64,000 nt of DNA from NCBI GenBank assembly GCA_003568415.1, contig PWXV01000324.1, forward strand, positions 8,736-72,735. Reading direction: 5' to 3'. Positions 1 to 64,000 of this stretch are shown here, one piece after another; the first letter of the stretch is position 1, and every line of letters begins with the position of its first letter. A program made the translations under genes and the position numbers. The notes below the pieces were generated by a model, which did not search any database, was not told where the DNA came from, and was given only the letters and a program-made list of their open reading frames with translations. Source of the DNA: Ignavibacteriales bacterium (GTDB taxonomy: Bacteria > Bacteroidota > Ignavibacteria > T3Sed10-11).

Positions 1-2
1 GC

Positions 3-1151
3 TTGGTATATATCAATAAGGGTGAGACAGCAAAAGCGCTCGGTTTCCTCGGCGATGCGGAGCAAGCATTTGGCGGTGCATCAGATGATGACAAAATACG
101 TATAATGATCGGAAAGATACGATGCACACGCGCCCGTATTCGTAGAGCTCAGGGTTCGATTGAAGAAGCGATGAAAGATCTTGACGAAGGACTTCTTATG
201 TTAGGAGATGAAGGAAATTACAGGGAGCGCGGAGAAGCATATAACAATCTTGGAAATATTTATGTCGATCAGGGAGATTTCAATCGTGCCGTAGAACAAT
301 ATCAACAAAGTTTAAAACTCCGCGAGGAAGTGAGCGATCAGAAAGGGATTGCTGAAACGTATAATAATCTTGGTAATGTCTATTATGAAAAGGGTGATTA
401 TCGAAAAGCTGCAGAGATGTTCGAAAAGGGTCTTGAAATCACGCATAAAATTGGATTCAGGGTTGGTATCGCTGGCGGTTATAATAATCTCGGCACGACG
501 TATCATGATCTTGGAAATTATGAAGAAGCCCGGTCAATGCATGAGAAGAGTCTTGCGATCCGGGGAGAGATTGGCGATGTTCCCGGTATAGCAATGTCAT
601 TCCTGAATCTTGGTTTGGTTAATCAAGATCTTAATGAACTCGATACGGCACTGGTACAACTTGAGACAAGTCTTTCGATGCAAAAAGAGATGCAGGTGCG
701 TGTGTTGCAGGCATTGACGATTCTTTGGCAGGCCCATGTTCTATTAAAGCAGGGTAAATTTGACGAAGCCCGTCGGGCTGCCGAAGATGCCATCACTGAA
801 GCGCGTGAAACTAATCAGAAAGGAAACGTCGGTAAAGCCAAAAGAGTGCTGGCGATGATAAATCTTGAACGTTCGGAATCCGAAGATGATGCCGGCCGGC
901 ATGAACTAATGAATGAAGCACTGCATTGCTTGAATGAAAGTCTTGAAATACTTGAAAACGTGAAGATGGAACATGAGATCGGGAGGACATGCATTGAACT
1001 TGCACGTTTCCATTTTACCACCGGTATTACCGAGGAAGGTCGAACCTATATGGAAAGGGCTCGAAGTATCTTTAATACGTTGGGAGCATCGGGAGATTTA
1101 CGCAGAGTTGAAGAAATTGAATCGAAATTATTCCATAACAAAGGACAATAG
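3..1151 (+). CDS. Tetratricopeptide-repeat protein, 5'-truncated by the window edge
   Basis: Repeated A.AYNNLG.(I/V)Y...G.Y..A TPR units; the ORF is open at the left edge. Confidence 0.85.
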   Translation: MVYINKGETAKALGFLGDAEQAFGGASDDDKIRIMIGKIRCTRARIRRAQGSIEEAMKDLDEGLLMLGDEGNYRERGEAYNNLGNIYVDQGDFNRAVEQYQQSLKLREEVSDQKGIAETYNNLGNVYYEKGDYRKAAEMFEKGLEITHKIGFRVGIAGGYNNLGTTYHDLGNYEEARSMHEKSLAIRGEIGDVPGIAMSFLNLGLVNQDLNELDTALVQLETSLSMQKEMQVRVLQALTILWQAHVLLKQGKFDEARRAAEDAITEARETNQKGNVGKAKRVLAMINLERSESEDDAGRHELMNEALHCLNESLEILENVKMEHEIGRTCIELARFHFTTGITEEGRTYMERARSIFNTLGASGDLRRVEEIESKLFHNKGQ

Positions 1152-1153
1152 CT

Positions 1154-2902
1154 ATGACACCCGCTTCCGACATTGATACCAATCGTGATAATTGGATCGA
1201 AACACACTATCGTGGAAATTCAATGCCCGAGTTTACAGTGAAAGCTCTCATTACCGGTGGTCTGGTGGGGGCACTGCTTATGGGCTCGAATGTATATGTG
1301 GGATTAAAGACCGGATTTACCCCGGGAGGTTCGATCTTAGCCGCAATACTGAGTTTTATTATACTCCGTTCGTTAAAAACAAACTTCTCGATTCTTGAGA
1401 ATAATATCGCGCAGACGGTCGCCTCTGCCGCTGCTTCTATCGGAATTATTGTAGCTATACTTCCTGCCCTCATCATGTTGGGGCATGAATTTTTAATGTA
1501 TCAGATCTTCTTATGGCTATTGTCTGTATGTTTTTTGGGAGTTTTGTTTGCAGTCCCGCTCAGAAGGCAGACTATTGTTGCCGATAAGCTTCCTTTTCCG
1601 AGCGGAACCGCCTGCGCTACAACAATTACTGCAATGCACGCCGATGAAAAAGATGCCATAAAAAAGGGAAAAGTGCTCGGTCTCTCCGGCGCCTTTGCAG
1701 CGGTTATTATATGGTTAAGAGATGCAGTTCCCCAATTGATTCCTGCAAATACATTCCTACCCGGTAAAATATCGGGTATCGGTTTTAATCAGTTAATGGT
1801 TGGTATTAACTGGAGCCCGTTGTTTATTGGTGTTGGGATGTTGATCGGTCCCCGGATAGGTCTCAGTTTATTTCTTGGTGTCATTGCAGCCTGGGGAATA
1901 CTCAGTCCGATACTTGTGACAAACGGAGTCATCGAGACTGCATCGTATCCTGCACTCCGGGGGTGGACAATGTGGCCCGCGATCGGTATGATGGTAGCGG
2001 CAGGAATTACAACCATCGTAATAAAATGGAGAATCATTGTCCAGACATTCCGGTCTATGCGAAGTGCATCACTTACCTCTTCCGGAGGAATTGAATTCCC
2101 ATTTAGTATGTGGATGGCGGGAGTTATTCTCTTGTCGATTATTATGAGTATTCTTATGCAAAGCTTTTTTCAGATTCCTGTATGGATGACAATCATCGTC
2201 ATTCCTTTGGCTTTTATACTTACCTCCGTTGCTGTTCGCACATACGGTGAAACGGATATAAACCCTGTGGCGCCGATGGGATGGACAACACAGATCACGT
2301 TCGGCGCCCTTGCACCGGGAATCACTCTTACCAATGTCATTGGAGGCGGTATAACCGGGGCGACATCAAGTTCGGCTGGCGATATTATGGGCGATTTAAA
2401 GACCGGTCATTTGCTCGGTGCAACCCCGCGCAGACAAACCTATGCGCAATTCATCGGAGTGATTGTGGGTATATGTGTTGCACTCCCTGTATTTTCTCTT
2501 TTAACCTCTGTGTATACTGTGGGAGGAGATGAACTACCCGCGCCGGCGGGGGTATCATGGTCCGGTTTGGCAAGTGTTTTAGCAGAAGGATTCAGAGCGC
2601 TTCCTCCGTATTCAGACACAGGAGTGTATGCCGGTATTGTGCTGGGAGTACTTCTTACACTGGGAAGTAATTCAAAATTGAGAGGTATTCTCCCTTCACC
2701 TATAGGTATCGGTATCGCAATGATTCTCCCTGCAAGGTTCTCCCTTGCGATCGTTCTCGGATCAATGGTTGCAGTAGCTATAAAAAAAGCGGCTCCCGTT
2801 TGGTGGGAAAAGTACTCCATGTCCCTTGCATCGGGACTCATTGCAGGAGAAGCGGTGTTTGCTATTATCATTATTGTACTGCGAACCACCGGGGTGATAT
2901 AA
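1154..2902 (+). CDS. OPT-family oligopeptide transporter
   Basis: Many hydrophobic helices; motifs YVGLKTG, ENNIAQT, L.FPSGTA, GETDINP, DLKTGHLLGATPRRQ, LPAPAG. Confidence 0.9.
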   Translation: MTPASDIDTNRDNWIETHYRGNSMPEFTVKALITGGLVGALLMGSNVYVGLKTGFTPGGSILAAILSFIILRSLKTNFSILENNIAQTVASAAASIGIIVAILPALIMLGHEFLMYQIFLWLLSVCFLGVLFAVPLRRQTIVADKLPFPSGTACATTITAMHADEKDAIKKGKVLGLSGAFAAVIIWLRDAVPQLIPANTFLPGKISGIGFNQLMVGINWSPLFIGVGMLIGPRIGLSLFLGVIAAWGILSPILVTNGVIETASYPALRGWTMWPAIGMMVAAGITTIVIKWRIIVQTFRSMRSASLTSSGGIEFPFSMWMAGVILLSIIMSILMQSFFQIPVWMTIIVIPLAFILTSVAVRTYGETDINPVAPMGWTTQITFGALAPGITLTNVIGGGITGATSSSAGDIMGDLKTGHLLGATPRRQTYAQFIGVIVGICVALPVFSLLTSVYTVGGDELPAPAGVSWSGLASVLAEGFRALPPYSDTGVYAGIVLGVLLTLGSNSKLRGILPSPIGIGIAMILPARFSLAIVLGSMVAVAIKKAAPVWWEKYSMSLASGLIAGEAVFAIIIIVLRTTGVI

Positions 2903-3174
2903 TTAATTATCACTGTAATGACATATCGAAAAATTTTATAAACTCCTGATCCCACTTTTCCGCATGAGCGGAGACCCCGCAAACAGCACGGGGCAGGTAG
3001 GGGCGGGCGATGAGGCTCCTGGCGGACTATTGGATCCATTTCATTAGCATCCCCGACGAGCTGGAGTAGGTGTATATCGGTTTTTCAGCAAGAACTCCGC
3101 ACGTAATTTTTATTTACCCCCGCCTGCTTTCTATAAAAACTCGCACCGGAAAGATGGCCAAAGCATCATTACCT

Positions 3175-3222
3175 ACCACTCCATCATTCCATTATTCCAC
3201 CACTCCATCACCCTACAATACC
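3175..3222. repeat. Degenerate 8-bp tandem repeat, about 6 units
   Basis: accactcc atcattcc attattcc accactcc atcaccct acaatacc. Confidence 0.6.
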
Positions 3223-3232
3223 ATTTCATTCA

Positions 3233-3261
3233 TTGACTTATTTTTAAAATAATTGTATGTT
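3233..3261 (+). promoter_or_regulatory. Putative sigma70-type promoter of maeB
   Basis: TTGACT-N17-TATGTT about 130 nt upstream of the ATG. Confidence 0.4.
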
Positions 3262-3389
3262 TGTATAAGAATCATTTTTATCCCTGGTAGCTGTCTTCCA
3301 GCCACAATTCATTTAAAAAGTTTGATTCCCCATGTATTTTTCTCTTCTATAATATACTTGCCAACCGCATATGAAAAAAGGAGTAACCC

Positions 3390-5648
3390 ATGAGCTCAAA
3401 GAAGGAAGCATTAGAATACCACAGTCTGGGACGCCGCGGTAAAATCGAGGTAGTTCCAACAAAACCATGTTCAACACAACGTGATCTTTCACTTGCATAT
3501 ACTCCCGGTGTTGCCGAACCTTGCCGTGAAATACACAAGAACCCGGACGATGCGTTTACCTATACGGCGCGGGGTAATCTTGTGGCGGTGATCTCGAACG
3601 GCACTGCCGTACTCGGACTCGGCAATATCGGTGCACTGGCCGGTAAACCCGTTATGGAGGGTAAGGGAGTATTGTTTAAACGGTTTGCTGACATCGATGT
3701 CTTTGATATTGAGATCGATACCGAAGATAAGGATGAAATCGTCAAAACGGTAAAACTACTCGAACCGACCTTCGGCGGTATTAACCTTGAAGACATCAAA
3801 GCACCCGAATGTTTTTACATCGAGGAAAAGTTAAAGGAGATGATGGACATTCCGGTGTTCCATGATGATCAACACGGTACCGCCATTATATCCGGTGCTG
3901 CACTGCTCAATGCACTTGAACTTGCGGGTAAAAAACTTAAAGATGTTAAGGTAGTATTTAACGGTGCCGGCGCATCGGGTATCGCATGTGCAAAGTTCTA
4001 CGTAAGTCTTGGTGTGGATCAGAAAAATATTATTTTGTGTGACAGCAAAGGAGTTGTTTACAAAGGAAGAAAAGAAGGGATGAATCCATACAAAGAGGAG
4101 TTTGCCGTCGATACAAAATTACGTACACTTGAGGAAGTGATGAAAGGTGCCGATGTGTTTGTCGGCCTGTCACAGGGTAATGTTGTTTCGCAGGAAATGG
4201 TAAAGTCAATGGCCGATAGACCGATAGTTTTTGCAATGGCAAATCCCGACCCGGAGATTACCTACGATGATGCCGTTGCTGCCCGTCCGGATATTATTAT
4301 GGCAACCGGTCGGTCCGATTTCCCGAATCAGGTAAATAACGTGCTCGGTTTTCCGTTTATCTTCCGCGGAGCGCTCGATGTTCGTGCCCGTGCAATAAAT
4401 GAAGAAATGAAACTTGCCGCCGCCTATGCCCTTGCTGATCTCGCGAAGCAGGATGTTCCCGATACGGTGAGCAAAGCATACGGTGTCGAGCATTTTCGTT
4501 TCGGACCGGAATACATTATTCCCAAACCGGTAGATTATCGCGTGTTGCTTTATGTAGCCCCGGCTGTTGCGAAAGCCGCTGTCGATACAGGAGTTGCACG
4601 TGTTCAGATCGATATGGAGCGATACCGGGATAAACTTGAACAGAGGCTCGGTAAATCCCGACAGGTCATGCGGATGATGATCAACAAGGCGGGACTCAAT
4701 CCGAAACGAATCGTATTCCCCGAAGGGATTAATGGAAAAATACTCCGTGCAAGCCACATCATTCGTGAGGAAAAAATAGGATATCCGATCCTGCTCGGCA
4801 AAGAGGAGAATGTTCGTGAAGCGGCCGCAGAATTGGATGTCGACTTGGAACAATCGGAGATTGTCCATCCGACGACATCACCGAAGTTCGATGAATATGT
4901 CGAAGAGTTATATAAACTCAGACAGCGGAAAGGTATCACCCGCGAGGAAGCACGTCAACTCATGCGTACACCGACAGTGTACGGAGCGATGATGGTGCGG
5001 ATGGGCGATGCCGATGCACTCGTTTCGGGTGTTACCATGCACTATCCGGAAACCATTCGTCCGGCATTACAGATTGTCGGGATACGTGAAAACGTTTCAA
5101 AGGTATCGGGCTTGTATATCATGGTCATAAAGAATGATGTCTATTTCTTTGCCGATGCAACCGTAAATATCGAGCCGACCGATGAGGAACTTGCCGAGAT
5201 CGCGATTATGTCGGCAGCGATGGCGCGGCGTTTCGATATCGAACCGCGTGTGGCGATGCTGTCATTCTCGAACTTCGGCAGCGCCCGGCATCATCTTGTC
5301 GATAAAGTGCAGCGGGCGACGAAGATCGTGAAGCAGCGGGCGCCGGAGTTGATCGTCGACGGAGAGATGCAGGCGGATACCGCGGTCGTGCCGGAGCTGT
5401 TAAATGAGATCTATCCGTTCAATACGTTGAACGGGAGTGCAAATGTGCTCGTGTTCCCCGACCTCGAAGCGGGCAACGTTGCCTACAAGTTGCTGCAGCG
5501 TCTCGGCGGCGCCGAAGCGATCGGTCCGATCCTGATGGGTATGAAGAAACCCGTTCACGTATTGCAGCACGGTTCGGAGGTTACTGATGTCGTCAACATG
5601 GCTGCGATTGCCGTTGTCGAAGCACAGGAACTTGCCAACGAGAAGTAA
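3390..5648 (+). CDS. maeB: NADP-dependent malic enzyme with C-terminal phosphotransacetylase-like domain
   Basis: [46 protein letters not shown]; PTA-like tail DGEMQAD/GPILMG; AAGGAG RBS. Confidence 0.95.
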
Positions 5649-5669
5649 CGTATAAAAGAAGAATAATAG

Positions 5670-5708
5670 AAACCGCAGACCGTCCCGTTTCCGGTCTGCG
5701 GTTTTTTT
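5670..5708 (+). terminator. Rho-independent terminator after maeB
   Basis: aaaccgcagaccg-9nt-cggtctgcggttt stem followed by a T run. Confidence 0.85.
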
Positions 5709-5848
5709 ATGCCGGCCGAATTCAACCGCAGTTGGATTAATCTACCGACGCTGCTTTTTAGCCCAGGTAGACACCACCCTGCTTGTGTGCGTATATAGAC
5801 CGGAGACAAAGGTAACACTTTTTATGCTCAATATTGATTTTACCCGAA

Positions 5849-5882
5849 ACATTGAGTAAAATTACTCAGTACATTGAGTAAT
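5849..5882. promoter_or_regulatory. Putative operator with three TGAGTAA half-sites in alternating orientation
   Basis: acattgagtaa-aa-ttactcagt-acattgagtaat, ending about 15 nt before the Clp1-like ATG. Confidence 0.5.
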
Positions 5883-5896
5883 TTGCATAACATCCT

Positions 5897-7051
5897 ATGC
5901 CGCACCGTTCATCTCTGAAAGCCAATATAATACTCGAAGAAAAGGATGTGTTAAACATCAAAGGACCCGCTGCATTCGAATGCAAGGGTGAAGCACATAT
6001 CCTCGGTGTACCGGTGGGTGACCGGGAGTTGTCCATCAGAGGAGATATACAGATTCCGGTAGAAACCGGCTCTCAATGTCACATCGCCGTTCACGCGGCG
6101 CAAAGTGTGCAGGTTTCGAACAGACATTCGAGCGGTACATTCATATGGCGGGATACGGTACAACATATTCTCGATGCATCTCCCCGGTCCGTTGCGATAA
6201 TCGGAAAGAACGATACCGGTAAGTCCACCTTCTCCGTGTATCTGGCCAATGAACTGATCAGTGCCGGCGGGCGTGCGGTACTGATCGATTCCGATATAGG
6301 ACAGGGTGACCTTGCTGCGCCAACCTGCATCGGCGGTGTTTTACGATATAAGCCATTGCTCAGCGGACGACTGGTGAAACCGCACCGCTGGGGTTTCATT
6401 GGTAGAACATCGCCGCATGAAGTCGAAGACCTGATTATTAAAACAATATGTCAGATTGAAAAGGGATTTTCGAAAGGTACGCGCCTCATTAACACCGATG
6501 GCTATGTCGATGTCGACGGACCCGGTTTTGAATACAAAAGAAAATTGATCGATTCGACCGGGCCGGATATCATTTGTGTACCCGGCAATACTGAGATATA
6601 TAAAAATTTCTCCGAATTGTACGGTGATAGAGTGCTTTCGGTTCCGGCGCCCGATATACCGTGGCGAACGCCCGCCATGCGCCGGGAAAAACGGTTGAAG
6701 CAGTTCCGCCGCTTTTTAAGAAATGCCGGATACCGGACGATTGCTCTGGATGATATGCATTTCTGGTATAAGGGAAGGTTTTGCAGTGTTGATGAAATAC
6801 CCGGTCCGTTGCTGCACCGGTTCGCCGGACTTACCGTTACGACAGATCGCGAACGGAAGATGGTAAACGATTCACCGGTTAGTATTGAACGGCGTCTGGG
6901 AGAAATAGGGATCGGGGTGATCAGATCGGTAGATGAGGAAACCCAAACGGTGTCAATTCAGAGCCGTTATACCGGCGATTTTGATACGATTCTTCTCGGT
7001 GCAATTAGATTCGATATGAGTCTTTCAAGAGCGGAGAGTATTGAGTGCTAA
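5897..7051 (+). CDS. Clp1/Grc3/NOL9-family polynucleotide 5'-hydroxyl kinase
   Basis: Walker A GKNDTGKST, Walker B DSDIGQ, clasp INTDGY, Arg-rich lid RTPAMRREKR. Confidence 0.8.
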   Translation: MPHRSSLKANIILEEKDVLNIKGPAAFECKGEAHILGVPVGDRELSIRGDIQIPVETGSQCHIAVHAAQSVQVSNRHSSGTFIWRDTVQHILDASPRSVAIIGKNDTGKSTFSVYLANELISAGGRAVLIDSDIGQGDLAAPTCIGGVLRYKPLLSGRLVKPHRWGFIGRTSPHEVEDLIIKTICQIEKGFSKGTRLINTDGYVDVDGPGFEYKRKLIDSTGPDIICVPGNTEIYKNFSELYGDRVLSVPAPDIPWRTPAMRREKRLKQFRRFLRNAGYRTIALDDMHFWYKGRFCSVDEIPGPLLHRFAGLTVTTDRERKMVNDSPVSIERRLGEIGIGVIRSVDEETQTVSIQSRYTGDFDTILLGAIRFDMSLSRAESIEC

Positions 7052-7069
7052 CGCTGAACTGAGGAAAAA

Positions 7070-10000
7070 TTACACGCCGATCATCACAAATCCGCTCCAG
7101 AAAATGGGTAGTGCCGTATCATCCTGTTCAATCATACGTAATTTTGTGTTTCGCAGCGCTTCGGTGTAGGTCTCTCCTTGCAGAACGTGCCGGTAGAATT
7201 CCTCCATAAGATCGGCGGTGTGGCGGTCGGTTACTTTCCATAGAGAGACAAGCAGATTGCGGGCGCCGGCGTGGATAAATCCGCGTGTGAGTGACATGAT
7301 CCCCTCGCCGCGCTGTAGTGTTCCGACTCCGCTTTCGCAACTGCTCAGTACAACGAGATCACTATCGAGATTAAGTCCGTATATTTCTCCCGCGAAAAGA
7401 ATATCACGTTCTCCCTCGATATCGGAATAATCGCCTGGTGAGAATAGCACTCCCGACAGCATCGGTTCCTCTTCGTTAAAGAAACCGTGGCTTGCAATGT
7501 GGATGTGCGTATACTCTTCGGCTGTAGCGAGAAAATTTTCCTTTGTCGCATCTGAATGATAGAAACCGGCAGTCCGATGATCTTCCATGCCGAACAGATT
7601 GACAATTGCATGTACCTCTTCTTCACTATGCGGCAGGTCGGGAAACCATGCAAGTGAGAATTCCCGGGTAGGCTGCTCAGCACTATCCCGTGCGTATGCA
7701 AGATTCACGGGACGTGCGTTTTCATCACGGTCTGTTGTGAAGACAGGAGCGAATCCGGCAAACCGCGGTTGCGGTGTTCTGGTAATCGTATCACGCTCCT
7801 GTTCGAGTTTGTATACAGCGAGCTTCGATGAATAATTATAGGTGATAGAATATTCCTGTATCAGATACTGAAGCGAAGAGAATGATATGTTCCGGTAATC
7901 GTCATAAACCGCTTCGCTAATAAGTGTTTCGAACGGAAGATGATGCAGTGCTCCGTCGGGAATAATCACCAGTTTATCGCGGGATTCGATTAACGGCAAT
8001 GCCGGTTCGATCAACTGTGTATATAATTCTGTGCTAACGTTTATAAAATCCTGCGGGTTAACGAGGCGGATAGACCGTCGCAGTCTGTTTGTGAAATCCT
8101 CTATTTGCTCAGACGGGGCGAGCTTAATAATTGAATACTCTTTATCGTTCATGACAAACAAAAAGCTATTTTTCCCCCCGAGATGGAATTGCAGAAGAGC
8201 GGTATTCTCATCGAGCACATTCTGCGTTTGAGAGATTGACGGTGAAGAGATATCGTGTTTAAGTGCAAAATACCGGGGATATTCCTGTTCGAGTTCGGTA
8301 ATGAAACTCCGGTACTTCATCAACGAGTCGAAATAATTTTCACGAATCGTTTGATAGTTGTCCGAATCGGATCGTGTCCGTTGATACCGCATTCGTGTCT
8401 GAATAAGCTGCCGGTGAATTTCCTGTTCTTTATCCAGTTTTTCATCGGGTATGCCGGCAAACGAACGCGCTCGTGAGTCGATTATCGATTCCCACAGAAG
8501 CAATGCCCGGGAATGTTCGGCAAAGGTAAAGGCATCTTGCACATACTGAGGTTCGCCGCTTGCTTCGTAAAGCAGGAATAATGTGTTGACCGCTTCATCG
8601 AAAATGTCCGCGCTGAAATCGCTCAATAAAAGCTTCGACTGTTCTGCTGTATAGGTATTACGTAATAGATCGGTGACATGCCTTGCCGTATGATATAACG
8701 GTATCGCAGCGTATAACGGTTCAAGGTTCCCGGGTGTGTCTGCATACATATTGTGATATAATTGTGCTTTCTCTGCCAACGCGTTCAGCAAACTTCTGTT
8801 TATAATAGACCGGTCATAGATAGAATGATCATGGACATCCATGCTATCGAAACCCGGCACCAGTGAAGCGATCGCCTTCCGGTAGTTAATCAATGCATTA
8901 TCATAATCTTGCATCGAGCGGTACGTGTTACCGACATAAATATACGAGTCGGCGGTTTGCGTAGAATGTTCACCGAATATCTGCAGCCGTTGCTCTATGG
9001 CATCGCCCAAAAACGCGAGTGCTTTATCATAGTGACCGGTTTTTTTATAGACGACACCGATGTTATTCAGGCTTTGTGCAATATCCGGATGGACATTGCC
9101 GAGAATTTCCCGCCGCATTTCGAGCGATTCAGTGAGATATGCTAATGCGGAATCATAATCGCCGGCGCTCCGGTACGTTACACCGATATTGTTTAAAACC
9201 AGTGCAATGCTTATATCTTTTTCACCATATACCGATCGCCTGATATCGAGAGCTTTTTTATAATACTTGATTGCTTCTTCTTCCATCTCCTTGCTTGAAT
9301 ATATTACCCCGATATTCATGTAGTTGTCGGCTGTTAGCCGGTGTTCTTCACCCTGTGTGGCCAGACGTATTGCAAGCGCTTGATGGTAATACTCAAGCGC
9401 CGCGTCGTAATCGCCCCGTTGCCGTGCGACGATGCCCAGGTTATTGTACGATGATGCAACATCCGGATGTTCCTCTCCGAGGAGCGATATTCTCATAGCA
9501 AGACTTTTGCTATAGTTTATAACTGCCTCGTCGTAGTGGTCCATCACGCTGTAAAAAGAACCGCGTAAATTATAGCTGTCGGCAATCCGTTCATGTTTTT
9601 TACCAAATGCTGCTTCCCGGTGGGTAATAGACTTATTTATATATACCATTCCGGAATCGTAATCGCCGAGGATAAATTTGGTGAGGGCCAGAAAGTAATA
9701 CGATTCTCCGATACGGGGATCATTATCGGGAAGAAATTTTACCCGCAGATTGAGTGCCTGTTTCTGGTATTTCTTTGCAGTTTGAAATTCACGTGCGCTG
9801 CGATAATGCTGGCCAACGCTAAAATACGCATCGGCCATAGAGATATGCGCAGAATCGTAGTAATCGGTATGTGTTTCAAACTTTTTGAGGAGTGAACTGC
9901 ATTGTTCCAGATAATGGGCGGCACTGTCGAGTTGTTCCTCACGGGCAAATTCTTTTACCTGATCGATCAACGTGAAAAACTTCTCATTTGGATCTCCTTT

Positions 10001-10078
10001 AATTGAGGAGGCAGGAGATGCGGCAATGAGAAGAAGCAGTCCACTGATAGCTATATATACAAAACCACTGAACTTCAT
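7070..10078 (-). CDS. CHAT-domain (caspase-like) protease with TPR repeats and an N-terminal signal peptide
   Basis: HPD.A.SYNNLG TPR units; LVIIPDGALHHLPFE; catalytic HIASHG and VVLSSCESG; VSLWKV.D; PIFWSGFV. Confidence 0.9.
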   Translation of the reverse strand: MKFSGFVYIAISGLLLLIAASPASSIKGDPNEKFFTLIDQVKEFAREEQLDSAAHYLEQCSSLLKKFETHTDYYDSAHISMADAYFSVGQHYRSAREFQTAKKYQKQALNLRVKFLPDNDPRIGESYYFLALTKFILGDYDSGMVYINKSITHREAAFGKKHERIADSYNLRGSFYSVMDHYDEAVINYSKSLAMRISLLGEEHPDVASSYNNLGIVARQRGDYDAALEYYHQALAIRLATQGEEHRLTADNYMNIGVIYSSKEMEEEAIKYYKKALDIRRSVYGEKDISIALVLNNIGVTYRSAGDYDSALAYLTESLEMRREILGNVHPDIAQSLNNIGVVYKKTGHYDKALAFLGDAIEQRLQIFGEHSTQTADSYIYVGNTYRSMQDYDNALINYRKAIASLVPGFDSMDVHDHSIYDRSIINRSLLNALAEKAQLYHNMYADTPGNLEPLYAAIPLYHTARHVTDLLRNTYTAEQSKLLLSDFSADIFDEAVNTLFLLYEASGEPQYVQDAFTFAEHSRALLLWESIIDSRARSFAGIPDEKLDKEQEIHRQLIQTRMRYQRTRSDSDNYQTIRENYFDSLMKYRSFITELEQEYPRYFALKHDISSPSISQTQNVLDENTALLQFHLGGKNSFLFVMNDKEYSIIKLAPSEQIEDFTNRLRRSIRLVNPQDFINVSTELYTQLIEPALPLIESRDKLVIIPDGALHHLPFETLISEAVYDDYRNISFSSLQYLIQEYSITYNYSSKLAVYKLEQERDTITRTPQPRFAGFAPVFTTDRDENARPVNLAYARDSAEQPTREFSLAWFPDLPHSEEEVHAIVNLFGMEDHRTAGFYHSDATKENFLATAEEYTHIHIASHGFFNEEEPMLSGVLFSPGDYSDIEGERDILFAGEIYGLNLDSDLVVLSSCESGVGTLQRGEGIMSLTRGFIHAGARNLLVSLWKVTDRHTADLMEEFYRHVLQGETYTEALRNTKLRMIEQDDTALPIFWSGFVMIGV

Positions 10079-10397
10079 TTTTCCCTTTGAGCACTCTTAA
10101 AAAACAATTGTATACTATATTAGATAAACACTATGATAAAAGCAATTTATTTTAAAGTTTTCTAATTTTTCGGTGTTGAACAACCTGTTGGTGTAGTGTA
10201 GATTTTCTCAACACTTGTATTGTCTTCCCATTCATATAATTTCATATTAGAAGACGGCAATTGAGTAATGGGAACGGTATTATGCAGTGAGTTGTTACAT
10301 TTTACCCAGGTGCTCCACCATATTGCTGCAGTTTTTATTGATATGACCGCTTTTTATTTTTCACATAGCAACTCATCTCAATACAAAGGAGGATAGT

Positions 10398-10631
10398 ATG
10401 GCACAGTGTGAAGTTTGTGGAAATGATTATGATAAGGCTTTCGAGGTAATACAAAACGGTGAAAAGCACACGTTTGACAGCTTTGAATGTGCGATCCATG
10501 CTCTTGCACCAACATGCGATAAATGCGGATGTCGGGTTATCGGGCATGGCGTAGAATCGAACGGTAGTATCTTCTGTTGTGCCCACTGTGCATCAAAAGC
10601 AGGTGTCACCGAAGCAAAAGACCGGGTTTAG
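10398..10631 (+). CDS. Small Cys/His-rich metallothionein-like protein
   Basis: 77 aa; CEVC, FDSFECAIH, CDKCGC, FCCAHC; strong AAGGAGG RBS. Confidence 0.75.
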   Translation: MAQCEVCGNDYDKAFEVIQNGEKHTFDSFECAIHALAPTCDKCGCRVIGHGVESNGSIFCCAHCASKAGVTEAKDRV

Positions 10632-10743
10632 TAGGCGGTGCACAACAGGAGAACCTTTAAAAAATTACCACAATTGCAATTTTATGCAATTGTTGAATGA
10701 ACACCCCTAACGGCGGCTTACAAGAAGAGAAAACTACATTACC

Positions 10744-10841
10744 ATAACGCAGAGGTCGCTGAGTGCGCAGAGGATTGCAGAGAAAGTTTTAATAATATTT
10801 CATTTCTTTCTCTACGTTCTTTTCGGCCTCTGCACTGTTAT
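10744..10841. repeat. Imperfect inverted-repeat, MITE-like element built from GCAGAG units
   Basis: ataacgcagagg...gcagag...agagaaag, an AT-rich spacer, then ctttctct...cctctgc...gttat. Confidence 0.55.
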
Positions 10842-10927
10842 TGACAAATTAGCGATTGCTATCCCCTATTATTTCATTTTTTCCGACTCAATTTCGTTTT
10901 TAAAATACACAGGACGCTGAATCCTCT

Positions 10928-10956
10928 TTGCGTCAATCATACGAAATATTTATCTT
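10928..10956 (+). promoter_or_regulatory. Putative sigma70-type promoter of the methyltransferase operon
   Basis: TTGCGT-N17-TATCTT; supports ATG 10994 rather than TTG 10928 as the start. Confidence 0.4.
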
Positions 10957-10993
10957 GATACTTTATCACACCACGCAAGGGAACCTGAACTGT

Positions 10994-12064
10994 ATGCATG
11001 AAAAGCTTACTATTGATAAATCCAACTTCATCGGGTTTTTGGAAGAATTACATAGCTCATCCGATTTATCCTCAATTCGCTCAAAACTCAGTGAGCTTGT
11101 AGCTATTATTGATGATGCATACGGAAACAGTAAGGGAATAGTTACCACTGACAATAATGGAGACACAATTGAGCTTTCAAGATCTTATCTTATTAATGAA
11201 CTAACACAGATCAAAAAAACACACACGCTCGAGCGGACGAAGTATTACCTGCAAAGATTGATCAAAGGGGTTACGGAAATAAAGACAACCGGTATCAACG
11301 ATATCAATCTCAACAGGTGGAAGGAATACGATGAGATACTCACCGATAGTTTGTGGGTACTGCCGAAACGGGATTCATACGGGGCGCATTCTTCCTGGTA
11401 CTGGGGAAATTTTATACCACAAATACCGCATCAAATGATGCTGCGATATACCAAAGCGGGTGAACTTGTAGTTGATCCATTTGTCGGAAGCGGCACGACC
11501 TTACTTGAGTGTCAGCGTTTGGGAAGGCACGGCATCGGCTTAGAACTGAATGAGGATATAGCCGGACGTACAAGAGAAATAGTGAAGGATGACGGTAAGG
11601 TTACCACCATCATTGAGACCGGCAACAGCGCTGAGATTGATTTTCAAAAGCTTCTCTCAGATAACGGTTTCGCATCCGCTCAATTGTTACTGGTACATCC
11701 ACCGTATCATGACATAATACCGTTTAGCGATAATCCGAAAGATCTGTCGGCACAGAAATCTGTGGATGCTTTTCTACATCTCTTCGGGAATGTGTTAGAC
11801 AATATATATCCAATCCTCGATAAAGGCAGGTTTATGGCGGTTGTTATCGGTGACAAATACGAAAAAGGGGAATGGATACCGCTCGGCTTTTATATAATGC
11901 AGGAAGTACTGAAGCGAAAATTCAAGTTGAAGAGTACCATTGTAAAAAACTTTGAGGATACTACCGCCAAAAGAAATCAGAAGGAACTCTGGCGCTACCG
12001 TGCCATGGCCGGAGGTTTCTATATTTTCAAACACGAATATATTTTTGTGTTTCAGAAAAAATAA
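10994..12064 (+). CDS. N4-cytosine/N6-adenine DNA methyltransferase
   Basis: GNFIPQIP, SAM-binding DPFVGSGTT, catalytic-position HPPY, C-terminal KHEYIFVF. Confidence 0.85.
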   Translation: MHEKLTIDKSNFIGFLEELHSSSDLSSIRSKLSELVAIIDDAYGNSKGIVTTDNNGDTIELSRSYLINELTQIKKTHTLERTKYYLQRLIKGVTEIKTTGINDINLNRWKEYDEILTDSLWVLPKRDSYGAHSSWYWGNFIPQIPHQMMLRYTKAGELVVDPFVGSGTTLLECQRLGRHGIGLELNEDIAGRTREIVKDDGKVTTIIETGNSAEIDFQKLLSDNGFASAQLLLVHPPYHDIIPFSDNPKDLSAQKSVDAFLHLFGNVLDNIYPILDKGRFMAVVIGDKYEKGEWIPLGFYIMQEVLKRKFKLKSTIVKNFEDTTAKRNQKELWRYRAMAGGFYIFKHEYIFVFQKK

Positions 12065-12068
12065 AATA

Positions 12069-12716
12069 ATGGATCTTGATAGAATCGAGCGGGAATTAAA
12101 AAAACGTCTTGCCTATCCGTATGCATGGGGCAGAAAGCAAAACGATCACTTCGATAAAAGAACACAGTTTATATACGATACGCATACATTTGAAACATTG
12201 TTTGCAAGAATAAAGAAAACATTCCGTGATGATCCTCGCTGCGATGCATTAACAATGTATGCAATGAATCGCTGGTATAACTACTGGTCTGCACGTGCGG
12301 TTGAAGAAATATTCTGTCGTATGCCGGGTGTTGAACCTGAACGGGATGTACGAAACCGGCTTGCCGATTTTTCTGTACACGGTATCCGCTTTGATCATAA
12401 AACGACAGTTTTTCCGAAAAGTTATAACGGAACGATTGAACAAGCCCGGACACATCCGGAAGAGTTGATAAGGTGGTTGTATTCTAATCAGTCACAGGGA
12501 AGCCGTAACCATGCCAGGAACAGATTATTCATTGTACTCTATTCATATGATAATGAACACTGGAAATTGAAAGCCGAGATCGCATGGTTGCGGAATATAA
12601 TCGAGTCGTATGTTATACAGTTTGACCGGGCAAAGTTATTGACTTTTAATTTTGAGGATGGCATTCCGACGCTTGCCGATGTTATCTGGGGAATAAAAAA
12701 GTCCAAAACGGCGTGA
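12069..12716 (+). CDS. Uncharacterised protein, candidate PD-(D/E)xK restriction endonuclease
   Basis: Starts 4 nt after the methyltransferase stop; E..F...ADF....FDHK pattern. Confidence 0.55.
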   Translation: MDLDRIERELKKRLAYPYAWGRKQNDHFDKRTQFIYDTHTFETLFARIKKTFRDDPRCDALTMYAMNRWYNYWSARAVEEIFCRMPGVEPERDVRNRLADFSVHGIRFDHKTTVFPKSYNGTIEQARTHPEELIRWLYSNQSQGSRNHARNRLFIVLYSYDNEHWKLKAEIAWLRNIIESYVIQFDRAKLLTFNFEDGIPTLADVIWGIKKSKTA

Positions 12717-12912
12717 AACAGACAATATTTTTTTTGTAACTTGTATTTTTAAAAAACATATATATCTTTATATGATGACCTATGCGGGGATGCGAAAGTG
12801 CGAATTTCTAATTCAAGAGAGGTGTTTTGGGTCTTAACTAATCATATATTGTTGATTCCTGCCGTTTGATCAACAATAAAAAAGCCATTCACCAAAATAT
12901 TCGGGAGGAAAT

Positions 12913-14679
12913 ATGAAGTATTGGCAACTTTCTTTTTCGGTGGTTGTAGTTTCTATTCTCTTATTACTATCCGGTTGTGTTGATCAGGAAGAAGTCCTCG
13001 CTCCGAAATCCGGCGAAACAGGGCATCTCGCCAAAACCGTAACGGGCGACCGGTACCTTGTCGGATTTACAAATTCACCCGATGCCGGTATTGTAGAAGG
13101 TGTGGGCGGACAGGTAACGAGAACGTTTACCATTGTACCTGCAGTTGCGGCGCAGATGAGTCCGCAAGCGGCAGATGCTTTATTAAAAAACCCCAACATC
13201 GCATACGTAGAACCTGACTACGAAATGTTTGCACACAGTCAGACCGTGCCGTGGGGAATTGACCGGGTCTTTGGAGATGAAAGCTATTCATTTTCGACGT
13301 GGGATATCTCCACCGGTAACGACATTGGTGTCGCTATACTCGATACCGGTATAGATGAGGACCACGAAGACCTCAAGGTAGCAGGCGGAGAAACTACCGT
13401 GGATGATACACACTGGGGAAGCGACGGAAGCGGACACGGGACGCACGTAGCCGGTACTGTTGCAGCACTGGATAATAATCTCGGTGTGGTTGGTGTGGCA
13501 CCGGATGTTTCTCTCTATGCGGTAAAGGTCCTATCCGACGGTGGCAGCGGAACGGTCGCTTCAGTTGTGGCCGGTATCGAATGGGCAGTAGATCAGGGTA
13601 TACCGGTTCTTAATATGAGTCTCGGCGGCAGCAGCGATTCGCAGACCTTACGCGATGCGTGTGACGCTGCTTATGCCGCGGGTCATCTGCTCGTCGCTTC
13701 TGCCGGTAACAGTGGTAATCCCGGCGGCCGCGGAGATAACGTCGGTTATCCTGCACGGTACGAATCGGTTATTGCCGTTGGATCATCGACTCAAAATGAC
13801 ACTCGTTCCAGCTTTTCAAGTACCGGTCCGGATGTAGAACTCATTGCACCGGGTTCGAGCATTTTAAGCACACTACCGGGTGATGAATACGGTACTTATA
13901 GCGGTACATCAATGGCATCACCGCACGTTGCCGGTGTTGCTGCACTTGCTTGGGCTTCGAATACCGGTTTAACACATTCAGAAGTGAGACAAATACTTCG
14001 TGATACCGCTGAAGATCTCGGACTTTCGTCAAATCACCAGGGGTATGGCCTTGCCCGTGCAGATCTCGCCGTTGCAGCGGTATCCGGTGCGGAACCTGCC
14101 CCTGACGATCCTACAGGAATCCTTGCGGGAACAGTATCAGATGCAGAAACTGGTTCGGGAATTCAGGGAGCTTCGGTAACTGTAGACGGAACTGATTTCT
14201 CCGCAACAACCGGTAGTGATGGATCATATAGTATTGAGAATATACCTGAAGGATCATACGACGTCACCGCATCAGCAGATGATTATGTAGCTGAGACAAA
14301 ACCTGCAACGATCTCCGGCGATGAAACGACGACTCTCGATTTTGCACTTGCACAGGAAGAAGATGATGATCCGGACGATCCGGTAAACGGAGAACTGTCA
14401 ATAGATGTATTTGACCTCACCGATTCAAGCAATCCCGCCTGGGCACGGGTTACTGTGAACTGGGCGGTGTCGGGAGAAAATCTCTCCAGCGTGCAGTCTG
14501 AACTCATACTTGATGGTAACGTGATCGACTCTCAAACGTCGTCTGTCAGCGGTTCAGGGGCTTCGGGTGAACATTCACTCCGCAACCGCAATGGGCACGG
14601 CAATACGTATCAGGTGAAGTTGACGGTAACGGACACCGGCGGCAATAGCGTGTCGGAAACAAAAGAGATCGATCTCTGA
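12913..14679 (+). CDS. Subtilisin-family (S8) serine protease lipoprotein with propeptide and C-terminal beta-rich domains
   Basis: Lipobox LLSGC; triad ILDTGID, HGTHVAG, GTSMASPHVAG; carboxypeptidase-regulatory-like segment GTVSDAETG..I.GA.V; GGAGG RBS. Confidence 0.93.
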   Translation: MKYWQLSFSVVVVSILLLLSGCVDQEEVLAPKSGETGHLAKTVTGDRYLVGFTNSPDAGIVEGVGGQVTRTFTIVPAVAAQMSPQAADALLKNPNIAYVEPDYEMFAHSQTVPWGIDRVFGDESYSFSTWDISTGNDIGVAILDTGIDEDHEDLKVAGGETTVDDTHWGSDGSGHGTHVAGTVAALDNNLGVVGVAPDVSLYAVKVLSDGGSGTVASVVAGIEWAVDQGIPVLNMSLGGSSDSQTLRDACDAAYAAGHLLVASAGNSGNPGGRGDNVGYPARYESVIAVGSSTQNDTRSSFSSTGPDVELIAPGSSILSTLPGDEYGTYSGTSMASPHVAGVAALAWASNTGLTHSEVRQILRDTAEDLGLSSNHQGYGLARADLAVAAVSGAEPAPDDPTGILAGTVSDAETGSGIQGASVTVDGTDFSATTGSDGSYSIENIPEGSYDVTASADDYVAETKPATISGDETTTLDFALAQEEDDDPDDPVNGELSIDVFDLTDSSNPAWARVTVNWAVSGENLSSVQSELILDGNVIDSQTSSVSGSGASGEHSLRNRNGHGNTYQVKLTVTDTGGNSVSETKEIDL

Positions 14680-14707
14680 GTTCAACAGGTAACATTACAG
14701 AAGTTAT

Positions 14708-14740
14708 AAAAAGGGCGGGATGAAAATCCTGCCCTTTTTT
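14708..14740 (+). terminator. Rho-independent terminator, possibly bidirectional
   Basis: aaaaagggcgggat-gaaa-atcctgccctttttt. Confidence 0.85.
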
Positions 14741-14865
14741 ACATGATTCCGTGCAATACTCTCCTCTGCTTCCTTATGCATAACATAATTGTGTATTTCT
14801 GTTGCTTGTTTACCCTGATTCTTTTACCTTACATTAAACACGTACCTATACTTTAGTTCTCACAT

Positions 14866-17016
14866 ATGCCCGATACTATCGACCAAAATACTTTTATCCC
14901 ATCGGAGTTTGGCGATGAAATGATCGACTTTGCCATCGATTATTCGTTCCGTGCCCGTTTTATAAGCGGCTTATTTTTGCCGCTTTTTTTTATTGTGCTC
15001 GATTATTTTCTAGTCCTGGGACTCCCGATTTGGGTACTTGTAGCGGTGGGGATTTTTGAGGCATTCATCAATCAACCCCATAAATTCCTGCTTCAGAAGA
15101 TAAAAAATAAATCCGACGTACTGCTTACAAACATTATACTCGATATTTTCGCTATAGGTCTGGTGGTATTTTACTCGGGTGGTATTACGGTACCATTTAT
15201 CGGTTTTGTATTTTTAATCGTTATTGTTTTTAACGGTATTCTTGCCGGCATTACCTGGGCATTGATGTTTTCACTGCTCAGCAGTCTTTTTGTTTTTATT
15301 CTTGCGATCCTTGAAATAAATGCAGATGTCATACCGCACACAGAGTTACGTATGGAAGCTTCGGATCTTCAGATCTGGCTTATCAGCATAGGGTATACTA
15401 TATTTTTTGTGTTGTTTGCAATTCTTGTCCATCTCCCTTCAAAAAAGTTTAAGGATGAGATCTTCCATCGTTATGAAGCACATAAAACTATTGCAGAATC
15501 GGAGCGCAAATACCGGGAGTTATTTGAGGAGTCAAAAGATACGGTGTATATGAGCGATCCGGAAGGTCGTTTTATCGATATAAATCCGGCAGGATTAGAG
15601 TTGTTCGGTTTCAAAGATAAACAAGAGGCGCTCAATAGTAATATTCAGACTGAAACGTATGCCGATCCTGCAGTGCGTGACCGGTGGATGCAGCTAATGG
15701 AAGAGAAGGGGTACGTCAAGGATTTCGAAGCAGTATTCAGACGACAGGATGGTGAAGAACGAATTGCCCTCGAAACAGCAACTGCAGTGCGGGATATAGA
15801 TGGGAAGATCGTTGTTTACCGGGGAATTATCCGTGATATAACCGAACAAAAACGTCTCGAAGAACATCTCCTGCAATCTCATAAACTTGAGAGTCTCGGG
15901 TACCTCGCGGGCGGAATTGCACACGATTTCAACAACATTCTGACAATAATCCAGGGCAGTTTATCGGTTTTAAAAACAAAACTGCAGGATTCTCCGCTGC
16001 AATCTTATATTGAATTGGGTGAAAGCGGTGTCGAGCGTGGCACCGACATTGCCCGCCAGTTACTTAAATTTGCACGTGTTGAGGATATTCGCTTACATCC
16101 ATTGTCGGTAGACGAGGTAGTACAGGAACTTATAAAAGTGCTGAAACATACCTTCGAAAAAACTGTTGAGATTAATTATACTATTGCTGCCAACCTTTCC
16201 CAGATACAGGGAGATCGCGGACAGTTATATCAAATGTTGCTGAACTTATCCATTAACGCACGGGATGCGATACTGGAACGAAAAGATACCAGGGGTAAAG
16301 GAACAATCGATATAACTGTCGATGAAATTAACGCGCAATCTATTCGAGCGCATGTTTCTAACGCTGAACAACGTAACCATGTACGGATAACTATTAGCGA
16401 TACGGGTACTGGTATCGACTCAGAGATACATCAACGGGTATTTGATCCCTTCTTTACAACCAAGCCGGTGGGGAAAGGAACGGGACTTGGTTTGTCGGTT
16501 GTGTATGGTGTGGTAAAAAGTCATAACGGCCATATCAATTTTGTTTCGGAGAAAAACAAGGGTACAACGTTTGAGATATATTTTCCGGTTATCAAGAAAG
16601 ATGAAGGTGAGATGGCTGAGGAACCAAAGATCGTTGATGTCACCGGCACTGAAACGATATTTGTTGTCGAGGATGAAGATGTTTTACGAAATATACTCAC
16701 CAAAGAATTGCAGGATCGTGGTTATACAGTCATAACGGCCGGCGATGGAAATGAAGCTGTTGAGCGATATAAATCAAACCATACACATATCGAGTGTATT
16801 GTTCTGGATATTGGTTTACCAAGTGTTTCGGGTAATGAAGTATTTCAGAAGATCAAAAATATAAACAACGCCGTACCGGTCATCATTGTCAGTGGTTATT
16901 TAAGTGCGGGACAACGGGATGAACTTATGTATATGGGAGCCCAAACAATTATACAAAAACCTTATAAAGTTCCCGAACTGGTACAAATCATACGTCAACA
17001 ACTTGATAAAGAATAG
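14866..17016 (+). CDS. Membrane PAS-domain hybrid sensor histidine kinase/response regulator
   Basis: N-terminal TM helices; PAS; H-box GIAHDFNNIL; N-box NARDA; DTGTGI; FDPFFTTK; GTGLGL; receiver VVEDE...LDIGLP...KPY. Confidence 0.92.
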   Translation: MPDTIDQNTFIPSEFGDEMIDFAIDYSFRARFISGLFLPLFFIVLDYFLVLGLPIWVLVAVGIFEAFINQPHKFLLQKIKNKSDVLLTNIILDIFAIGLVVFYSGGITVPFIGFVFLIVIVFNGILAGITWALMFSLLSSLFVFILAILEINADVIPHTELRMEASDLQIWLISIGYTIFFVLFAILVHLPSKKFKDEIFHRYEAHKTIAESERKYRELFEESKDTVYMSDPEGRFIDINPAGLELFGFKDKQEALNSNIQTETYADPAVRDRWMQLMEEKGYVKDFEAVFRRQDGEERIALETATAVRDIDGKIVVYRGIIRDITEQKRLEEHLLQSHKLESLGYLAGGIAHDFNNILTIIQGSLSVLKTKLQDSPLQSYIELGESGVERGTDIARQLLKFARVEDIRLHPLSVDEVVQELIKVLKHTFEKTVEINYTIAANLSQIQGDRGQLYQMLLNLSINARDAILERKDTRGKGTIDITVDEINAQSIRAHVSNAEQRNHVRITISDTGTGIDSEIHQRVFDPFFTTKPVGKGTGLGLSVVYGVVKSHNGHINFVSEKNKGTTFEIYFPVIKKDEGEMAEEPKIVDVTGTETIFVVEDEDVLRNILTKELQDRGYTVITAGDGNEAVERYKSNHTHIECIVLDIGLPSVSGNEVFQKIKNINNAVPVIIVSGYLSAGQRDELMYMGAQTIIQKPYKVPELVQIIRQQLDKE

Positions 17017-17022
17017 AAGTAC

Positions 17023-17481
17023 ATGCACTATATACTCAGCAGGCAACAATGGATTCCTGCATCACTTGAACACGTATTCGCTTTCTTTGAAAAACCGGAA
17101 AACCTTGCACGGATCACACCGCGCTGGCTTAAATTTCAAATTACAACACCGTCACCGATTCATATGGCGCAAGGAACCGAAATAGAGTATACCATTGCAT
17201 GGCTCGGGTTTCCTGTGCGGTGGCATACGCAGATAACAAAATACGATCCGCCGAGTTGTTTTATCGATGAGCAGATCAAGGGACCGTACAGAACCTGGAT
17301 ACATGTGCATATGTTTGAAGAGAAAGATGACGGTGTGTTAATGACCGATCGTGTAACCTACAAACTGCCGTTCGGACCCTTAGGTCGATTGATGCACATG
17401 TCGCTGATAGGGAAACAACTTGATGAAATATTTAATTACCGGCGGAATGTGATCGACAAAATATTTAATGAACAAAAATAG
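17023..17481 (+). CDS. SRPBCC/polyketide-cyclase-like ligand-binding protein
   Basis: VFAFF.KPENL.RITP, FIDEQIKGPY..W.H.H, MTDRVTY.LPFG. Confidence 0.85.
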   Translation: MHYILSRQQWIPASLEHVFAFFEKPENLARITPRWLKFQITTPSPIHMAQGTEIEYTIAWLGFPVRWHTQITKYDPPSCFIDEQIKGPYRTWIHVHMFEEKDDGVLMTDRVTYKLPFGPLGRLMHMSLIGKQLDEIFNYRRNVIDKIFNEQK

Positions 17482-17492
17482 GAGGGATTACT

Positions 17493-18446
17493 ATGAAAAT
17501 ACTGGTGACCGGTGCTGCTGGATTCGTCGGGAATAACACCGTGCGTCGTCTTGTACAAAGAGGCAAACCCGTGCGGGCAATGGTGAGAAACGTCGAGAAG
17601 GCAAAGAAACGTTTAGAAGATATTGTAGATGAAATTGAGCTCGTCGAGGGTGATGTGACCGACCGGATAAGTTTAAAACCGTTGATGAAGGATGTAGCAG
17701 CAGTGATACATCTTGTAGCGATCGCATTGGAAAAAGGAGGACGAACATATGAGGAGGTCAATTACCAGGGCACCGTAAACGTTGTGGATGCGGCTCGGGA
17801 GGCAGGCGTTGACCGGTTCATTTATATGAGTCAGAACGGGGCGGATAGTGCAATGCCGTATCGTTTCCTTAAAAGCAAGGGGAATGCACAGGACTATGTT
17901 GCCGGAAATATGCAGAATTGGACGGCCCTTCGACCATCGGCAATATTCGGCCCGCAGGATGAATTCTTTAATTCAATCGCCCGTCTCGTAAAATTAACGC
18001 CGGTAATTTATCCTCTTATCGGTGGCGGAAAAGCAGAATTCCAGCCCGTTTCGGTCAATGACGTTGCAGAAGCTATTGTACGTTCGTTGGATGATGAAAC
18101 GACAATCGGGAAAGCGCTTGATCTCGGGGGGCCGGAAATATTAAACCTCGGAGAGATTGAACGTCGGGTCATAAAGGCTCTCGATTCGCACAGGATCTTG
18201 TTTCCGGCACCGACATGGTTGTTACGCGGGCCAGTTATTTTTATGGAGAAAACACTTCCCGGTTCGCCGGTATCTACCAGCTTACTTGACCTGCTGGCTG
18301 TCCCCAATATTGTTAAAGATAATGCACTTGTCAACCAGTTTGGGATGCAACCGATTCCCTTCGATGGTGAGCATATCTCCTATCTCAAGAACAATACAGT
18401 TGGTGTTGCGGTGAGAACGATCTTTAAAGGAGATATTGTGAACTGA
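17493..18446 (+). CDS. NAD(P)-binding NDUFA9-like atypical SDR/epimerase
   Basis: ILVTGAAGFVG, LRPSAIFG, FQPVSV.DVA, GGPE. Confidence 0.85.
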   Translation: MKILVTGAAGFVGNNTVRRLVQRGKPVRAMVRNVEKAKKRLEDIVDEIELVEGDVTDRISLKPLMKDVAAVIHLVAIALEKGGRTYEEVNYQGTVNVVDAAREAGVDRFIYMSQNGADSAMPYRFLKSKGNAQDYVAGNMQNWTALRPSAIFGPQDEFFNSIARLVKLTPVIYPLIGGGKAEFQPVSVNDVAEAIVRSLDDETTIGKALDLGGPEILNLGEIERRVIKALDSHRILFPAPTWLLRGPVIFMEKTLPGSPVSTSLLDLLAVPNIVKDNALVNQFGMQPIPFDGEHISYLKNNTVGVAVRTIFKGDIVN

Positions 18447-18474
18447 TAAAGTTTACGATTCGAAATATTTAAAA

Positions 18475-19308
18475 ATGAAGATACTTAATTACACTTTATC
18501 TATAATCGGTATACTACTCATCGTATCAATACTACTACTCGTTATGATATCAGCACTTGAAAAGCAAATGATCTATTATCCTGCAAAATATCCGGAGGGG
18601 TTCTGGGAGCCGGAACGTTTTGGTGTCGCTGCCAAAGATTGTTGGTTCACGGCTGATGACGACGTAAAACTGCATGGCTGGTATGCGGAAGGAGCCGGAT
18701 CCGATCTCAATATTACATTACTCTGGTATCACGGAAATGCCGGCAACATCACCCACCGGCTTGAAAATATGCGTGACCTTCTCGATCTCGGCGTCAATGT
18801 ATTTATAATAGATTACCGCGGGTATGGAAAAAGTGAAGGAGAGCCGGATGAAGCCGGAATCTATAAAGACGGCGTTGCAGCATACGATTACCTGATCAAT
18901 GAAAAACAACATACCGGAGATACTGTCGTGCTCTTTGGCAGAAGTCTCGGCGCTGCTGTTGCCGTTGAAGTGGCAACACAGCGGGAGATTCGGGGAATGA
19001 TCCTCGAATCCGCATTTACCGATGCAAAGGCAATGGCGAGGGTGCTTATGCCCTTCCTTCCCGTCGGCGCAATGATATCATCAAAGTTTGATTCAATAGG
19101 AAAGATAAAAAATATACATATCCCCGTACTGTTCACACACGGCAACCGTGATACCATAGTTCCGTACGAGCTTGGCAGAAAATTATATGAGGCAGCCAAC
19201 CATCCTAAAGAGTTTTATACAATCGAGGGTGCCGATCACAACGATACGTATATTGTGGGCGGCGCTGCCTATTATCAAAAGATTAAGGAATTTCTGGAGG
19301 GATTATAA
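18475..19308 (+). CDS. Membrane-anchored alpha/beta hydrolase
   Basis: N-terminal TM helix; HGNAGN, DYRGYGKS, GRSLG nucleophile, HG..D..VP, GADHND. Confidence 0.9.
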   Translation: MKILNYTLSIIGILLIVSILLLVMISALEKQMIYYPAKYPEGFWEPERFGVAAKDCWFTADDDVKLHGWYAEGAGSDLNITLLWYHGNAGNITHRLENMRDLLDLGVNVFIIDYRGYGKSEGEPDEAGIYKDGVAAYDYLINEKQHTGDTVVLFGRSLGAAVAVEVATQREIRGMILESAFTDAKAMARVLMPFLPVGAMISSKFDSIGKIKNIHIPVLFTHGNRDTIVPYELGRKLYEAANHPKEFYTIEGADHNDTYIVGGAAYYQKIKEFLEGL

Positions 19309-19310
19309 GT

Positions 19311-19784
19311 ATGGAAAGAGATCAAAAGGTACGGGCATATCTGAAAGATGTGCTTTCCTGGCAGGAGGCGCATCTCAACTTCGAGAGTGCGGTTGATAAT
19401 CTTCCAAAAGCATTCCGCGGAATGAAGCCGGACGGGTTTCCCTATTCAATTTGGCAGCTTGTCGAGCATATCCGCACAGCGCAATGGGATATACTCGATT
19501 TTACCCGGAATCCGGATTATCAAGAACACACCTGGCCCGATGATTACTGGCCCGAACAGGAATCACCGGACAATGACGAACAATGGGAAAAATCGTTGCT
19601 CGCTATACGACAGGACAGGGAAGCGTTCAGAGAACTCCTTGACGATCCCGGTTTTGATTTATTAAAACAATTTGAACACGGCACCGGACAGACATTATTC
19701 CGCCAGGCACTTTTGATCGCAGATCATACTGCATACCATACCGGACAGATCATACTTATCCGGAAAATATTACAGGAGTCATGA
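19311..19784 (+). CDS. DinB-family protein
   Basis: AHLNF, SIWQLVEHIR, DHTAYHTGQ His triad. Confidence 0.85.
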   Translation: MERDQKVRAYLKDVLSWQEAHLNFESAVDNLPKAFRGMKPDGFPYSIWQLVEHIRTAQWDILDFTRNPDYQEHTWPDDYWPEQESPDNDEQWEKSLLAIRQDREAFRELLDDPGFDLLKQFEHGTGQTLFRQALLIADHTAYHTGQIILIRKILQES

Positions 19785-20476
19785 AATCCGAACGGGTGTC
19801 CGGCATATTGAACGTAATCAAATCACACGCTAAACCGGGTAACCGTGAAGGAATGGCACGGTTCGGCATTAACGTCGAGAATGCATATGGTGTATCGATT
19901 TATGAACTTCGAAAGATTGCAAAAGATATCGGTCTCGACCACGATCTCGCACGTGCCTTGTGGGATACCGGTAATCACGAAGCCCGAATTCTTGCAGGTA
20001 TGATTGATGACCCTGCCCTGGTTACCGAAGAGCAAATGGAAAGATGGGTGCAGGATTTCAACTCGTGGGATCTGTGCGATCAGGTTTGCTCCAATTTGTT
20101 CGATCGAACAAAGTATGCGTATAAAAAAGCGTTTGCATGGACGAACAGGGAAGAAGAATTCGTGAAGCGTGCCGGTTTTGTTCTTATGGCAGCGTTATCG
20201 GTCCACGATAAGAATGCTTCCGATTCGCGATTTGAAAAATTTCTCCCGATCATAAAAAAACATGCAATCGATGAGCGTAACTTTGTGAGGAAAGCAGTGA
20301 ACTGGGTGTTGCGCCAGATTGGTAAGCGAAATGTGGTATTGCATCGAAAAGCTATCGACACTGCACTTGATATTGAACAATATAATTCGAAAACTGCCCG
20401 GTGGATAGCAAAGGATGCGTTGCGTGAGTTGCGAAGTGAAAAGGTGAAGAAGAAATTGAAAATGTTAAAGTCATAA
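19781..20476 (+). CDS. AlkD-like DNA alkylation repair protein
   Basis: GMARFGI, LWDTG.HEAR, FNSWDLCD, DERNFVRKAVNWVLRQIGKR; ATGA overlap with the DinB gene. Confidence 0.88.
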   Translation: MKSERVSGILNVIKSHAKPGNREGMARFGINVENAYGVSIYELRKIAKDIGLDHDLARALWDTGNHEARILAGMIDDPALVTEEQMERWVQDFNSWDLCDQVCSNLFDRTKYAYKKAFAWTNREEEFVKRAGFVLMAALSVHDKNASDSRFEKFLPIIKKHAIDERNFVRKAVNWVLRQIGKRNVVLHRKAIDTALDIEQYNSKTARWIAKDALRELRSEKVKKKLKMLKS

Positions 20477-20520
20477 AATAAAGAACGACAACGCTATCGA
20501 GGCAAAACGATTTACAGGTT

Positions 20521-20994
20521 TTACCCCGAACCGATTTGCTTTTCATCGTTAACCGTTTTTATATCCGTTAAATTATTCTGAACGATCAGGTAATCCTCTA
20601 CAATGTTTCCTCCGATGAGATGTTCCTGAATAATGCGTTCGAGCACCGGCGGATCGCAGCTATGGTACCATACACCTTCGGGGTAGACTACCGCGATGGG
20701 ACCTGATTCGCAGATGCGTAAACAGTTAGCTTTTGTACGGAATATACTTTTGTTACCATTGAGTTCAAGTTCTTTTAAACGTTTTTTTAAGTACTCCCAC
20801 GCCACCAGTGACCTGCCCCGGTCACAGCATTTCGGTTTAGTCTGATCGCAGCATAGGAATATATGCCGTTTAATATGAGGAATCCCGAGATCTTTTGCTT
20901 TCCGATAGGTTGTTTTAATTGTTTTTGTTCCTTTCCCTGGTATCGATACGTAAGTAATATTGTTATGAACAGAAAAGTAGAAGGTTTTGTTCAT
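20521..20994 (-). CDS. Thioredoxin-like [2Fe-2S] ferredoxin; start uncertain (ATG 20994 or ATT 20919)
   Basis: [47 protein letters not shown]. Confidence 0.8.
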
Positions 20995-21003
20995 TGAACC
21001 ATG

Positions 21004-21171
21004 GTAGGGTGGACACCACCTGTGTGCTGGCTTTGTGTGAAGGGGGTGGCGTCCACCTTGTGTGCGGGAATAATTCGTAGTAGCTTTTTTAAAATCCACA
21101 CTACTGCAAATCCTTCGCGCAGGTGGAGGCCATCTTCCTGCGCGCATCTCCCGGCGCAGATGGTCTCCACC
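21004..21171. repeat. Pair of GGTGGA...TCCACC hairpins, REP-like
   Basis: Stems 21008-21020/21045-21057 and 21122-21135/21158-21171; the first is preceded by GTAG. Confidence 0.6.
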
Positions 21172-21204
21172 CGGCATCGTGCTGTTTAATTTGAATTTAC
21201 TACC

Positions 21205-22071
21205 TCAACCATCTCTATCATCTAAATAAGAATATACCGTTTCAAGTCGGTCCACCTCATCCAGAGAAGTATTATCACACCGCCTGATAATCCAGGGTGA
21301 GATGAGTTTAACACCGGATTTCCTACGGTTTGCCCGTTCAACCGATTCAAATGCTATTTCATATACTAAACCTGGGTTAATACTCACGACCGGACCGAAT
21401 TGTTCGCGGGTGTTTTTTGACACATAATCCCGTATCCGGAGGTGCTCATCAGAAACGATGCCCGACTTTGCTTTAACAATCGGAACAAGCAATTCATCTT
21501 TCCAAACGGCAAATGTGTATTCATTGCGGGATACATAAAGCAAGACTGCTTTTATTGTGGCGTGCCGGCGGGTCGCCGTGAATTTTGTATGGAATGATTC
21601 ATTGAGCTCCGTTTCACTGACCGGAGACCTGTATGTACCGGTAATAATTCTGTTAAACACATATAGCTCTTTAGGGGATAACACTCTCCATAGTGAATGG
21701 ATGTAATCTCTTGTATGTTTATAGGATGAATGATTAAGATCGTGAAGACGATCCATAATTTCGTGCAATGGCAGTGTTGAAGCACTCGTATTTGATTTTA
21801 CCAGTAGCGTAGTTGCGTCGGTAAGGTTGCCTGTGTGCTGAATACATTCTTCAATAAGCCATAGCGGGAGTTCTGTAAAATCCGATACACATATACGAAG
21901 TTCATCATACTTGATATATCTGCGTTTACCGGTATTCCGTAACAATGATTCTGCCCAATGCCGGTCAGCATCAATTTGAATATCTTGCATATACCGGTAC
22001 AGCCGGTGAACCCGTTGTTTCCGCGACGGTATCGTAAGCAGATCAAAATGAAGTTGTGCAAACGAATTCAT
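21205..22071 (-). CDS. ATP-dependent DNA ligase-derived protein with N-terminal and OB domains but no adenylation domain
   Basis: LPLWLIEE...GNL.D...LL and VFNRIITG.YR (ligase N-domain); YTFAVW, LVPIVKA.SG, NT.EQFGPV, EIAFE...RKSGV (OB domain); no KxDG; 288 aa. Confidence 0.7.
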   Translation of the reverse strand: MNSFAQLHFDLLTIPSRKQRVHRLYRYMQDIQIDADRHWAESLLRNTGKRRYIKYDELRICVSDFTELPLWLIEECIQHTGNLTDATTLLVKSNTSASTLPLHEIMDRLHDLNHSSYKHTRDYIHSLWRVLSPKELYVFNRIITGTYRSPVSETELNESFHTKFTATRRHATIKAVLLYVSRNEYTFAVWKDELLVPIVKAKSGIVSDEHLRIRDYVSKNTREQFGPVVSINPGLVYEIAFESVERANRRKSGVKLISPWIIRRCDNTSLDEVDRLETVYSYLDDRDG

Positions 22072-22104
22072 AAAAATATATAAATTAAAAATAACCCGAA
22101 GTTA

Positions 22105-23583
22105 TCACCCGAACACAACCTTTCCAACCTCACACTCACCGCACCGTTCTTCCCGGCAATAGAATTTATACAATTGTATCTTTCCTTGATACATTGGTGC
22201 AGTTGTTTTTTCCGGTTTACCGTTCAGCAATTCCTTGTCGATCTTGCGTGTTATATTGTTATCCGCCGGTGCAGATAGTGTGGAAAATAATTCTTCAGTC
22301 GCACCTCGTAGATCTATGTCTTTATACGTCCGTGCATATAAAAACAGAAATGGTAGTATAACATTTATCGTAATCTCGTCGATACGGCTCCTGCCGATCA
22401 GTTGTGTTAGCTTGCGCGAAGCTTTTTTACCGAACGTATAATGATTCTTCCAGTATCCATCGGCAGGTATTGTAAAATAGTTTCTGATCTCTTTGATTTT
22501 ATTCCGTGGTACAGCATCCGGTTGTTTTACAGTACCGAGAAGAAATTCAAGCACAGGATTATCGATCATTCGTTCCACTATGCGGGCAAGCGCGGCTATG
22601 CGCAGCGTCGGGAAGTTTTGCGGACGCAGCCGGAAGAACTGCCATTCGGTTGCATCCATCGGCGAATGTTTGATTTTTGTTTTTTCGTTTCCAACTGTAT
22701 GGCGTAATTCCTTTTGATAGGTATCGTCGGTTGTATTGTCAAGAAGGCCTGCCATTTCGAAAAGGAGCCCTTCACGTGCATCCCCGGGTAGTTCGCGTAG
22801 ACGCGGGAAGGTCACAAGGGACGAAAGCCGTCTGAACGGAAGCTGATTTTTGGAATATCCGAGCGCTTCGGCTATCGATTCGTATAATAACTGCTCCCAC
22901 GCATCTTTCTTTCGTAGATCATTAACCGATGGAGGGCGCGCCGGAGGTGGTATCTCATCGATGTTTCCCTGAAACGGTATCTCGCCGTACCGCGCGGCGG
23001 GTTCACGCAGATCGTAATTGTCGGGTGATGCAAGTTCGTGCAGACGGTTATGCATTGTCCGTACCTTCAGTTCAATTCGCCGCATACCAAGTGTAGTAAT
23101 CCAGTTCAGTTTGAGGTTATTATCGACACCATCATTCTTTCCATAACAGGCTATATGATCCAACCGGCGTGAGCGCTCGCCCGATATAGACTTTTGCCAG
23201 ACCGCGCGAACCGGTTCAATGAGAAACTGGTCGAGAATTAATGTCGGCACTTTGCGTCCGCTTTCTGTAGTTGTTCTCTCAAAGTCGCTGCCGGATTTCA
23301 TTACAACGTGTAATATGACTTTATTATATCGCGGGTCGTGCTGGTGAAGGTGAGTTGACCAGTCTTCGAGCGTGCGGTGTATCTCGATGTCGCCGGCGTA
23401 GAGTGTGTCACCGATTTGTATTTTTGCGTTGAGGAAATCCGGTCCGGTGTCGGTGTTCGGTGTGCCCGGATCGATTATGGTTACGGAAAGTCCCTCGTGT
23501 GATTCGAGGGAAGCGGTACGGAAAAGCTGCTGCGACCATACTTCATGCAGGAACTTTTCCGGCAGCAACGTTGTGCGTGGCAT
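22105..23583 (-). CDS. DUF2851-family protein
   Basis: EKFLHEVW, PG..N.DTGPDFLNA.I.I, GDIEIH...DW..H.H..DP.Y..VILHVV, WQFFRLRPQNFPTLRIA, C-terminal C..C..C. Confidence 0.85.
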   Translation of the reverse strand: MPRTTLLPEKFLHEVWSQQLFRTASLESHEGLSVTIIDPGTPNTDTGPDFLNAKIQIGDTLYAGDIEIHRTLEDWSTHLHQHDPRYNKVILHVVMKSGSDFERTTTESGRKVPTLILDQFLIEPVRAVWQKSISGERSRRLDHIACYGKNDGVDNNLKLNWITTLGMRRIELKVRTMHNRLHELASPDNYDLREPAARYGEIPFQGNIDEIPPPARPPSVNDLRKKDAWEQLLYESIAEALGYSKNQLPFRRLSSLVTFPRLRELPGDAREGLLFEMAGLLDNTTDDTYQKELRHTVGNEKTKIKHSPMDATEWQFFRLRPQNFPTLRIAALARIVERMIDNPVLEFLLGTVKQPDAVPRNKIKEIRNYFTIPADGYWKNHYTFGKKASRKLTQLIGRSRIDEITINVILPFLFLYARTYKDIDLRGATEELFSTLSAPADNNITRKIDKELLNGKPEKTTAPMYQGKIQLYKFYCREERCGECEVGKVVFG

Positions 23584-23609
23584 GATGTTCCTCCCGGTTT
23601 GTTCATAGA

Positions 23610-24407
23610 TTATGTGATCTCATTCCGGTATGTATTGATCATTGCATGCACTTCCACTGCGGTATCTCGTACATTATTCGCGTAAATGATCGATCGTCCG
23701 ACGTTTATCAGTAGCAGATCCTTATTCTTCGTACAACCGTGTTCAACTGAATTTTTCAAGTCACCGCCCTGTGCACCGATACCGGGTAATAGTATCGGCA
23801 TATCGGGGGCAAGTTTTCTAATGCCGGCAAGCTCGCGTGCTTGTGTTGCTCCGACCACGAGCCCGATATTTTTACTGGTGTTCCATTTCTTCGCCCGTTG
23901 AACTACCCTTTCATAGAGATAACGGTCACCGACTTTCAATTTTTGAAAATCCTTTGCACCCGGATTAGAGGTCAGAGCAAGAATGAAAGCACCTTTCTCC
24001 GGATACTGAATAAAAGGCTCCACCGAATCGGTTCCCATATACGGATTGACCGTCACGGCATCGAATTCAAATCCATCGAATAGTGTCTCCGCGTACCGTT
24101 CTGCTGAATTACCGATATCGTTGCGTTTACCGTCACCGATAGTGATAATTCCATCCGGTACCAGCTCAAGTGAATCCTCAAGCGCTTCAATACCCGATAT
24201 TCCCTGTGCTTCGTAAAAAGCAAGATTAAATTTATAGGCACATACCATGTCCGATGTCGATTCGATAATGTGTTTATTAAATTCTACAATCGGGTCGCCT
24301 GTTTTTTGCAGGTGTGAAGGAATTTTATCGAGCACCGGATCAAGTCCGATACATAACAGACTATTACAGGTCTGTTGTATTTGCCGCAGCCGTTCGGTAA
24401 AGGTCAT
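23610..24407 (-). CDS. pyrF: Orotidine-5'-phosphate decarboxylase
   Basis: LCIGLDP, AYKFNLAFYE, DGKRNDIGNS, VTVNPYMG, LLPGIGAQGG; ATGA overlap with dcd. Confidence 0.93.
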   Translation of the reverse strand: MTFTERLRQIQQTCNSLLCIGLDPVLDKIPSHLQKTGDPIVEFNKHIIESTSDMVCAYKFNLAFYEAQGISGIEALEDSLELVPDGIITIGDGKRNDIGNSAERYAETLFDGFEFDAVTVNPYMGTDSVEPFIQYPEKGAFILALTSNPGAKDFQKLKVGDRYLYERVVQRAKKWNTSKNIGLVVGATQARELAGIRKLAPDMPILLPGIGAQGGDLKNSVEHGCTKNKDLLLINVGRSIIYANNVRDTAVEVHAMINTYRNEIT

Positions 24408-24940
24408 TTGAAGTTCTTCCACATCATTGATTCCATCGGTTTTTCGTTGCGTTGCGTATATTTGGCTGAAGTCTTTTTGTTGTATGGTGTAAGCACATCT
24501 CCGGATGTTTCAAAATATATTAATTGTCCGATCGGCATGCCATAGTATACGCGTACCGGCTGCTTAACCGAAATCTCCAGTGTCCAGTAATTACAAAATC
24601 CGACATCGCCCTTACCGGCGGTCGCGTGAATATCGATACCGAGCCGTCCAATACTGCTTTTGCCTTCGAGGAACGGAACGTGTTTATGCGTTTCGGTGTA
24701 CTCAAGTGTTACACCAAGGTATAATCGTGAAGGAAACAATATCATCCCCTCATCGGGTATTTCAATATAGGTAACCTTATTGTGTTCTCTACTGTCCAAT
24801 AAATCGTCTTTATAGATTGCAAGGTGTTTTCCGAGGTGTACGTCGTAGCTGTTCGAACCGAGGTGCTTCCGGTCGAACGGTTCAATTACTATTCTACCGC
24901 TCTCGATCTCGTCGAGTATCTGTTTGTCTGTGAGGATCAT
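24404..24940 (-). CDS. dcd: dCTP deaminase
   Basis: MILTD..I, NSYDVHLG, EGKSSIGRLG, TLEI, PIGQL. Confidence 0.93.
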   Translation of the reverse strand: MILTDKQILDEIESGRIVIEPFDRKHLGSNSYDVHLGKHLAIYKDDLLDSREHNKVTYIEIPDEGMILFPSRLYLGVTLEYTETHKHVPFLEGKSSIGRLGIDIHATAGKGDVGFCNYWTLEISVKQPVRVYYGMPIGQLIYFETSGDVLTPYNKKTSAKYTQRNEKPMESMMWKNFK

Positions 24941-25204
24941 TTGTAAGATAGATAATCTGAGTGGTTATGTGTGCTTATTTATCCAGTAAAAATACGAAAA
25001 ATCCGATGAACTGCAAAACCAAACGGCTACCCCATTCCGGATGTGATAAATGTTGAAGGAGAAAGAGCGGGAGGGCAAAAATTAATATATCTCCCGATTT
25101 GTCTGACTATGAAAGTCATTGATTTTAGAATGAAAATGCAGAATATTTTGCTTTTTTAGTGCCTTCTCCGTACTATTGGTTAGGTTCACTAAATTATAAA
25201 ATCT

Positions 25205-26062
25205 ATGGAAACAATCCTCGTAACGGGCGGCAGCGGATTGCTTGGCCGGTATGTTGTCAGGGCACTGCGGGATAAATATAGGGTTATTGTTCTTGATAAA
25301 ATACCCCCTGAAGATTCTGTTGAATATCATGAGGGTAACGTCCTCGATCTGCCATTTTTAATAGAGAAGACACAAGGAATCGATGCTATCGTGCACCTTG
25401 CTGCAATCCCGCATCCGCTCGATCACCCGGCAGAGGAGGTGATTAATCTCAATGTAATGGGGACGTTCAATATGCTTGAGGCCGCCGCCCGGAATAATGT
25501 CCGGAAGTTCGTATTTGCCTCCAGCGAATCAACACTTGGCTTCGCATTTGCCGAACGTAAAAACCATCCTGATTATGTTCCGGTCGATGAAGATCATCCG
25601 CTTCGTCCGCAGGATCCGTATGGTATGAGCAAGGTGTTGTGCGAAGAAATGTGCAAAACATATACAAGACGTTACGCAATGCAAACCCTTTGTTTTCGTA
25701 TGCCGTGGATATGGGTACCCGAACCCGAAGAGCAAAAATTGTATCGTACGTTAATCGATGAGTATCCGAATTGGTATAAAAATTTGTGGGCATTTATACA
25801 TGGCATGGATGCGGCAGATGCGTTCGCACTTGCACTCGAGCGTGAGTATCGTGAGGAACAACGATCATGGTTTATTACCGCCGACGATAACTGGACCGGT
25901 GTTGCATCGATAAAACTCGTAAGGAAATTTTTCCCTGAAACTATCATCTATAAAAACCGGCTGCCGGATACAAAGAGTCTGATCGCAAATTACAAGGCAA
26001 AAACGGAACTCGGATTCAGACCCCGGCGAACCGTTAATGATGTTTTTAATGAGATCGCATAG
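25205..26062 (+). CDS. NAD-dependent epimerase/dehydratase family protein
   Basis: TGGSGLLG, VHLAAIP, ASS, YGMSK (YxxxK). Confidence 0.88.
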   Translation: METILVTGGSGLLGRYVVRALRDKYRVIVLDKIPPEDSVEYHEGNVLDLPFLIEKTQGIDAIVHLAAIPHPLDHPAEEVINLNVMGTFNMLEAAARNNVRKFVFASSESTLGFAFAERKNHPDYVPVDEDHPLRPQDPYGMSKVLCEEMCKTYTRRYAMQTLCFRMPWIWVPEPEEQKLYRTLIDEYPNWYKNLWAFIHGMDAADAFALALEREYREEQRSWFITADDNWTGVASIKLVRKFFPETIIYKNRLPDTKSLIANYKAKTELGFRPRRTVNDVFNEIA

Positions 26063-26064
26063 CA

Positions 26065-27021
26065 ATGAAACGAACGATACTGCTTGATGTCGATACCGGT
26101 GTCGATGATTCAATAGCGATCTTGTTTGCATTACGCCTGCCGCAGCTCGAGGTAAAAGCCATAACTACCGTTAGCGGTAATGTGCACGTTGATGAGGTAA
26201 CTGAAAATACTAAAGTTGTGTTAGGGTTGATCGAGCACAAAGGAATACGGCTCGGTAAAGGAGCCTCAGCGTCGTTGCGTCGTACCCGTTTCCACGCACC
26301 CGAAGTTCATGGTGATGAAGGATTGGGAAATGTCCGGGGAAAATACATACGGTATCGTACCCGTATACAAACCGAGCGTGCGGTTCCGTTACTAATCGAT
26401 ATAATAAAAAAAAGTAAAACGCCTGTGTCGATTGTCGCTACCGGTCCGTTGACCAATATTGCCCGGGCTATTAAAAAAGACAACCGTACTATGCAACGCG
26501 TTAAAGAAATCATCAGCATGGGAGGATCGTTCGGGCATCGGGGAAATACCGGCCCGCTCGCTGAATTCAATTACTATGTAGATCCGGACGCTGTTAATGT
26601 TGTCGCACAAGCAGGAATACCGCTGACGATCGTACCGTTAAATGTAACCGAGACCGTACCCCTGAGCCGGAAAGATGTGATTGCATGGAGCCGAAAAGCA
26701 AATTCAGGTGTCTCGCGTTTTATCGCAGATGTTACAGAATTTTATATGGATTTCCACAGCAGGGTGGAAGGTTTTAGAGGCGGCTTTATGCATGATCCTC
26801 TTACAATAGCAATTGCTGCTGTTCCCTCAATAGTGAAAAAACGTTACAAAAAACCTATATTAATAGAGACCCAGGGACTTTACACGTCAGGAACAACACT
26901 TACCCGGGATGCGATAGGTAATGAAAAAAATGCACCCGTTGTTTCCGTGATTGCCGAGATCGACCATCGACGGTTTTGGAACCTGTTTCGAAAAGCTCTA
27001 TTCGCTACCGATAAACACTGA
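26065..27021 (+). CDS. Nucleoside hydrolase (IUNH family)
   Basis: DVDTGVDD, TVSGNV, VHG.EGLG, TGPLTNIA, AEFN..VDP, MHDP. Confidence 0.92.
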   Translation: MKRTILLDVDTGVDDSIAILFALRLPQLEVKAITTVSGNVHVDEVTENTKVVLGLIEHKGIRLGKGASASLRRTRFHAPEVHGDEGLGNVRGKYIRYRTRIQTERAVPLLIDIIKKSKTPVSIVATGPLTNIARAIKKDNRTMQRVKEIISMGGSFGHRGNTGPLAEFNYYVDPDAVNVVAQAGIPLTIVPLNVTETVPLSRKDVIAWSRKANSGVSRFIADVTEFYMDFHSRVEGFRGGFMHDPLTIAIAAVPSIVKKRYKKPILIETQGLYTSGTTLTRDAIGNEKNAPVVSVIAEIDHRRFWNLFRKALFATDKH

Positions 27022-27022
27022 G

Positions 27023-28954
27023 ATGAAATTTTCAATTGTATTTACTCTCATCTTATTTTGTGTGCCGCAATCCGAAGCACAGGTACCGGAAATAATAGCA
27101 TTTCCACGGGAAGCGCTTGTCGTTACCGATACGCTTGCAGCGCCTCACAGCACTTCACTTTCTTTTGAGCGTCTGCTTTCAAGTTTCCAGTGGAATCTCA
27201 ATCATCAAACCAACTATATTCACGACCGATGGTTTCTCATGATTGATGAAAATTTCAGATCGGGATTGATCCGAACCGACCGGCAATTTATCAAGGATCA
27301 ACAGGAACTCAGGATACTCGGGGGCAGACGTCTTAATGACCGTATGGATGTCAGGGTCTCTGGCTCGTCACTTTTTCTTTCGGATGATCAGATAACCGGC
27401 CTGAACGATGCCGGTATCTCTGATATGTATGCCGGTATGGGATATACGCTGTTTGATAATCTTACCGTCGTTCCGTATGTCGGGTATACAATAGACCGGC
27501 AGGCCGAAAAAACCGATTATGGATGGTCATATCTTGCCCGTTTACGTGGTGAAAATATAGAATATGCCGAGACATTCCTGAATATTGACAGTCAGTTTTC
27601 ATTGCAACAAGTCGATCCGAGGACTACCGCGAGTCACTTTATCCATGTAGATCTTGAACGTGAATTCGATCGGCAGACATTTCTTACTGTTCAGTCATAC
27701 TATACTTATTCACGCCGCGAGTTTTACTTCTCGGCAGATGATGTCACCCGGGATATATTTAATGTGGCTATGAATATCGATCAGCGGTTCGATCAACGAG
27801 TCGGAACCGCAGGAGAGATACAGTATTCGTTGCGTGAAAATATTACCGGTATGGTGAGAACATCGATTGATTGGCGCACTGTAACACGTGATTATTTCTA
27901 TCAACCGACAACACCGGTTACCAGTTATCTGTTCGGTACATCGGTTGATGAATTTTCATTGAATGCCCGGATTGGGTTACGATATTCTTTCGGAGACCGG
28001 TTTAGCGGTTCAAGTCATCTTACCTATAGTGAGCGTTCGGAAGAGCACCGGCTTAGCTCCGTCGATGAAACCATACCCTCATCGTTTGTTGATGAGCGGG
28101 CAGAAAGCGAGTTTCGAAAAAATAACATTTCTCAGAGAACAACGCTTGCCACACAGGGATCTGTTCGTTTGGCGCAGGGGCACCGTTTTAACTTTGCCGG
28201 TTCGACATCGATACTGCGCTACGATACACCCAGCCCGCTTAGTTTTGATGATCGGGATGAACTTCGTATATTGCTGTCTACCGGTACCAGTCATACAATA
28301 AACAGATATCTTACACTTACTGTGTCGGCAGATCTTATGCTTGCACATGTCGTTTATTTACGGGCGCAACGAAGCGCCAATAATAACTGGAACAGGGTGT
28401 TACGCCTTACTCCTGCCCTCACCTATGAGCCGTTTGATTGGTTGAGAACTACAAATGCCTTTGAGGTGATGGCGAACTATACCGTATATGATTTTGAAGA
28501 TATGCTCACGAATCTTCGCAGTCTTTCATACCGACAGATGGGATGGATAGATTCAACACGTGTACAATTAACCGAAAATACCCGGTTTGATTTTTTCTCA
28601 CATTATCGTAGATATGAACGGGGTGAAATCAGGTGGGATGCCTTTACAGAGCGCCCATTGCACTCTTTTGAGGAAGTAACACTGATTGCATCGGTACGAT
28701 ATGATGTCCGGCCGGGATCAATTGCCTTTGCCGGAGGGATTCGGTATTTTAACCGTAACCGATATCGATATATTCAACGTGAACGTGAGTTTGAGACGCA
28801 GTTGCGTAACGTCGGTCCGACATGTTATATCTTCTGGGATATAGATCGGCGATTGCGTTTAACAATCCAGGGATGGTATGAACTGCAGTTTCGTGACAGA
28901 GAACATAGTGGGTCAATACCGAATATGACAGTCGATATCGGTGCTCGATTTTAA
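27023..28954 (+). CDS. Uncharacterised outer-membrane beta-barrel protein
   Basis: Signal peptide from ATG 27023; alternating aromatic/polar strands; C-terminal beta-signal VDIGARF. Confidence 0.65.
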   Translation: MKFSIVFTLILFCVPQSEAQVPEIIAFPREALVVTDTLAAPHSTSLSFERLLSSFQWNLNHQTNYIHDRWFLMIDENFRSGLIRTDRQFIKDQQELRILGGRRLNDRMDVRVSGSSLFLSDDQITGLNDAGISDMYAGMGYTLFDNLTVVPYVGYTIDRQAEKTDYGWSYLARLRGENIEYAETFLNIDSQFSLQQVDPRTTASHFIHVDLEREFDRQTFLTVQSYYTYSRREFYFSADDVTRDIFNVAMNIDQRFDQRVGTAGEIQYSLRENITGMVRTSIDWRTVTRDYFYQPTTPVTSYLFGTSVDEFSLNARIGLRYSFGDRFSGSSHLTYSERSEEHRLSSVDETIPSSFVDERAESEFRKNNISQRTTLATQGSVRLAQGHRFNFAGSTSILRYDTPSPLSFDDRDELRILLSTGTSHTINRYLTLTVSADLMLAHVVYLRAQRSANNNWNRVLRLTPALTYEPFDWLRTTNAFEVMANYTVYDFEDMLTNLRSLSYRQMGWIDSTRVQLTENTRFDFFSHYRRYERGEIRWDAFTERPLHSFEEVTLIASVRYDVRPGSIAFAGGIRYFNRNRYRYIQREREFETQLRNVGPTCYIFWDIDRRLRLTIQGWYELQFRDREHSGSIPNMTVDIGARF

Positions 28955-28984
28955 TTAACTTTTTATAAATGCGGGAGCACAACA

Positions 28985-29437
28985 TTGTCGGAACAAAAAG
29001 AGAAATATCAGTTAACACTGAAGAGTTCACCGGAAAACGTCGGGGAGGTCGAGCCGTTTTTAGAAGATGTGAATAACAAAATTAAACTTGGTGAGGTTGA
29101 GTTTCATAAGTTATTGGTCGCAACTACCGAAGCAGTCAATAACGCAATTATGCATGGTAATAAGTCGAATGTGCAGAAAAATGTTACCGTTATTGTTGTG
29201 ATAAGAAAACACTATATAGTGGTTCGGGTAAGAGATGAAGGAGAGGGCTTCGACCCGAATATAATCCCGAATCCGCTGGATGAGGAAAATTTATTGAAAG
29301 AAAGCGGGAGAGGCCTGTTTTTAATGCAAACCCTCATGGATGAGGTTGAAGTCCGTGCAAATGAACACGATACGGGATGTGAAGTTCGGATGTCGTTATA
29401 TACCGGACCAAAATCAGGATTGAAAGACGATGAGTAA
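28985..29437 (+). CDS. RsbW-like anti-sigma factor/serine kinase (HATPase_c)
   Basis: TEAVNNAIMHGN, VRDEGEGFDP, SGRGLFLM; TTG start after GGGAG. Confidence 0.88.
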   Translation: MSEQKEKYQLTLKSSPENVGEVEPFLEDVNNKIKLGEVEFHKLLVATTEAVNNAIMHGNKSNVQKNVTVIVVIRKHYIVVRVRDEGEGFDPNIIPNPLDEENLLKESGRGLFLMQTLMDEVEVRANEHDTGCEVRMSLYTGPKSGLKDDE

Positions 29438-29438
29438 C

Positions 29439-29470
29439 ATCCGGGATACCCTGGAACGGGTACCCCGGAT
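29439..29470. terminator. Hairpin between convergent genes, probable terminator
   Basis: atccgggataccc-tggaac-gggtaccccggat; no clear T run. Confidence 0.5.
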
Positions 29471-29485
29471 ATCTACTTGTTTTAA

Positions 29486-30442
<957 letters not shown>

Positions 30443-30528
30443 TTATTTAGACGCATCTAACATTGTGTAATCTATGGCAGGAGCATCCGCTCTCGATGCG
30501 GATATGAGGTAAAGATTAAGATAAATAT

Positions 30529-30558
30529 AAAAAAGCCGAAGTTTGTTATGCTTCGGCT
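30529..30558 (-). terminator. Terminator of rplU-rpmA
   Basis: agccgaag/cttcggct stem spanning the rpmA stop, followed by a T run on the minus strand. Confidence 0.65.
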
Positions 30559-30803
30559 ATAATGTTAACTCTTTTTCTGTTTTTTCCGAATCGCTGAAAT
30601 TTCACAGTGCCATCCTTCAGTGCAAAGAGCGTATCGTCGCTTCCTTTGCCGACATTAATGCCGGGATGAATTTTTGTGCCGCGCTGGCGCATAATAATGC
30701 TGCCTGCGGTTACTGTTTGCCCGCCGAAGGCTTTCACGCCCAGACGTTTGGCAACACTATCGCGACCGTTTTTTGTACTTCCAAGACCTTTTTTATGTGC
30801 CAT
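30546..30803 (-). CDS. rpmA: 50S ribosomal protein L27
   Basis: [30 protein letters not shown]. Confidence 0.98.
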
Positions 30804-30826
30804 AATCTTACCTCGTAAAAAAATAC

Positions 30827-31135
30827 TTATGAAATCTTTTCAATGTGCAGTGTTGTGTAATGCTGGCGGTGACCGCGTTTTACTTTGTAGTCCTTGCGTC
30901 GTTTTTTCTTAAACACAATTACTTTTTCACCACGGCCATGCTCAAGCACTTTTGCTTCTACACGATGCCCGTCTAACGATGGAGTTCCGATATTCGTTTT
31001 TTTATCGTCTGAAATAAGTAAAACCTTATCAAAGCTTACTTTGTCGCCGATTTTGTTCGGTAACCTATCGACGGTAACCGTATCTTTCGGGGATAATGTA
31101 TATTGTTTTCCCTGAATTTCAACCACTGCAAACAT
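30827..31135 (-). CDS. rplU: 50S ribosomal protein L21
   Basis: [13 protein letters not shown]...GHRQ; upstream of rpmA. Confidence 0.97.
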
Positions 31136-31188
31136 AAGTCTTGTTTCCTTACAAATACTTACTTAATGTGCTAATATTTAAGACAACC

Positions 31189-31217
31189 AATTTACAAAAA
31201 ATATTTTTCAATGTCAA
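31189..31217 (-). promoter_or_regulatory. Sigma70-type promoter of rplU-rpmA
   Basis: Minus strand TTGACA-N17-TAAATT. Confidence 0.6.
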
Positions 31218-31251
31218 TTCAAAAAAATTATCCGAAAAAAGGCAACTTTTA

Positions 31252-31280
31252 TTGACAATAGTGCTAATTATCTGTAAATT
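31252..31280 (+). promoter_or_regulatory. Sigma70-type promoter of purN-purH
   Basis: TTGACA-N17-TAAATT. Confidence 0.6.
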
Positions 31281-31322
31281 TCTGGTACTTTTGCGCATAT
31301 TTGTAAGTAACTATTTAACCGA

Positions 31323-31964
31323 TTGGCCAAAGTGCTTAATGTAGCGGTGTTTGCGTCCGGCCGGGGGTCGAATTTCCGGGCAATCTTAGACAATATTGAC
31401 CGGGGCGAGATAAAAGCACGCATATCAATAATTATAAGTAACAGGAGTGATGCCGGCATATTTAACATCGCTCAGGATAGAAATATTCCGTACCGGCATA
31501 TAAACCCATCGGATTATACCACTGAAAAAGATTACTGTAGTGAAGTTCTCTCGCTTCTCGATGAGTGTAGTGTCGGTTTGATTGTTCTTGCCGGATATTT
31601 GAAGAAAATTCCATCGGAGATTATCACACAATATCGCAATAGAATAATGAATATACATCCGGCATTGTTGCCTGCATTCGGGGGCCAGGGGATGTATGGG
31701 ATGAAAGTTCACCAAGCGGTTGTAGAGTACGGGGCCAAGGTAACCGGTGTGACGGTTCACTTTGTTGATGAGGAATACGATCACGGTCCCATCATACTCC
31801 AGGAGCCAATCGGTGTTGATGATGATGATACTCCGGAATTACTTGCGGAAAAGGTACTTTCGGTTGAACACAGAGTATACTCCCGCGCAATTAAATTATT
31901 TGCAGAAGATCGATTATCTATTGATGGCAGACGTGTATACGTAAAAAACAATAAAGGAAAATAA
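31323..31964 (+). CDS. purN: Phosphoribosylglycinamide formyltransferase
   Basis: ASGRGSNF, LAGY, NIHPALLP.FGG, GVTVHFVD..YD.GPII. Confidence 0.96.
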   Translation: MAKVLNVAVFASGRGSNFRAILDNIDRGEIKARISIIISNRSDAGIFNIAQDRNIPYRHINPSDYTTEKDYCSEVLSLLDECSVGLIVLAGYLKKIPSEIITQYRNRIMNIHPALLPAFGGQGMYGMKVHQAVVEYGAKVTGVTVHFVDEEYDHGPIILQEPIGVDDDDTPELLAEKVLSVEHRVYSRAIKLFAEDRLSIDGRRVYVKNNKGK

Positions 31965-31966
31965 CG

Positions 31967-33508
31967 TTGATAACTATCAGACGGGCACTGATAAGTGTTT
32001 CGTATAAAAAGGGAATTGTTGAATTTGCGGAGGCATTACATAAACGGGGTATCGAGATAATTTCAACAGGAGGTACAGCGAAAACGCTCACTGAAAAAGG
32101 TATTCCCGTTACCTCGATATCGGATGTAACAGGTTTTCCGGAAATACTGGATGGCCGGGTGAAGACGTTACATCCCTCCGTGCATGGTGCTTTGCTTGCA
32201 CGGTCAGATATTGAATCCGACACCGAAACACTCGCTTTGCATAAAATCGAGCCGATAGAACTCGTCGTTGTAAATCTCTATCCGTTTGAAGAAACGGTGA
32301 GTAACGGAACCGTTTCGGTAGATACAGCAATAGAACAGATTGATATTGGCGGTCCAACAATGATACGTGCTGCTGCGAAGAATTTTAAACATCGCGCAGT
32401 GATTGTTAATCCGAATCACTATGATGAAATTCTCCGGGAAATTGAAACCCATAACGGGGCTTTGCCTGAGGAGAGTACTTTCCGGCTTGCTCAGGAAGCA
32501 TTTCAATATACTGCACACTACGATTCGGTTATTGCACGGTATCTGAATTCGCTCACGGATGAATCTAGTGGACTTCCGGATATATTATCGTTATCACTAA
32601 CTAAAGAAATGACGTTGCGGTATGGTGAGAACCCCCATCAGCAGGCAGCACTATACGGGCGCTTCTCGCGATATTTTCAACAATTACACGGTAAAGAATT
32701 ATCGTATAACAATATTCTTGATCTTACTGCTGCATGTCAACTGGTCAGCGAATTTGATCGCCCTACGGTTGCCATTATCAAACATAACAATCCGTGCGGT
32801 GTAGCAAGCGGTGATCGCCTGGCGACAGCATATCAGCGGGCATTTGATGCAGACAGAACATCTGCATTCGGGGGCGTAATAGCGGTGAATCGTCCCCTCG
32901 ATATGGCTACGGCCGAAGCGATCAATAAGATATTTACCGAAGTAATTATTGCACCCTCATATGAAAATGACGTACTTACTTTTTTACAGAAGAAAAAAGA
33001 TAGACGTATTGTTCGCCAGGCAGTCGATTTACGATATATACAGGAGATGGATATGCGAAGTGTGTATGGGGGTATATTGGTACAGGATCGGGATAGTAAA
33101 CGAATAACGAAAAACCAATTTCAGGTAGTGACAAAACGCAAACCCGATGATCGGGAATTAGAATCATTGCTGTTCGCCTGGCGGGTAGCAAAACATGTTA
33201 AATCGAATACAATAGTTTTTGCCCGTGACGATCAGTCCCTGGGAATCGGGGCGGGCCAGATGTCGCGTGTAGATTCTTCAAAAATTGCTGTAAAAAAAGC
33301 AAATGACGCCGGTTTTAATCTCAAAAACAGCGTGGCGGCAAGCGATGGATTTTTCCCTTTCGCCGATGGAGTCATCGAGCTTGCACGTGCCGGGGCAACC
33401 GCCGTAATTCAACCGGGAGGATCGATTCGGGATCAGGAAGTTATTGATGCAGCCGATAATTATAATTTGACTATGGTATTTACCGGTATTCGCCATTTTC
33501 GGCATTAA
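31967..33508 (+). CDS. purH: Bifunctional AICAR transformylase/IMP cyclohydrolase
   Basis: RALISV, GRVKTLHP, IDIGGP, LRYGENPHQ, KHNNPCG, ASDGFFPF, RHFRH. Confidence 0.97.
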   Translation: MITIRRALISVSYKKGIVEFAEALHKRGIEIISTGGTAKTLTEKGIPVTSISDVTGFPEILDGRVKTLHPSVHGALLARSDIESDTETLALHKIEPIELVVVNLYPFEETVSNGTVSVDTAIEQIDIGGPTMIRAAAKNFKHRAVIVNPNHYDEILREIETHNGALPEESTFRLAQEAFQYTAHYDSVIARYLNSLTDESSGLPDILSLSLTKEMTLRYGENPHQQAALYGRFSRYFQQLHGKELSYNNILDLTAACQLVSEFDRPTVAIIKHNNPCGVASGDRLATAYQRAFDADRTSAFGGVIAVNRPLDMATAEAINKIFTEVIIAPSYENDVLTFLQKKKDRRIVRQAVDLRYIQEMDMRSVYGGILVQDRDSKRITKNQFQVVTKRKPDDRELESLLFAWRVAKHVKSNTIVFARDDQSLGIGAGQMSRVDSSKIAVKKANDAGFNLKNSVAASDGFFPFADGVIELARAGATAVIQPGGSIRDQEVIDAADNYNLTMVFTGIRHFRH

Positions 33509-33570
33509 TTTTGTTTATGGCATTAAATTTGCTACATTAATATATATTCAATAAAAAGGATTTTATAAGT

Positions 33571-34596
33571 ATGGGATTATTTTCAATGTTTTCCGCCGAT
33601 CTCGCGGTCGATCTGGGAACGGCAAATACACTCATTTATATGCGTGGTAAAGGTGTTGTATTAAACGAACCTTCAATTGTTGCCTTTGACCGAAACACAA
33701 AGAAAATCGTGTCCATAGGAAATGAAGCTCGGGATATGGTTGGGAAAACACATAGTGATATTCGTACTATTAGACCGTTACGGGACGGTGTTATTGCGGA
33801 TTTTGAGATAGCCGAAGGAATGCTGCGTGCGTTTATTAAAAGAATTAACGCCAACTGGTTTCCAAGCAGGCGGATTGTAATATGTGTTCCGAGCGGTATT
33901 ACTGAAGTAGAGAAACGAGCTGTTCGTGATTCTGCAGAACATGCCGGTGCACGGGAAGTTCATCTCATTGCCGAGCCAATGGCCGCTGCTATCGGCGTGG
34001 GACTTGATGTGGAAGCACCTGTCGGGAATATGATTATTGACATCGGCGGCGGCACTACAGAAATTGCCGTTATAACACTTTCGGGTATTGCAAATGAAGA
34101 ATCAATACGGATTGCCGGCGATGAAATGAATAGTGCAATCATTCAGTACCTGAAGAAAAATCATAATGTTCTTATCGGGGAACGAACTGCCGAAGAAGCC
34201 AAATGTAAACTCGGTTCTGCGATGCCGTTAAAGGAGGAGATTACATTACCCATCAAAGGACGTGATCTTGTTAACGGTATACCGAAAACGCTCGAGGTTA
34301 GTTCCGTTGAAATACGTGAGGCATTATCAGAATCGATAACGACGATCGTTAATGCAATTAAATTAACGCTTGAGAAAACCGAACCCGAATTATCAGGTGA
34401 TATTCTCGATCGCGGCATTATGTTGACCGGCGGAGGCGCATTATTGAAAGGCCTCGATGAACGTATCCGGCTTGAATCAAGCATCCCTGTTCACGTTGTG
34501 GATGATCCGTTGACAGCGGTCGCACTCGGAACGGGGAAAGTGCTTGAAGATCTTCCAAGATATATGAAAGTCTTACTCAAAGCCCGGAATTATTAG
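33571..34596 (+). CDS. mreB: Rod shape-determining protein MreB
   Basis: DLGTANT, EPMAAAIG, DIGGGTT, LTGGGALL. Confidence 0.97.
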   Translation: MGLFSMFSADLAVDLGTANTLIYMRGKGVVLNEPSIVAFDRNTKKIVSIGNEARDMVGKTHSDIRTIRPLRDGVIADFEIAEGMLRAFIKRINANWFPSRRIVICVPSGITEVEKRAVRDSAEHAGAREVHLIAEPMAAAIGVGLDVEAPVGNMIIDIGGGTTEIAVITLSGIANEESIRIAGDEMNSAIIQYLKKNHNVLIGERTAEEAKCKLGSAMPLKEEITLPIKGRDLVNGIPKTLEVSSVEIREALSESITTIVNAIKLTLEKTEPELSGDILDRGIMLTGGGALLKGLDERIRLESSIPVHVVDDPLTAVALGTGKVLEDLPRYMKVLLKARNY

Positions 34597-34638
34597 ATGG
34601 TTTGAGAAGATACAAGCTATTTTGTATTATACAATGGT

Positions 34639-35469
34639 ATGCAACGACTAATTTATTTCATGCAAGTATATCGGGAATATGTCATTCTTGCTGCGTTGAT
34701 TGCAATTTCAGTGGCATTATTCCCCCTCAATGATAATCCTCAGATCAAGCAGCTTCGGGCGTATACTATAGCAGGACTCGGATTTTTGCATGAACCTGTA
34801 TCTGTAGTGACCGAGACGGTTACACTGCGAGCAGAGAATCAGCGGCTGCGACGCTCAAATATTCAGCTTGCCGATGAGGTGTATCAATTACGCGAAGCAC
34901 GACTCGAGAACATCCGGCTAAGAAGAAAACTGGAATTCAAGGAACGCTCATCATATGATCTTGTCGCTGCACGTGTTGTCGGGCAATCTATCGACGCTGT
35001 TCGCAATACAATTACGCTTAACGTAGGTAAAAATAACGGTGTCCGTGAACAAATGCCCATCGTTTCTGAATCAGGATTAGTAGGAAGAGTTGTGCTGACA
35101 TCGGATAATTATTCGATCGGACAGGTTTTATTAAATATGGACTTCCGGACCAGTGCAAAGGTAGAGCGGTCAAGGATAGACGGGATAGTGCAATGGGACG
35201 GCTCGACACATTTACGTTTAAGCAACGTTGCAAAAACACTTGATGTAAACGAAGGCGACGTAATTGTTACATCCGAGTATAGTAATATTTTTCCGCCGGG
35301 AATATTTATTGGCATTGTTTCCCGTGTGCAAAATATACCGGGTAGTATCACAAAAGATATACGGGTACAACCGGGGGTTGATTTCTCACGGCTTGAAGAG
35401 GTGTTCGTCATGCTGTACAAAGCCGATGAAGAAAAGATAACCCTTGAAGAATATTTTGACCGGAGATAA
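34639..35469 (+). CDS. mreC: Rod shape-determining protein MreC
   Basis: TM helix plus coiled coil EN.RLR; GLVGRV; IFPPGI.IG.V; synteny. Confidence 0.93.
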   Translation: MQRLIYFMQVYREYVILAALIAISVALFPLNDNPQIKQLRAYTIAGLGFLHEPVSVVTETVTLRAENQRLRRSNIQLADEVYQLREARLENIRLRRKLEFKERSSYDLVAARVVGQSIDAVRNTITLNVGKNNGVREQMPIVSESGLVGRVVLTSDNYSIGQVLLNMDFRTSAKVERSRIDGIVQWDGSTHLRLSNVAKTLDVNEGDVIVTSEYSNIFPPGIFIGIVSRVQNIPGSITKDIRVQPGVDFSRLEEVFVMLYKADEEKITLEEYFDRR

Positions 35470-35478
35470 CGGTCTCTT

Positions 35479-35973
35479 ATGATTAAATATGCTCGCTATG
35501 TCCTTGTTGTGGTCGCTCTGCTGGTTTTTCAGGCATCGGTTATACCTTTTATATCGCTGGTAGGTGTAACGCCTGATCTGCTGCTGATATATGTAGTAGT
35601 ATTGTCATTGCGTGAAGGCCAGATACCCGGCACAGTTGGTGGTTTCCTTATCGGCTTGGCAAGTGATTTCGTGACCGGTGATTTTTTAGGCCTGGGTGCT
35701 TTAACCAAAACTATAGCGGGATTTGTAGCGGGTTTTTTCTTTAATGAAACGAGTCCTTTACAGCCATTAAGTACATATACCTTTTTGGTGGTTGTGGGTG
35801 TTGCGGCGATTGCGCATAATATGATCCATTTCGGATTTTTATTGCAGGGTATGCCGGTAGGAGTCTCTGAAATTGTATTTAAGTTTATTATCGGAACAAC
35901 AGTGTATACGGTGGTGGTAGCTTTAATTCCGTATTTTCTTTTTTCAGCACGGTCGAAGTCAATTCATACATAA
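35479..35973 (+). CDS. mreD: Rod shape-determining protein MreD
   Basis: Hydrophobic; PDLLLI, GFLIGL..D; synteny. Confidence 0.88.
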   Translation: MIKYARYVLVVVALLVFQASVIPFISLVGVTPDLLLIYVVVLSLREGQIPGTVGGFLIGLASDFVTGDFLGLGALTKTIAGFVAGFFFNETSPLQPLSTYTFLVVVGVAAIAHNMIHFGFLLQGMPVGVSEIVFKFIIGTTVYTVVVALIPYFLFSARSKSIHT

Positions 35974-35979
35974 CACGAA

Positions 35980-37818
35980 GTGGTTATGAGTAACGGACAT
36001 TTTGGTTCAGAATCACGTAAAAGAATATTTATAACGGTTATTGTCGTTGTCTTGCTGGTTTTGATCGGACGGTTGTATCAATTGCAGCTCGTCTATCAGG
36101 ATGAGTGGGGTAAGAAGTCTCGCGAGAACAGTGTACGCACCGTTTTACAGGAGCCGGTGCGCGGATTAATGTATGATCGTCGCGGACGACTCATTGTAGA
36201 TAATCGTCCGTCGTATGCTGTTACGCTAACACCAAATGAGTTCCGGTCGGATATGATAGCCGAGCTTGCCTTCATACTCGATCTTGATGAAGAGGTTCTC
36301 TCCAATCGAATTCAACGTGCCCGCCGATGGTCAAGATTTGTGCCGAGTAAAATTAAACGGGACGTCGATTATGATGTGATCGTCCACCTTGAAGAATTTC
36401 GTGAACGGTATCCAGGAGTGGATTATGTGGTCGAGGCGAAACGTCATTACAATTCACGAGCACGTATGTCGCATATACTCGGATACACAAAAGAGATTTC
36501 CGATCGGCAGCTTGCACGGCAACCCGATATCTACCGTCCCGGCGATGTGATCGGCTCATCGGGTATCGAAGCCGCTTATGAAAATGTACTTCGTGGTGAA
36601 CGGGGATATAATTATATTGTTGTTAATGCCCGTGGTCAGTTTGTTGCAGATTATTCGGATGGACAGAAAAACGTGCCCTCCCGTGAAGGTTCCGATTTAT
36701 TCTTAACCATCGATGCTGAACTGCAGGCATATGCCGAAGAACTTCTGGAGGATCGGTCGGGATCAATTGTAGCCATTGATCCGGAAACAGGCGGTATTCT
36801 GGCACTGGTGAGTAAACCTGATTATGATCTTTCATATTTCAGCGGGGTGACCCCGCCGGATGTATGGCAACAATTAAATGCCGATACAACTCAACCATTA
36901 TTTAACAGGGCAGCATCCTCCATATATCCACCGGGATCAACGTACAAATTAGTGCTTGCTGCAGCGGCGCTTGAAGATGGTATTATTAATGAACGATGGA
37001 CCGCAAGCTGTCCCGGTTGGTACCGTTTCGGTAACAGGGTATTCAGATGTCATCGAGCCGAAGGCCACGGAAGTGTAAATGTTGTTGAAGCTATCCAGAA
37101 ATCGTGTAACGTTTTCTTTTATCAATTAATGTTGAAGGTTGGTTTCGATCGCTGGTCAAATTACGGCAGGCTTTTTGGGTTCGGTCAGAGAACAGGCGTC
37201 GGTAGTTTTGAAGAAACCGGCGGTATTTTACCAACAACTGATTATTACAACCGGATTTACGGTGTCGGACAATGGACGCGGGGTAACCTCATCAGTCTGG
37301 CAATCGGGCAGGGAGAGCTAAGCGTAACACCGATGCAGATGGCAGTCTATGCAATGCTGCTTGCGAATGAAGGCAACTACCACCAGCCACATATGGTAAG
37401 TCACATCTATGATTTCAAATCCAGGAATATTTTTGAGCTTCCGTATGAAACCAACCAGGTTCAATTATCAAAATCTACCTGGGATATTTTACGCCGGAGT
37501 ATGAATCTGGTAGTTGATTATGACGGCGGTACGGGGCGCGGCGCTCAGGTTCGTGGAGTGTCTTCGGCCGGAAAGACCGGAACATCACAAAATCCCCACG
37601 GTGAAAATCACGCCTGGTATATTGGATTTGCGCCGTATGATAATCCGAAGATTGCCGTGGCCGTAGTCATTGAAAATATCGGAGGCGGTGGTAGATACGC
37701 TGCTCCGGTTGCCGGTCGTTTGATTGAACGGTACTTGCAGGGTACGATCGTTCGCGATCGACCGCACCGCACCGTCCCGGTCATAGATGATTCACAAACA
37801 GAGGGAGATGAGGAGTGA
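35980..37818 (+). CDS. mrdA: Penicillin-binding protein 2
   Basis: P.RG..YDR.G, PPGSTYK (SxxK), SCN, KTGT. Confidence 0.95.
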   Translation: MVMSNGHFGSESRKRIFITVIVVVLLVLIGRLYQLQLVYQDEWGKKSRENSVRTVLQEPVRGLMYDRRGRLIVDNRPSYAVTLTPNEFRSDMIAELAFILDLDEEVLSNRIQRARRWSRFVPSKIKRDVDYDVIVHLEEFRERYPGVDYVVEAKRHYNSRARMSHILGYTKEISDRQLARQPDIYRPGDVIGSSGIEAAYENVLRGERGYNYIVVNARGQFVADYSDGQKNVPSREGSDLFLTIDAELQAYAEELLEDRSGSIVAIDPETGGILALVSKPDYDLSYFSGVTPPDVWQQLNADTTQPLFNRAASSIYPPGSTYKLVLAAAALEDGIINERWTASCPGWYRFGNRVFRCHRAEGHGSVNVVEAIQKSCNVFFYQLMLKVGFDRWSNYGRLFGFGQRTGVGSFEETGGILPTTDYYNRIYGVGQWTRGNLISLAIGQGELSVTPMQMAVYAMLLANEGNYHQPHMVSHIYDFKSRNIFELPYETNQVQLSKSTWDILRRSMNLVVDYDGGTGRGAQVRGVSSAGKTGTSQNPHGENHAWYIGFAPYDNPKIAVAVVIENIGGGGRYAAPVAGRLIERYLQGTIVRDRPHRTVPVIDDSQTEGDEE

Positions 37819-39059
37819 TGGGATTGACTCGAGACAACATAAAAGTGACAAACGGCTCTTCTGTTGACGGTATTCTTATTTTCTGTACCTTGCTCCTTAC
37901 CGCAATCGGACTTGCATCAATATACAGTGCAACATATGATGCCGGCTCATCAATATATTTTCAACGACAGTTAATCTGGGCTATACTTGGTACAGCAGGT
38001 ATGATTACGATGCTGTTTGTATCCCCCCGTACCGTCGAAACGATTGCAGTGATTGCTCACATAATTATGCTCTGTATTCTTGCTATGGTGCCGTTTATCG
38101 GGAAAACCGTTGCAGGGACTACTGCATGGATCGACCTTGGACCGTTTAATTTTCAACCATCGGAAGTTGCAAAAATAACAACAATACTTGTTCTTGCGCT
38201 TTACTTATCAAAAAACAATACAACTGTGAAGTCGTTCAAAACACTCGCAACTGCCGGCCTTATTGTCGCAATTCCAATGGGACTCGTTTTATTACAGGCA
38301 GATGTAGGAACATCGTTAATATTCTTCCTGATGTATATACCGGTTGTTTATTGGGCAGGTGCATCACCGTTTGTAGTGCTTGTTCTGACTGCTCCGTTCA
38401 TTATCGGCCTTGCTGCACTTATCGGCGCAACAGCTTTGCTTGTTGCCCTTGGCCTGTTACTAATTGCCCTTTTTCTGTTGCGTGAAAATGGTTTCTTATC
38501 GGCTATAGTTTTTGGATTAAATTCAGCGATTGCAGTTTCAATTCAGTTTTTCTATGAACGACTCGCACCGCACCAGCAAAGCCGCATTGCAAACTTCATA
38601 GAACCGGGCAGTGATCCGCTTGGAGTGGGTTATAATGTAATTCAATCAAAAGTGGCTATTGGGTCGGGGGGATTGGCCGGGAAGGGCTTTTTAAATGGTA
38701 CACAAACTCAATTGAATTTTATTCCTGCCCAATGGACGGATTTTATATTTTGTGTGCCGGGTGAAGAGTTTGGCTTTATTGGAGCATCGTTGGTTTTAAT
38801 ACTACTCGGCATTGTTTTTATCCGCGGGGTAAGAATTGCTTCTATCGTTAAAAGTAAATTTGCAAGTCTTGTTGCAGTAGGCTTTATCGGCATTCTCTTT
38901 TTTCATACCGTTATTAATATTGGAATGACCATCGGTTTGACTCCGGTCATCGGCATTCCTCTTCCGTTTCTGAGCTACGGTGGATCGGCGCTTTTTTCAA
39001 AGTTGATCATGATCGGTTTGCTCAGTTCGTTTTACGCTAACCGCAAAGAATACACATAA
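37815..39059 (+). CDS. rodA: Rod shape-determining SEDS protein RodA
   Basis: FQPSE.AK, QSKVAIGSGG..GKG, TDFIF...GEEFG, GIPLPFLSYGGS. Confidence 0.94.
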   Translation: MMGLTRDNIKVTNGSSVDGILIFCTLLLTAIGLASIYSATYDAGSSIYFQRQLIWAILGTAGMITMLFVSPRTVETIAVIAHIIMLCILAMVPFIGKTVAGTTAWIDLGPFNFQPSEVAKITTILVLALYLSKNNTTVKSFKTLATAGLIVAIPMGLVLLQADVGTSLIFFLMYIPVVYWAGASPFVVLVLTAPFIIGLAALIGATALLVALGLLLIALFLLRENGFLSAIVFGLNSAIAVSIQFFYERLAPHQQSRIANFIEPGSDPLGVGYNVIQSKVAIGSGGLAGKGFLNGTQTQLNFIPAQWTDFIFCVPGEEFGFIGASLVLILLGIVFIRGVRIASIVKSKFASLVAVGFIGILFFHTVINIGMTIGLTPVIGIPLPFLSYGGSALFSKLIMIGLLSSFYANRKEYT

Positions 39060-39076
39060 TTTATAGGAATACTACT

Positions 39077-41557
39077 ATGGCGAAACGAGCGCAACGGTCC
39101 CGTCCTGCTAAAAAATCAAATCAAAAATCTCATCCGTTACGGTTACCACCCCATGAACTACGTTGGCGCTGGTCAGATAAGGATATTTCAGTTACCTCGA
39201 CTGACGATGCAAAATCTTCAACCGATATTATCGGACAGGAACGGGCACTGAAATCTCTTCGTATCGGTCTTGAAATGAAACATTTTGGCTATAATGTTTT
39301 TGTTACCGGATTAACCGGTACCGGCCGTACCACGACCATTAAACGTATGTTGAAAGAGTTTGAAAATAACAATCAGCATCTTGAAGATATCTGTTATGTG
39401 TATAACTTTCACGATGCCGACCGACCGCTGATGATTCGTTTGCCGGCAGGACAGGGGAAATCTTTTGAAAAGGATATGAACGACTTCGTAGCAGATTTAC
39501 AGAAGACGATCCCCACAGTTCTGGAAGGAAAACGGTTTCAGGAAAAACGGAAGGAGACAATCGAACACTTTCAAGGCCGCCAGAGAACAATTTTACGGGA
39601 CTTTGAGAAAAAAGTAAGAGACCGCGGATTTGAGATGATACAGGTTCAGGTGGGGGCTATGGTCAGACCCGAGATAGCACCGGTAATCGAAGAAAAACCC
39701 ATCGCAATGGATCAACTCGACGGACTTGTGAAGGAAGGGAAAATAAGTCAGGACGATCTTAAGAAATATCAGGAACAGTATTCTAATCTTGTTGCGCAGA
39801 TGGAAACTGTTTTCAGGGAAATGAAAAACATTGAACGGAAAGCCCGGGAAGCGCTCGATAAACTCGACGAGCAATTTATTCTGCCGATTGTAAAGGATGC
39901 CGTCTCCGAAATTGCCACAAAATATAAGAATGAAAAGATATCACGTTATCTCGATGATGTTTGTAAGAGTGTGATGGAAAATCTTGATCGTTTTCGGAAA
40001 GACGAACAACAATCACAACAGATGCCCTTCCAGATACAACAACAGGATGATACGTTTACTGAGTATAAAGTGAACGTGGTTGTCGATAACTCCGAACAGG
40101 AAAATATTCCTATGATCGTTGAAACAAATCCAAAATACCGGAGCCTGTTTGGAACGATCGATCGTTCGTTTGATCCACGAGGAATGTGGAAAACCGATTT
40201 CACTCAGATTAAGGCAGGTTCTTTGTTGAAGGCAAATGGGGGGTATCTCGTACTCAATGCTCTGGATACGCTGATCGAACCCGGTGTCTGGCAGGATTTG
40301 AAAAGAACTCTGCGTACGAATCTTGTCGACGTTCAGTCGTATGAACCGTGGTTCTTTACATCGAGCGGTTTAAAGCCCGAACCAATAGAAATTGATGTTA
40401 AAGTAATAATGATCGGCGATGCGTTTCTTTATCATTTATTGTATGATAGAGATGAGGATTTTAAAAAGATATTTAAAATACGTGCCGACTTCGATGTTGA
40501 AATGGAGCGGACTGAAGAACATATCGGTAATTACAGCGCTTTTATAAAAATGCTATGTGAAGATGAGAAAATTCTAAAATTCGAGCAGGATGCTATCGGT
40601 GAAGTGGTTGAATTCGGTGTCCGGACTGCCGGGCGCAAGAAAAAACTATCGACTCGTTTTAATGTTATAGCAGATATTATCCGTGAAGCGAATTACTGGG
40701 CAAAAAAAGAGAATGCTTCATCCGTTAACGGTACACACGTTGAGCGTGCAATTGAAGAGCGTATTGATCGGGTTCGTCTTGTTGAATCCAAGATTCAGGA
40801 ACTGATTGAAGAAGGCACGTTGATGATAGAAACCGATGGTGAAGTGATCGGTCAGGTTAACGGGCTTGCTGTATACGATCTCGGTGAACATGCGTTCGGT
40901 AAACCAACAAGAATAACGGCAAAAACTTCAATCGGAAAAGGTAATATTCTAAATATCGAACGTGAAGCGGATCTCAGCGGACGGGTCCACCGTAAAGGGG
41001 TTGCGATCCTAACCGGTTACCTCCACTGGATGTTCTCACAGGACAAACCGCTTGCCTTCAATGCCAGCATTTGTTTTGAGCAGTCATACTCCGGTGTAGA
41101 TGGCGACAGTGCATCATCAACTGAAATCTATGCTATCCTGTCGAGTCTTGCTGAACTCCCGATCAAACAAAATATTGCTGTAACGGGCTCGGTTAATCAA
41201 AAAGGTGAGATTCAACCGATTGGTGGTGTGAATATGAAAATTGAAGGATTTTTCGATGTTTGTAAAATGCGCGGTTTAACGGGCGATCAGGGAGTGATTA
41301 TCCCGCATCAGAATGTACAGAATCTTATGTTAAGAAAAGATGTGATCGAAGCGGTTGAGAAAAGGAAGTTTCACATCTTCGCCATCAAAACCGTCGAAGA
41401 AGGAATTGAACTACTCACCGGGGTAAAAGCCGGTAAACGTACGCGTACCGGAAAATTTGAGGCCAGAAGTATTTTCGGCCGTGTTGATCATAAGTTACAG
41501 GAATATGCAAAACGAGTACGTGGTGCGATGAGACGTGTTGACCGGGAGAGTAATTAA
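39077..41557 (+). CDS. LonC-type Lon-like protease (degenerate AAA domain, coiled coil, S16 protease domain)
   Basis: IIGQERA, GLTGTGRTT, ANGGYLVL, FEQSYSGVDGDSASS, TGSVNQ.G.IQPIGGVN.KIEGF. Confidence 0.88.
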   Translation: MAKRAQRSRPAKKSNQKSHPLRLPPHELRWRWSDKDISVTSTDDAKSSTDIIGQERALKSLRIGLEMKHFGYNVFVTGLTGTGRTTTIKRMLKEFENNNQHLEDICYVYNFHDADRPLMIRLPAGQGKSFEKDMNDFVADLQKTIPTVLEGKRFQEKRKETIEHFQGRQRTILRDFEKKVRDRGFEMIQVQVGAMVRPEIAPVIEEKPIAMDQLDGLVKEGKISQDDLKKYQEQYSNLVAQMETVFREMKNIERKAREALDKLDEQFILPIVKDAVSEIATKYKNEKISRYLDDVCKSVMENLDRFRKDEQQSQQMPFQIQQQDDTFTEYKVNVVVDNSEQENIPMIVETNPKYRSLFGTIDRSFDPRGMWKTDFTQIKAGSLLKANGGYLVLNALDTLIEPGVWQDLKRTLRTNLVDVQSYEPWFFTSSGLKPEPIEIDVKVIMIGDAFLYHLLYDRDEDFKKIFKIRADFDVEMERTEEHIGNYSAFIKMLCEDEKILKFEQDAIGEVVEFGVRTAGRKKKLSTRFNVIADIIREANYWAKKENASSVNGTHVERAIEERIDRVRLVESKIQELIEEGTLMIETDGEVIGQVNGLAVYDLGEHAFGKPTRITAKTSIGKGNILNIEREADLSGRVHRKGVAILTGYLHWMFSQDKPLAFNASICFEQSYSGVDGDSASSTEIYAILSSLAELPIKQNIAVTGSVNQKGEIQPIGGVNMKIEGFFDVCKMRGLTGDQGVIIPHQNVQNLMLRKDVIEAVEKRKFHIFAIKTVEEGIELLTGVKAGKRTRTGKFEARSIFGRVDHKLQEYAKRVRGAMRRVDRESN

Positions 41558-41577
41558 TTTGTATTGAGAAAATGACA

Positions 41578-43239
41578 CTACATCGGTTCTGCACCTAATT
41601 CCCGCCGCATTGTCTCAATAACGGGATGCTCTTTATTTTTTTCACCGTTTGTACTTTTGTTATCCCGTCTTATCTTATCTTTCTCTATCTGGAATGAGGT
41701 CGGTATCCCGAAAACCCGCTCGGATATTTTACTTAAATAATCCTTATTTCGCCGGAGTGTGTTGAGTTGAAAATCATTTTCGCAGGATAGTTGTAAACAT
41801 CCGTTATCTACATCGACAAGTGCCGATTGGCTGAGAATAGAACCCAGGTTAATTCGGGATGTCTTAACAGCAGTAACGAATTCATTCCAGCGCGCAAATG
41901 CCTCCTCAGCGGATATTGATTTAGGTGTGTCAGATGGTTGCACAGGTTTCTGGGGAGGCTGTTCCCGAACTACGTTCGTAACGGGTGAGGGAGGCGATTG
42001 TTTGCTAACCGGCGATGTATTTGTCGTACCATTAGTGGTAGTGGTTTGCCAGCCTGCATGAGCACTTCCCCGAATTGGGATGCCGCCATCATCAGTCACG
42101 TTGTTTTTTTTTAATTCATCCAGACGGTTAATCAACGTTTGCATATCCGCGGTTTTTTCCATTTTAATCAATTCGATAATACCGCTTTCCAGCCGGATTC
42201 GCGGCTGTGAACTATACCGAAGATCCTTGTGCAATTCGATAATTGCCCGGAGATACCGTATGAGATCGACATCGTTGAAGTGCCTGGCTTCTTCCTGATA
42301 CCGTTTACGGTATTCGGCAGATGTTTCTATCAAATCTGATGAATTTGTTGTAGTAATGGTGAGCAGATTCCGGACATGTTCTGCAAGACCGGCCAGGAAT
42401 TCACGCATATCGTATCCATTATCCACAATACGGGCGATAAGCTGGAGCCCGCGTTTTGTATCACGGTTACGGAGTATATCGGTTACATCGAAATACAGAT
42501 CCTGATCAACTATATTCAGCGTTTCAAGTACCAGCGCTGCAGTAACATTGGTGCCTGAAAATGCGACAACCTGATCGAAGATGCTTTGTGCATCCCGCAT
42601 AGATCCGTCGCCCTTCTTTGCAATGTATAGCAACGCATCGTCTTCGATGGTAATGTTTTCTTCTTTCGCAATTAACCGAAGACGCTCTATAATATCATTA
42701 ATTGCGATGCGCCTGAAATCGAATCGTTGACAGCGTGAAAGGATTGTGGGTGGTACTTTGTGTACTTCGGTTGTCGCAAAAACAAACAGAACATGTGACG
42801 GCGGTTCCTCGAGAGTTTTTAAAAGTGCATTGAATGCCTCTTTGGTAAGCATATGCACTTCGTCGATGATGTACACTTTATATTTTGATTTTGCCGGTGC
42901 ATAGCGTACCGCTTCACGCAGATTTCGTATTTCCTCAACGCCGCGGTTTGAAGCACCGTCTATCTCAAAGACATCGACATTCCTTCCGCTGCTGATTTCC
43001 TGGCACGATTCGCATTCGTTGCATGGAGTACCATCCACCGGTTTGGCACAATTTAATACGCGGGCGAGTATCCGGGCAACGGTAGTCTTACCGACACCGC
43101 GCGGGCCGCTGAAGATGTAGGCATGGCCGAGCCGGTTCTGCTGGATGGCATTCTTTAATGTTAAACTAACATGTTGTTGTCCGACAACGTCTTCGAATGT
43201 TGTCGGCCGCCATTTTCGAGCTGTTACGATGTAGGTCAT
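41578..43239 (-). CDS. dnaX: DNA polymerase III subunits gamma/tau
   Basis: ARKWRP..F.DVVGQ, GPRGVGKTT, PCNECESC, DEVHML, SRCQ. Confidence 0.97.
   Translation of the reverse strand: MTYIVTARKWRPTTFEDVVGQQHVSLTLKNAIQQNRLGHAYIFSGPRGVGKTTVARILARVLNCAKPVDGTPCNECESCQEISSGRNVDVFEIDGASNRGVEEIRNLREAVRYAPAKSKYKVYIIDEVHMLTKEAFNALLKTLEEPPSHVLFVFATTEVHKVPPTILSRCQRFDFRRIAINDIIERLRLIAKEENITIEDDALLYIAKKGDGSMRDAQSIFDQVVAFSGTNVTAALVLETLNIVDQDLYFDVTDILRNRDTKRGLQLIARIVDNGYDMREFLAGLAEHVRNLLTITTTNSSDLIETSAEYRKRYQEEARHFNDVDLIRYLRAIIELHKDLRYSSQPRIRLESGIIELIKMEKTADMQTLINRLDELKKNNVTDDGGIPIRGSAHAGWQTTTTNGTTNTSPVSKQSPPSPVTNVVREQPPQKPVQPSDTPKSISAEEAFARWNEFVTAVKTSRINLGSILSQSALVDVDNGCLQLSCENDFQLNTLRRNKDYLSKISERVFGIPTSFQIEKDKIRRDNKSTNGEKNKEHPVIETMRRELGAEPM
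42104..42112 (-). other. A9 run in dnaX, candidate slippage/frameshift site
   Basis: TTA AAA AAA AAC; TGA stops follow within a few codons in both shifted frames (42096-42098 and 42092-42094). Confidence 0.65.
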
Positions 43240-43266
43240 AGATAAAGATTTACTGAGTATTCAATG

Positions 43267-44175
43267 TTACCGTGTCACGAGTATCGGGCAAGGTGCACTC
43301 TTGATCACCCTGTCGGTCGTGCTGCCGATGAGATAATCGGCGATTTCGTCGTGGCCGCGTGTTGACATTACAATGAGATCATGTTTTTGCGATTGTGCTT
43401 GTTTTACTATTTGTGTGTGAGAGCTGCCCTCGGTAATGCTTGTTGCAACTTCGATTCCCGAAAGATCGAATGATTGTAAGAAAGCTTCGAGCCGCGCCTG
43501 TATACGCGGCTTGATGTCGGGATCGAGCTGGAATATTGATTCTACCCCGGCGGCATAATATGCAGGATGAAACCGTACTTCAAGCGAATGCATCAGGTTA
43601 ATTTTCGCATTGTATTCCTTTGCCAGTACTACTGCGTACTCCATTGCCTGCCGTGAGCTTTCTGAAAAATCTGTCGGCACCAGTATATTGTTAAATAAAA
43701 GCTCTTGTAAATCCGCATGCTTCGGTTTTTTTGTCACAAGCACGGGACAAGACGCGGTTTGAATGACTTTTTCGGTAACGCTACCCAATAATACGTGTGC
43801 CACTCCTGACCGGCCATGCGTTGCCATCACAATCAGGTTAACGATATTATTCTTTGCATACCCGGTGATAACTTCGTGTGGTGAGATACCGCGTTCCATC
43901 ACTTTTTCAATTGAAAGCTTCTTCGATGTTTCGTTTGCGTTTTCGATGATCTCATCACAATAATTGTTGGCTGATTCCTCGATGCTTTCATACAAGTCAT
44001 CGGCCGATGAAAATGATTTTTGTGAACCGTACGGATCATATTCAAACATTGTAATTGCATGCAGTAATGTGATCTTCGATCCGAATTTACCGGCAATTTT
44101 ATATGCATAGGGGAGTGCTTCTCTGGATGTATCGGAGAAGTCTATCGGTACCAGTATATGATCGAGAGGTATCAT
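43267..44175 (-). CDS. Tandem universal stress protein
   Basis: Two USP domains (ILVP.DFS..S; LIVM.T.G...GS.T..VI..A.CP.LV); ATGA overlap with lon. Confidence 0.92.
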   Translation of the reverse strand: MIPLDHILVPIDFSDTSREALPYAYKIAGKFGSKITLLHAITMFEYDPYGSQKSFSSADDLYESIEESANNYCDEIIENANETSKKLSIEKVMERGISPHEVITGYAKNNIVNLIVMATHGRSGVAHVLLGSVTEKVIQTASCPVLVTKKPKHADLQELLFNNILVPTDFSESSRQAMEYAVVLAKEYNAKINLMHSLEVRFHPAYYAAGVESIFQLDPDIKPRIQARLEAFLQSFDLSGIEVATSITEGSSHTQIVKQAQSQKHDLIVMSTRGHDEIADYLIGSTTDRVIKSAPCPILVTR

Positions 44176-46601
44176 CGCTTCTTCTTTTTTGTTTTTGATG
44201 TATTTCGTTTTCTGGTCTTACCATTAGTAAACGTATGGTCGAGTGCCTCCAGTATAGTATTGACCGGAATAATTTGCAAGCCCGTTTTCACCCGTTCGGG
44301 TATTTCAACTAAATATTTTTCATTTTCTTTCGGAATAAGCACTTTTTTTATACGGTGACGTTTTGCAGCGAGAAGCTTTTCGGTTAAGCCGCCAACTGCA
44401 AGTACCTTGCCGCGTAATGTTATTTCGCCGGTCATCGCCACCTCGGGGTCGGTGCGGCGATTTGCAAGCGCTGAAATGACAGCCATTGTCATGGTTAGTC
44501 CAGCCGAGGGGCCGTCTTTCGGGATGGCACCCTCCGGGAGATGAATATGTATTTCTTTACCCTTGTAAAATTCAGGATGAATACCCAATGCTTCGGCATT
44601 TGACCGAATATAACTCAACGCTGCATGTGCCGATTCTTTCATCACATCGCCGAGTTTGCCGGTGAGATTTAAACGCTCTTTACCGTCCATAATAATTGCT
44701 TCGACATTCAACAGTTCGCCGCCTACACTTGTCCATGCAAGACCGGTCGCGATACCAATGCGGCGGGTTTCATCTTTTGGCCGTTGAACGTAGCGTGGCA
44801 CGCCGAGATACGCCTCAACTTTTTTAGGATCGATGGATATCCTGGTAATTTTCCGTCGACCGTTAGATTGTCGTTTTGTAACAATATCTTTTGCGCTCTT
44901 GCGTACTAAGGATGCAATTTCCCGTTCGAGATTACGAACACCGGCCTCTTTGGTATACTCTTCAATAACCTTGGAAATACTTTTATTATGTATTTTAATC
45001 TGCGATGTCTTCAGCCCGTGCATGCTAATTTGTTTGGGGATGATATGCCTTCGTGCAATTTCGATTTTTTCGTGAGCAAGATATCCCGGTAGATCGATGA
45101 TCTCCATTCTGTCCTGAAGCGGCAACGGTATCGCGTGCCGGTTGTTGGCAGTCGTTATGAAGAGTACATTTGATAGATCGTAATCCACCTCAATGTAATG
45201 ATCTGAAAACGTATGGTTCTGTTCGGGGTCAAGCACTTCGAGCAATGCCGATGCAGGATCACCATGAAAATCGAATGTGAGTTTATCAACTTCGTCCAGA
45301 AGCATAACGGGATTGATAACACCGGCCCGTTTCATCGACTGGATGATCTTACCTGGCATCGAGCCGATATATGTTCTGCGATGACCGCGAATCTCAGCTT
45401 CATCGCGTATACCGCCGAGCGAGAATCGGACAAATTTACGGTTCAGAGCGCGGGCGATTGAACGACCGAGCGATGTTTTGCCAACACCGGGTGGCCCAAC
45501 AAAACAAAGAATCTGTCCGCGAATCTGTTTGACAAGATTAAGAACTGCAATATGCTCAATGATACGGTCCTTCGGTTTATCAAGTCCGTAATGGTCTTCA
45601 TCGAGAATTTTTTTAACGTGTTCGATATCTAGGTGATCTTCGGTACGTTCTTTCCATGGTATCGAAACCATCCAATCCAGATAATTGCGGCTCACGGTAT
45701 ATTCGGGCGACATCGTCGGTATCTTCTTCAGTTTATTCAGTTCTTCCTCTGCCTTTGCACGTGCTTCTTCCGGAAGTCCTGCTGCTTCTATCTCTTCACG
45801 AAGTTTTGCCAGTTCGGGTGTTGCTTCGTCATCGCCCAGTTCATTCTGGAGAATTTTTATCTGTTCCTGTATAAAGTATTTTCGTTGTGATTTTTGAATG
45901 TTGTCATGAACCTTGGTATCGATTTCCTGTTCGAGTTTCAGAATATCGATCTCACCGCTGAGAATTCGTGAAAGTTCATAAAGTTGTTCCTGCAGTGAAG
46001 TTATTTTTAATAATCGCTGTTTAACTTCTACCGATTGTACTAAATTGGCTGCTATATAGTATAATTTTTGGACCGGATCTTTAATGTTCTCGTACACAAC
46101 CAGGACTTCGGATGGGATGTTCCGGCTTGATTTTACATAGTCGACAAACAGATTAGACAAATGACGCATATGTGCATCGAGTTCGGTCGTCTCTTTAAAA
46201 TCGGGCTGGATGATTTTTACTTCGGCTTCCATAAATTCTTCGTCCTGCCGAAGTTTTTTTGCGTGTGCCTGGATTGTTCCATCGACAAGGATCTTGATTA
46301 AACCATTCGGCAATTTAAGAATTTGTACAATGCGTGCAATGGTACCTTCGTGATATATGTCTTCAATGCCGGGTTCCTCGACGGTTGGATCCTTCTGCGA
46401 TGTGATAAAAATAAATTTTTCCTGCTCGAGGGCTTTGTATGCCGCTTTTAATGATGATTCACGTCCGACGAGCACGGGAAAAATCATATACGGAAATAAA
46501 ACAACATCCCTGAGCGGTAATACCGGTAAATCGGTCGGGATTGACTCGGGTGATTTTATAATATCTTCTTGTTCCTGCTCTTTGGTCAAATTAAAATTCA
46601 T
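44172..46601 (-). CDS. lon: ATP-dependent Lon protease (LonA)
   Basis: LPLRD.VLFP, GPPGVGKTS, RRTYIGSMPG, LLDEVDK, PKDGPSAG. Confidence 0.97.
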   Translation of the reverse strand: MNFNLTKEQEQEDIIKSPESIPTDLPVLPLRDVVLFPYMIFPVLVGRESSLKAAYKALEQEKFIFITSQKDPTVEEPGIEDIYHEGTIARIVQILKLPNGLIKILVDGTIQAHAKKLRQDEEFMEAEVKIIQPDFKETTELDAHMRHLSNLFVDYVKSSRNIPSEVLVVYENIKDPVQKLYYIAANLVQSVEVKQRLLKITSLQEQLYELSRILSGEIDILKLEQEIDTKVHDNIQKSQRKYFIQEQIKILQNELGDDEATPELAKLREEIEAAGLPEEARAKAEEELNKLKKIPTMSPEYTVSRNYLDWMVSIPWKERTEDHLDIEHVKKILDEDHYGLDKPKDRIIEHIAVLNLVKQIRGQILCFVGPPGVGKTSLGRSIARALNRKFVRFSLGGIRDEAEIRGHRRTYIGSMPGKIIQSMKRAGVINPVMLLDEVDKLTFDFHGDPASALLEVLDPEQNHTFSDHYIEVDYDLSNVLFITTANNRHAIPLPLQDRMEIIDLPGYLAHEKIEIARRHIIPKQISMHGLKTSQIKIHNKSISKVIEEYTKEAGVRNLEREIASLVRKSAKDIVTKRQSNGRRKITRISIDPKKVEAYLGVPRYVQRPKDETRRIGIATGLAWTSVGGELLNVEAIIMDGKERLNLTGKLGDVMKESAHAALSYIRSNAEALGIHPEFYKGKEIHIHLPEGAIPKDGPSAGLTMTMAVISALANRRTDPEVAMTGEITLRGKVLAVGGLTEKLLAAKRHRIKKVLIPKENEKYLVEIPERVKTGLQIIPVNTILEALDHTFTNGKTRKRNTSKTKKKKR

Positions 46602-46756
46602 ATACTTTCTGGAGAAAATGAGGAAAATTATCCGTAAATAGTAAATATACTAAGATTCGAATGGTATAGCAAATCAAATGTTTTTTTGTAATTTTACCTA
46701 AAATTTTTATTATATAACTTGTTTTTAAAAATTAATATTAAAATATTATGTAGTTT

Positions 46757-47452
46757 ATGCGCTATGCAATCATATCAGACATAAACGGTAATTTAGAGGC
46801 ACTGACAACCGCTCTCAATTATATCGAAGAACTCGAAATTGATCATATTGTCTGTCTTGGTGATATTGTCGGCTACGGTCCGAATCCCAATGAATGTGTG
46901 GATTTGGTAAGGACGAAATGCCTGTTTACGGTAAAAGGCAATCACGATGCCGCAGCAGTAGATCTCATGGAAACTATACATATGAATAAGTTAGCCCGGG
47001 AAGCAGCGATATGGACCCATGAACGTCTTACTCCGCAGGCAAAACAATATATATTGCAATTATCGCTTAAGGTAACTATTGAAAATGCTACATTGGTGCA
47101 TGCCTCACCTCACATCCCTGAAAACTGGGATTATATCTTCACCGGATTCGATGCAGAGCATGTGTTTTCTCACTTTGAAACGCCGTTTTGTTTTATAGGT
47201 CACTCACACCGGCCCGGTGAATTTACCAATAATTCGACCAAGTCTGCAAACAAGAAAAAACGTATCATTAATGTCGGCAGTATAGGTCAGCCGCGTGACA
47301 GAAATCCGAAACTTAGTTTCGGTATATACGATACCGAATCTCTCTCGTATGAGAACATTCGTTTATCGTATGATGTCGAAATAACTGCCAATAAAATACA
47401 TATGGCAGGATTACCAAACGAATTAGCTGAGAGATTATATTACGGATTATAA
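46757..47452 (+). CDS. Calcineurin-like metallophosphoesterase
   Basis: SDINGN (variant of DIHGN), LGDIVGYG, GNHD, VHASP, GHSH, NVGSIGQPRD. Confidence 0.88.
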   Translation: MRYAIISDINGNLEALTTALNYIEELEIDHIVCLGDIVGYGPNPNECVDLVRTKCLFTVKGNHDAAAVDLMETIHMNKLAREAAIWTHERLTPQAKQYILQLSLKVTIENATLVHASPHIPENWDYIFTGFDAEHVFSHFETPFCFIGHSHRPGEFTNNSTKSANKKKRIINVGSIGQPRDRNPKLSFGIYDTESLSYENIRLSYDVEITANKIHMAGLPNELAERLYYGL

Positions 47453-47456
47453 GCGA

Positions 47457-48521
47457 TCACTTTTTAAAATGCTCATATCCGCCTGAGAGGATATTTCTAA
47501 TTGTCCCGTCAGTTTGTTGTAATGATACCGTTTCTTTATCTTCGTTAATTTCACCGATAACGGTAACGCCGGGTATGGTGTCCGATATTTCCTGTTCATA
47601 TTCGGAGTCGATGGTAAATAGTAGCTCGAATTCTTCACCTCCGAAAAGAGCATAATCCAAAGCGTTTTCATTAAACTCTTCAGCGATACTTCCAACTAAC
47701 GGGTCCAATGGGATAGCGTTTTCATACAACAGTGCTCCGACCCCGCTCTGCTTACAAACATGCCGCACGTCCGATACTAATCCATCACTGATATCGATCA
47801 TCGCATGCACCCATTCCTTTTGTGATGTAATGGTGGAGATGTCGAAACGTGCCTTCGGTGCTAGATGTTTTGATACGGCAAAACTGTATTTCTGTAATTG
47901 CGATTGGAATCCTTCTGGTGCTTGTGTTTCGATGAATCGTTGTTTTTCCCGCAATAAGATTTTTAATCCTGCATGAGACAGACCGAGGTTACCGGTTACA
48001 CATATTTTATCACCCGGTTTCGCGCCATTGCGTCTTTTAATAAACTGTACAGGTGCTTCACCGGTAATTGTTGCCGAAAGAACAGTGTTTCCTAATGACG
48101 TACTTGTATCACCGCCGATGATGGCACATGTATATGTTTGTGCCGCCTGGAGAATACCATCATATAATTCATCGACCATTTCGACAGAAATTTTAGCGGG
48201 TAATGCAATCGATATTATCGCGTGGGTCGGCACTCCTCCCATCGCTGCAATGTCACTGAGGTTTACGACCATCAATTTCCATCCGAGATGTTTCATTGAG
48301 GTGTATGTGAGATCAAAGTGAACACCTTCAATGAGCAAGTCGGAAGCGGTGAGTTGCATCATACCGGTTGATGGTTCGGTTATGGATGCATCGTCATCAA
48401 TGCCGAGTATGATCTGTTTTGCAATTTTATCTGATAAACGTGCTTCGTTACATTTTTTTTTGATACGTTCGATGAGGCCGAACTCACCGATTTCTGCAAT
48501 AGGAGTATGCTTTTTTGTCAT
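47457..48521 (-). CDS. thiL: Thiamine-monophosphate kinase
   Basis: GEFGLI, GIDDDA, EGVHF, NLSDIAAMGG, GGDT, MIDISDGL, GGEEFELLFT; likely start 48521. Confidence 0.93.
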   Translation of the reverse strand: MTKKHTPIAEIGEFGLIERIKKKCNEARLSDKIAKQIILGIDDDASITEPSTGMMQLTASDLLIEGVHFDLTYTSMKHLGWKLMVVNLSDIAAMGGVPTHAIISIALPAKISVEMVDELYDGILQAAQTYTCAIIGGDTSTSLGNTVLSATITGEAPVQFIKRRNGAKPGDKICVTGNLGLSHAGLKILLREKQRFIETQAPEGFQSQLQKYSFAVSKHLAPKARFDISTITSQKEWVHAMIDISDGLVSDVRHVCKQSGVGALLYENAIPLDPLVGSIAEEFNENALDYALFGGEEFELLFTIDSEYEQEISDTIPGVTVIGEINEDKETVSLQQTDGTIRNILSGGYEHFKK

Positions 48522-48558
48522 GTAATTATCGAACTTATGGGAGGTTTGATGAAAGGAT

Positions 48559-48587
48559 ACAACCCGGTGACAGCGCGTCCGGGTTGT
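48559..48587 (-). terminator. Hairpin between the TlpA gene and thiL
   Basis: acaacccgg-11nt-ccgggttgt perfect 9-bp stem at the TlpA stop. Confidence 0.4.
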
Positions 48588-49156
48588 CATAAATACTTTT
48601 TAATTTTTTCCATAAATTGTTCTTTGGTACGTATGCCGACTATTGTTTCTTGAAGGTTTCCCTCTTTGTCTAGTATGAGAGTTGTCGGTATGGCACGAAT
48701 GTTGCCGAATTGTCGTGTCAGTCGTCCGTCATCGAGTATTGTTATATAATTAATATTTTCGTCTTCAATGAAGATATCGACTTTATTAATGTCGGATACA
48801 TCGTCGACCGAGATTCCGAGTACGGCAAATGTGTTATCATCTAACTCGTTATTGATCTCAATGAGATACGGGATCTCTCTCCGGCAAGGAACACACCAGG
48901 TTGCCCAAAAATTGATAAGAACAACTTTGTCGCGGTAATCGCTGAGTGAAGCAGTTTCACCGTCTGCATTTTTCCACGAAAAGTTGATATTTGTTTCACC
49001 CGATTCACCAACTTCTGTTACGACTGCAACATTTCCAAGCGGCTCGATCGAGTCATTGACGGCAGGAGCTTGTTGAGAGTAATAAAAAAATACTATTCCG
49101 AGTACAGCGATAGTTATACCGAGGCGCATAATTTTAGTTTTTGTAATCTTGTGCAT
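48587..49156 (-). CDS. TlpA/ResA-family thiol-disulfide reductase, membrane anchored
   Basis: N-terminal TM helix; INFWATWCVPCRRE.P; cis-Pro IPTT. Confidence 0.9.
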   Translation of the reverse strand: MHKITKTKIMRLGITIAVLGIVFFYYSQQAPAVNDSIEPLGNVAVVTEVGESGETNINFSWKNADGETASLSDYRDKVVLINFWATWCVPCRREIPYLIEINNELDDNTFAVLGISVDDVSDINKVDIFIEDENINYITILDDGRLTRQFGNIRAIPTTLILDKEGNLQETIVGIRTKEQFMEKIKKYL

Positions 49157-49168
49157 TGGATAAACTTT

Positions 49169-50005
49169 CTATTCCTGAGTGTCTTCAGCAAACATCTGTC
49201 TAAGTTGATCTTTTTCCATTGATGAGACAGCAGTACAGACGGTTTCGTCATTGTATAACCACATAACAACACTGTATTCGTCGTGTGTCCCGTTGACATA
49301 CCAGCCGGTTTGATTCAGTGAGGTGACAGCACCGTTGGATAGTGAAATCTTGTCACCTTCCAGCACGGCGTTCCAGTTTGTTTGGTAGACATAAACAATT
49401 CCTCCCGGAAGTTTATATACCAGGTGAGCAAGGGATAACCCATCATAATCTGATAGTACACCACCAACCCACTCGCAATCTTTCACCGGTTTTAAAGCGA
49501 CCGGAAATTCGACACGCTCCTGGAAGTAATCGCGCAACTCATCAACATTCTGACCGATTTGCTGTGGCTGGATGGTTCCTGCCAAAAACAAGCCGTAATT
49601 CTCGATTGATTTATCCATCATATCTGCAGCTTGTACGGTATTTTGAATGTCGGGCGAGTTAAGGAAGTATAGAACAAAGGCTATGCCAAAGACCAACATT
49701 GCAATGACAGCGGCACGTGCAAGCGGATATTGTGCAAACACTCCTCTTGTACGTTGTTCTTGGGCGACGTGTTTATCAATATCCTGTTTTATTCGCGATG
49801 CAATCTCGTGTGGAGTAGTTTGGCGCGAAATTTTGGTCTTGACAAAATCTTTGGTGAGAACGTCCAGCTCGTAGTCATTCCGACAGGAATGACATTTACT
49901 GATATGGGATTGAAAGAATTCTTTATCTGCTTCTTTGAGACGGTTATCTACCGCATCGGTGATAAATTGCTGAATTTTTTTACATTCGTTCATAGCTACA
50001 TCCAA
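49169..50005 (-). CDS. Zinc-binding (zf-HC2/ZAS) transmembrane anti-sigma factor
   Basis: HISKCHSC (HxxxCxxC); single TM helix; follows the ECF sigma gene. Confidence 0.82.
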   Translation of the reverse strand: MDVAMNECKKIQQFITDAVDNRLKEADKEFFQSHISKCHSCRNDYELDVLTKDFVKTKISRQTTPHEIASRIKQDIDKHVAQEQRTRGVFAQYPLARAAVIAMLVFGIAFVLYFLNSPDIQNTVQAADMMDKSIENYGLFLAGTIQPQQIGQNVDELRDYFQERVEFPVALKPVKDCEWVGGVLSDYDGLSLAHLVYKLPGGIVYVYQTNWNAVLEGDKISLSNGAVTSLNQTGWYVNGTHDEYSVVMWLYNDETVCTAVSSMEKDQLRQMFAEDTQE

Positions 50006-50008
50006 ATT

Positions 50009-50602
50009 TTACTTATCTTTGACCTCGTATCCTCTCTCGTGGGCGTATTTAAATAGTTTATCACGCAGCAGTTTTCTGCCTCGATGTAATCGTGAACGAA
50101 TTGTACCGATCGGACAATCTACAAATTCGGCTGCTTCTTCATAGGTAAAGCCTTCTATATCACAAAGAATAACAACTGTCCTGAATTCCTCCGGAATATC
50201 AGTTATTGCCGTTGCAACCTGATCGTCAAGAAGTTGTCCGAATAATCGTTCTGAAAGATCATTTGCATCGGTCGATTGTTCACGAATTGTATTGTAAAAC
50301 TCCTTTATTTCATCATAATCAACATGCTCAGGAGTTTTCACCGCTTTACGATATCTATTGATATACGAGTTACGCATTATTCGAAACAGCCATGCACGAC
50401 AATTGGTTCCCTTTTCGAACTTATCCCAGAACCGGTATGCTTTGAGATATGTTTCCTGCAGCAGGTCGTTTGCGTCTTCCGGATTACCCGTCAGGCGAAG
50501 AGCATAGTTGTACAGGATATCCATATGCGGAACCGCCTCACGCTGGAATTCCTCGTGTTTTTGCTGTGTATTGTTGTTATTTTTCGGAAGTGCAAATAGC
50601 AT
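50009..50602 (-). CDS. ECF sigma-70 factor, SigH/SigR-like
   Basis: DA.DLLQETYLKAYR, GTNCRAWLFRI, D.EGFTYEE.A, PIGTIRSRLHRGR. Confidence 0.92.
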   Translation of the reverse strand: MLFALPKNNNNTQQKHEEFQREAVPHMDILYNYALRLTGNPEDANDLLQETYLKAYRFWDKFEKGTNCRAWLFRIMRNSYINRYRKAVKTPEHVDYDEIKEFYNTIREQSTDANDLSERLFGQLLDDQVATAITDIPEEFRTVVILCDIEGFTYEEAAEFVDCPIGTIRSRLHRGRKLLRDKLFKYAHERGYEVKDK

Positions 50603-50750
50603 GTAATTGATATTTTGTGGACGGGATACCGGATTAAATTCTGGAATCGGAACAGTATCTGCCGACTAAGTATAATATTCTATTTCAGTTATCTATAATA
50701 CGAAAATTAATTTTTTGTAGCAAGCCTCTGCAGATTGTAAGATTTACAAC

Positions 50751-52001
50751 TTAAATCTGTAAATTGAATATATCCTGCGGTTCGACGGTGGGGATTCCAT
50801 CGGTGATGGTTATCTGTTTACCGGATGCCGGTTCCACTATTTCACAGTGTCCATTCTCATCAGTCTCGGGTAGCCCCGATGTTGATGATGCATCGACTAT
50901 GAAGTTTATCCGGATTTTTGATTTATCAAATATATATGAGGCAGCAAACGGACTGCAATCGCCTAACTCGGTCAATGCGAGTTTAAATCTTACCGTCGTT
51001 GTAGATTTGTCAGGGTGGTGTACAAGATGAAAGGCCGCATCCTGTACTCCGGCATTCTCTCCATTAATTGAAATTGCAGCGTTCTTAAAGATATATTCAG
51101 CAAAATATCGACGGTTAAGCGGGATTGTATGATACGAAGCATCGGTCGGTAATTCCTGCCGTGCGAGGTGATAGAGGGAACCGATAATTGCAATTGCATT
51201 TGCCTTCCGGATGATCTCCTTATACCGGTCGCGTGGTATATACCCTGATTCAATTAATACACCGCGTGTTCCCCAGGTATGCAATGCGTCTCCGAACGCG
51301 CGGGGTTCGTAAGCGTCATCATATTTTCCGACCTGATCGGGAAGTGTCATCTGAACATAGTCACCGACGCACGATGCCAGCCGCATTGCATCACGACGTA
51401 CTTCTGTAATTGACTGATCCCAATCGCTGGCCGCTGCAAGTAAAGAGATACCGGCAGCTTTGCCGATACCGCCGGCAGTGTATCGTGGTTCCTGATCATG
51501 AAGAGAATATGCCCACTGCGTGTTATATGTATCACGGACCGATTTAAGGATGCGGGCTTCGGGAGTTCGGAGAGCAAGCGCGTCCCGGTTCATATCGATA
51601 CTGAGTGCCGTCCGCCTGGTAAACCGTTCTGCACCGTCGGGATTGAGCATAGGTATAACATAGAGTGTAATAGTATTGATAATGCTTTGTATTATTTCAG
51701 TTTTCTTCTGATTCTGCATTATAGAAAAAATATCAAGTAATGCCCGGGTCGCAGTTGGTTCGTCGCCATGCATTTGCGACCACATAAGTACGGGAATGTT
51801 CCCGTTGCCGAGCTTTAAGTATCGTATCGGTCTCTTCTCGGTTGATTCTCCGGCTACTTCCTGAGTAAACAAGTCGGTTTGCAATTCATCGAGTTTCGGG
51901 TAAAGATACTTTTGGGTTATCCAGTACGGGACGTTTTCAATTCGGTGCTCTGCATACCATTGCTCGATCGTATTGAAAATCTGGGTTGTGTCCATAGGCA
52001 T
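50751..52001 (-). CDS. M14-family zinc carboxypeptidase
   Basis: QMHGDE (HxxE), PMLNPDG, DMNRD, SLHDQ, LIESG. Confidence 0.88.
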   Translation of the reverse strand: MPMDTTQIFNTIEQWYAEHRIENVPYWITQKYLYPKLDELQTDLFTQEVAGESTEKRPIRYLKLGNGNIPVLMWSQMHGDEPTATRALLDIFSIMQNQKKTEIIQSIINTITLYVIPMLNPDGAERFTRRTALSIDMNRDALALRTPEARILKSVRDTYNTQWAYSLHDQEPRYTAGGIGKAAGISLLAAASDWDQSITEVRRDAMRLASCVGDYVQMTLPDQVGKYDDAYEPRAFGDALHTWGTRGVLIESGYIPRDRYKEIIRKANAIAIIGSLYHLARQELPTDASYHTIPLNRRYFAEYIFKNAAISINGENAGVQDAAFHLVHHPDKSTTTVRFKLALTELGDCSPFAASYIFDKSKIRINFIVDASSTSGLPETDENGHCEIVEPASGKQITITDGIPTVEPQDIFNLQI

Positions 52002-52069
52002 TGGTTCTCCGGAATTGCATTTATTTTTTTAACAGGGAACAATATATATAAAATAATGTTGTCTAACAA

Positions 52070-55000
52070 TTATTTTGTATCATGTTTCTCCCCGCTAACC
52101 CGGTCTATTATTTCAATCGCAAGATCAAGCGGCGATCGCTTGCCGGCAAGTCCGTCGAGATGCACGATCAATTTTAATGATGTATCTATCTCATGCACAC
52201 GTGCACGCACATTTTTTAATGTCGGTACCTTTGCGATGATTCCTTTGAATAATTCACCGTCATAATACTCTTTCATATCCACGTGCGGGAATTCATACAT
52301 TATTCGCTTTGTTCCGGCATCTACTTTGACAAATCCAAGTTTGGTTGCTCGTATACGTAAGCGGATGACGTTCAGCAATGCCTCCGCTTCGGGGGGTAGT
52401 TTACCGAACCTGTCTTTCAATTCATCACGCATCTCATCCACTTCTTTTTCATCGGTGAGTGCATATAATCGGCGGTATAATTCAAGACGCTCGGCATCAA
52501 ATGATACATAGGTGTCGGGTAAATATGCATCGACGCTGACATTGACCGTGGCCAGTTCTTTTGGTAGCGTTTTCTTGCGCTGCTCTTCGGGAAAGAGGTC
52601 TCGGAACTCCTCTTCCTTTAATTCTTTTACCGTGTCATCAACCAGTTTCTGATACATATCGAATCCGACTTCTTCTATGAATCCGCTTTGTTCGGCGCCG
52701 AGCATATTACCCGCACCGCGTATTTCAAGATCTCGCATACTTAAATTGAAACCGGAGCCGAGCTCGGTGAACTCCTCAATTGCCTGTAGTCGTCGCAGTG
52801 CCTGCCTGCTCATTGTTGACATCGGCGGTGTGAGGAAATATGCATATGCCTGGGTATTTGATCTGCCCACGCGGCCGCGTAATTGATACAATTCAGCAAG
52901 ACCGAACCGGTCAGCTCTTGTTACAACAATTGTGTTTACATTCGGCATATCGATGCCGGATTCGATAATCTTTGTGCTGATGAGGACGTTAAATTTTTGT
53001 TCCAGAAAATCTACCATTGTTTTTTCAAGATCGTGCGGCCGCATCTGTCCGTGTGCAACCCGCACGCGTGCTTCGGGTATAAGTTCGCGCACCCTGTTGG
53101 CAACCTCTTCAATATCGGCAACACGGTCATGGACGACATACACCTGCCCCCCCCGTTCAAGCTCGGGAATGATCGCTTCTCGTATTGCTTTCTTTGAATA
53201 TGGGGCGATCTCGGTTATAATCGGAAGACGGTTTTTGGGTGCGGTGTTTATGATTGAAAGATCGCGTGCGCCCAATAGTGAAAAATGCAAAGTACGGGGG
53301 ATCGGTGTTGCCGTAAGAGTAAGTGTATCGACATTTGCACGCATATTGCGTATCCGTTCTTTCGCCGTTACACCGAACCGGTGCTCTTCATCCACCACAA
53401 GTAAGCCGAGATTCTTAAATGCTACATCTTTTGAAATAAGCCGGTGTGTACCGATCACTATATCGGTTTGACCGGTTTTGAGCCGTTCAACTATTTTTTT
53501 CTGCTGTCCCGATGTTCTGAATCGTGAGAGGACATCGATTTTGATAGAATACCGGTCCAGCCGTTCGCGGATAGTCTGATAATGCTGCTCGGCAAGAATC
53601 GTTGTCGGCACGAGCACGGCCACTTGTTTACCGTCCATTACTGCTTTAAATGCAGCACGCACCGCTACTTCGGTTTTCCCAAATCCGACATCTCCGCAGA
53701 TGAGACGGTCCATGGGAACGGGTACTTCCATATCAGCTTTGACAGCCCGGGTTGCTTCTGACTGATCCGGTGTATCGTCATACATAAACGATGCTTCAAG
53801 TTCCTTTTGCCAATGAGTATCTTCAGAGAAGGCAACTCCGCGGCTTGCTTTTCGTTTTGCATATAATAAAATAAGCTCGCGTGCGATATCTTTGACACGA
53901 CGTTTGGTACGCGCTTTTGCTTTTTCCCACTCACCGCTTCCGAGCCGGTTAATCATCGGGATGTGTCCTTCTTTCGAAGAATATTTCTGAATGCGGTGGA
54001 TTGTATTCAGGTTAACATATAACATATCTTTATCTGCATACATAATGCGGATAACTTCCTGATGCGTATTGCCGACTTTCAGTTTCTGAAGTCCGTCAAA
54101 CTTTCCTATACCGTGATCGATATGTACAACATAATCGCCGCGTTTGAGCGACTGCATTTCATGCAGTGAAAAACCTTTGAAGCGTTTTCGTTTTTTTATC
54201 TTTCGCCGTTTCAGCCGACCGAAAATTTCATGTTCGGTATAGCAGAGAAGTTTTGATTCGGCAAGCACAAACCCGCGTTGTAACGTTTCGCTGACATAAT
54301 TAATAGAAAGTTTACCGGATGTATCGGTACTACCGTCTTCGGTAGAATCCTCCGCTTCATCGATTAATTCCCTTATTCGCTCGGTCTCTTCCGGACCGTC
54401 TGCAGTTATGTATAGCTCGTATCCTTCGTTATATTTTCCGGTCAAATCACGGTAAAGTTGATGGATGCTTCCCTGGAATGAAGGTTGTGATCGGGCGTCC
54501 ATATTTAACAGGTTTTCACCGCTCTGCGACCGCAGAGAAACATGGTTTATTTGACGGAAACGTATGCATTTATCCGCAATACTATCAGTATCGACTTCAC
54601 TTTGTGACTTTTGTAATTGGGCAAGGATGGTCGAACGGTCATTCCATACGATTATGGCGGAATCATTGAGGTAATCGAAAATTTCGTGCTCGTTCTCCCG
54701 TTCGCCGTTAACGAGATTAGGTGTAATGCGGACTTCCTCAAGCTCACGGATCGAGCGTTGTGACATCACTTCAAACTCCCGGATGGATTCAACCGTATCT
54801 CCCAGGAAGTCGAGACGCACAGGATTATGGCCGGTAAACGGAAACACGTCAACAATGCCGCCCCGTATCGAGTAATCGCCGTATGCCTCGACAAACGGTT
54901 TCTTTTCAAAGCCCAGTTCATTCAGCACTCCGGTAAGAGTTTCAAAATCGTAATCCTGATTAACGGCAACGGAGAACACATCTTTTTTTACGCTGGCCGG

Positions 55001-55408
55001 CTGCGGCAAAGGGGTGGCAATCGAGGCGGCACTTGCCAAAACAATGCAAGCATCTTTTCGTGCAAGGGCATCGAGGGTTTCAATCTGACCGATGTGCTCT
55101 TCGGCATCGAGATTCTGATCCGAAAGGTGTCTTCCTTTCTCGAACCGGTAGACATGTTCGGGGGAGACGAGAGTCGTCAGGTCATCGTACAGCTCTGCTG
55201 CTTCATCGGTGGTTTCTGCAATAACGAGAAAATGTGCGGGCTGAGTGTTATAAAGCATAGATATTGCGGCCGGGAACAGTGAACCGGCATATCCGCTCAC
55301 CGGTAACTCACGCCCGTCAGATTGTAAATACCGGCGCTTCATCTCTGCAAGCGACGGAGACGACTCTAAAGATTTAATAAATTGGTGTATAGACTTTAAA
55401 AAAGACAT
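52070..55408 (-). CDS. mfd: Transcription-repair coupling factor
   Basis: RGGIVDVFP, GDYVVHIDHGIG, GDVGFGKTEVA, DEEHRFG, TATPIPRT, QLRGRVGRS, RDLEIRGAG. Confidence 0.97.
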   Translation of the reverse strand: MSFLKSIHQFIKSLESSPSLAEMKRRYLQSDGRELPVSGYAGSLFPAAISMLYNTQPAHFLVIAETTDEAAELYDDLTTLVSPEHVYRFEKGRHLSDQNLDAEEHIGQIETLDALARKDACIVLASAASIATPLPQPASVKKDVFSVAVNQDYDFETLTGVLNELGFEKKPFVEAYGDYSIRGGIVDVFPFTGHNPVRLDFLGDTVESIREFEVMSQRSIRELEEVRITPNLVNGERENEHEIFDYLNDSAIIVWNDRSTILAQLQKSQSEVDTDSIADKCIRFRQINHVSLRSQSGENLLNMDARSQPSFQGSIHQLYRDLTGKYNEGYELYITADGPEETERIRELIDEAEDSTEDGSTDTSGKLSINYVSETLQRGFVLAESKLLCYTEHEIFGRLKRRKIKKRKRFKGFSLHEMQSLKRGDYVVHIDHGIGKFDGLQKLKVGNTHQEVIRIMYADKDMLYVNLNTIHRIQKYSSKEGHIPMINRLGSGEWEKAKARTKRRVKDIARELILLYAKRKASRGVAFSEDTHWQKELEASFMYDDTPDQSEATRAVKADMEVPVPMDRLICGDVGFGKTEVAVRAAFKAVMDGKQVAVLVPTTILAEQHYQTIRERLDRYSIKIDVLSRFRTSGQQKKIVERLKTGQTDIVIGTHRLISKDVAFKNLGLLVVDEEHRFGVTAKERIRNMRANVDTLTLTATPIPRTLHFSLLGARDLSIINTAPKNRLPIITEIAPYSKKAIREAIIPELERGGQVYVVHDRVADIEEVANRVRELIPEARVRVAHGQMRPHDLEKTMVDFLEQKFNVLISTKIIESGIDMPNVNTIVVTRADRFGLAELYQLRGRVGRSNTQAYAYFLTPPMSTMSRQALRRLQAIEEFTELGSGFNLSMRDLEIRGAGNMLGAEQSGFIEEVGFDMYQKLVDDTVKELKEEEFRDLFPEEQRKKTLPKELATVNVSVDAYLPDTYVSFDAERLELYRRLYALTDEKEVDEMRDELKDRFGKLPPEAEALLNVIRLRIRATKLGFVKVDAGTKRIMYEFPHVDMKEYYDGELFKGIIAKVPTLKNVRARVHEIDTSLKLIVHLDGLAGKRSPLDLAIEIIDRVSGEKHDTK

Positions 55409-55446
55409 TGTGTTCGGGTTTTTAAACTATCGCATTAAACGCAAAT

Positions 55447-55495
55447 AGCCCTTGCCGCAGGAGTGAGGGAGAATATCACCGCTGCAACAACGGCT
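55447..55495 (-). promoter_or_regulatory. Long stem-loop in the mfd 5' leader
   Basis: AGCC.UUGUUGCAG.GGUGA/UCACU.CUGCGGCAA.GGCU; TATACT box at 55508-55513. Confidence 0.45.
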
Positions 55496-55655
55496 CACGC
55501 AGATCACAGTATACGAAAAATTTTGATAATTGTGTAGCTTTATGATTTGTAAATTTACTTTTTTCCGTATATATTTATATTACGCCCCAGAGATTTTTCA
55601 CAGGAATACCGAAAAATTCGCCCGATGCCGAATTTCCCGTGGGCGAGGAGAGGCT

Positions 55656-56573
55656 ATGAAAAATGTACCTATCTTGTTGATCTGTTCTGCTCTTGTAATA
55701 TCCCTCATTCCCGGCTGTGATTTACTGGATATATCCGGCAAAGCAGAAAAGAATTTGATCTACCCCCTTCAGGAAGGAAATTTATGGGAATATGAACGGG
55801 AGGGTAGTGTATATAACTTTCGTTTAATTGATAATCCGGACAGCGTGATTGAATCCAGAGAATTTACCATCCGTGCTCATTCAACGGTTCGGTCGAACGG
55901 GATGGTTAAACTATCTGAATTTTCAAATATACCCGGTGCGGTAATCGAGCTTGAGCAGATATATAGTGAAGAGGGAATGTCGCACGAATTGAAAAGCTGG
56001 AATTATTATACCTATATGGATGACGGACTGTACAGTCTCGGATACAGGTCGGCATCAGGTGCATCGGTGATGCCGAAAGTCATTGCAAATGAACAAGAAA
56101 CCGGCACGGGTTTTTATATTAAATTTGACGGGAAGTATTTCACGTCAATACGGGCTCTGACAGAATACGTGGAATTCATTGTACAATTACAATATGACGA
56201 TCCGGATGATATCATAATTGAAGACCGCCCCCTGAAAGTTATTCCCAGATATATGAATACCGGCAGACAATGGACATTCCGCACAAAAGGCAATCCGTGG
56301 CGTATCGATAAACGGATACTCGGAAAAGAAATTATTGAAGTGCCCGCCGGTCAATTTGAATGTTATAAAGTGCAATGGCTTATAGATCTCGGTGATACTG
56401 GAGAGTGGGATGAAAGACTGCTTTACTACGATTATATCAGCGACAAGGGCTTGATAAAGCGTGAGCTTTATTTCAAAGATCAGCATTGGACTCCTTATCC
56501 GAGTCCCGATCAAAAAGGTTATTTTGATATGTCCGATATATCGGTACTGAAGGAATTGGATGTCAATTTTTAA
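55656..56573 (+). CDS. Hypothetical lipoprotein
   Basis: GAGGAG RBS; lipobox-like LIPGC; YPL..GN.WEY and EVPAG.F.CYKV motifs. Confidence 0.7.
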   Translation: MKNVPILLICSALVISLIPGCDLLDISGKAEKNLIYPLQEGNLWEYEREGSVYNFRLIDNPDSVIESREFTIRAHSTVRSNGMVKLSEFSNIPGAVIELEQIYSEEGMSHELKSWNYYTYMDDGLYSLGYRSASGASVMPKVIANEQETGTGFYIKFDGKYFTSIRALTEYVEFIVQLQYDDPDDIIIEDRPLKVIPRYMNTGRQWTFRTKGNPWRIDKRILGKEIIEVPAGQFECYKVQWLIDLGDTGEWDERLLYYDYISDKGLIKRELYFKDQHWTPYPSPDQKGYFDMSDISVLKELDVNF

Positions 56574-56619
56574 TAAGCTACATATAATTATATAACTATC
56601 AATTGGGAGGAGAATATCT

Positions 56620-57249
56620 ATGAAAAAGATAGTTACTATATTTATATTTCTTGCCGGATTTTCAGCGGCATTTCATATAACATCAGTTGATGCCGGGGAA
56701 ATTAAACTCATCAGGGACCCCGCAAATATAGACAGAGATCTACGGGATATTACTTTCTTTTTGGGAATCGAATATTTAAAAATCGATTTTGAGGGAGAAG
56801 GTTTGGATGGAAAAACCTACCGTCTCACCGCAAAGGAAATATGGGACGGTGAGATAAAAGATACATCGACGGTGTTCAACTCCGCCGAAATTCCGGCACC
56901 TCATCTGCAGCGTGTTACCGGTGACACATTTCAAATCAGGATCGTCTCCGAATTGAGCGAGGAAAATACCTTGCGGATGAACTTTAACTTTCCCGGTTTG
57001 ACCGTGAAAAGAGAATACGATGCAATTCAATCCGACGATTACAGTTTGCGATATGCATCGATGCAGCCGGAAACGAAGCTGTCTCCGGGAGAATCGTTTT
57101 ATCTTCTAACCTATATGTTGCCCTACGAGGAAGATGGTATAAAACATTATTGTTCGGTGGAAGCGAGCGGAAGCGATGTACTCTTGTGGGGTGAAGAATT
57201 CGGAATTGAACATTATCTTGTTTTTGAAATGGTATTTGAGGAAATGTAA
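56620..57249 (+). CDS. Hypothetical secreted protein
   Basis: GGAGGAG RBS; signal peptide MKKIVTIFIFLAGFSAA. Confidence 0.7.
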   Translation: MKKIVTIFIFLAGFSAAFHITSVDAGEIKLIRDPANIDRDLRDITFFLGIEYLKIDFEGEGLDGKTYRLTAKEIWDGEIKDTSTVFNSAEIPAPHLQRVTGDTFQIRIVSELSEENTLRMNFNFPGLTVKREYDAIQSDDYSLRYASMQPETKLSPGESFYLLTYMLPYEEDGIKHYCSVEASGSDVLLWGEEFGIEHYLVFEMVFEEM

Positions 57250-57255
57250 AATACA

Positions 57256-57888
57256 ATGAAAACTATTCTATATCTTTCGTTCGTAACTTGTATAATCGCA
57301 TTTGCTTTTATCACGTGCGAAATTCCGGGGGATGGATGCGGACCATTTAAAGATCGATTCAAGGTAACTGATTTTATTACCGAAATAAATAAAATTGCAT
57401 TCCTCGATACACTGAACACAGAAATACAGCTTCTGATAATGGACTCAGATACCTTGCGATTCGATGAGTTTGCGATCACCATGCATCCGGTCGCCGAGTA
57501 TTATTTTTCAAATAAGCATAGTCATATACAGAATCCTTTTATTTCAACAGCATATGCCTGTTCACCAGTTATTCCAGTGTCCGACGAGAAAATAAAGGAT
57601 ATCCGTATATTCAGCGACAGAGATTTTACCGGTGAGTATGCAGCCGGCGATAATCTCGTCGCGTTATTTGATTTCATTGTTCTATATCATACCAGCGGGT
57701 ATCATCGGTATTCACCGGACGAATTTTTGACCGGAGATCGCCCGGTGCCCGATCAATTGAATTTAGTGCTGAACACCGGACCGCAATCTGCAGGGCAATT
57801 TACCTTCACCGTTGAATACCTTCAGGACGGTTTTGTGCTGGATGAATATGAATTTACAACCGAAGAAATTACAATAAAGATGGAGTAA
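57256..57888 (+). CDS. Hypothetical exported protein or lipoprotein
   Basis: Hydrophobic N-terminus ending FITC; internal TAYACSP motif; tightly coupled to its neighbours. Confidence 0.65.
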   Translation: MKTILYLSFVTCIIAFAFITCEIPGDGCGPFKDRFKVTDFITEINKIAFLDTLNTEIQLLIMDSDTLRFDEFAITMHPVAEYYFSNKHSHIQNPFISTAYACSPVIPVSDEKIKDIRIFSDRDFTGEYAAGDNLVALFDFIVLYHTSGYHRYSPDEFLTGDRPVPDQLNLVLNTGPQSAGQFTFTVEYLQDGFVLDEYEFTTEEITIKME

Positions 57889-57894
57889 CGCAGT

Positions 57895-58746
57895 ATGATT
57901 TTGTACAAACTGAAAATTTCTGTACTTATTTTCTTTTTTATTTTATTTTCCGGTTGTCAGTCACCGCTCGATGTCATTGAAACAGATATCGATCCCCGTT
58001 TAATCGGCGAATGGTACAAGGTCGACGTTTCACCGATGGCGTTCCCGGGACCAGAATCAGTGTATAGCGGGTGGAGCATAGCAGCTGACGGAAGTATGCA
58101 TCCACTGGGAGTAGAGGGTTCGACCGGGGAAATAACTCTTATTGAAACACAATATATATCCGAAATTCAACATACTTCGGATGGTGTTATGATCGTAGAA
58201 CACCGGGCACATCCCATTCTCACGATCGATAGTGTTGAGTACAGGATTCGTGATGGGGAGCTTATATTACAGGGTGAATTCATCAGAGGTACATACCGGA
58301 AAACGAAAGAGGGCAGGAAGGTTGCTTCGCCGGTTGCATCTTACCTAAACGTAACGATAGATGGCTCTGAAACAGAAAACATTGAAATAACAAACCGGGT
58401 ACCATCCGCATATATCAGCAAATTATCCGGTACCCGGTTACGACTGAGAGCGGAAATGGCATGGCAAAGGATAAGCATAGCCATTGATAATTTCGAGGGT
58501 CGCGGTACCTATATCATTGGTAAAGAACAGGGTTCTTATTCGGCATTCGGAACCGACTGGTTGGGGGTGGCTGAATTGACCGATGCCGATTCTTCGGGAA
58601 CCATCACAATCGATAATTGCGATATGACGGTATTACGTTGTTCGGGAAGTTTTGAATTCGTAATGCGTAAACATGTATCGGAATATAATCAGAATAGTGC
58701 TCGTCATCTGACGGATGGTATGTTTGACGTCCCGATATACAGGTAA
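57895..58746 (+). CDS. Hypothetical lipoprotein
   Basis: Lipobox LFSGC; lipocalin-like LIGEW start; C-terminal SGSFEF...LTDGMFD. Confidence 0.7.
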   Translation: MILYKLKISVLIFFFILFSGCQSPLDVIETDIDPRLIGEWYKVDVSPMAFPGPESVYSGWSIAADGSMHPLGVEGSTGEITLIETQYISEIQHTSDGVMIVEHRAHPILTIDSVEYRIRDGELILQGEFIRGTYRKTKEGRKVASPVASYLNVTIDGSETENIEITNRVPSAYISKLSGTRLRLRAEMAWQRISIAIDNFEGRGTYIIGKEQGSYSAFGTDWLGVAELTDADSSGTITIDNCDMTVLRCSGSFEFVMRKHVSEYNQNSARHLTDGMFDVPIYR

Positions 58747-58778
58747 GAAATCATAGTATTTGATTTTTTATCTCTTGC

Positions 58779-58807
58779 TTGACATTGGCAACGCTTCAAT
58801 GTAACTT
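58779..58807 (+). promoter_or_regulatory. Sigma70-type promoter with an overlapping ACATTG-N9-CAATGT palindrome
   Basis: TTGACA-N17-TAACTT; palindrome at 58782-58802. Confidence 0.55.
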
Positions 58808-58862
58808 TCTGCTAATATCATCTCCTATAAATAATATATATGTTCAAGTTTAGGTAGGTACA

Positions 58863-60161
58863 ATGCAGGAACAAATCCTTCGAATTGCAACAAACGAATT
58901 ATCGAATCAATTAGAAAACCCCGATATACGATTAATAGATGTTCGCCCGGTCGATGCCTATAATGGCTGGATACTTCGGAATGAACACCGGGGCGGCCAT
59001 ATAAAAGGTGCAAGAAACGTATCGGCAAAGTGGATGAATTACATTGAATGGATTGAAATAGTTGAATCGAAAGAGATTACTCCGGAAAAAAAGCTGATTG
59101 TTTATGGCTATGATGAAGAAGAAACTGAACGTGTTGCCCGGCAGTTTATGAAAGCCGGTTTTCCGGAGGTGAGTGTATATCATAGGTTTGTTGATGAGTG
59201 GAGTAAGAAGGAAAATCTTCCAATTGAGCATTTACCGAATTATGGCAATTTAGTTCCCCCTGTCTGGCTGAATGATCTGCTATCGAACAAACAGGTTCAG
59301 GACTATTCAAACGACAAGTTTGTTATCTGTCATTCACATTACCAAAACAGAGCAGATTATGAAAAAGCTCACATTCCGGGTGCAATCGATCTGGACACGA
59401 ACTGGCTGGAATCCACCGAAACCTGGAACCGCAGATCACCGGAGGAGCTGAAAAAGGTATTCGAATATCTCGGCATTACGCATGATACAACGGTTATTCT
59501 GTACGGTAACTTCTCGCATCCCACCTATGACGACCCGTTTCCCGGCAGCAGTGCCGGACAATTAGGTGCATTCCGTTGCGCATTCATTATGTTATATGCC
59601 GGTGTGAAAGATGTCCGCGTTCTCAACGGCGGATTACAGTCGTGGCTCGATGAGGGATTTAAAACGACGACCGAAGACGGTAAGAAACATCCGGTTACGG
59701 ATTTCGGTGCTGAGATCCCCTCCCGTCCGGATTTTGTTGTCGATCTTCCCGAGGCGAAGGTGATTCTGCAAGCCGATGACAAAAACCTCGTATGTATGAG
59801 AAGCTGGCGGGAATATATCGGCGAATTCAGCGGTTATCATTACATAGAAAAGAAGGGAAGAATTCCCGGAGCTGTATTTGCGGATTGCGGAAGCGATGCA
59901 TATCATATGGAGAACTACCGGAACCTCGATCATACAAACCGTGAATATCACGAGATTGAAAATAAATGGAGAGACCTCGGTATTACCCCAGATAAACATA
60001 ACGCGTTTTATTGCGGCACGGGCTGGCGTGGGAGCGAAGCTTTCTTTAATGCATATCTTCTCGGATGGGAACGCATATCCGTGTTTGACGGCGGATGGTT
60101 TGAGTGGAGCACAGACGAGAAGAATCCGTATGAGACGGGCATTCCCGAACATATACAATAG
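58863..60161 (+). CDS. Three-domain rhodanese/sulfurtransferase, YnjE-like
   Basis: GHIKGA, HIPGA and GRIPGA repeats; active-site loop FYCGTGWRGS; FDGGWFEWS. Confidence 0.88.
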   Translation: MQEQILRIATNELSNQLENPDIRLIDVRPVDAYNGWILRNEHRGGHIKGARNVSAKWMNYIEWIEIVESKEITPEKKLIVYGYDEEETERVARQFMKAGFPEVSVYHRFVDEWSKKENLPIEHLPNYGNLVPPVWLNDLLSNKQVQDYSNDKFVICHSHYQNRADYEKAHIPGAIDLDTNWLESTETWNRRSPEELKKVFEYLGITHDTTVILYGNFSHPTYDDPFPGSSAGQLGAFRCAFIMLYAGVKDVRVLNGGLQSWLDEGFKTTTEDGKKHPVTDFGAEIPSRPDFVVDLPEAKVILQADDKNLVCMRSWREYIGEFSGYHYIEKKGRIPGAVFADCGSDAYHMENYRNLDHTNREYHEIENKWRDLGITPDKHNAFYCGTGWRGSEAFFNAYLLGWERISVFDGGWFEWSTDEKNPYETGIPEHIQ

Positions 60162-60178
60162 AAATCAATGAGGTTCTT

Positions 60179-60595
60179 GTGACCATAAATGAGATTCAGG
60201 ATCAAATCATTAATGACCTCTCGTCCAGGGATGATTTAACGGAAAAGTACAGGTATATTGTCGATCTGGCAAAACGACTTGAGTCGCCCGAAGATAATCT
60301 CAGAAGTGAAGAAAACCGGATAAAAGGATGCCAGTCGAATGTATGGATTAGAACCGATTACAACGATAATAAGATATATCTCTGGGGCGACAGCGATTCA
60401 CTAATAATGAAGGGAATGCTTGCATTGTTAATACGGGTGTTCAACAACCAATCTCCCCAAAATATTGTAAATGCCGATTTATATTTTATTTATAAAACCG
60501 GATTGAACGTGAACCTGTCTCCAGCAAGTGCGGATGGATTGATTGCAATTATTAATCATATAAAAAAATCAGTCGAACAAGTTATGAAAAATTAA
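60179..60595 (+). CDS. SufE-family sulfur acceptor protein
   Basis: KYRYIVDL, IKGCQSNVW, DSDSLIMKG; GTG start. Confidence 0.88.
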   Translation: MTINEIQDQIINDLSSRDDLTEKYRYIVDLAKRLESPEDNLRSEENRIKGCQSNVWIRTDYNDNKIYLWGDSDSLIMKGMLALLIRVFNNQSPQNIVNADLYFIYKTGLNVNLSPASADGLIAIINHIKKSVEQVMKN

Positions 60596-60597
60596 AT

Positions 60598-60966
60598 ATG
60601 GGACAATATTGCAGAATTTGCGGTCGTAACAGACCAAACGAAAAATTTTCAGGAAAGGGACATTCAAAACATATATGTAAAGAATGTACCCGGATGCCGA
60701 AGAAAGAAAGAGAAGAGATTGAGAAAAAAGACGAGATATTCGGATATTTAAAACAATCCCATATTTCACAGAAAAATATCACTCGTTTGCAGAAGTTAGT
60801 TTTATCAGATATAGAGAGCATTAAAAAATTAGCCGGAATTGTTCTTGAGGTAGCAGAAATTACGCCGTACAAAAAACGACGATTGAAAAATCTCGCCCGG
60901 GAAAGGAGGGATTTACTGGAGAAATTGGAAGTAACGGGATTAATTTATGCACATCATTATTATTGA
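60598..60966 (+). CDS. Hypothetical protein with an N-terminal CxxC...CxxC zinc finger
   Basis: CRICGR.RPNEKFSGKGH..HICKEC; starts 2 nt after the sufE stop. Confidence 0.75.
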   Translation: MGQYCRICGRNRPNEKFSGKGHSKHICKECTRMPKKEREEIEKKDEIFGYLKQSHISQKNITRLQKLVLSDIESIKKLAGIVLEVAEITPYKKRRLKNLARERRDLLEKLEVTGLIYAHHYY

Positions 60967-61149
60967 TGATTTTCAATATTGCTTTAATTTCTCACTCAAG
61001 CTAACTTGAAAACCTCTGGTTTTTTTAAATCCACATTCGGAAAGTAGTAAGAGAGTTAGATGTGCCCTCCACAAGTACCATATCATAAGGCATTCAGATT
61101 ACATTTTGTATATCTTTATAATATTAATATATCAGTGGATGAGATAATT

Positions 61150-61353
61150 ATGAAATTAAAAGTAACCGATAAAGGTGTTACTGTACCGAAAACTTATCTT
61201 GAAGGAATCGAAGAGGTAGAAATTAAAAAGGATAATGGTATTATATTATTAATACCGATATCCGATACGGATCCCAATCAGGGACTGGGTAAAAATCCTG
61301 TTTCGTGCGGGGTTAGGGATGCATCCAATAAACACGATAAATATATTTATTAA
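61150..61353 (+). CDS. AbrB/VapB-like antitoxin, orphan
   Basis: KVTDKGVTVPK, beta-rich N-terminus, C-terminal DAS.KHDKYIY motif as seen upstream of PIN toxins. Confidence 0.55.
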   Translation: MKLKVTDKGVTVPKTYLEGIEEVEIKKDNGIILLIPISDTDPNQGLGKNPVSCGVRDASNKHDKYIY

Positions 61354-61365
61354 CAAAATTGATTC

Positions 61366-61395
61366 GTGGAAACTATCTTTATTGATGAGGTATAG
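61366..61395 (+). pseudogene. Possible 5' stub of a VapC/PIN toxin (METIFIDEV*)
   Basis: GTG-started 9-codon frame resembling the PIN N-terminal xxFxD strand, in the expected position after the antitoxin. Confidence 0.35.
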
Positions 61396-61776
61396 TTACA
61401 ATTCCTCTAACTTCCTCAAAAACTTCTCCCCCCAACCCTCCATCTTTTCTTCAAGCTTTTTCGTACAATCGCAATCGGAACATGCCCACGGCTCTTCGCC
61501 CGTCTCGTCTTTACACTTGTGACGAGCGTGTGCGTCGCGGATGTCGGTGAGGTCGAAGTATTCCTCCCAGTGGGGGATTTCCTCCATTAACGGGGTGGGG
61601 CAATAGCATACTTCTACCCAACGTACATCTCCGTTATCGAGCAGGCGTGCCTGGTGCATATCACGGATGTATTCACCGCCTGCGATCGATCCCCTCCCGA
61701 GCGTGCGGTTTTCAATTGCACGCTGCAGGGATTTTGTTTTGCCCGGTTTTACCCTTCCTGTTACCAGATAACGCAT
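61396..61776 (-). CDS. Hypothetical Cys-rich protein
   Basis: 126 aa; WVEVCYCPTPL and C..C.DCDC clusters. Confidence 0.7.
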   Translation of the reverse strand: MRYLVTGRVKPGKTKSLQRAIENRTLGRGSIAGGEYIRDMHQARLLDNGDVRWVEVCYCPTPLMEEIPHWEEYFDLTDIRDAHARHKCKDETGEEPWACSDCDCTKKLEEKMEGWGEKFLRKLEEL

Positions 61777-61852
61777 TTAATTTATTATTGATAATTGTTT
61801 AATGATTATCGTATATTGATGTAACAAACAATGAAATTATAAAGTTTACGAA

Positions 61853-62824
61853 ATGACTCAGCTTCTCGAATTTACAGATCGCGGAATTTATTGTGCCCGG
61901 GCCGGTTGCTATATCGACCCGAAACGTGTGGTTGACCGTGCGATCATTACCCACGCACATGCCGATCATGCCCGGCGCGGACACAAACATTATCTCGCAC
62001 ACAGATTAACCGTTCCGATCCTGCACCATCGACTCGGTAAAAAAATATCGACACAAGCAGTAGAGTACGATGAAGAGATAATAATTAACGGTGTTCGATT
62101 TTCATTGCATCCGGCAGGTCACGTGATAGGTTCGGCGCAGGTACGAGTTGAATATGGCGGTGAAGTGTGGGTTGTAACCGGAGATTATAAACTGGAACAC
62201 GACCCGCTTGCAGGATCGTTTGAACCTGCCCGGTGCGATGTTTTTTGTACCGAATCTACATTCGGTCTGCCCCTCTATCGATGGAACGATAGTGCGACAG
62301 TAATAAATGATATAAATGATTGGTGGCAAAACAACAAGCAGAATAAAATCACGAGCGTGCTGTTCGGATATTCGCTTGGCAAGGCGCAGCGATTGCTGGC
62401 TTCTATCAATACTTCAATCGGACCCGTTTATGTCCATCCTGCCATTGAACAGATAAACGAACTGTTTCGCCGGGAACGAATACGAATACCCGAAGTTAAT
62501 ATACTATCACAATCAGTTTTGAATGAAGAACTGAAAACCGCCCTCGTTATCATTCCCCCGAATGCAATGAGAAACGGCTGGCTTGATCATGCCGGTGAAT
62601 ATTCCACTGCCTACGCATCCGGCTGGATGGCGACGCAGGGGGCTCCTTTCATGCGGAATGCCGATACCGGTTTTGTGATTTCAGACCACGCAGACTGGGA
62701 TGGTTTGAACGAAGCCGTGCGCCTTTCGGGAGCCCAAAAAGTGTACGTGACGCACGGCTTTACCGGACAATTTGCACGATGGCTGTGTGAGAATGGGTAT
62801 GATGCACAACCGGCAGATGTATAA
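61853..62824 (+). CDS. Ligase-associated DNA damage response exonuclease (metallo-beta-lactamase fold)
   Basis: YIDP.R.VDRAIITHAHADHAR, HPAGHVIGSAQ, TESTFGLP.YRW, YSLGKAQR, ASGWM, SDHADW, VTHG. Confidence 0.9.
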   Translation: MTQLLEFTDRGIYCARAGCYIDPKRVVDRAIITHAHADHARRGHKHYLAHRLTVPILHHRLGKKISTQAVEYDEEIIINGVRFSLHPAGHVIGSAQVRVEYGGEVWVVTGDYKLEHDPLAGSFEPARCDVFCTESTFGLPLYRWNDSATVINDINDWWQNNKQNKITSVLFGYSLGKAQRLLASINTSIGPVYVHPAIEQINELFRRERIRIPEVNILSQSVLNEELKTALVIIPPNAMRNGWLDHAGEYSTAYASGWMATQGAPFMRNADTGFVISDHADWDGLNEAVRLSGAQKVYVTHGFTGQFARWLCENGYDAQPADV

Positions 62825-62831
62825 CAACCTA

Positions 62832-63998
62832 TCAAAATTGTAATGTGTTTTCTATCTTTTCAAACGGTGTCTCAATTCGTTCCGATGCATATTCTGCAGG
62901 TTTGAATACCAAGCCATATTGTGAATGTTGATGTCTCCCCCGGTAATCAATCTCAACAACCCGGTTGTATACAGCAACAGCTTCATCGCGGCGGTCAAGT
63001 AAGTCGAGCATATGTCCCTGCCATAACAGTGCCGTTGAAAGATCACTATCATCATTATTGTCTGAAATATCTGCGACTGCCAGTTCCATTTTCTTAAATA
63101 CATCAAGGACATTTCTGTAATCTCCGATATCATAAAAAGCAAATCCTATGCGCAATATATTCCATAACGCGAGTCGCTCCGGAATATCATCAACGGAAAC
63201 GGCATAGGCAATCCGTTCGCTTGACTGTGCTCCCCAGCCGCTTGTTCTGAGCAAATAATCAAGCGATGTGTCCCGTTGTGCAACTTCTGCCCGCCATTCG
63301 GCATGATATTCTCTCCAACGTGTAATTTCATCGTCCGGGATTTCATCCAACGACTCAACGAATTTCTGCAACTCGCTGAAAAATTCATCCGGTTGATCGG
63401 CATACGGACTATGCCCTGCCTGTTCAAATACAATCATTTCGGCATTGGGATGATTATTGTGAATTACCTCCGGTTTGTCGGTATTCCACGTAAGATCCCA
63501 TTTGCCTTCAAATATAAGCGTTGGAACAGGAAACCGGTGAAAGGCACCTTCGAGATCGAGGGGACGCATGCTTCCGATTATACCTTCCCTGAATCCTCTG
63601 TCGTGTATCCATTCATACCGTGCAAGTTCAGTAATGCGTTCTTTTGACGGCCGGTAAAAGGTCTGCCGTTTCCAGTCACCGTTTAAATATCTGTTGAATA
63701 TTCTTTGTTCGCGGGTAAGACCGGGCATCTGATTTATTTCCTGCATCCGGTCCTGTTCTTCCTCACTGATGAAATCGTACTGCCGGGTGGGTTCAAGTTC
63801 GACGTGCGCACTGATCGCAGAAGATACAAGAACAAGTCCGGCAAGACTTTCAGGGAATTGCGTAGCATACAATTGTGCCAGTAATCCGCCATAAGAATAT
63901 CCCACCACAACCCATTGTTCAAGATCAAGTGCTTTTCGAAGGTTTTCGAGATCATTGGCAGCTTGCTGTATGGTGTATCCGTCGCCCGGTTCATAATC
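62832..63998 (-). CDS. Alpha/beta hydrolase (proline iminopeptidase-like) with a TPR-like C-terminal extension; 5' end lies beyond the window
   Basis: DLENLRKAL...GYSYGG nucleophile, EG.WD, AGHSP; the frame is open to the right edge. Confidence 0.82.
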   Translation of the reverse strand, partial: DYEPGDGYTIQQAANDLENLRKALDLEQWVVVGYSYGGLLAQLYATQFPESLAGLVLVSSAISAHVELEPTRQYDFISEEEQDRMQEINQMPGLTREQRIFNRYLNGDWKRQTFYRPSKERITELARYEWIHDRGFREGIIGSMRPLDLEGAFHRFPVPTLIFEGKWDLTWNTDKPEVIHNNHPNAEMIVFEQAGHSPYADQPDEFFSELQKFVESLDEIPDDEITRWREYHAEWRAEVAQRDTSLDYLLRTSGWGAQSSERIAYAVSVDDIPERLALWNILRIGFAFYDIGDYRNVLDVFKKMELAVADISDNNDDSDLSTALLWQGHMLDLLDRRDEAVAVYNRVVEIDYRGRHQHSQYGLVFKPAEYASERIETPFEKIENTLQF

Positions 63999-64000
63999 CG

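Follow-up and report, generated by a model that had tools for sequence, protein, structure and literature searches.

In eukaryotes, DNA ligase IV plays a non-catalytic, structural role in end joining, and the nuclease Artemis binds ligase IV through a C-terminal peptide. The term "catalytically inactive ligase" is reportedly used 15 times in one preprint. The Exo-Lig gene cluster has been described together with its Exo, an uncharacterised SNM1B/Apollo-like protein (PMC7470946; PMC7826289). A full-text literature search, with most subscription journals outside its reach, returned no account of a ligase without an adenylation domain, of a bacterial pseudo-ligase, or of an Exo-ligase complex.

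Here we describe a gene of an Ignavibacteriales bacterium that encodes only the DNA-binding and OB domains of a Lig B-type ATP-dependent DNA ligase, with motifs I-V gone, and tentatively refer to its product as the "shell". The window, i.e., the whole stretch of DNA that was analysed, comprises 64,000 nucleotides of contig PWXV01000324.1 (assembly GCA_003568415.1), and all sequences discussed below are from metagenome bins. In the reading we favor, and consider rather probable, the shell would be a retained, non-catalytic, two-lobed pseudo-ligase that binds DNA and Exo.

Domain content and authenticity of the shell

The shell gene (P0001) lies on the minus strand at 21205-22071, stop codon included, as defined by the ORF list, the translation, family matches, a family of 16 clusters, and a dN/dS of 0.18 (the last two are discussed below). 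It encodes 288 aa without interruption, as the preliminary description had stated, and the strings quoted there (LPLWLIEE..., FNRIITGTYR, YTFAVW, LVPIVKAKSG, NTREQFGPV, EIAFE, RKSG, and ISPWIIRRCDN) are all present in the translation. Its sole Pfam match is to DNA_ligase_A_N (PF04675; residues 51-161, E = 2.7e-6, 28.1 bits vs. a cut-off of 24.6). Two NCBIfam models, PRK09247 (1.7e-48) and TIGR04120 (7.5e-39), match in two separate stretches each, with whole-protein scores below their curated cut-offs (165.9 vs. 543 bits and 134.1 vs. 400 bits, respectively). When TIGR04120 was run on the genome, positions 2-157 and 422-522 of its 526 were matched, leaving about 264 positions (158-421) unmatched.

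The first of these stretches corresponds to a helical DNA-binding domain of the Lig B type (residues 1-161; 21589-22071, minus strand), which is further supported by the Pfam match, ten helices in the structural model, and a dN/dS of 0.176. The second corresponds to an OB domain (residues 171-288; 21208-21561, minus strand); the Pfam OB model PF04679 gave no match to the shell at E ≤ 1, and OB stretches of ligases in the PDB were matched at E = 8.5e-6, with beta strands predicted over residues 171-264. Between the two domains, a short junction or linker (residues 162-170; 21562-21588, minus strand) replaces the nucleotidyltransferase domain with its motifs I-V. In an alignment with 130 full-length relatives drawn from the loci set, the DNA-binding domain runs to ...RSPVSETELNES and is followed by a gap that takes the tail of this domain together with motifs I, III, IIIa, IV, and V, after which the sequence restarts exactly at the first OB strand (TIKAVLLY...). 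A second, smaller deletion removes a 9-residue OB loop. The KxDG string of the motif I lysine is absent from the translation upon direct inspection, and PF01068, the adenylation domain, has no match in the protein. Motif VI, RFPRxxRxRxDK in Lig B-type ligases, reads ISPWIIRRCDNT in the window and ISPRIxRRCxNA in the shell-family consensus, in which P259 is the sole invariant residue of the motif and R260 is retained in 81% of the sequences.

An AlphaFold2 model built from the family alignment (pLDDT 81.9, pTM 0.55) shows a domain of ten helices (residues 1-161), a linker modelled with low confidence at residues 163-168 (pLDDT < 50), and an OB fold at residues 171-264. Every PDB match listed by Foldseek for this model, among them the full set of 32 at E ≤ 0.001, is an ATP-dependent DNA ligase of three domains, with both lobes covered in the best alignments; ligase IV-Artemis entries are among these fold matches. 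The preliminary description had recognised the resemblance of both halves to ligase domains, the missing lysine and nucleotidyltransferase domain, and the degenerate motif VI from the letters alone, and had proposed profile searches and structure prediction as checks; all of these readings are borne out, and the domain composition stated above is confirmed. Because the entire nucleotidyltransferase domain has been lost, lysine included, nick sealing and self-adenylylation by the shell are expected to be absent. Genes of this kind are currently annotated as "hypothetical protein" or "ATP-dependent DNA ligase", the second of which is misleading. Rfam gave nothing at E ≤ 0.1 over 20300-22300, and a promoter and terminator scan of 20400-25200 was uninformative (13 and 5 sites vs. 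10.2 and 5.0 expected by chance).

The shell could conceivably be one half of a split ligase whose nucleotidyltransferase domain is supplied in trans by another gene. In full ligases, the DNA-binding domain can act with a separate catalytic core, as reported for human ligase I, and the genomes of the window's genus are 68-95% complete, both of which leave room for such an arrangement. However, PF01068 yields no match in any of the six genomes of the genus, of which the window's is 94.9% complete; the same model does detect ligases in 6 of all 41 genomes screened. PF09414 (RNA-ligase type) was not found in the window's genome. Further, the motif VI residues needed for adenylylation (the equivalents of R257, F258, R265, D267, and K268) are replaced in the shell, and we regard a split ligase as very improbable. 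The same search, which the preliminary description had called for, agrees with its view of the protein as non-catalytic; the NAD-dependent ligase LigA is present in the window's genome, cut by a contig end.

A fault of assembly or gene calling at the junction (near 21560-21600) was considered as well. The region 20500-23600 is recovered nearly in full from 15 DNA runs of soda- or salt-lake metagenomes (released in 2012, 2019, and 2022), which belong to four named studies or have no recorded study; all 15 are flagged as possible sources and are therefore used only to state the agreement of separate assemblies. Among them, a contig of 28,460 nt from a 2012 run spans the whole shell gene with 0 differences, and one of 29,530 nt from a 2022 run does so with 1 difference, both crossing the junction without indels or joints. 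The same architecture and junction recur in orthologues from independent assemblies. Misassembly at the shell gene, which the preliminary description had named among the findings that would refute it, is thereby excluded; no evidence in favor of an artefact was found, and what was found contradicts it, making this the least credible of the explanations considered here. As for expression, a weak hint of transcription comes from a single 361-nt RNA contig inside the gene in one metatranscriptome run, whose library may carry DNA; such contigs show no expression level, and gene parts without RNA contigs carry no meaning.

Selection on the shell and its origin in the Exo-Lig cassette

A search restricted to proteins of 158-504 aa recovered a shell family of 16 clusters (286-318 aa, the window's own included), with the other 15 being 40-62% identical to the window protein and covering 96-99% of it. 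Their alignment contains 48 invariant columns, and no stop codons were seen down to 40% identity. Within the window's genus, the shell gene is present in four of the six GTDB species genomes; it was not found in the other two, whose completeness is 68% and 85%. A look-alike cluster in the ESM Atlas (262 aa, 70 members, Pseudomonadota commonest) serves as a lead only.

Six gene sequences were compared for dN/dS, and one pair was neither saturated nor near-identical. This pair has a dS of 0.33 and a dN of 0.060, i.e., an omega of 0.18 over 285 codons, which corresponds to 53 synonymous changes at 198 sites and 38 non-synonymous changes at 657 sites (Fisher p = 1.6e-14 vs. neutrality). The two domains are alike in this respect (0.176 for the DNA-binding and 0.166 for the OB domain). 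The neighbouring pyrF and DUF2851 genes, taken from the same pair of contigs, have omegas of 0.07 and 0.10, and the shell is therefore constrained, though less tightly than its neighbours. Consistent with this, shell proteins are 52-61% identical across the genus compared with 70-82% for the neighbours; this faster evolution counts against the reading we favor.

The constraint on the shell differs in kind from that on full-length ligases. Full-length ligases have 189 columns with conservation of at least 80%; the shell family has lost 89 of them, holds the same residue in 58, and differs in 42, the motif VI residues being among those replaced. Eleven residues that are invariant in the shells (H8, R20, C61, I77, P150, E155, S181, V199, R214, R250, and K255) are rare in full-length ligases (0-3%), which, as judged from the alignments, indicates a new constraint rather than decay or drift. 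Gain of basic residues was considered as well and rejected: the net charge of both domains does not differ from that of the same columns in full-length ligases, and thus gives no sign of gained DNA affinity, a further point against the reading we favor.

These data bear directly on whether the shell may be a slowly decaying, functionless ligase relic that is open by chance. Such a relic would account for the loss of the catalytic domain and motif VI and for the faster evolution of the shell relative to its neighbours, and broken or frameshifted ligases do occur in other lineages. It is contradicted, however, by the omega and its departure from neutrality, by the open reading frames and invariant columns across 16 clusters, by the new family-specific invariant residues, and by the intact start and stop codons of a gene that has been relocated (see below), and we consider it very unlikely. 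Retention of the shell under purifying selection is shown, and the suggestion in the preliminary description that the gene is retained rather than a fresh pseudogene stands on the 16 clusters of identical architecture, their invariant columns, and the omega, i.e., on the orthologue search and dN/dS estimate that it had proposed.

In trees built on shared columns, the shell family is monophyletic (SH-aLRT 99-100), has a long stem of 0.8-1.5 changes per column, and is placed among Exo-associated Lig B ligases. In our best explanation, the shell derives from the Lig B-type ligase (ATP-dependent) of an Exo-Lig repair cassette. In such cassettes, the ligase gene typically follows that of Exo (TIGR04122): of the 109 full-length ligase loci with at least 1.1 kb of upstream DNA, 75 have Exo directly upstream, four have it within 2.5 kb, and in the other 30 the same strand carries no Exo upstream. 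In the window, the gene after Exo is convergent and is not a ligase. Shell and Exo are separated by 40 kb in this genus, and their lack of linkage likewise counts against a partnership. A shell and an Exo above cut-off are both present in G000, G004, and G005. Neither Lhr-Core nor MPE was found above cut-off in the window's genome.

The shell gene is instead located 33 nt behind a co-oriented DUF2851 gene (22105-23583, minus strand; Pfam 3e-90), and the order pyrF-DUF2851-shell is found in 4/4 related loci with upstream DNA. In the sister genus, represented by G006, Exo is preceded by a Cys-rich ORF of about 126 aa, just as it is in the window, and a full-length ligase homologue comes immediately after Exo; no ligase-like gene is located behind DUF2851 in the sister genus or in G010. 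Taken together, the shared upstream neighbour of Exo and the position of the shell behind DUF2851 show that, in the window's genus, Exo has kept its place and it is the ligase-derived gene that moved. The co-orientation behind dcd-pyrF-DUF2851 noted in the preliminary description thus holds for the window's genus and does not extend beyond it.

This gene order raises the alternative that the shell is a functional, non-catalytic DNA-binding protein that acts without Exo, either as a sensor or protector of nicks or ends, or as a partner of the DUF2851 product, with whose gene it may be co-transcribed. All of the evidence for retention given above fits this alternative equally, as do the conserved gene order with its short gap and the lack of linkage to Exo. 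Moreover, in two genomes of the same class (G024 and G034) Exo has no adjacent ligase-like gene, and searches with P0001 and PF01068 are empty, showing that Exo can exist alone. The adjacency to DUF2851, however, is confined to one genus and missing from the sister genus and G010, and is explained by shared descent, because within that genus the flanking genes are 70-82% identical. Together with the predicted Exo contact and the second shell family, both described below and both speaking against it, this leaves an Exo-independent protein as a serious alternative that we nonetheless think rather unlikely.

Exo and its predicted contact with the shell

The candidate partner in the reading we favor is the ligase-associated DNA damage response exonuclease (Exo), a metallo-beta-lactamase/beta-CASP protein of 323 aa encoded at 61853-62824 on the plus strand and identified by TIGR04122, its ORF, and the co-fold described below. 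It scores 426.6 bits against a TIGR04122 cut-off of 325 and keeps all invariant columns of a 42-sequence Exo alignment, including HxHxDH (H34, H36, D38, and H39), showing that an intact Exo is present in the window's genome. Exo is above cut-off and intact in G000, G004, and G005 (80-82% identical); elsewhere in the genus, one genome has a copy cut by a contig end, and in two (68% and 81% complete) Exo was not found. Two of these genomes count against a partnership: G002 (81% complete) has a shell without a detected Exo, and G003 (85% complete) has the contig-end-cut Exo without a detected shell.

Co-folding of Exo with the shell, using alignments of 42 and 16 sequences respectively, gave an ipSAE of 0.86 (0.87, 0.86, and 0.85 in three runs), compared with 0.00 for the best of three controls. 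At least 91% of the contacts are in common among the runs, and the partner pLDDT is at least 80. In calibration, 58 of 80 solved complexes attained this mark, as did 2 of 110 mismatched pairs; these counts are only rough here because our own alignments were used. Solved structures include no close homologue of Exo (the best are CPSF3 at 5e-9 and SNM1A at 2.6e-5) and none in complex with a ligase, and a score carried over from known structures is therefore unlikely.

On the shell side, the predicted interface consists of 16 residues (13, 66, 68-69, 71-72, 75-76, 79-80, 82, 85-86, 89-90, and 94), nearly all of them within residues 66-94 (T-x-LPLWLIEECIxHTGN...; 21790-21876, minus strand), the most conserved stretch of the protein. 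The mean conservation of the interface is 0.72 vs. 0.53 for the whole protein. Across 129 full-length ligases, conservation reaches 98% at W71 and 96% at L72, and all 13 shells compared, from several lineages, have W71. The contacts predicted for Exo include the invariant L139 and P140; the mean conservation of the Exo side is 0.40 vs. 0.52 for the rest of Exo, which counts against the partnership. Binding of the shell to Exo is thus a prediction of the model, one that would give the scaffold role suggested in the preliminary description a concrete candidate partner and that makes an Exo-independent function less attractive.

Based on these observations, we propose the following for the favored reading. 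The helical DNA-binding lobe and the OB lobe, joined by a short flexible linker, would grip duplex DNA at a nick or an end in the way they do in a full ligase, and the PLWLIEE...HTGN helix pair of the DNA-binding domain would dock onto Exo. In this arrangement, the shell may act as a DNA-targeting or clamping subunit of the nuclease, with final sealing left to the NAD-dependent LigA. Both the DNA binding and the division of labour with LigA are presumed from the domains retained and from the genes present in the genome.

Recurrent loss of the catalytic domain and comparison with known systems

To place the shell among other ligase derivatives, its family profile was searched against 1.84 billion cluster representatives, which gave 2672 matches at E ≤ 0.001. 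Among the best 150 of these, nine are shorter than 400 aa: two belong to the window's family, and the seven others are 300-352 aa long, lack motifs I-V, and have differing upstream deletion borders, all resuming at the start of the OB domain. In the tree, P0111 groups with two full-length ligases (support 99), P0054 and P0168 with the full-length P0100 (95-99), and P0161 with the full-length P0098 (95), and the window's family and a 300-aa family form separate clades, the latter with a support of 100. Judging from these separate placements, loss of the catalytic domain is recurrent and occurred at least four times independently, unless the domain was regained. The estimate of selection given above applies to the window's family.

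The 300-aa family has at least five members (P0040, P0181, P0183, P0185, and G393), which are 65-78% identical to the G393 protein; one member, from an Ignavibacteriales bacterium, carries the source annotation "hypothetical protein". Of 401 sampled genomes of the class, 35 have a match (a tally that includes the unpublished genome G366, on which nothing else rests), and the genomes with shells are confined to the window's genus and G393. In G393, Exo is followed by the 300-aa shell and then by a YceI-like gene, and G333, which belongs to the same genus, has Exo, a full-length, active-looking ligase with EWKYDGIR, and the same YceI-like gene. Between these two genomes, the YceI-like proteins are 75% and the Exo proteins 62% identical, whereas the two ligase domains reach only 34% and 39%. 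This second family has therefore stayed within the Exo cassette, in line with the reading we favor and against an Exo-independent function.

Besides the shells, full-length relatives with a ruined active site were found. The ligase homologue of G006 has YPSHEGTR in place of EWKWDGIR, part of its motif III is missing, and SGLILKR and WILYKPDP stand at motifs IV and V; P0020, 47% identical to it, is damaged likewise. A lysine at the catalytic position is present in 127 of the 130 full-length ligases of the loci set and in only 82 of 143 full-length proteins of the profile-search set (141 from the best-150 list plus the ligases of G010 and G032), a proportion that is not a natural frequency because this set is biased toward divergent cluster representatives resembling the shell profile. 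Strings in clear register, such as EWQWDGIR, EWLWDGLR, and EWNWKGIR, show that lysine-less full-length forms are real and numerous.

The order of events, inactivation first and deletion later, is a conjecture. Both shell families are placed in a single group with weak support (81), made up of long-branched sequences that mostly lack the lysine, a grouping that may reflect long-branch attraction. A sister relationship of the inactive G006 ligase to the shell clade was also considered and set aside: it appeared once (support 84, with a long-branch warning) and was absent from two other trees.

More generally, Lig B-type ligases and their SNM1/Apollo-like Exo may form a complex through the PxWL...GDxAE helix pair, and the scaffold role of the ligase may be more durable than its catalysis, a proposal to which we give somewhat less than an even chance. 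If a durable scaffold role is true, it would explain the repeated retention of lysine-less ligases and, at least four times, of shells, and the window's protein would be a member of an unrecognised class of pseudo-ligase nuclease cofactors. That selection keeps a ligase derivative after catalysis is gone means that the ligase protein does more than seal, and DNA ligases thereby join the enzymes with conserved pseudoenzyme descendants. The co-fold indicates a specific, testable contact with Exo and so offers a handle on the cassette, namely on which surface couples nuclease and ligase, and on whether the ligase loads or restrains the nuclease.

Compared with Lig B-type ligases, the shell has homologous DNA-binding and OB domains, a position among them in the tree, and the cassette partner Exo in the same genome. 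It differs in having neither the nucleotidyltransferase domain nor the KxDG lysine, in its degenerate motif VI, in being about 240 residues shorter, in scoring 134 bits against a family cut-off of 400, and in not being encoded beside Exo in the window's genus. The full-length, inactive relatives in G006 and P0020 belong to the same protein family and share the loss of catalysis, but they keep a nucleotidyltransferase remnant of which the shell has none; the G006 gene, from the same taxonomic family as the window's genome, is located directly 3' of Exo. The 300-aa family has the same architecture of DNA-binding domain, linker, and OB domain without motifs I-V, whereas its identity to the window protein is about 28-30%, its deletion border differs, its OB loop is kept, and it is encoded directly behind Exo, as the window's shell is not.

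A further likeness is to ligase IV, which has a non-catalytic scaffold role and whose DNA-binding domain contacts a beta-CASP nuclease, Artemis. Ligase IV, however, keeps its catalytic domain, and Artemis is bound via a C-terminal peptide, while the contact proposed here, predicted by a model, involves the catalytic body of the nuclease. The shell is thus a Lig B descendant that lacks the catalytic features by which its family is defined, and it probably keeps, and thereby reveals, a non-catalytic role.

Ligase descendants beside the exonuclease gene

In two species of one genus, the site between the gene for the ligase-associated exonuclease (Exo) and a YceI-like gene is occupied by different forms of the ligase: a 300-aa shell, i.e., a Lig B-type descendant without the nucleotidyltransferase domain, in one (L204, G393:C5:66018-69914) and, in the other, an active-looking ligase of 540 aa (L209, G333:C1:1122079-1125678). 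The flanking proteins of the two genomes are 62-75% identical, whereas identity in the ligase domains is merely 34-39%. In the sister genus, a full-length ligase homologue lies immediately after Exo (L185/L197, G006:C2, about 79036-81520). It reads YPSHEGTR at motif I, the catalytic-lysine motif (EWKWDGIR in the family), and the damage extends to motifs III, IV, and V. These defects are shared by P0020, a protein cluster representative matched by the shell-family profile that has 47% identity to the G006 homologue.

Two further genomes of the class, G034 and G024, carry a lone Exo (L186 and L187 respectively) that scores above the curated cut-off, with a convergent gene next in line; a search with a ligase profile found no ligase-like gene beside Exo at either locus. 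Upstream of Exo in the window is a divergent Cys-rich ORF of 126 aa (61396-61776, minus strand), which matches no Pfam family, and whose adjacency to Exo is kept in G006 as well.

Surroundings of the shell gene in the window

Immediately past the stop codon of the shell gene we observed a cluster of GC-rich palindromes (window 21007-21172) of the GGTGGA..CCACC type, with arms of 12-26 nt that are 73-93% complementary. A 15-nt direct repeat flanks the cluster (20864-20878 and 21180-21194, at a spacing of 316 nt), and two pieces of it are found again on contig C203 of the same genome at 82-83% identity. The cluster has no Rfam match, and may represent a small repeated or mobile element.

In a 218-aa ORF (window 20521-21177, minus strand), the N-terminal part, which overlaps the cluster, is probably non-coding, and conservation in relatives is limited to the C-terminal 114-132 residues. 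The conserved part is Cys-rich and of the thioredoxin-like ferredoxin type (Suc_Fer-like in Pfam, as a weak match). In two related contigs (L101 6339-8880 and L102 2587-4276), the shell gene is separated from the ferredoxin-like gene by one or two extra ORFs (225 and about 570 aa), at a site corresponding to the place of the palindrome cluster in the window.

Catalytic lysine and shortened ligases across the family

Among the full-length ligases of the locus-derived set, 127 of 130 have lysine at the catalytic position of motif I. In an alignment of 143 full-length Lig B-type proteins, drawn from the best profile matches (P0017-P0164, divergent cluster representatives), only 82 do, and many of the others retain an intact register around the motif (EWQWDGIR, EWLWDGLR, EWNWKGIR), so that, at the level of sequence, "dead" full-length ligases seem common among the divergent representatives. 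Several other lineages have a ligase that is spread over two frames or shortened (L033, L071/L124, L094, L044, and L105), a pattern that points to genes with frameshifts or breaks, or else to sequencing errors. A cluster of look-alikes in the ESM Atlas, made up of "hypothetical proteins" of 262 aa (70 members, with Pseudomonadota the commonest group; feature score 0.95), may constitute a further shell family.

Follow-up and report, generated by a model that had tools for sequence, protein, structure and literature searches.

The dnaX Gene and Its Poly-A Run

The window, i.e., the whole stretch of 64,000 nucleotides analysed here, comes from an Ignavibacteriales bacterium (contig PWXV01000324.1 of assembly GCA_003568415.1) and carries a dnaX gene on its minus strand. 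The source of the gene is a soda-lake bacterium. The product, of 553 aa, was identified with the NCBIfam equivalog for the N-terminal part of DnaX (dnaX_nterm; 476 bits, cut-off 250) and with the full-length gamma/tau model PRK05563 (536 bits, cut-off 400), which covers aa 7–537, the alignments of the full-length NCBIfam gamma/tau models reaching aa 528–537. Pfam recognises three domains in it: DNA_pol3_delta2 (aa 21–178), the ATPase lid (aa 183–229) and domain III (aa 232–372), the latter matched over positions 1–142 of the 143 of its profile. Four codons past domain III, which ends at aa 372, the gene carries nine adenines in a row (A9; gene nt 1128–1136, read as T9 on the plus strand), embedded in codons 375–383 (GAA TTA AAA AAA AAC AAC GTG ACT GAT). 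Beyond the run, the zero frame goes on for 174 codons, through a low-complexity Pro/Thr/Ser/Gln linker (about aa 380–440) and a C-terminal domain (about aa 441–553). The features of the locus are the following:

41578..43239, minus strand: dnaX, 553 aa, full-length tau in one zero-frame open reading frame (ORF translation, NCBIfam, Pfam)
42124..42546, minus strand: clamp-loader domain III, the last domain common to tau and the predicted gamma (PF12169 DNA_pol3_gamma3)
42104..42112, minus strand: A9, putative slippery run, TTA AAA AAA AAC, codons 376–379 (sequence)
42096..42098, minus strand: TGA in the +1 frame (one A fewer or two extra)
42092..42094, minus strand: TGA in the -1 frame (read after insertion of one A or after the ribosome shifts by -1); predicted product of 382 aa, ending KKKQRD
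41578..42103, minus strand: tau-only part, missing from the predicted gamma (sequence; NCBIfam alignment)

The two off-frame TGA codons thus lie three codons (-1 frame) and two codons (+1 frame) past the run. Read with ten A's, the gene would end in ELKKKQRD and a stop; read with eight, in ELKKTT and a stop; the product closed by the +1-frame TGA would count 380 aa (ending KKTT) or 381 aa (ending KKKTT). The run also contains two heptamers in phase with the zero frame, A_AAA_AAA and A_AAA_AAC. An earlier note on this DNA, made from the letters, had described an A9 in dnaX with stops in both shifted frames and products of 382 and 380 aa against 553 aa, and had placed the run between the clamp-loader core and a Pro/Thr/Ser linker; all these details match the sequence, and the end of domain III according to Pfam agrees with the placement.

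Conservation of the Run among Orthologues of the Class

Orthologues were sought by protein search in 41 genomes (the genome itself, five congeners, one member of the same family and 34 members of the same class), which represent 18 families, and the corresponding genes were extracted by tblastn anchoring. A dnaX orthologue was found in 40 genomes, the last one (G039) being excluded because of its weak best match at the level of a paralogue (E = 3.7e-9). Within about 35 codons past domain III, 21 of the 40 orthologues have an A9 (n = 14) or an A10 (n = 7), and 14 of the 18 families include at least one run-bearing member. Seventeen of these runs occupy the homologous [LIV]KK[KN]/KKK site (codons 376–381), and the other four sit 12–30 codons deeper in the linker. 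Over the 40 orthologues, runs of nine or more number 21 in 5,000 nt at the site vs. 2 in 61,474 nt elsewhere. Among the five congeners, the run is kept in four, the fifth (L005) having AAAAAAG instead.

The run is conserved at the nucleotide level. Inside the runs, the lysine codons AAA and AAG are found in a ratio of 49:2, compared to 494:217 elsewhere in the same genes, while runs in phase 2 are directly preceded by TTA, CTA, GTA or ATA, of which CTA, ATA and GTA are rare A-ending codons. Given the local peptide and the codon usage of the gene concerned, a run of nine or more would be expected with a probability of 0.16 per gene (geometric mean). Every one of the 21 runs is 9 or 10 long, and inspection of the sequences revealed neither A7 nor A8 at the aligned site in any of the 19 run-less orthologues. 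Conservation of the run in relatives and an excess of AAA over AAG were two checks proposed by the earlier note, and both are borne out by these counts.

When mapped on a maximum-likelihood dnaX tree (39 rows, the partial sequence of L017 being omitted), the presence of the run requires 11 changes vs. a mean of 13.3 after shuffling, and 69 of the 500 shuffles are equally low. The run is thus widespread yet labile, and it is barely clustered on the dnaX tree. Its patchy distribution results either from many losses, or from repeated rebuilding, or from both, even though the four runs at shifted positions in the linker favour at least some re-creation. Since 19 of the 40 orthologues, including that of L005, are devoid of a run, it has to be dispensable or replaceable.

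Stops in the Shifted Frames

In the dnaX gene of this genome, the distances of three and two codons to the off-frame stops fall at quantiles of 26% and 12% in the distribution of off-frame stop distances within that gene. Such values are too weak for the stops of this single gene to serve as evidence, so that this line of argument was rejected and the weight given by the earlier note to the stops in both frames could not be maintained. Across relatives, a -1-frame stop is found at most nine codons from the run in all 21 run-bearing genes (median 3), and a +1-frame stop at most 11 codons from it in 18 of them (median 5). At the aligned site of the 19 run-less orthologues, the median distances are 12 (-1) and 52 (+1) codons, with a -1-frame stop within nine codons in six genes. 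In L005, where the run is interrupted, the off-frame stops are as far as 39 and 55 codons. The difference between run-bearing and run-less genes has Mann–Whitney p-values of 4e-6 (-1) and 0.002 (+1), in a comparison that ignores relatedness and GC content and in which three open-ended distances were entered as 200. Against the own background of each gene, near stops are enriched in the -1 frame (Fisher p = 0.005), while the +1 frame shows no such enrichment (Fisher p = 0.20).

Long A Runs across the Genome

The whole genome (3.99 Mb, 44% GC) has 294 A/T runs of 8, 33 runs of 9 and none longer. Coding runs were studied in a crude proxy gene set, made of 2683 ORFs that do not overlap and encode 150 aa or more, and compared with ten synonymous-codon shuffles, with the following counts:

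A runs of at least 6: observed 2956, shuffled 2982.5 (no depletion)
A runs of at least 9: observed 13, shuffled 125.6 +/- 7.2
A runs of at least 10: observed 0, shuffled 45.8
T runs of at least 9: observed 0, shuffled 39.6

Coding A runs of nine or more are thus depleted about tenfold relative to the shuffles. Because runs of at least nine are rarer than in shuffled genes while those of at least six are not, such lengths must be selected against in this genome, and length 9 is where the avoidance of runs sets in. This echoes Baranov et al. (2005), in which slippage-prone run lengths are described as being under negative selection (PMC1088944). The dnaX A9 belongs to the 13 exceptions, the 12 others lying in as many other proxy genes. 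Unlike its nearby off-frame stops taken alone, the A9 run of dnaX exceeds chance expectation.

Transcriptional Slippage as the Probable Source of Gamma

Taken with its comparative context, the locus suggests that a single dnaX gene most likely yields two clamp-loader proteins, one long and one short, by means of the A9 run, and the prediction that tau and gamma arise by recoding at this site is well supported. The earlier note had proposed just this; its claim of recoding is strengthened by the comparative data (the run kept in relatives, its avoidance in the genome and the close stops), and its suggestion of stimulatory stems is not supported (see below). As for the mechanism, programmed recoding of the kind found in Thermus thermophilus is to us the probable explanation, at better than even chances. 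In that species, RNA polymerase slips on an A9 within dnaX (Larsen et al. 2000, as described in PMC1088944 and PMC5009743), and messengers with an altered number of A's reach tens of percent according to PMC1088944. Here, RNA polymerase would slip on the template's nine T's and produce dnaX mRNAs with 9, 10, 8 or 11 A's. Messengers with 9 (or 12) A's would be translated into full-length tau of 553 aa, while one A more or fewer would bring the ribosome into a frame closed by a TGA two to three codons further on. The resulting short product would be a gamma-like subunit of 380–382 aa, endowed with domains I–III but deprived of the linker and of the C-terminal part that binds the polymerase and the helicase. 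The layout of the locus, the nucleotide-level conservation of the run and the avoidance of such runs in the genome are observed; the occurrence of slippage, its timing during transcription and any role of the short protein are inferred. The 19 run-less orthologues and the labile, barely clustered presence of the run on the tree tell against this reading.

The likeness to Thermus lies in the single zero-frame ORF for tau, the A9 on the sense strand, the close stops in both other frames and the truncated gamma to be expected. The two cases differ in that the run is here located at 68% of the gene (codon 376 out of 553), just past domain III, and in that the organism belongs to another phylum (Ignavibacteria-like, FCB group) and slippage in its dnaX is a prediction from sequence.

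An unlikely, if not negligible, alternative is that gamma is mainly produced by -1 programmed ribosomal frameshifting on A_AAA_AAA or A_AAA_AAC, with the TGA three codons on ending the product. The model for such an event is the dnaX of E. coli, in which the ribosome shifts to the -1 frame at A_AAA_AAG aided by a stem-loop and a Shine–Dalgarno (SD)-like element (PMC5009743, PMC3711429). Both cases concern dnaX, have an A-rich heptamer in phase and read tau from the zero frame, and here too gamma would end right past the shift. Moreover, each of the 21 run-bearing relatives has in-phase heptamers irrespective of how its run is phased, it is only in the -1 frame that near stops remain enriched after the within-gene correction, a result that suits a -1 ribosomal shift no less than slippage, and the congener L005 has the exact A_AAA_AAG in phase. 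Yet, the -1 frame of L005 stays open for about 40 codons, and the run is here nine long and ends with AAC rather than AAG. In E. coli, both A_AAA_AAA and A_AAA_AAC are reported in PMC5009743 to be far less prone to shifting than A_AAA_AAG. Furthermore, the genome encodes both tRNA-Lys(CUU) and tRNA-Lys(UUU), which also speaks against a shift of the ribosome.

The stimulators of the E. coli site have no counterpart here. For the downstream 70 nt, the minimum free energy (MFE) is -15.7 kcal/mol, whereas the shuffles average -17.5 (z = +0.63) and 145 of 200 give an equal or better fold; the upstream 70 nt (z = +0.53) and the whole 149 nt (z = +0.33) do no better than shuffles either. The short stems pointed out by the earlier note as possible stimulators (gatg..catc and ccc..ggg) do belong to the MFE fold, but this fold is no better than chance, so that the suggestion had to be dropped. 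No SD-like motif is found 4–20 nt upstream of the A9 run in the dnaX of this genome, and only 6 of the 21 run-bearing relatives have one. Similarly, the 60-nt flanks of these 21 relatives show no consistent structure compared to mononucleotide shuffles, the sole downstream flank of L017 having reached z = -2.74.

Transcriptional slippage is favoured over ribosomal frameshifting because these stimulators are absent, because the runs are always 9 or 10 long and because avoidance in the genome starts at 9. Indeed, slippage on a long run requires no stimulator, and the lack of a stem or of an SD-like motif fits it well. In contrast, a heptamer would be enough for a ribosomal shift, whereas the threshold observed is 9, a value that matches both the length avoided in the genome and the A9 of Thermus. 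Every A9 nevertheless holds an in-phase A_AAA_AAN heptamer, which makes transcription and translation inseparable from sequence alone, and both mechanisms may contribute.

Could the Run Be Devoid of Function or an Artefact?

One may also wonder whether the run is but a by-product of a lysine-rich ELKKN junction in a moderately AT-rich genome, slippage then being tolerated noise. We deem this explanation improbable, slightly more so than ribosomal frameshifting, even though it can draw on several observations: AAA makes up 71% of the lysine codons, the codon usage of dnaX itself gives a probability of 0.118 for a run of at least nine given LKKN, A9 is present in a dozen further proxy genes, close off-frame stops are common in this dnaX, and nearly half of the relatives manage without a run. 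None of this is easily reconciled with the tenfold depletion of such runs in the coding sequences of the genome, nor with their recurrence at the same junction in most families, among proteins that are 40–85% identical to this DnaX. The concentration of runs at the site, relative to 12 times more sequence in the remainder of the genes, and the near exclusion of AAG from them point in the same direction. Finally, the four lineages in which the run lies elsewhere in the linker point to selection for the run and not for the peptide.

The length of the run in nucleic acids was examined in public sequencing data. The dnaX gene was found in 20 sequencing runs, one of which (X10, a metatranscriptome) is recorded as RNA, and the Logan contigs of X10, of X15 (DNA from the same sample) and of X14 and X1 (DNA) were compared over positions 41400–43400. 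The contigs of the three DNA runs all have A9 without any indel, and the length of the run is therefore stable at the DNA level. In X10, one contig of 3771 nt spans the run as A9, in a kind of assembly that drops rare length variants and from a library that may hold DNA. Tau being essential, an on/off switch by phase variation is implausible. Homopolymers are certainly error-prone and the assembly consists of 342 contigs, but a homopolymer error, or a replication slippage that would switch dnaX forms, is very improbable considering the intact zero frame, the A9 recovered without indel in all contigs examined (three DNA runs and that of the RNA library, produced by two studies or more), and the identical length of the run in four congeners.

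Poly-A Runs in dnaX across the FCB Superphylum

The mechanism itself is already known, and the present case is a putative further example of it. A second arrangement has been described by Antonov et al. (2013), the two-ORF ("inverted") dnaX, in which the zero frame stops after an A10 or a shorter poly-A and tau requires recoding; according to PMC3711429, it concerns 17 genes from 12 genera, including Chlorobi, for which poly-A recoding of dnaX was predicted in 2013. In these related Chlorobi, the poly-A run is found at the same junction as here, but the zero frame of our gene reads through to tau and slippage would yield the short form, the two layouts being one A apart. Cases in which slippage truncates the product, the class to which this dnaX would belong, are explicitly excluded from the screen of Baranov et al. 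(2005) as described in PMC1088944. Our literature search returned no paper that mentions dnaX together with Ignavibacteri- names and, for dnaX, slippage and Bacteroidetes, only Antonov et al. (2013).

To place the run in a broader taxonomic frame, 80 named loci retrieved with this DnaX protein were considered, their FCB labels being assigned by hand from record titles. An A9–A11 lies at the junction in at least 29 of the 47 FCB-labelled loci (22 with a single ORF and 7 split), a tally that is a lower bound because the runs of L032 and L068 were missed, vs. 1 of the 33 non-FCB loci. The seven split layouts among the 47 FCB-labelled loci include Bacteroidales, Chlorobium and Paludibacter. One may tentatively propose, at slightly less than even chances, that poly-A slippage at the junction between domain III and the linker is the ancestral and dominant source of gamma across the FCB superphylum (here Ignavibacteria, Bacteroidia, Chlorobia and Fibrobacteria), and that it has been repeatedly lost, re-created elsewhere in the linker and toggled, with one-base indels bringing now tau, now gamma into frame. 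Besides the FCB tally, this proposal draws on the presence of the run in 14 of the 18 families of the class, on the 11 changes on the tree and on the four displaced runs.

Implications

If this FCB-wide proposal were true, transcriptional slippage, rather than the ribosomal frameshift of E. coli, would be the commonest form of dnaX recoding in bacteria. More immediately, the present analysis adds a well-supported case, and with it a whole class (Ignavibacteria-like, FCB), to the short list of bacteria with putative poly-A slippage between tau and gamma. In terms of annotation, the 553-aa ORF merits a remark on the expected product of about 381 aa. What DnaX processing is for is described as unknown in bioRxiv 10.1101/2022.11.10.516041; the repeated loss of the run, its relocation and its one-base toggling across relatives bear on the question of why bacteria retain two forms of DnaX.

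Genomic Surroundings of dnaX

On its two sides, dnaX adjoins a protease gene and a stress protein gene, the latter followed by an ORF of 809 aa that, judging by its translation alone, looks like a classical Lon protease.

Genes around dnaX (window positions, strand, product)
39077-41557, plus strand, LonB/LonC-like AAA+ protease of 826 aa, adjoining dnaX
43267-44175, minus strand, tandem universal stress protein of 302 aa, adjoining dnaX
44172-46601, minus strand, putative classical Lon protease of 809 aa

The ybaB/recR pair is often found 3' of dnaX; inspection of the ORFs beside dnaX in the window showed that the pair is not adjacent to it here. Contigs from two DNA metagenome runs (X14 and X15) end at three common places within and beside the gene (window 41792-41831, 42476-42507 and 43196-43240), and those of a metatranscriptome run (X10) likewise break at 42476-42505. 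These recurrent breaks probably reflect strain microdiversity.

Other A9 Runs in the Window and the Genome

Apart from dnaX, the window holds a single A9 run, which is located in a gene of the AIR-synthase family and counts among the 13 found in the proxy genes of the genome (non-overlapping ORFs of at least 150 aa).

Second A9 run of the window
48453-48461, minus strand, AIR-synthase-family gene of 377 aa (ORF 47457-48590), run at codon 44

This run sits 5' of the first Pfam domain of the ORF (AIRS, aa 66-178, followed by AIRS_C, aa 191-354), and it may either lie ahead of the true start codon or be another slippage candidate. Eleven more proxy genes, all outside the window (contigs C29, C77, C90, C113, C125, C129, C153, C195, C248, C255 and C277), carry a sense-strand A9, against a tenfold genome-wide depletion.

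The dnaX Run in Relatives

Within the genus, the run is interrupted in one congener (L005, from genome G005), where dnaX codons 376-379 read TTA AAA AAG AAC, i.e., the exact in-phase E. coli heptamer A_AAA_AAG, and where both off-frame stops are distant (39 and 55 codons). In this congener, gamma has either been lost or come to be made by a different mechanism. In another congener (L017), whose source genome (G004) is a 79%-complete MAG, dnaX is truncated by the contig end and features a zero-frame TAG about 27 codons 3' of its A9 run; this stop could result from misassembly or represent a genuine nonsense change.

Outside Bacteroidota, dnaX bears an A10 at codon 394 in a Desulfobacteraceae MAG (L042), the only one of the 33 loci without an FCB-group label to have such a run, and an A11 at codon 389 in a Fibrobacteria MAG (L098). 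Finally, in seven records named Bacteroidales, Sunxiuqinia, Chlorobiaceae/Chlorobium, Paludibacter or Bacteroidetes (L053, L055, L056, L069, L084, L087 and L099), an A10 run is followed by a zero-frame stop at most 15 codons on, yielding a zero-frame product of 366-400 aa. These loci share the two-ORF layout of Antonov 2013, where slippage is required for the production of tau.
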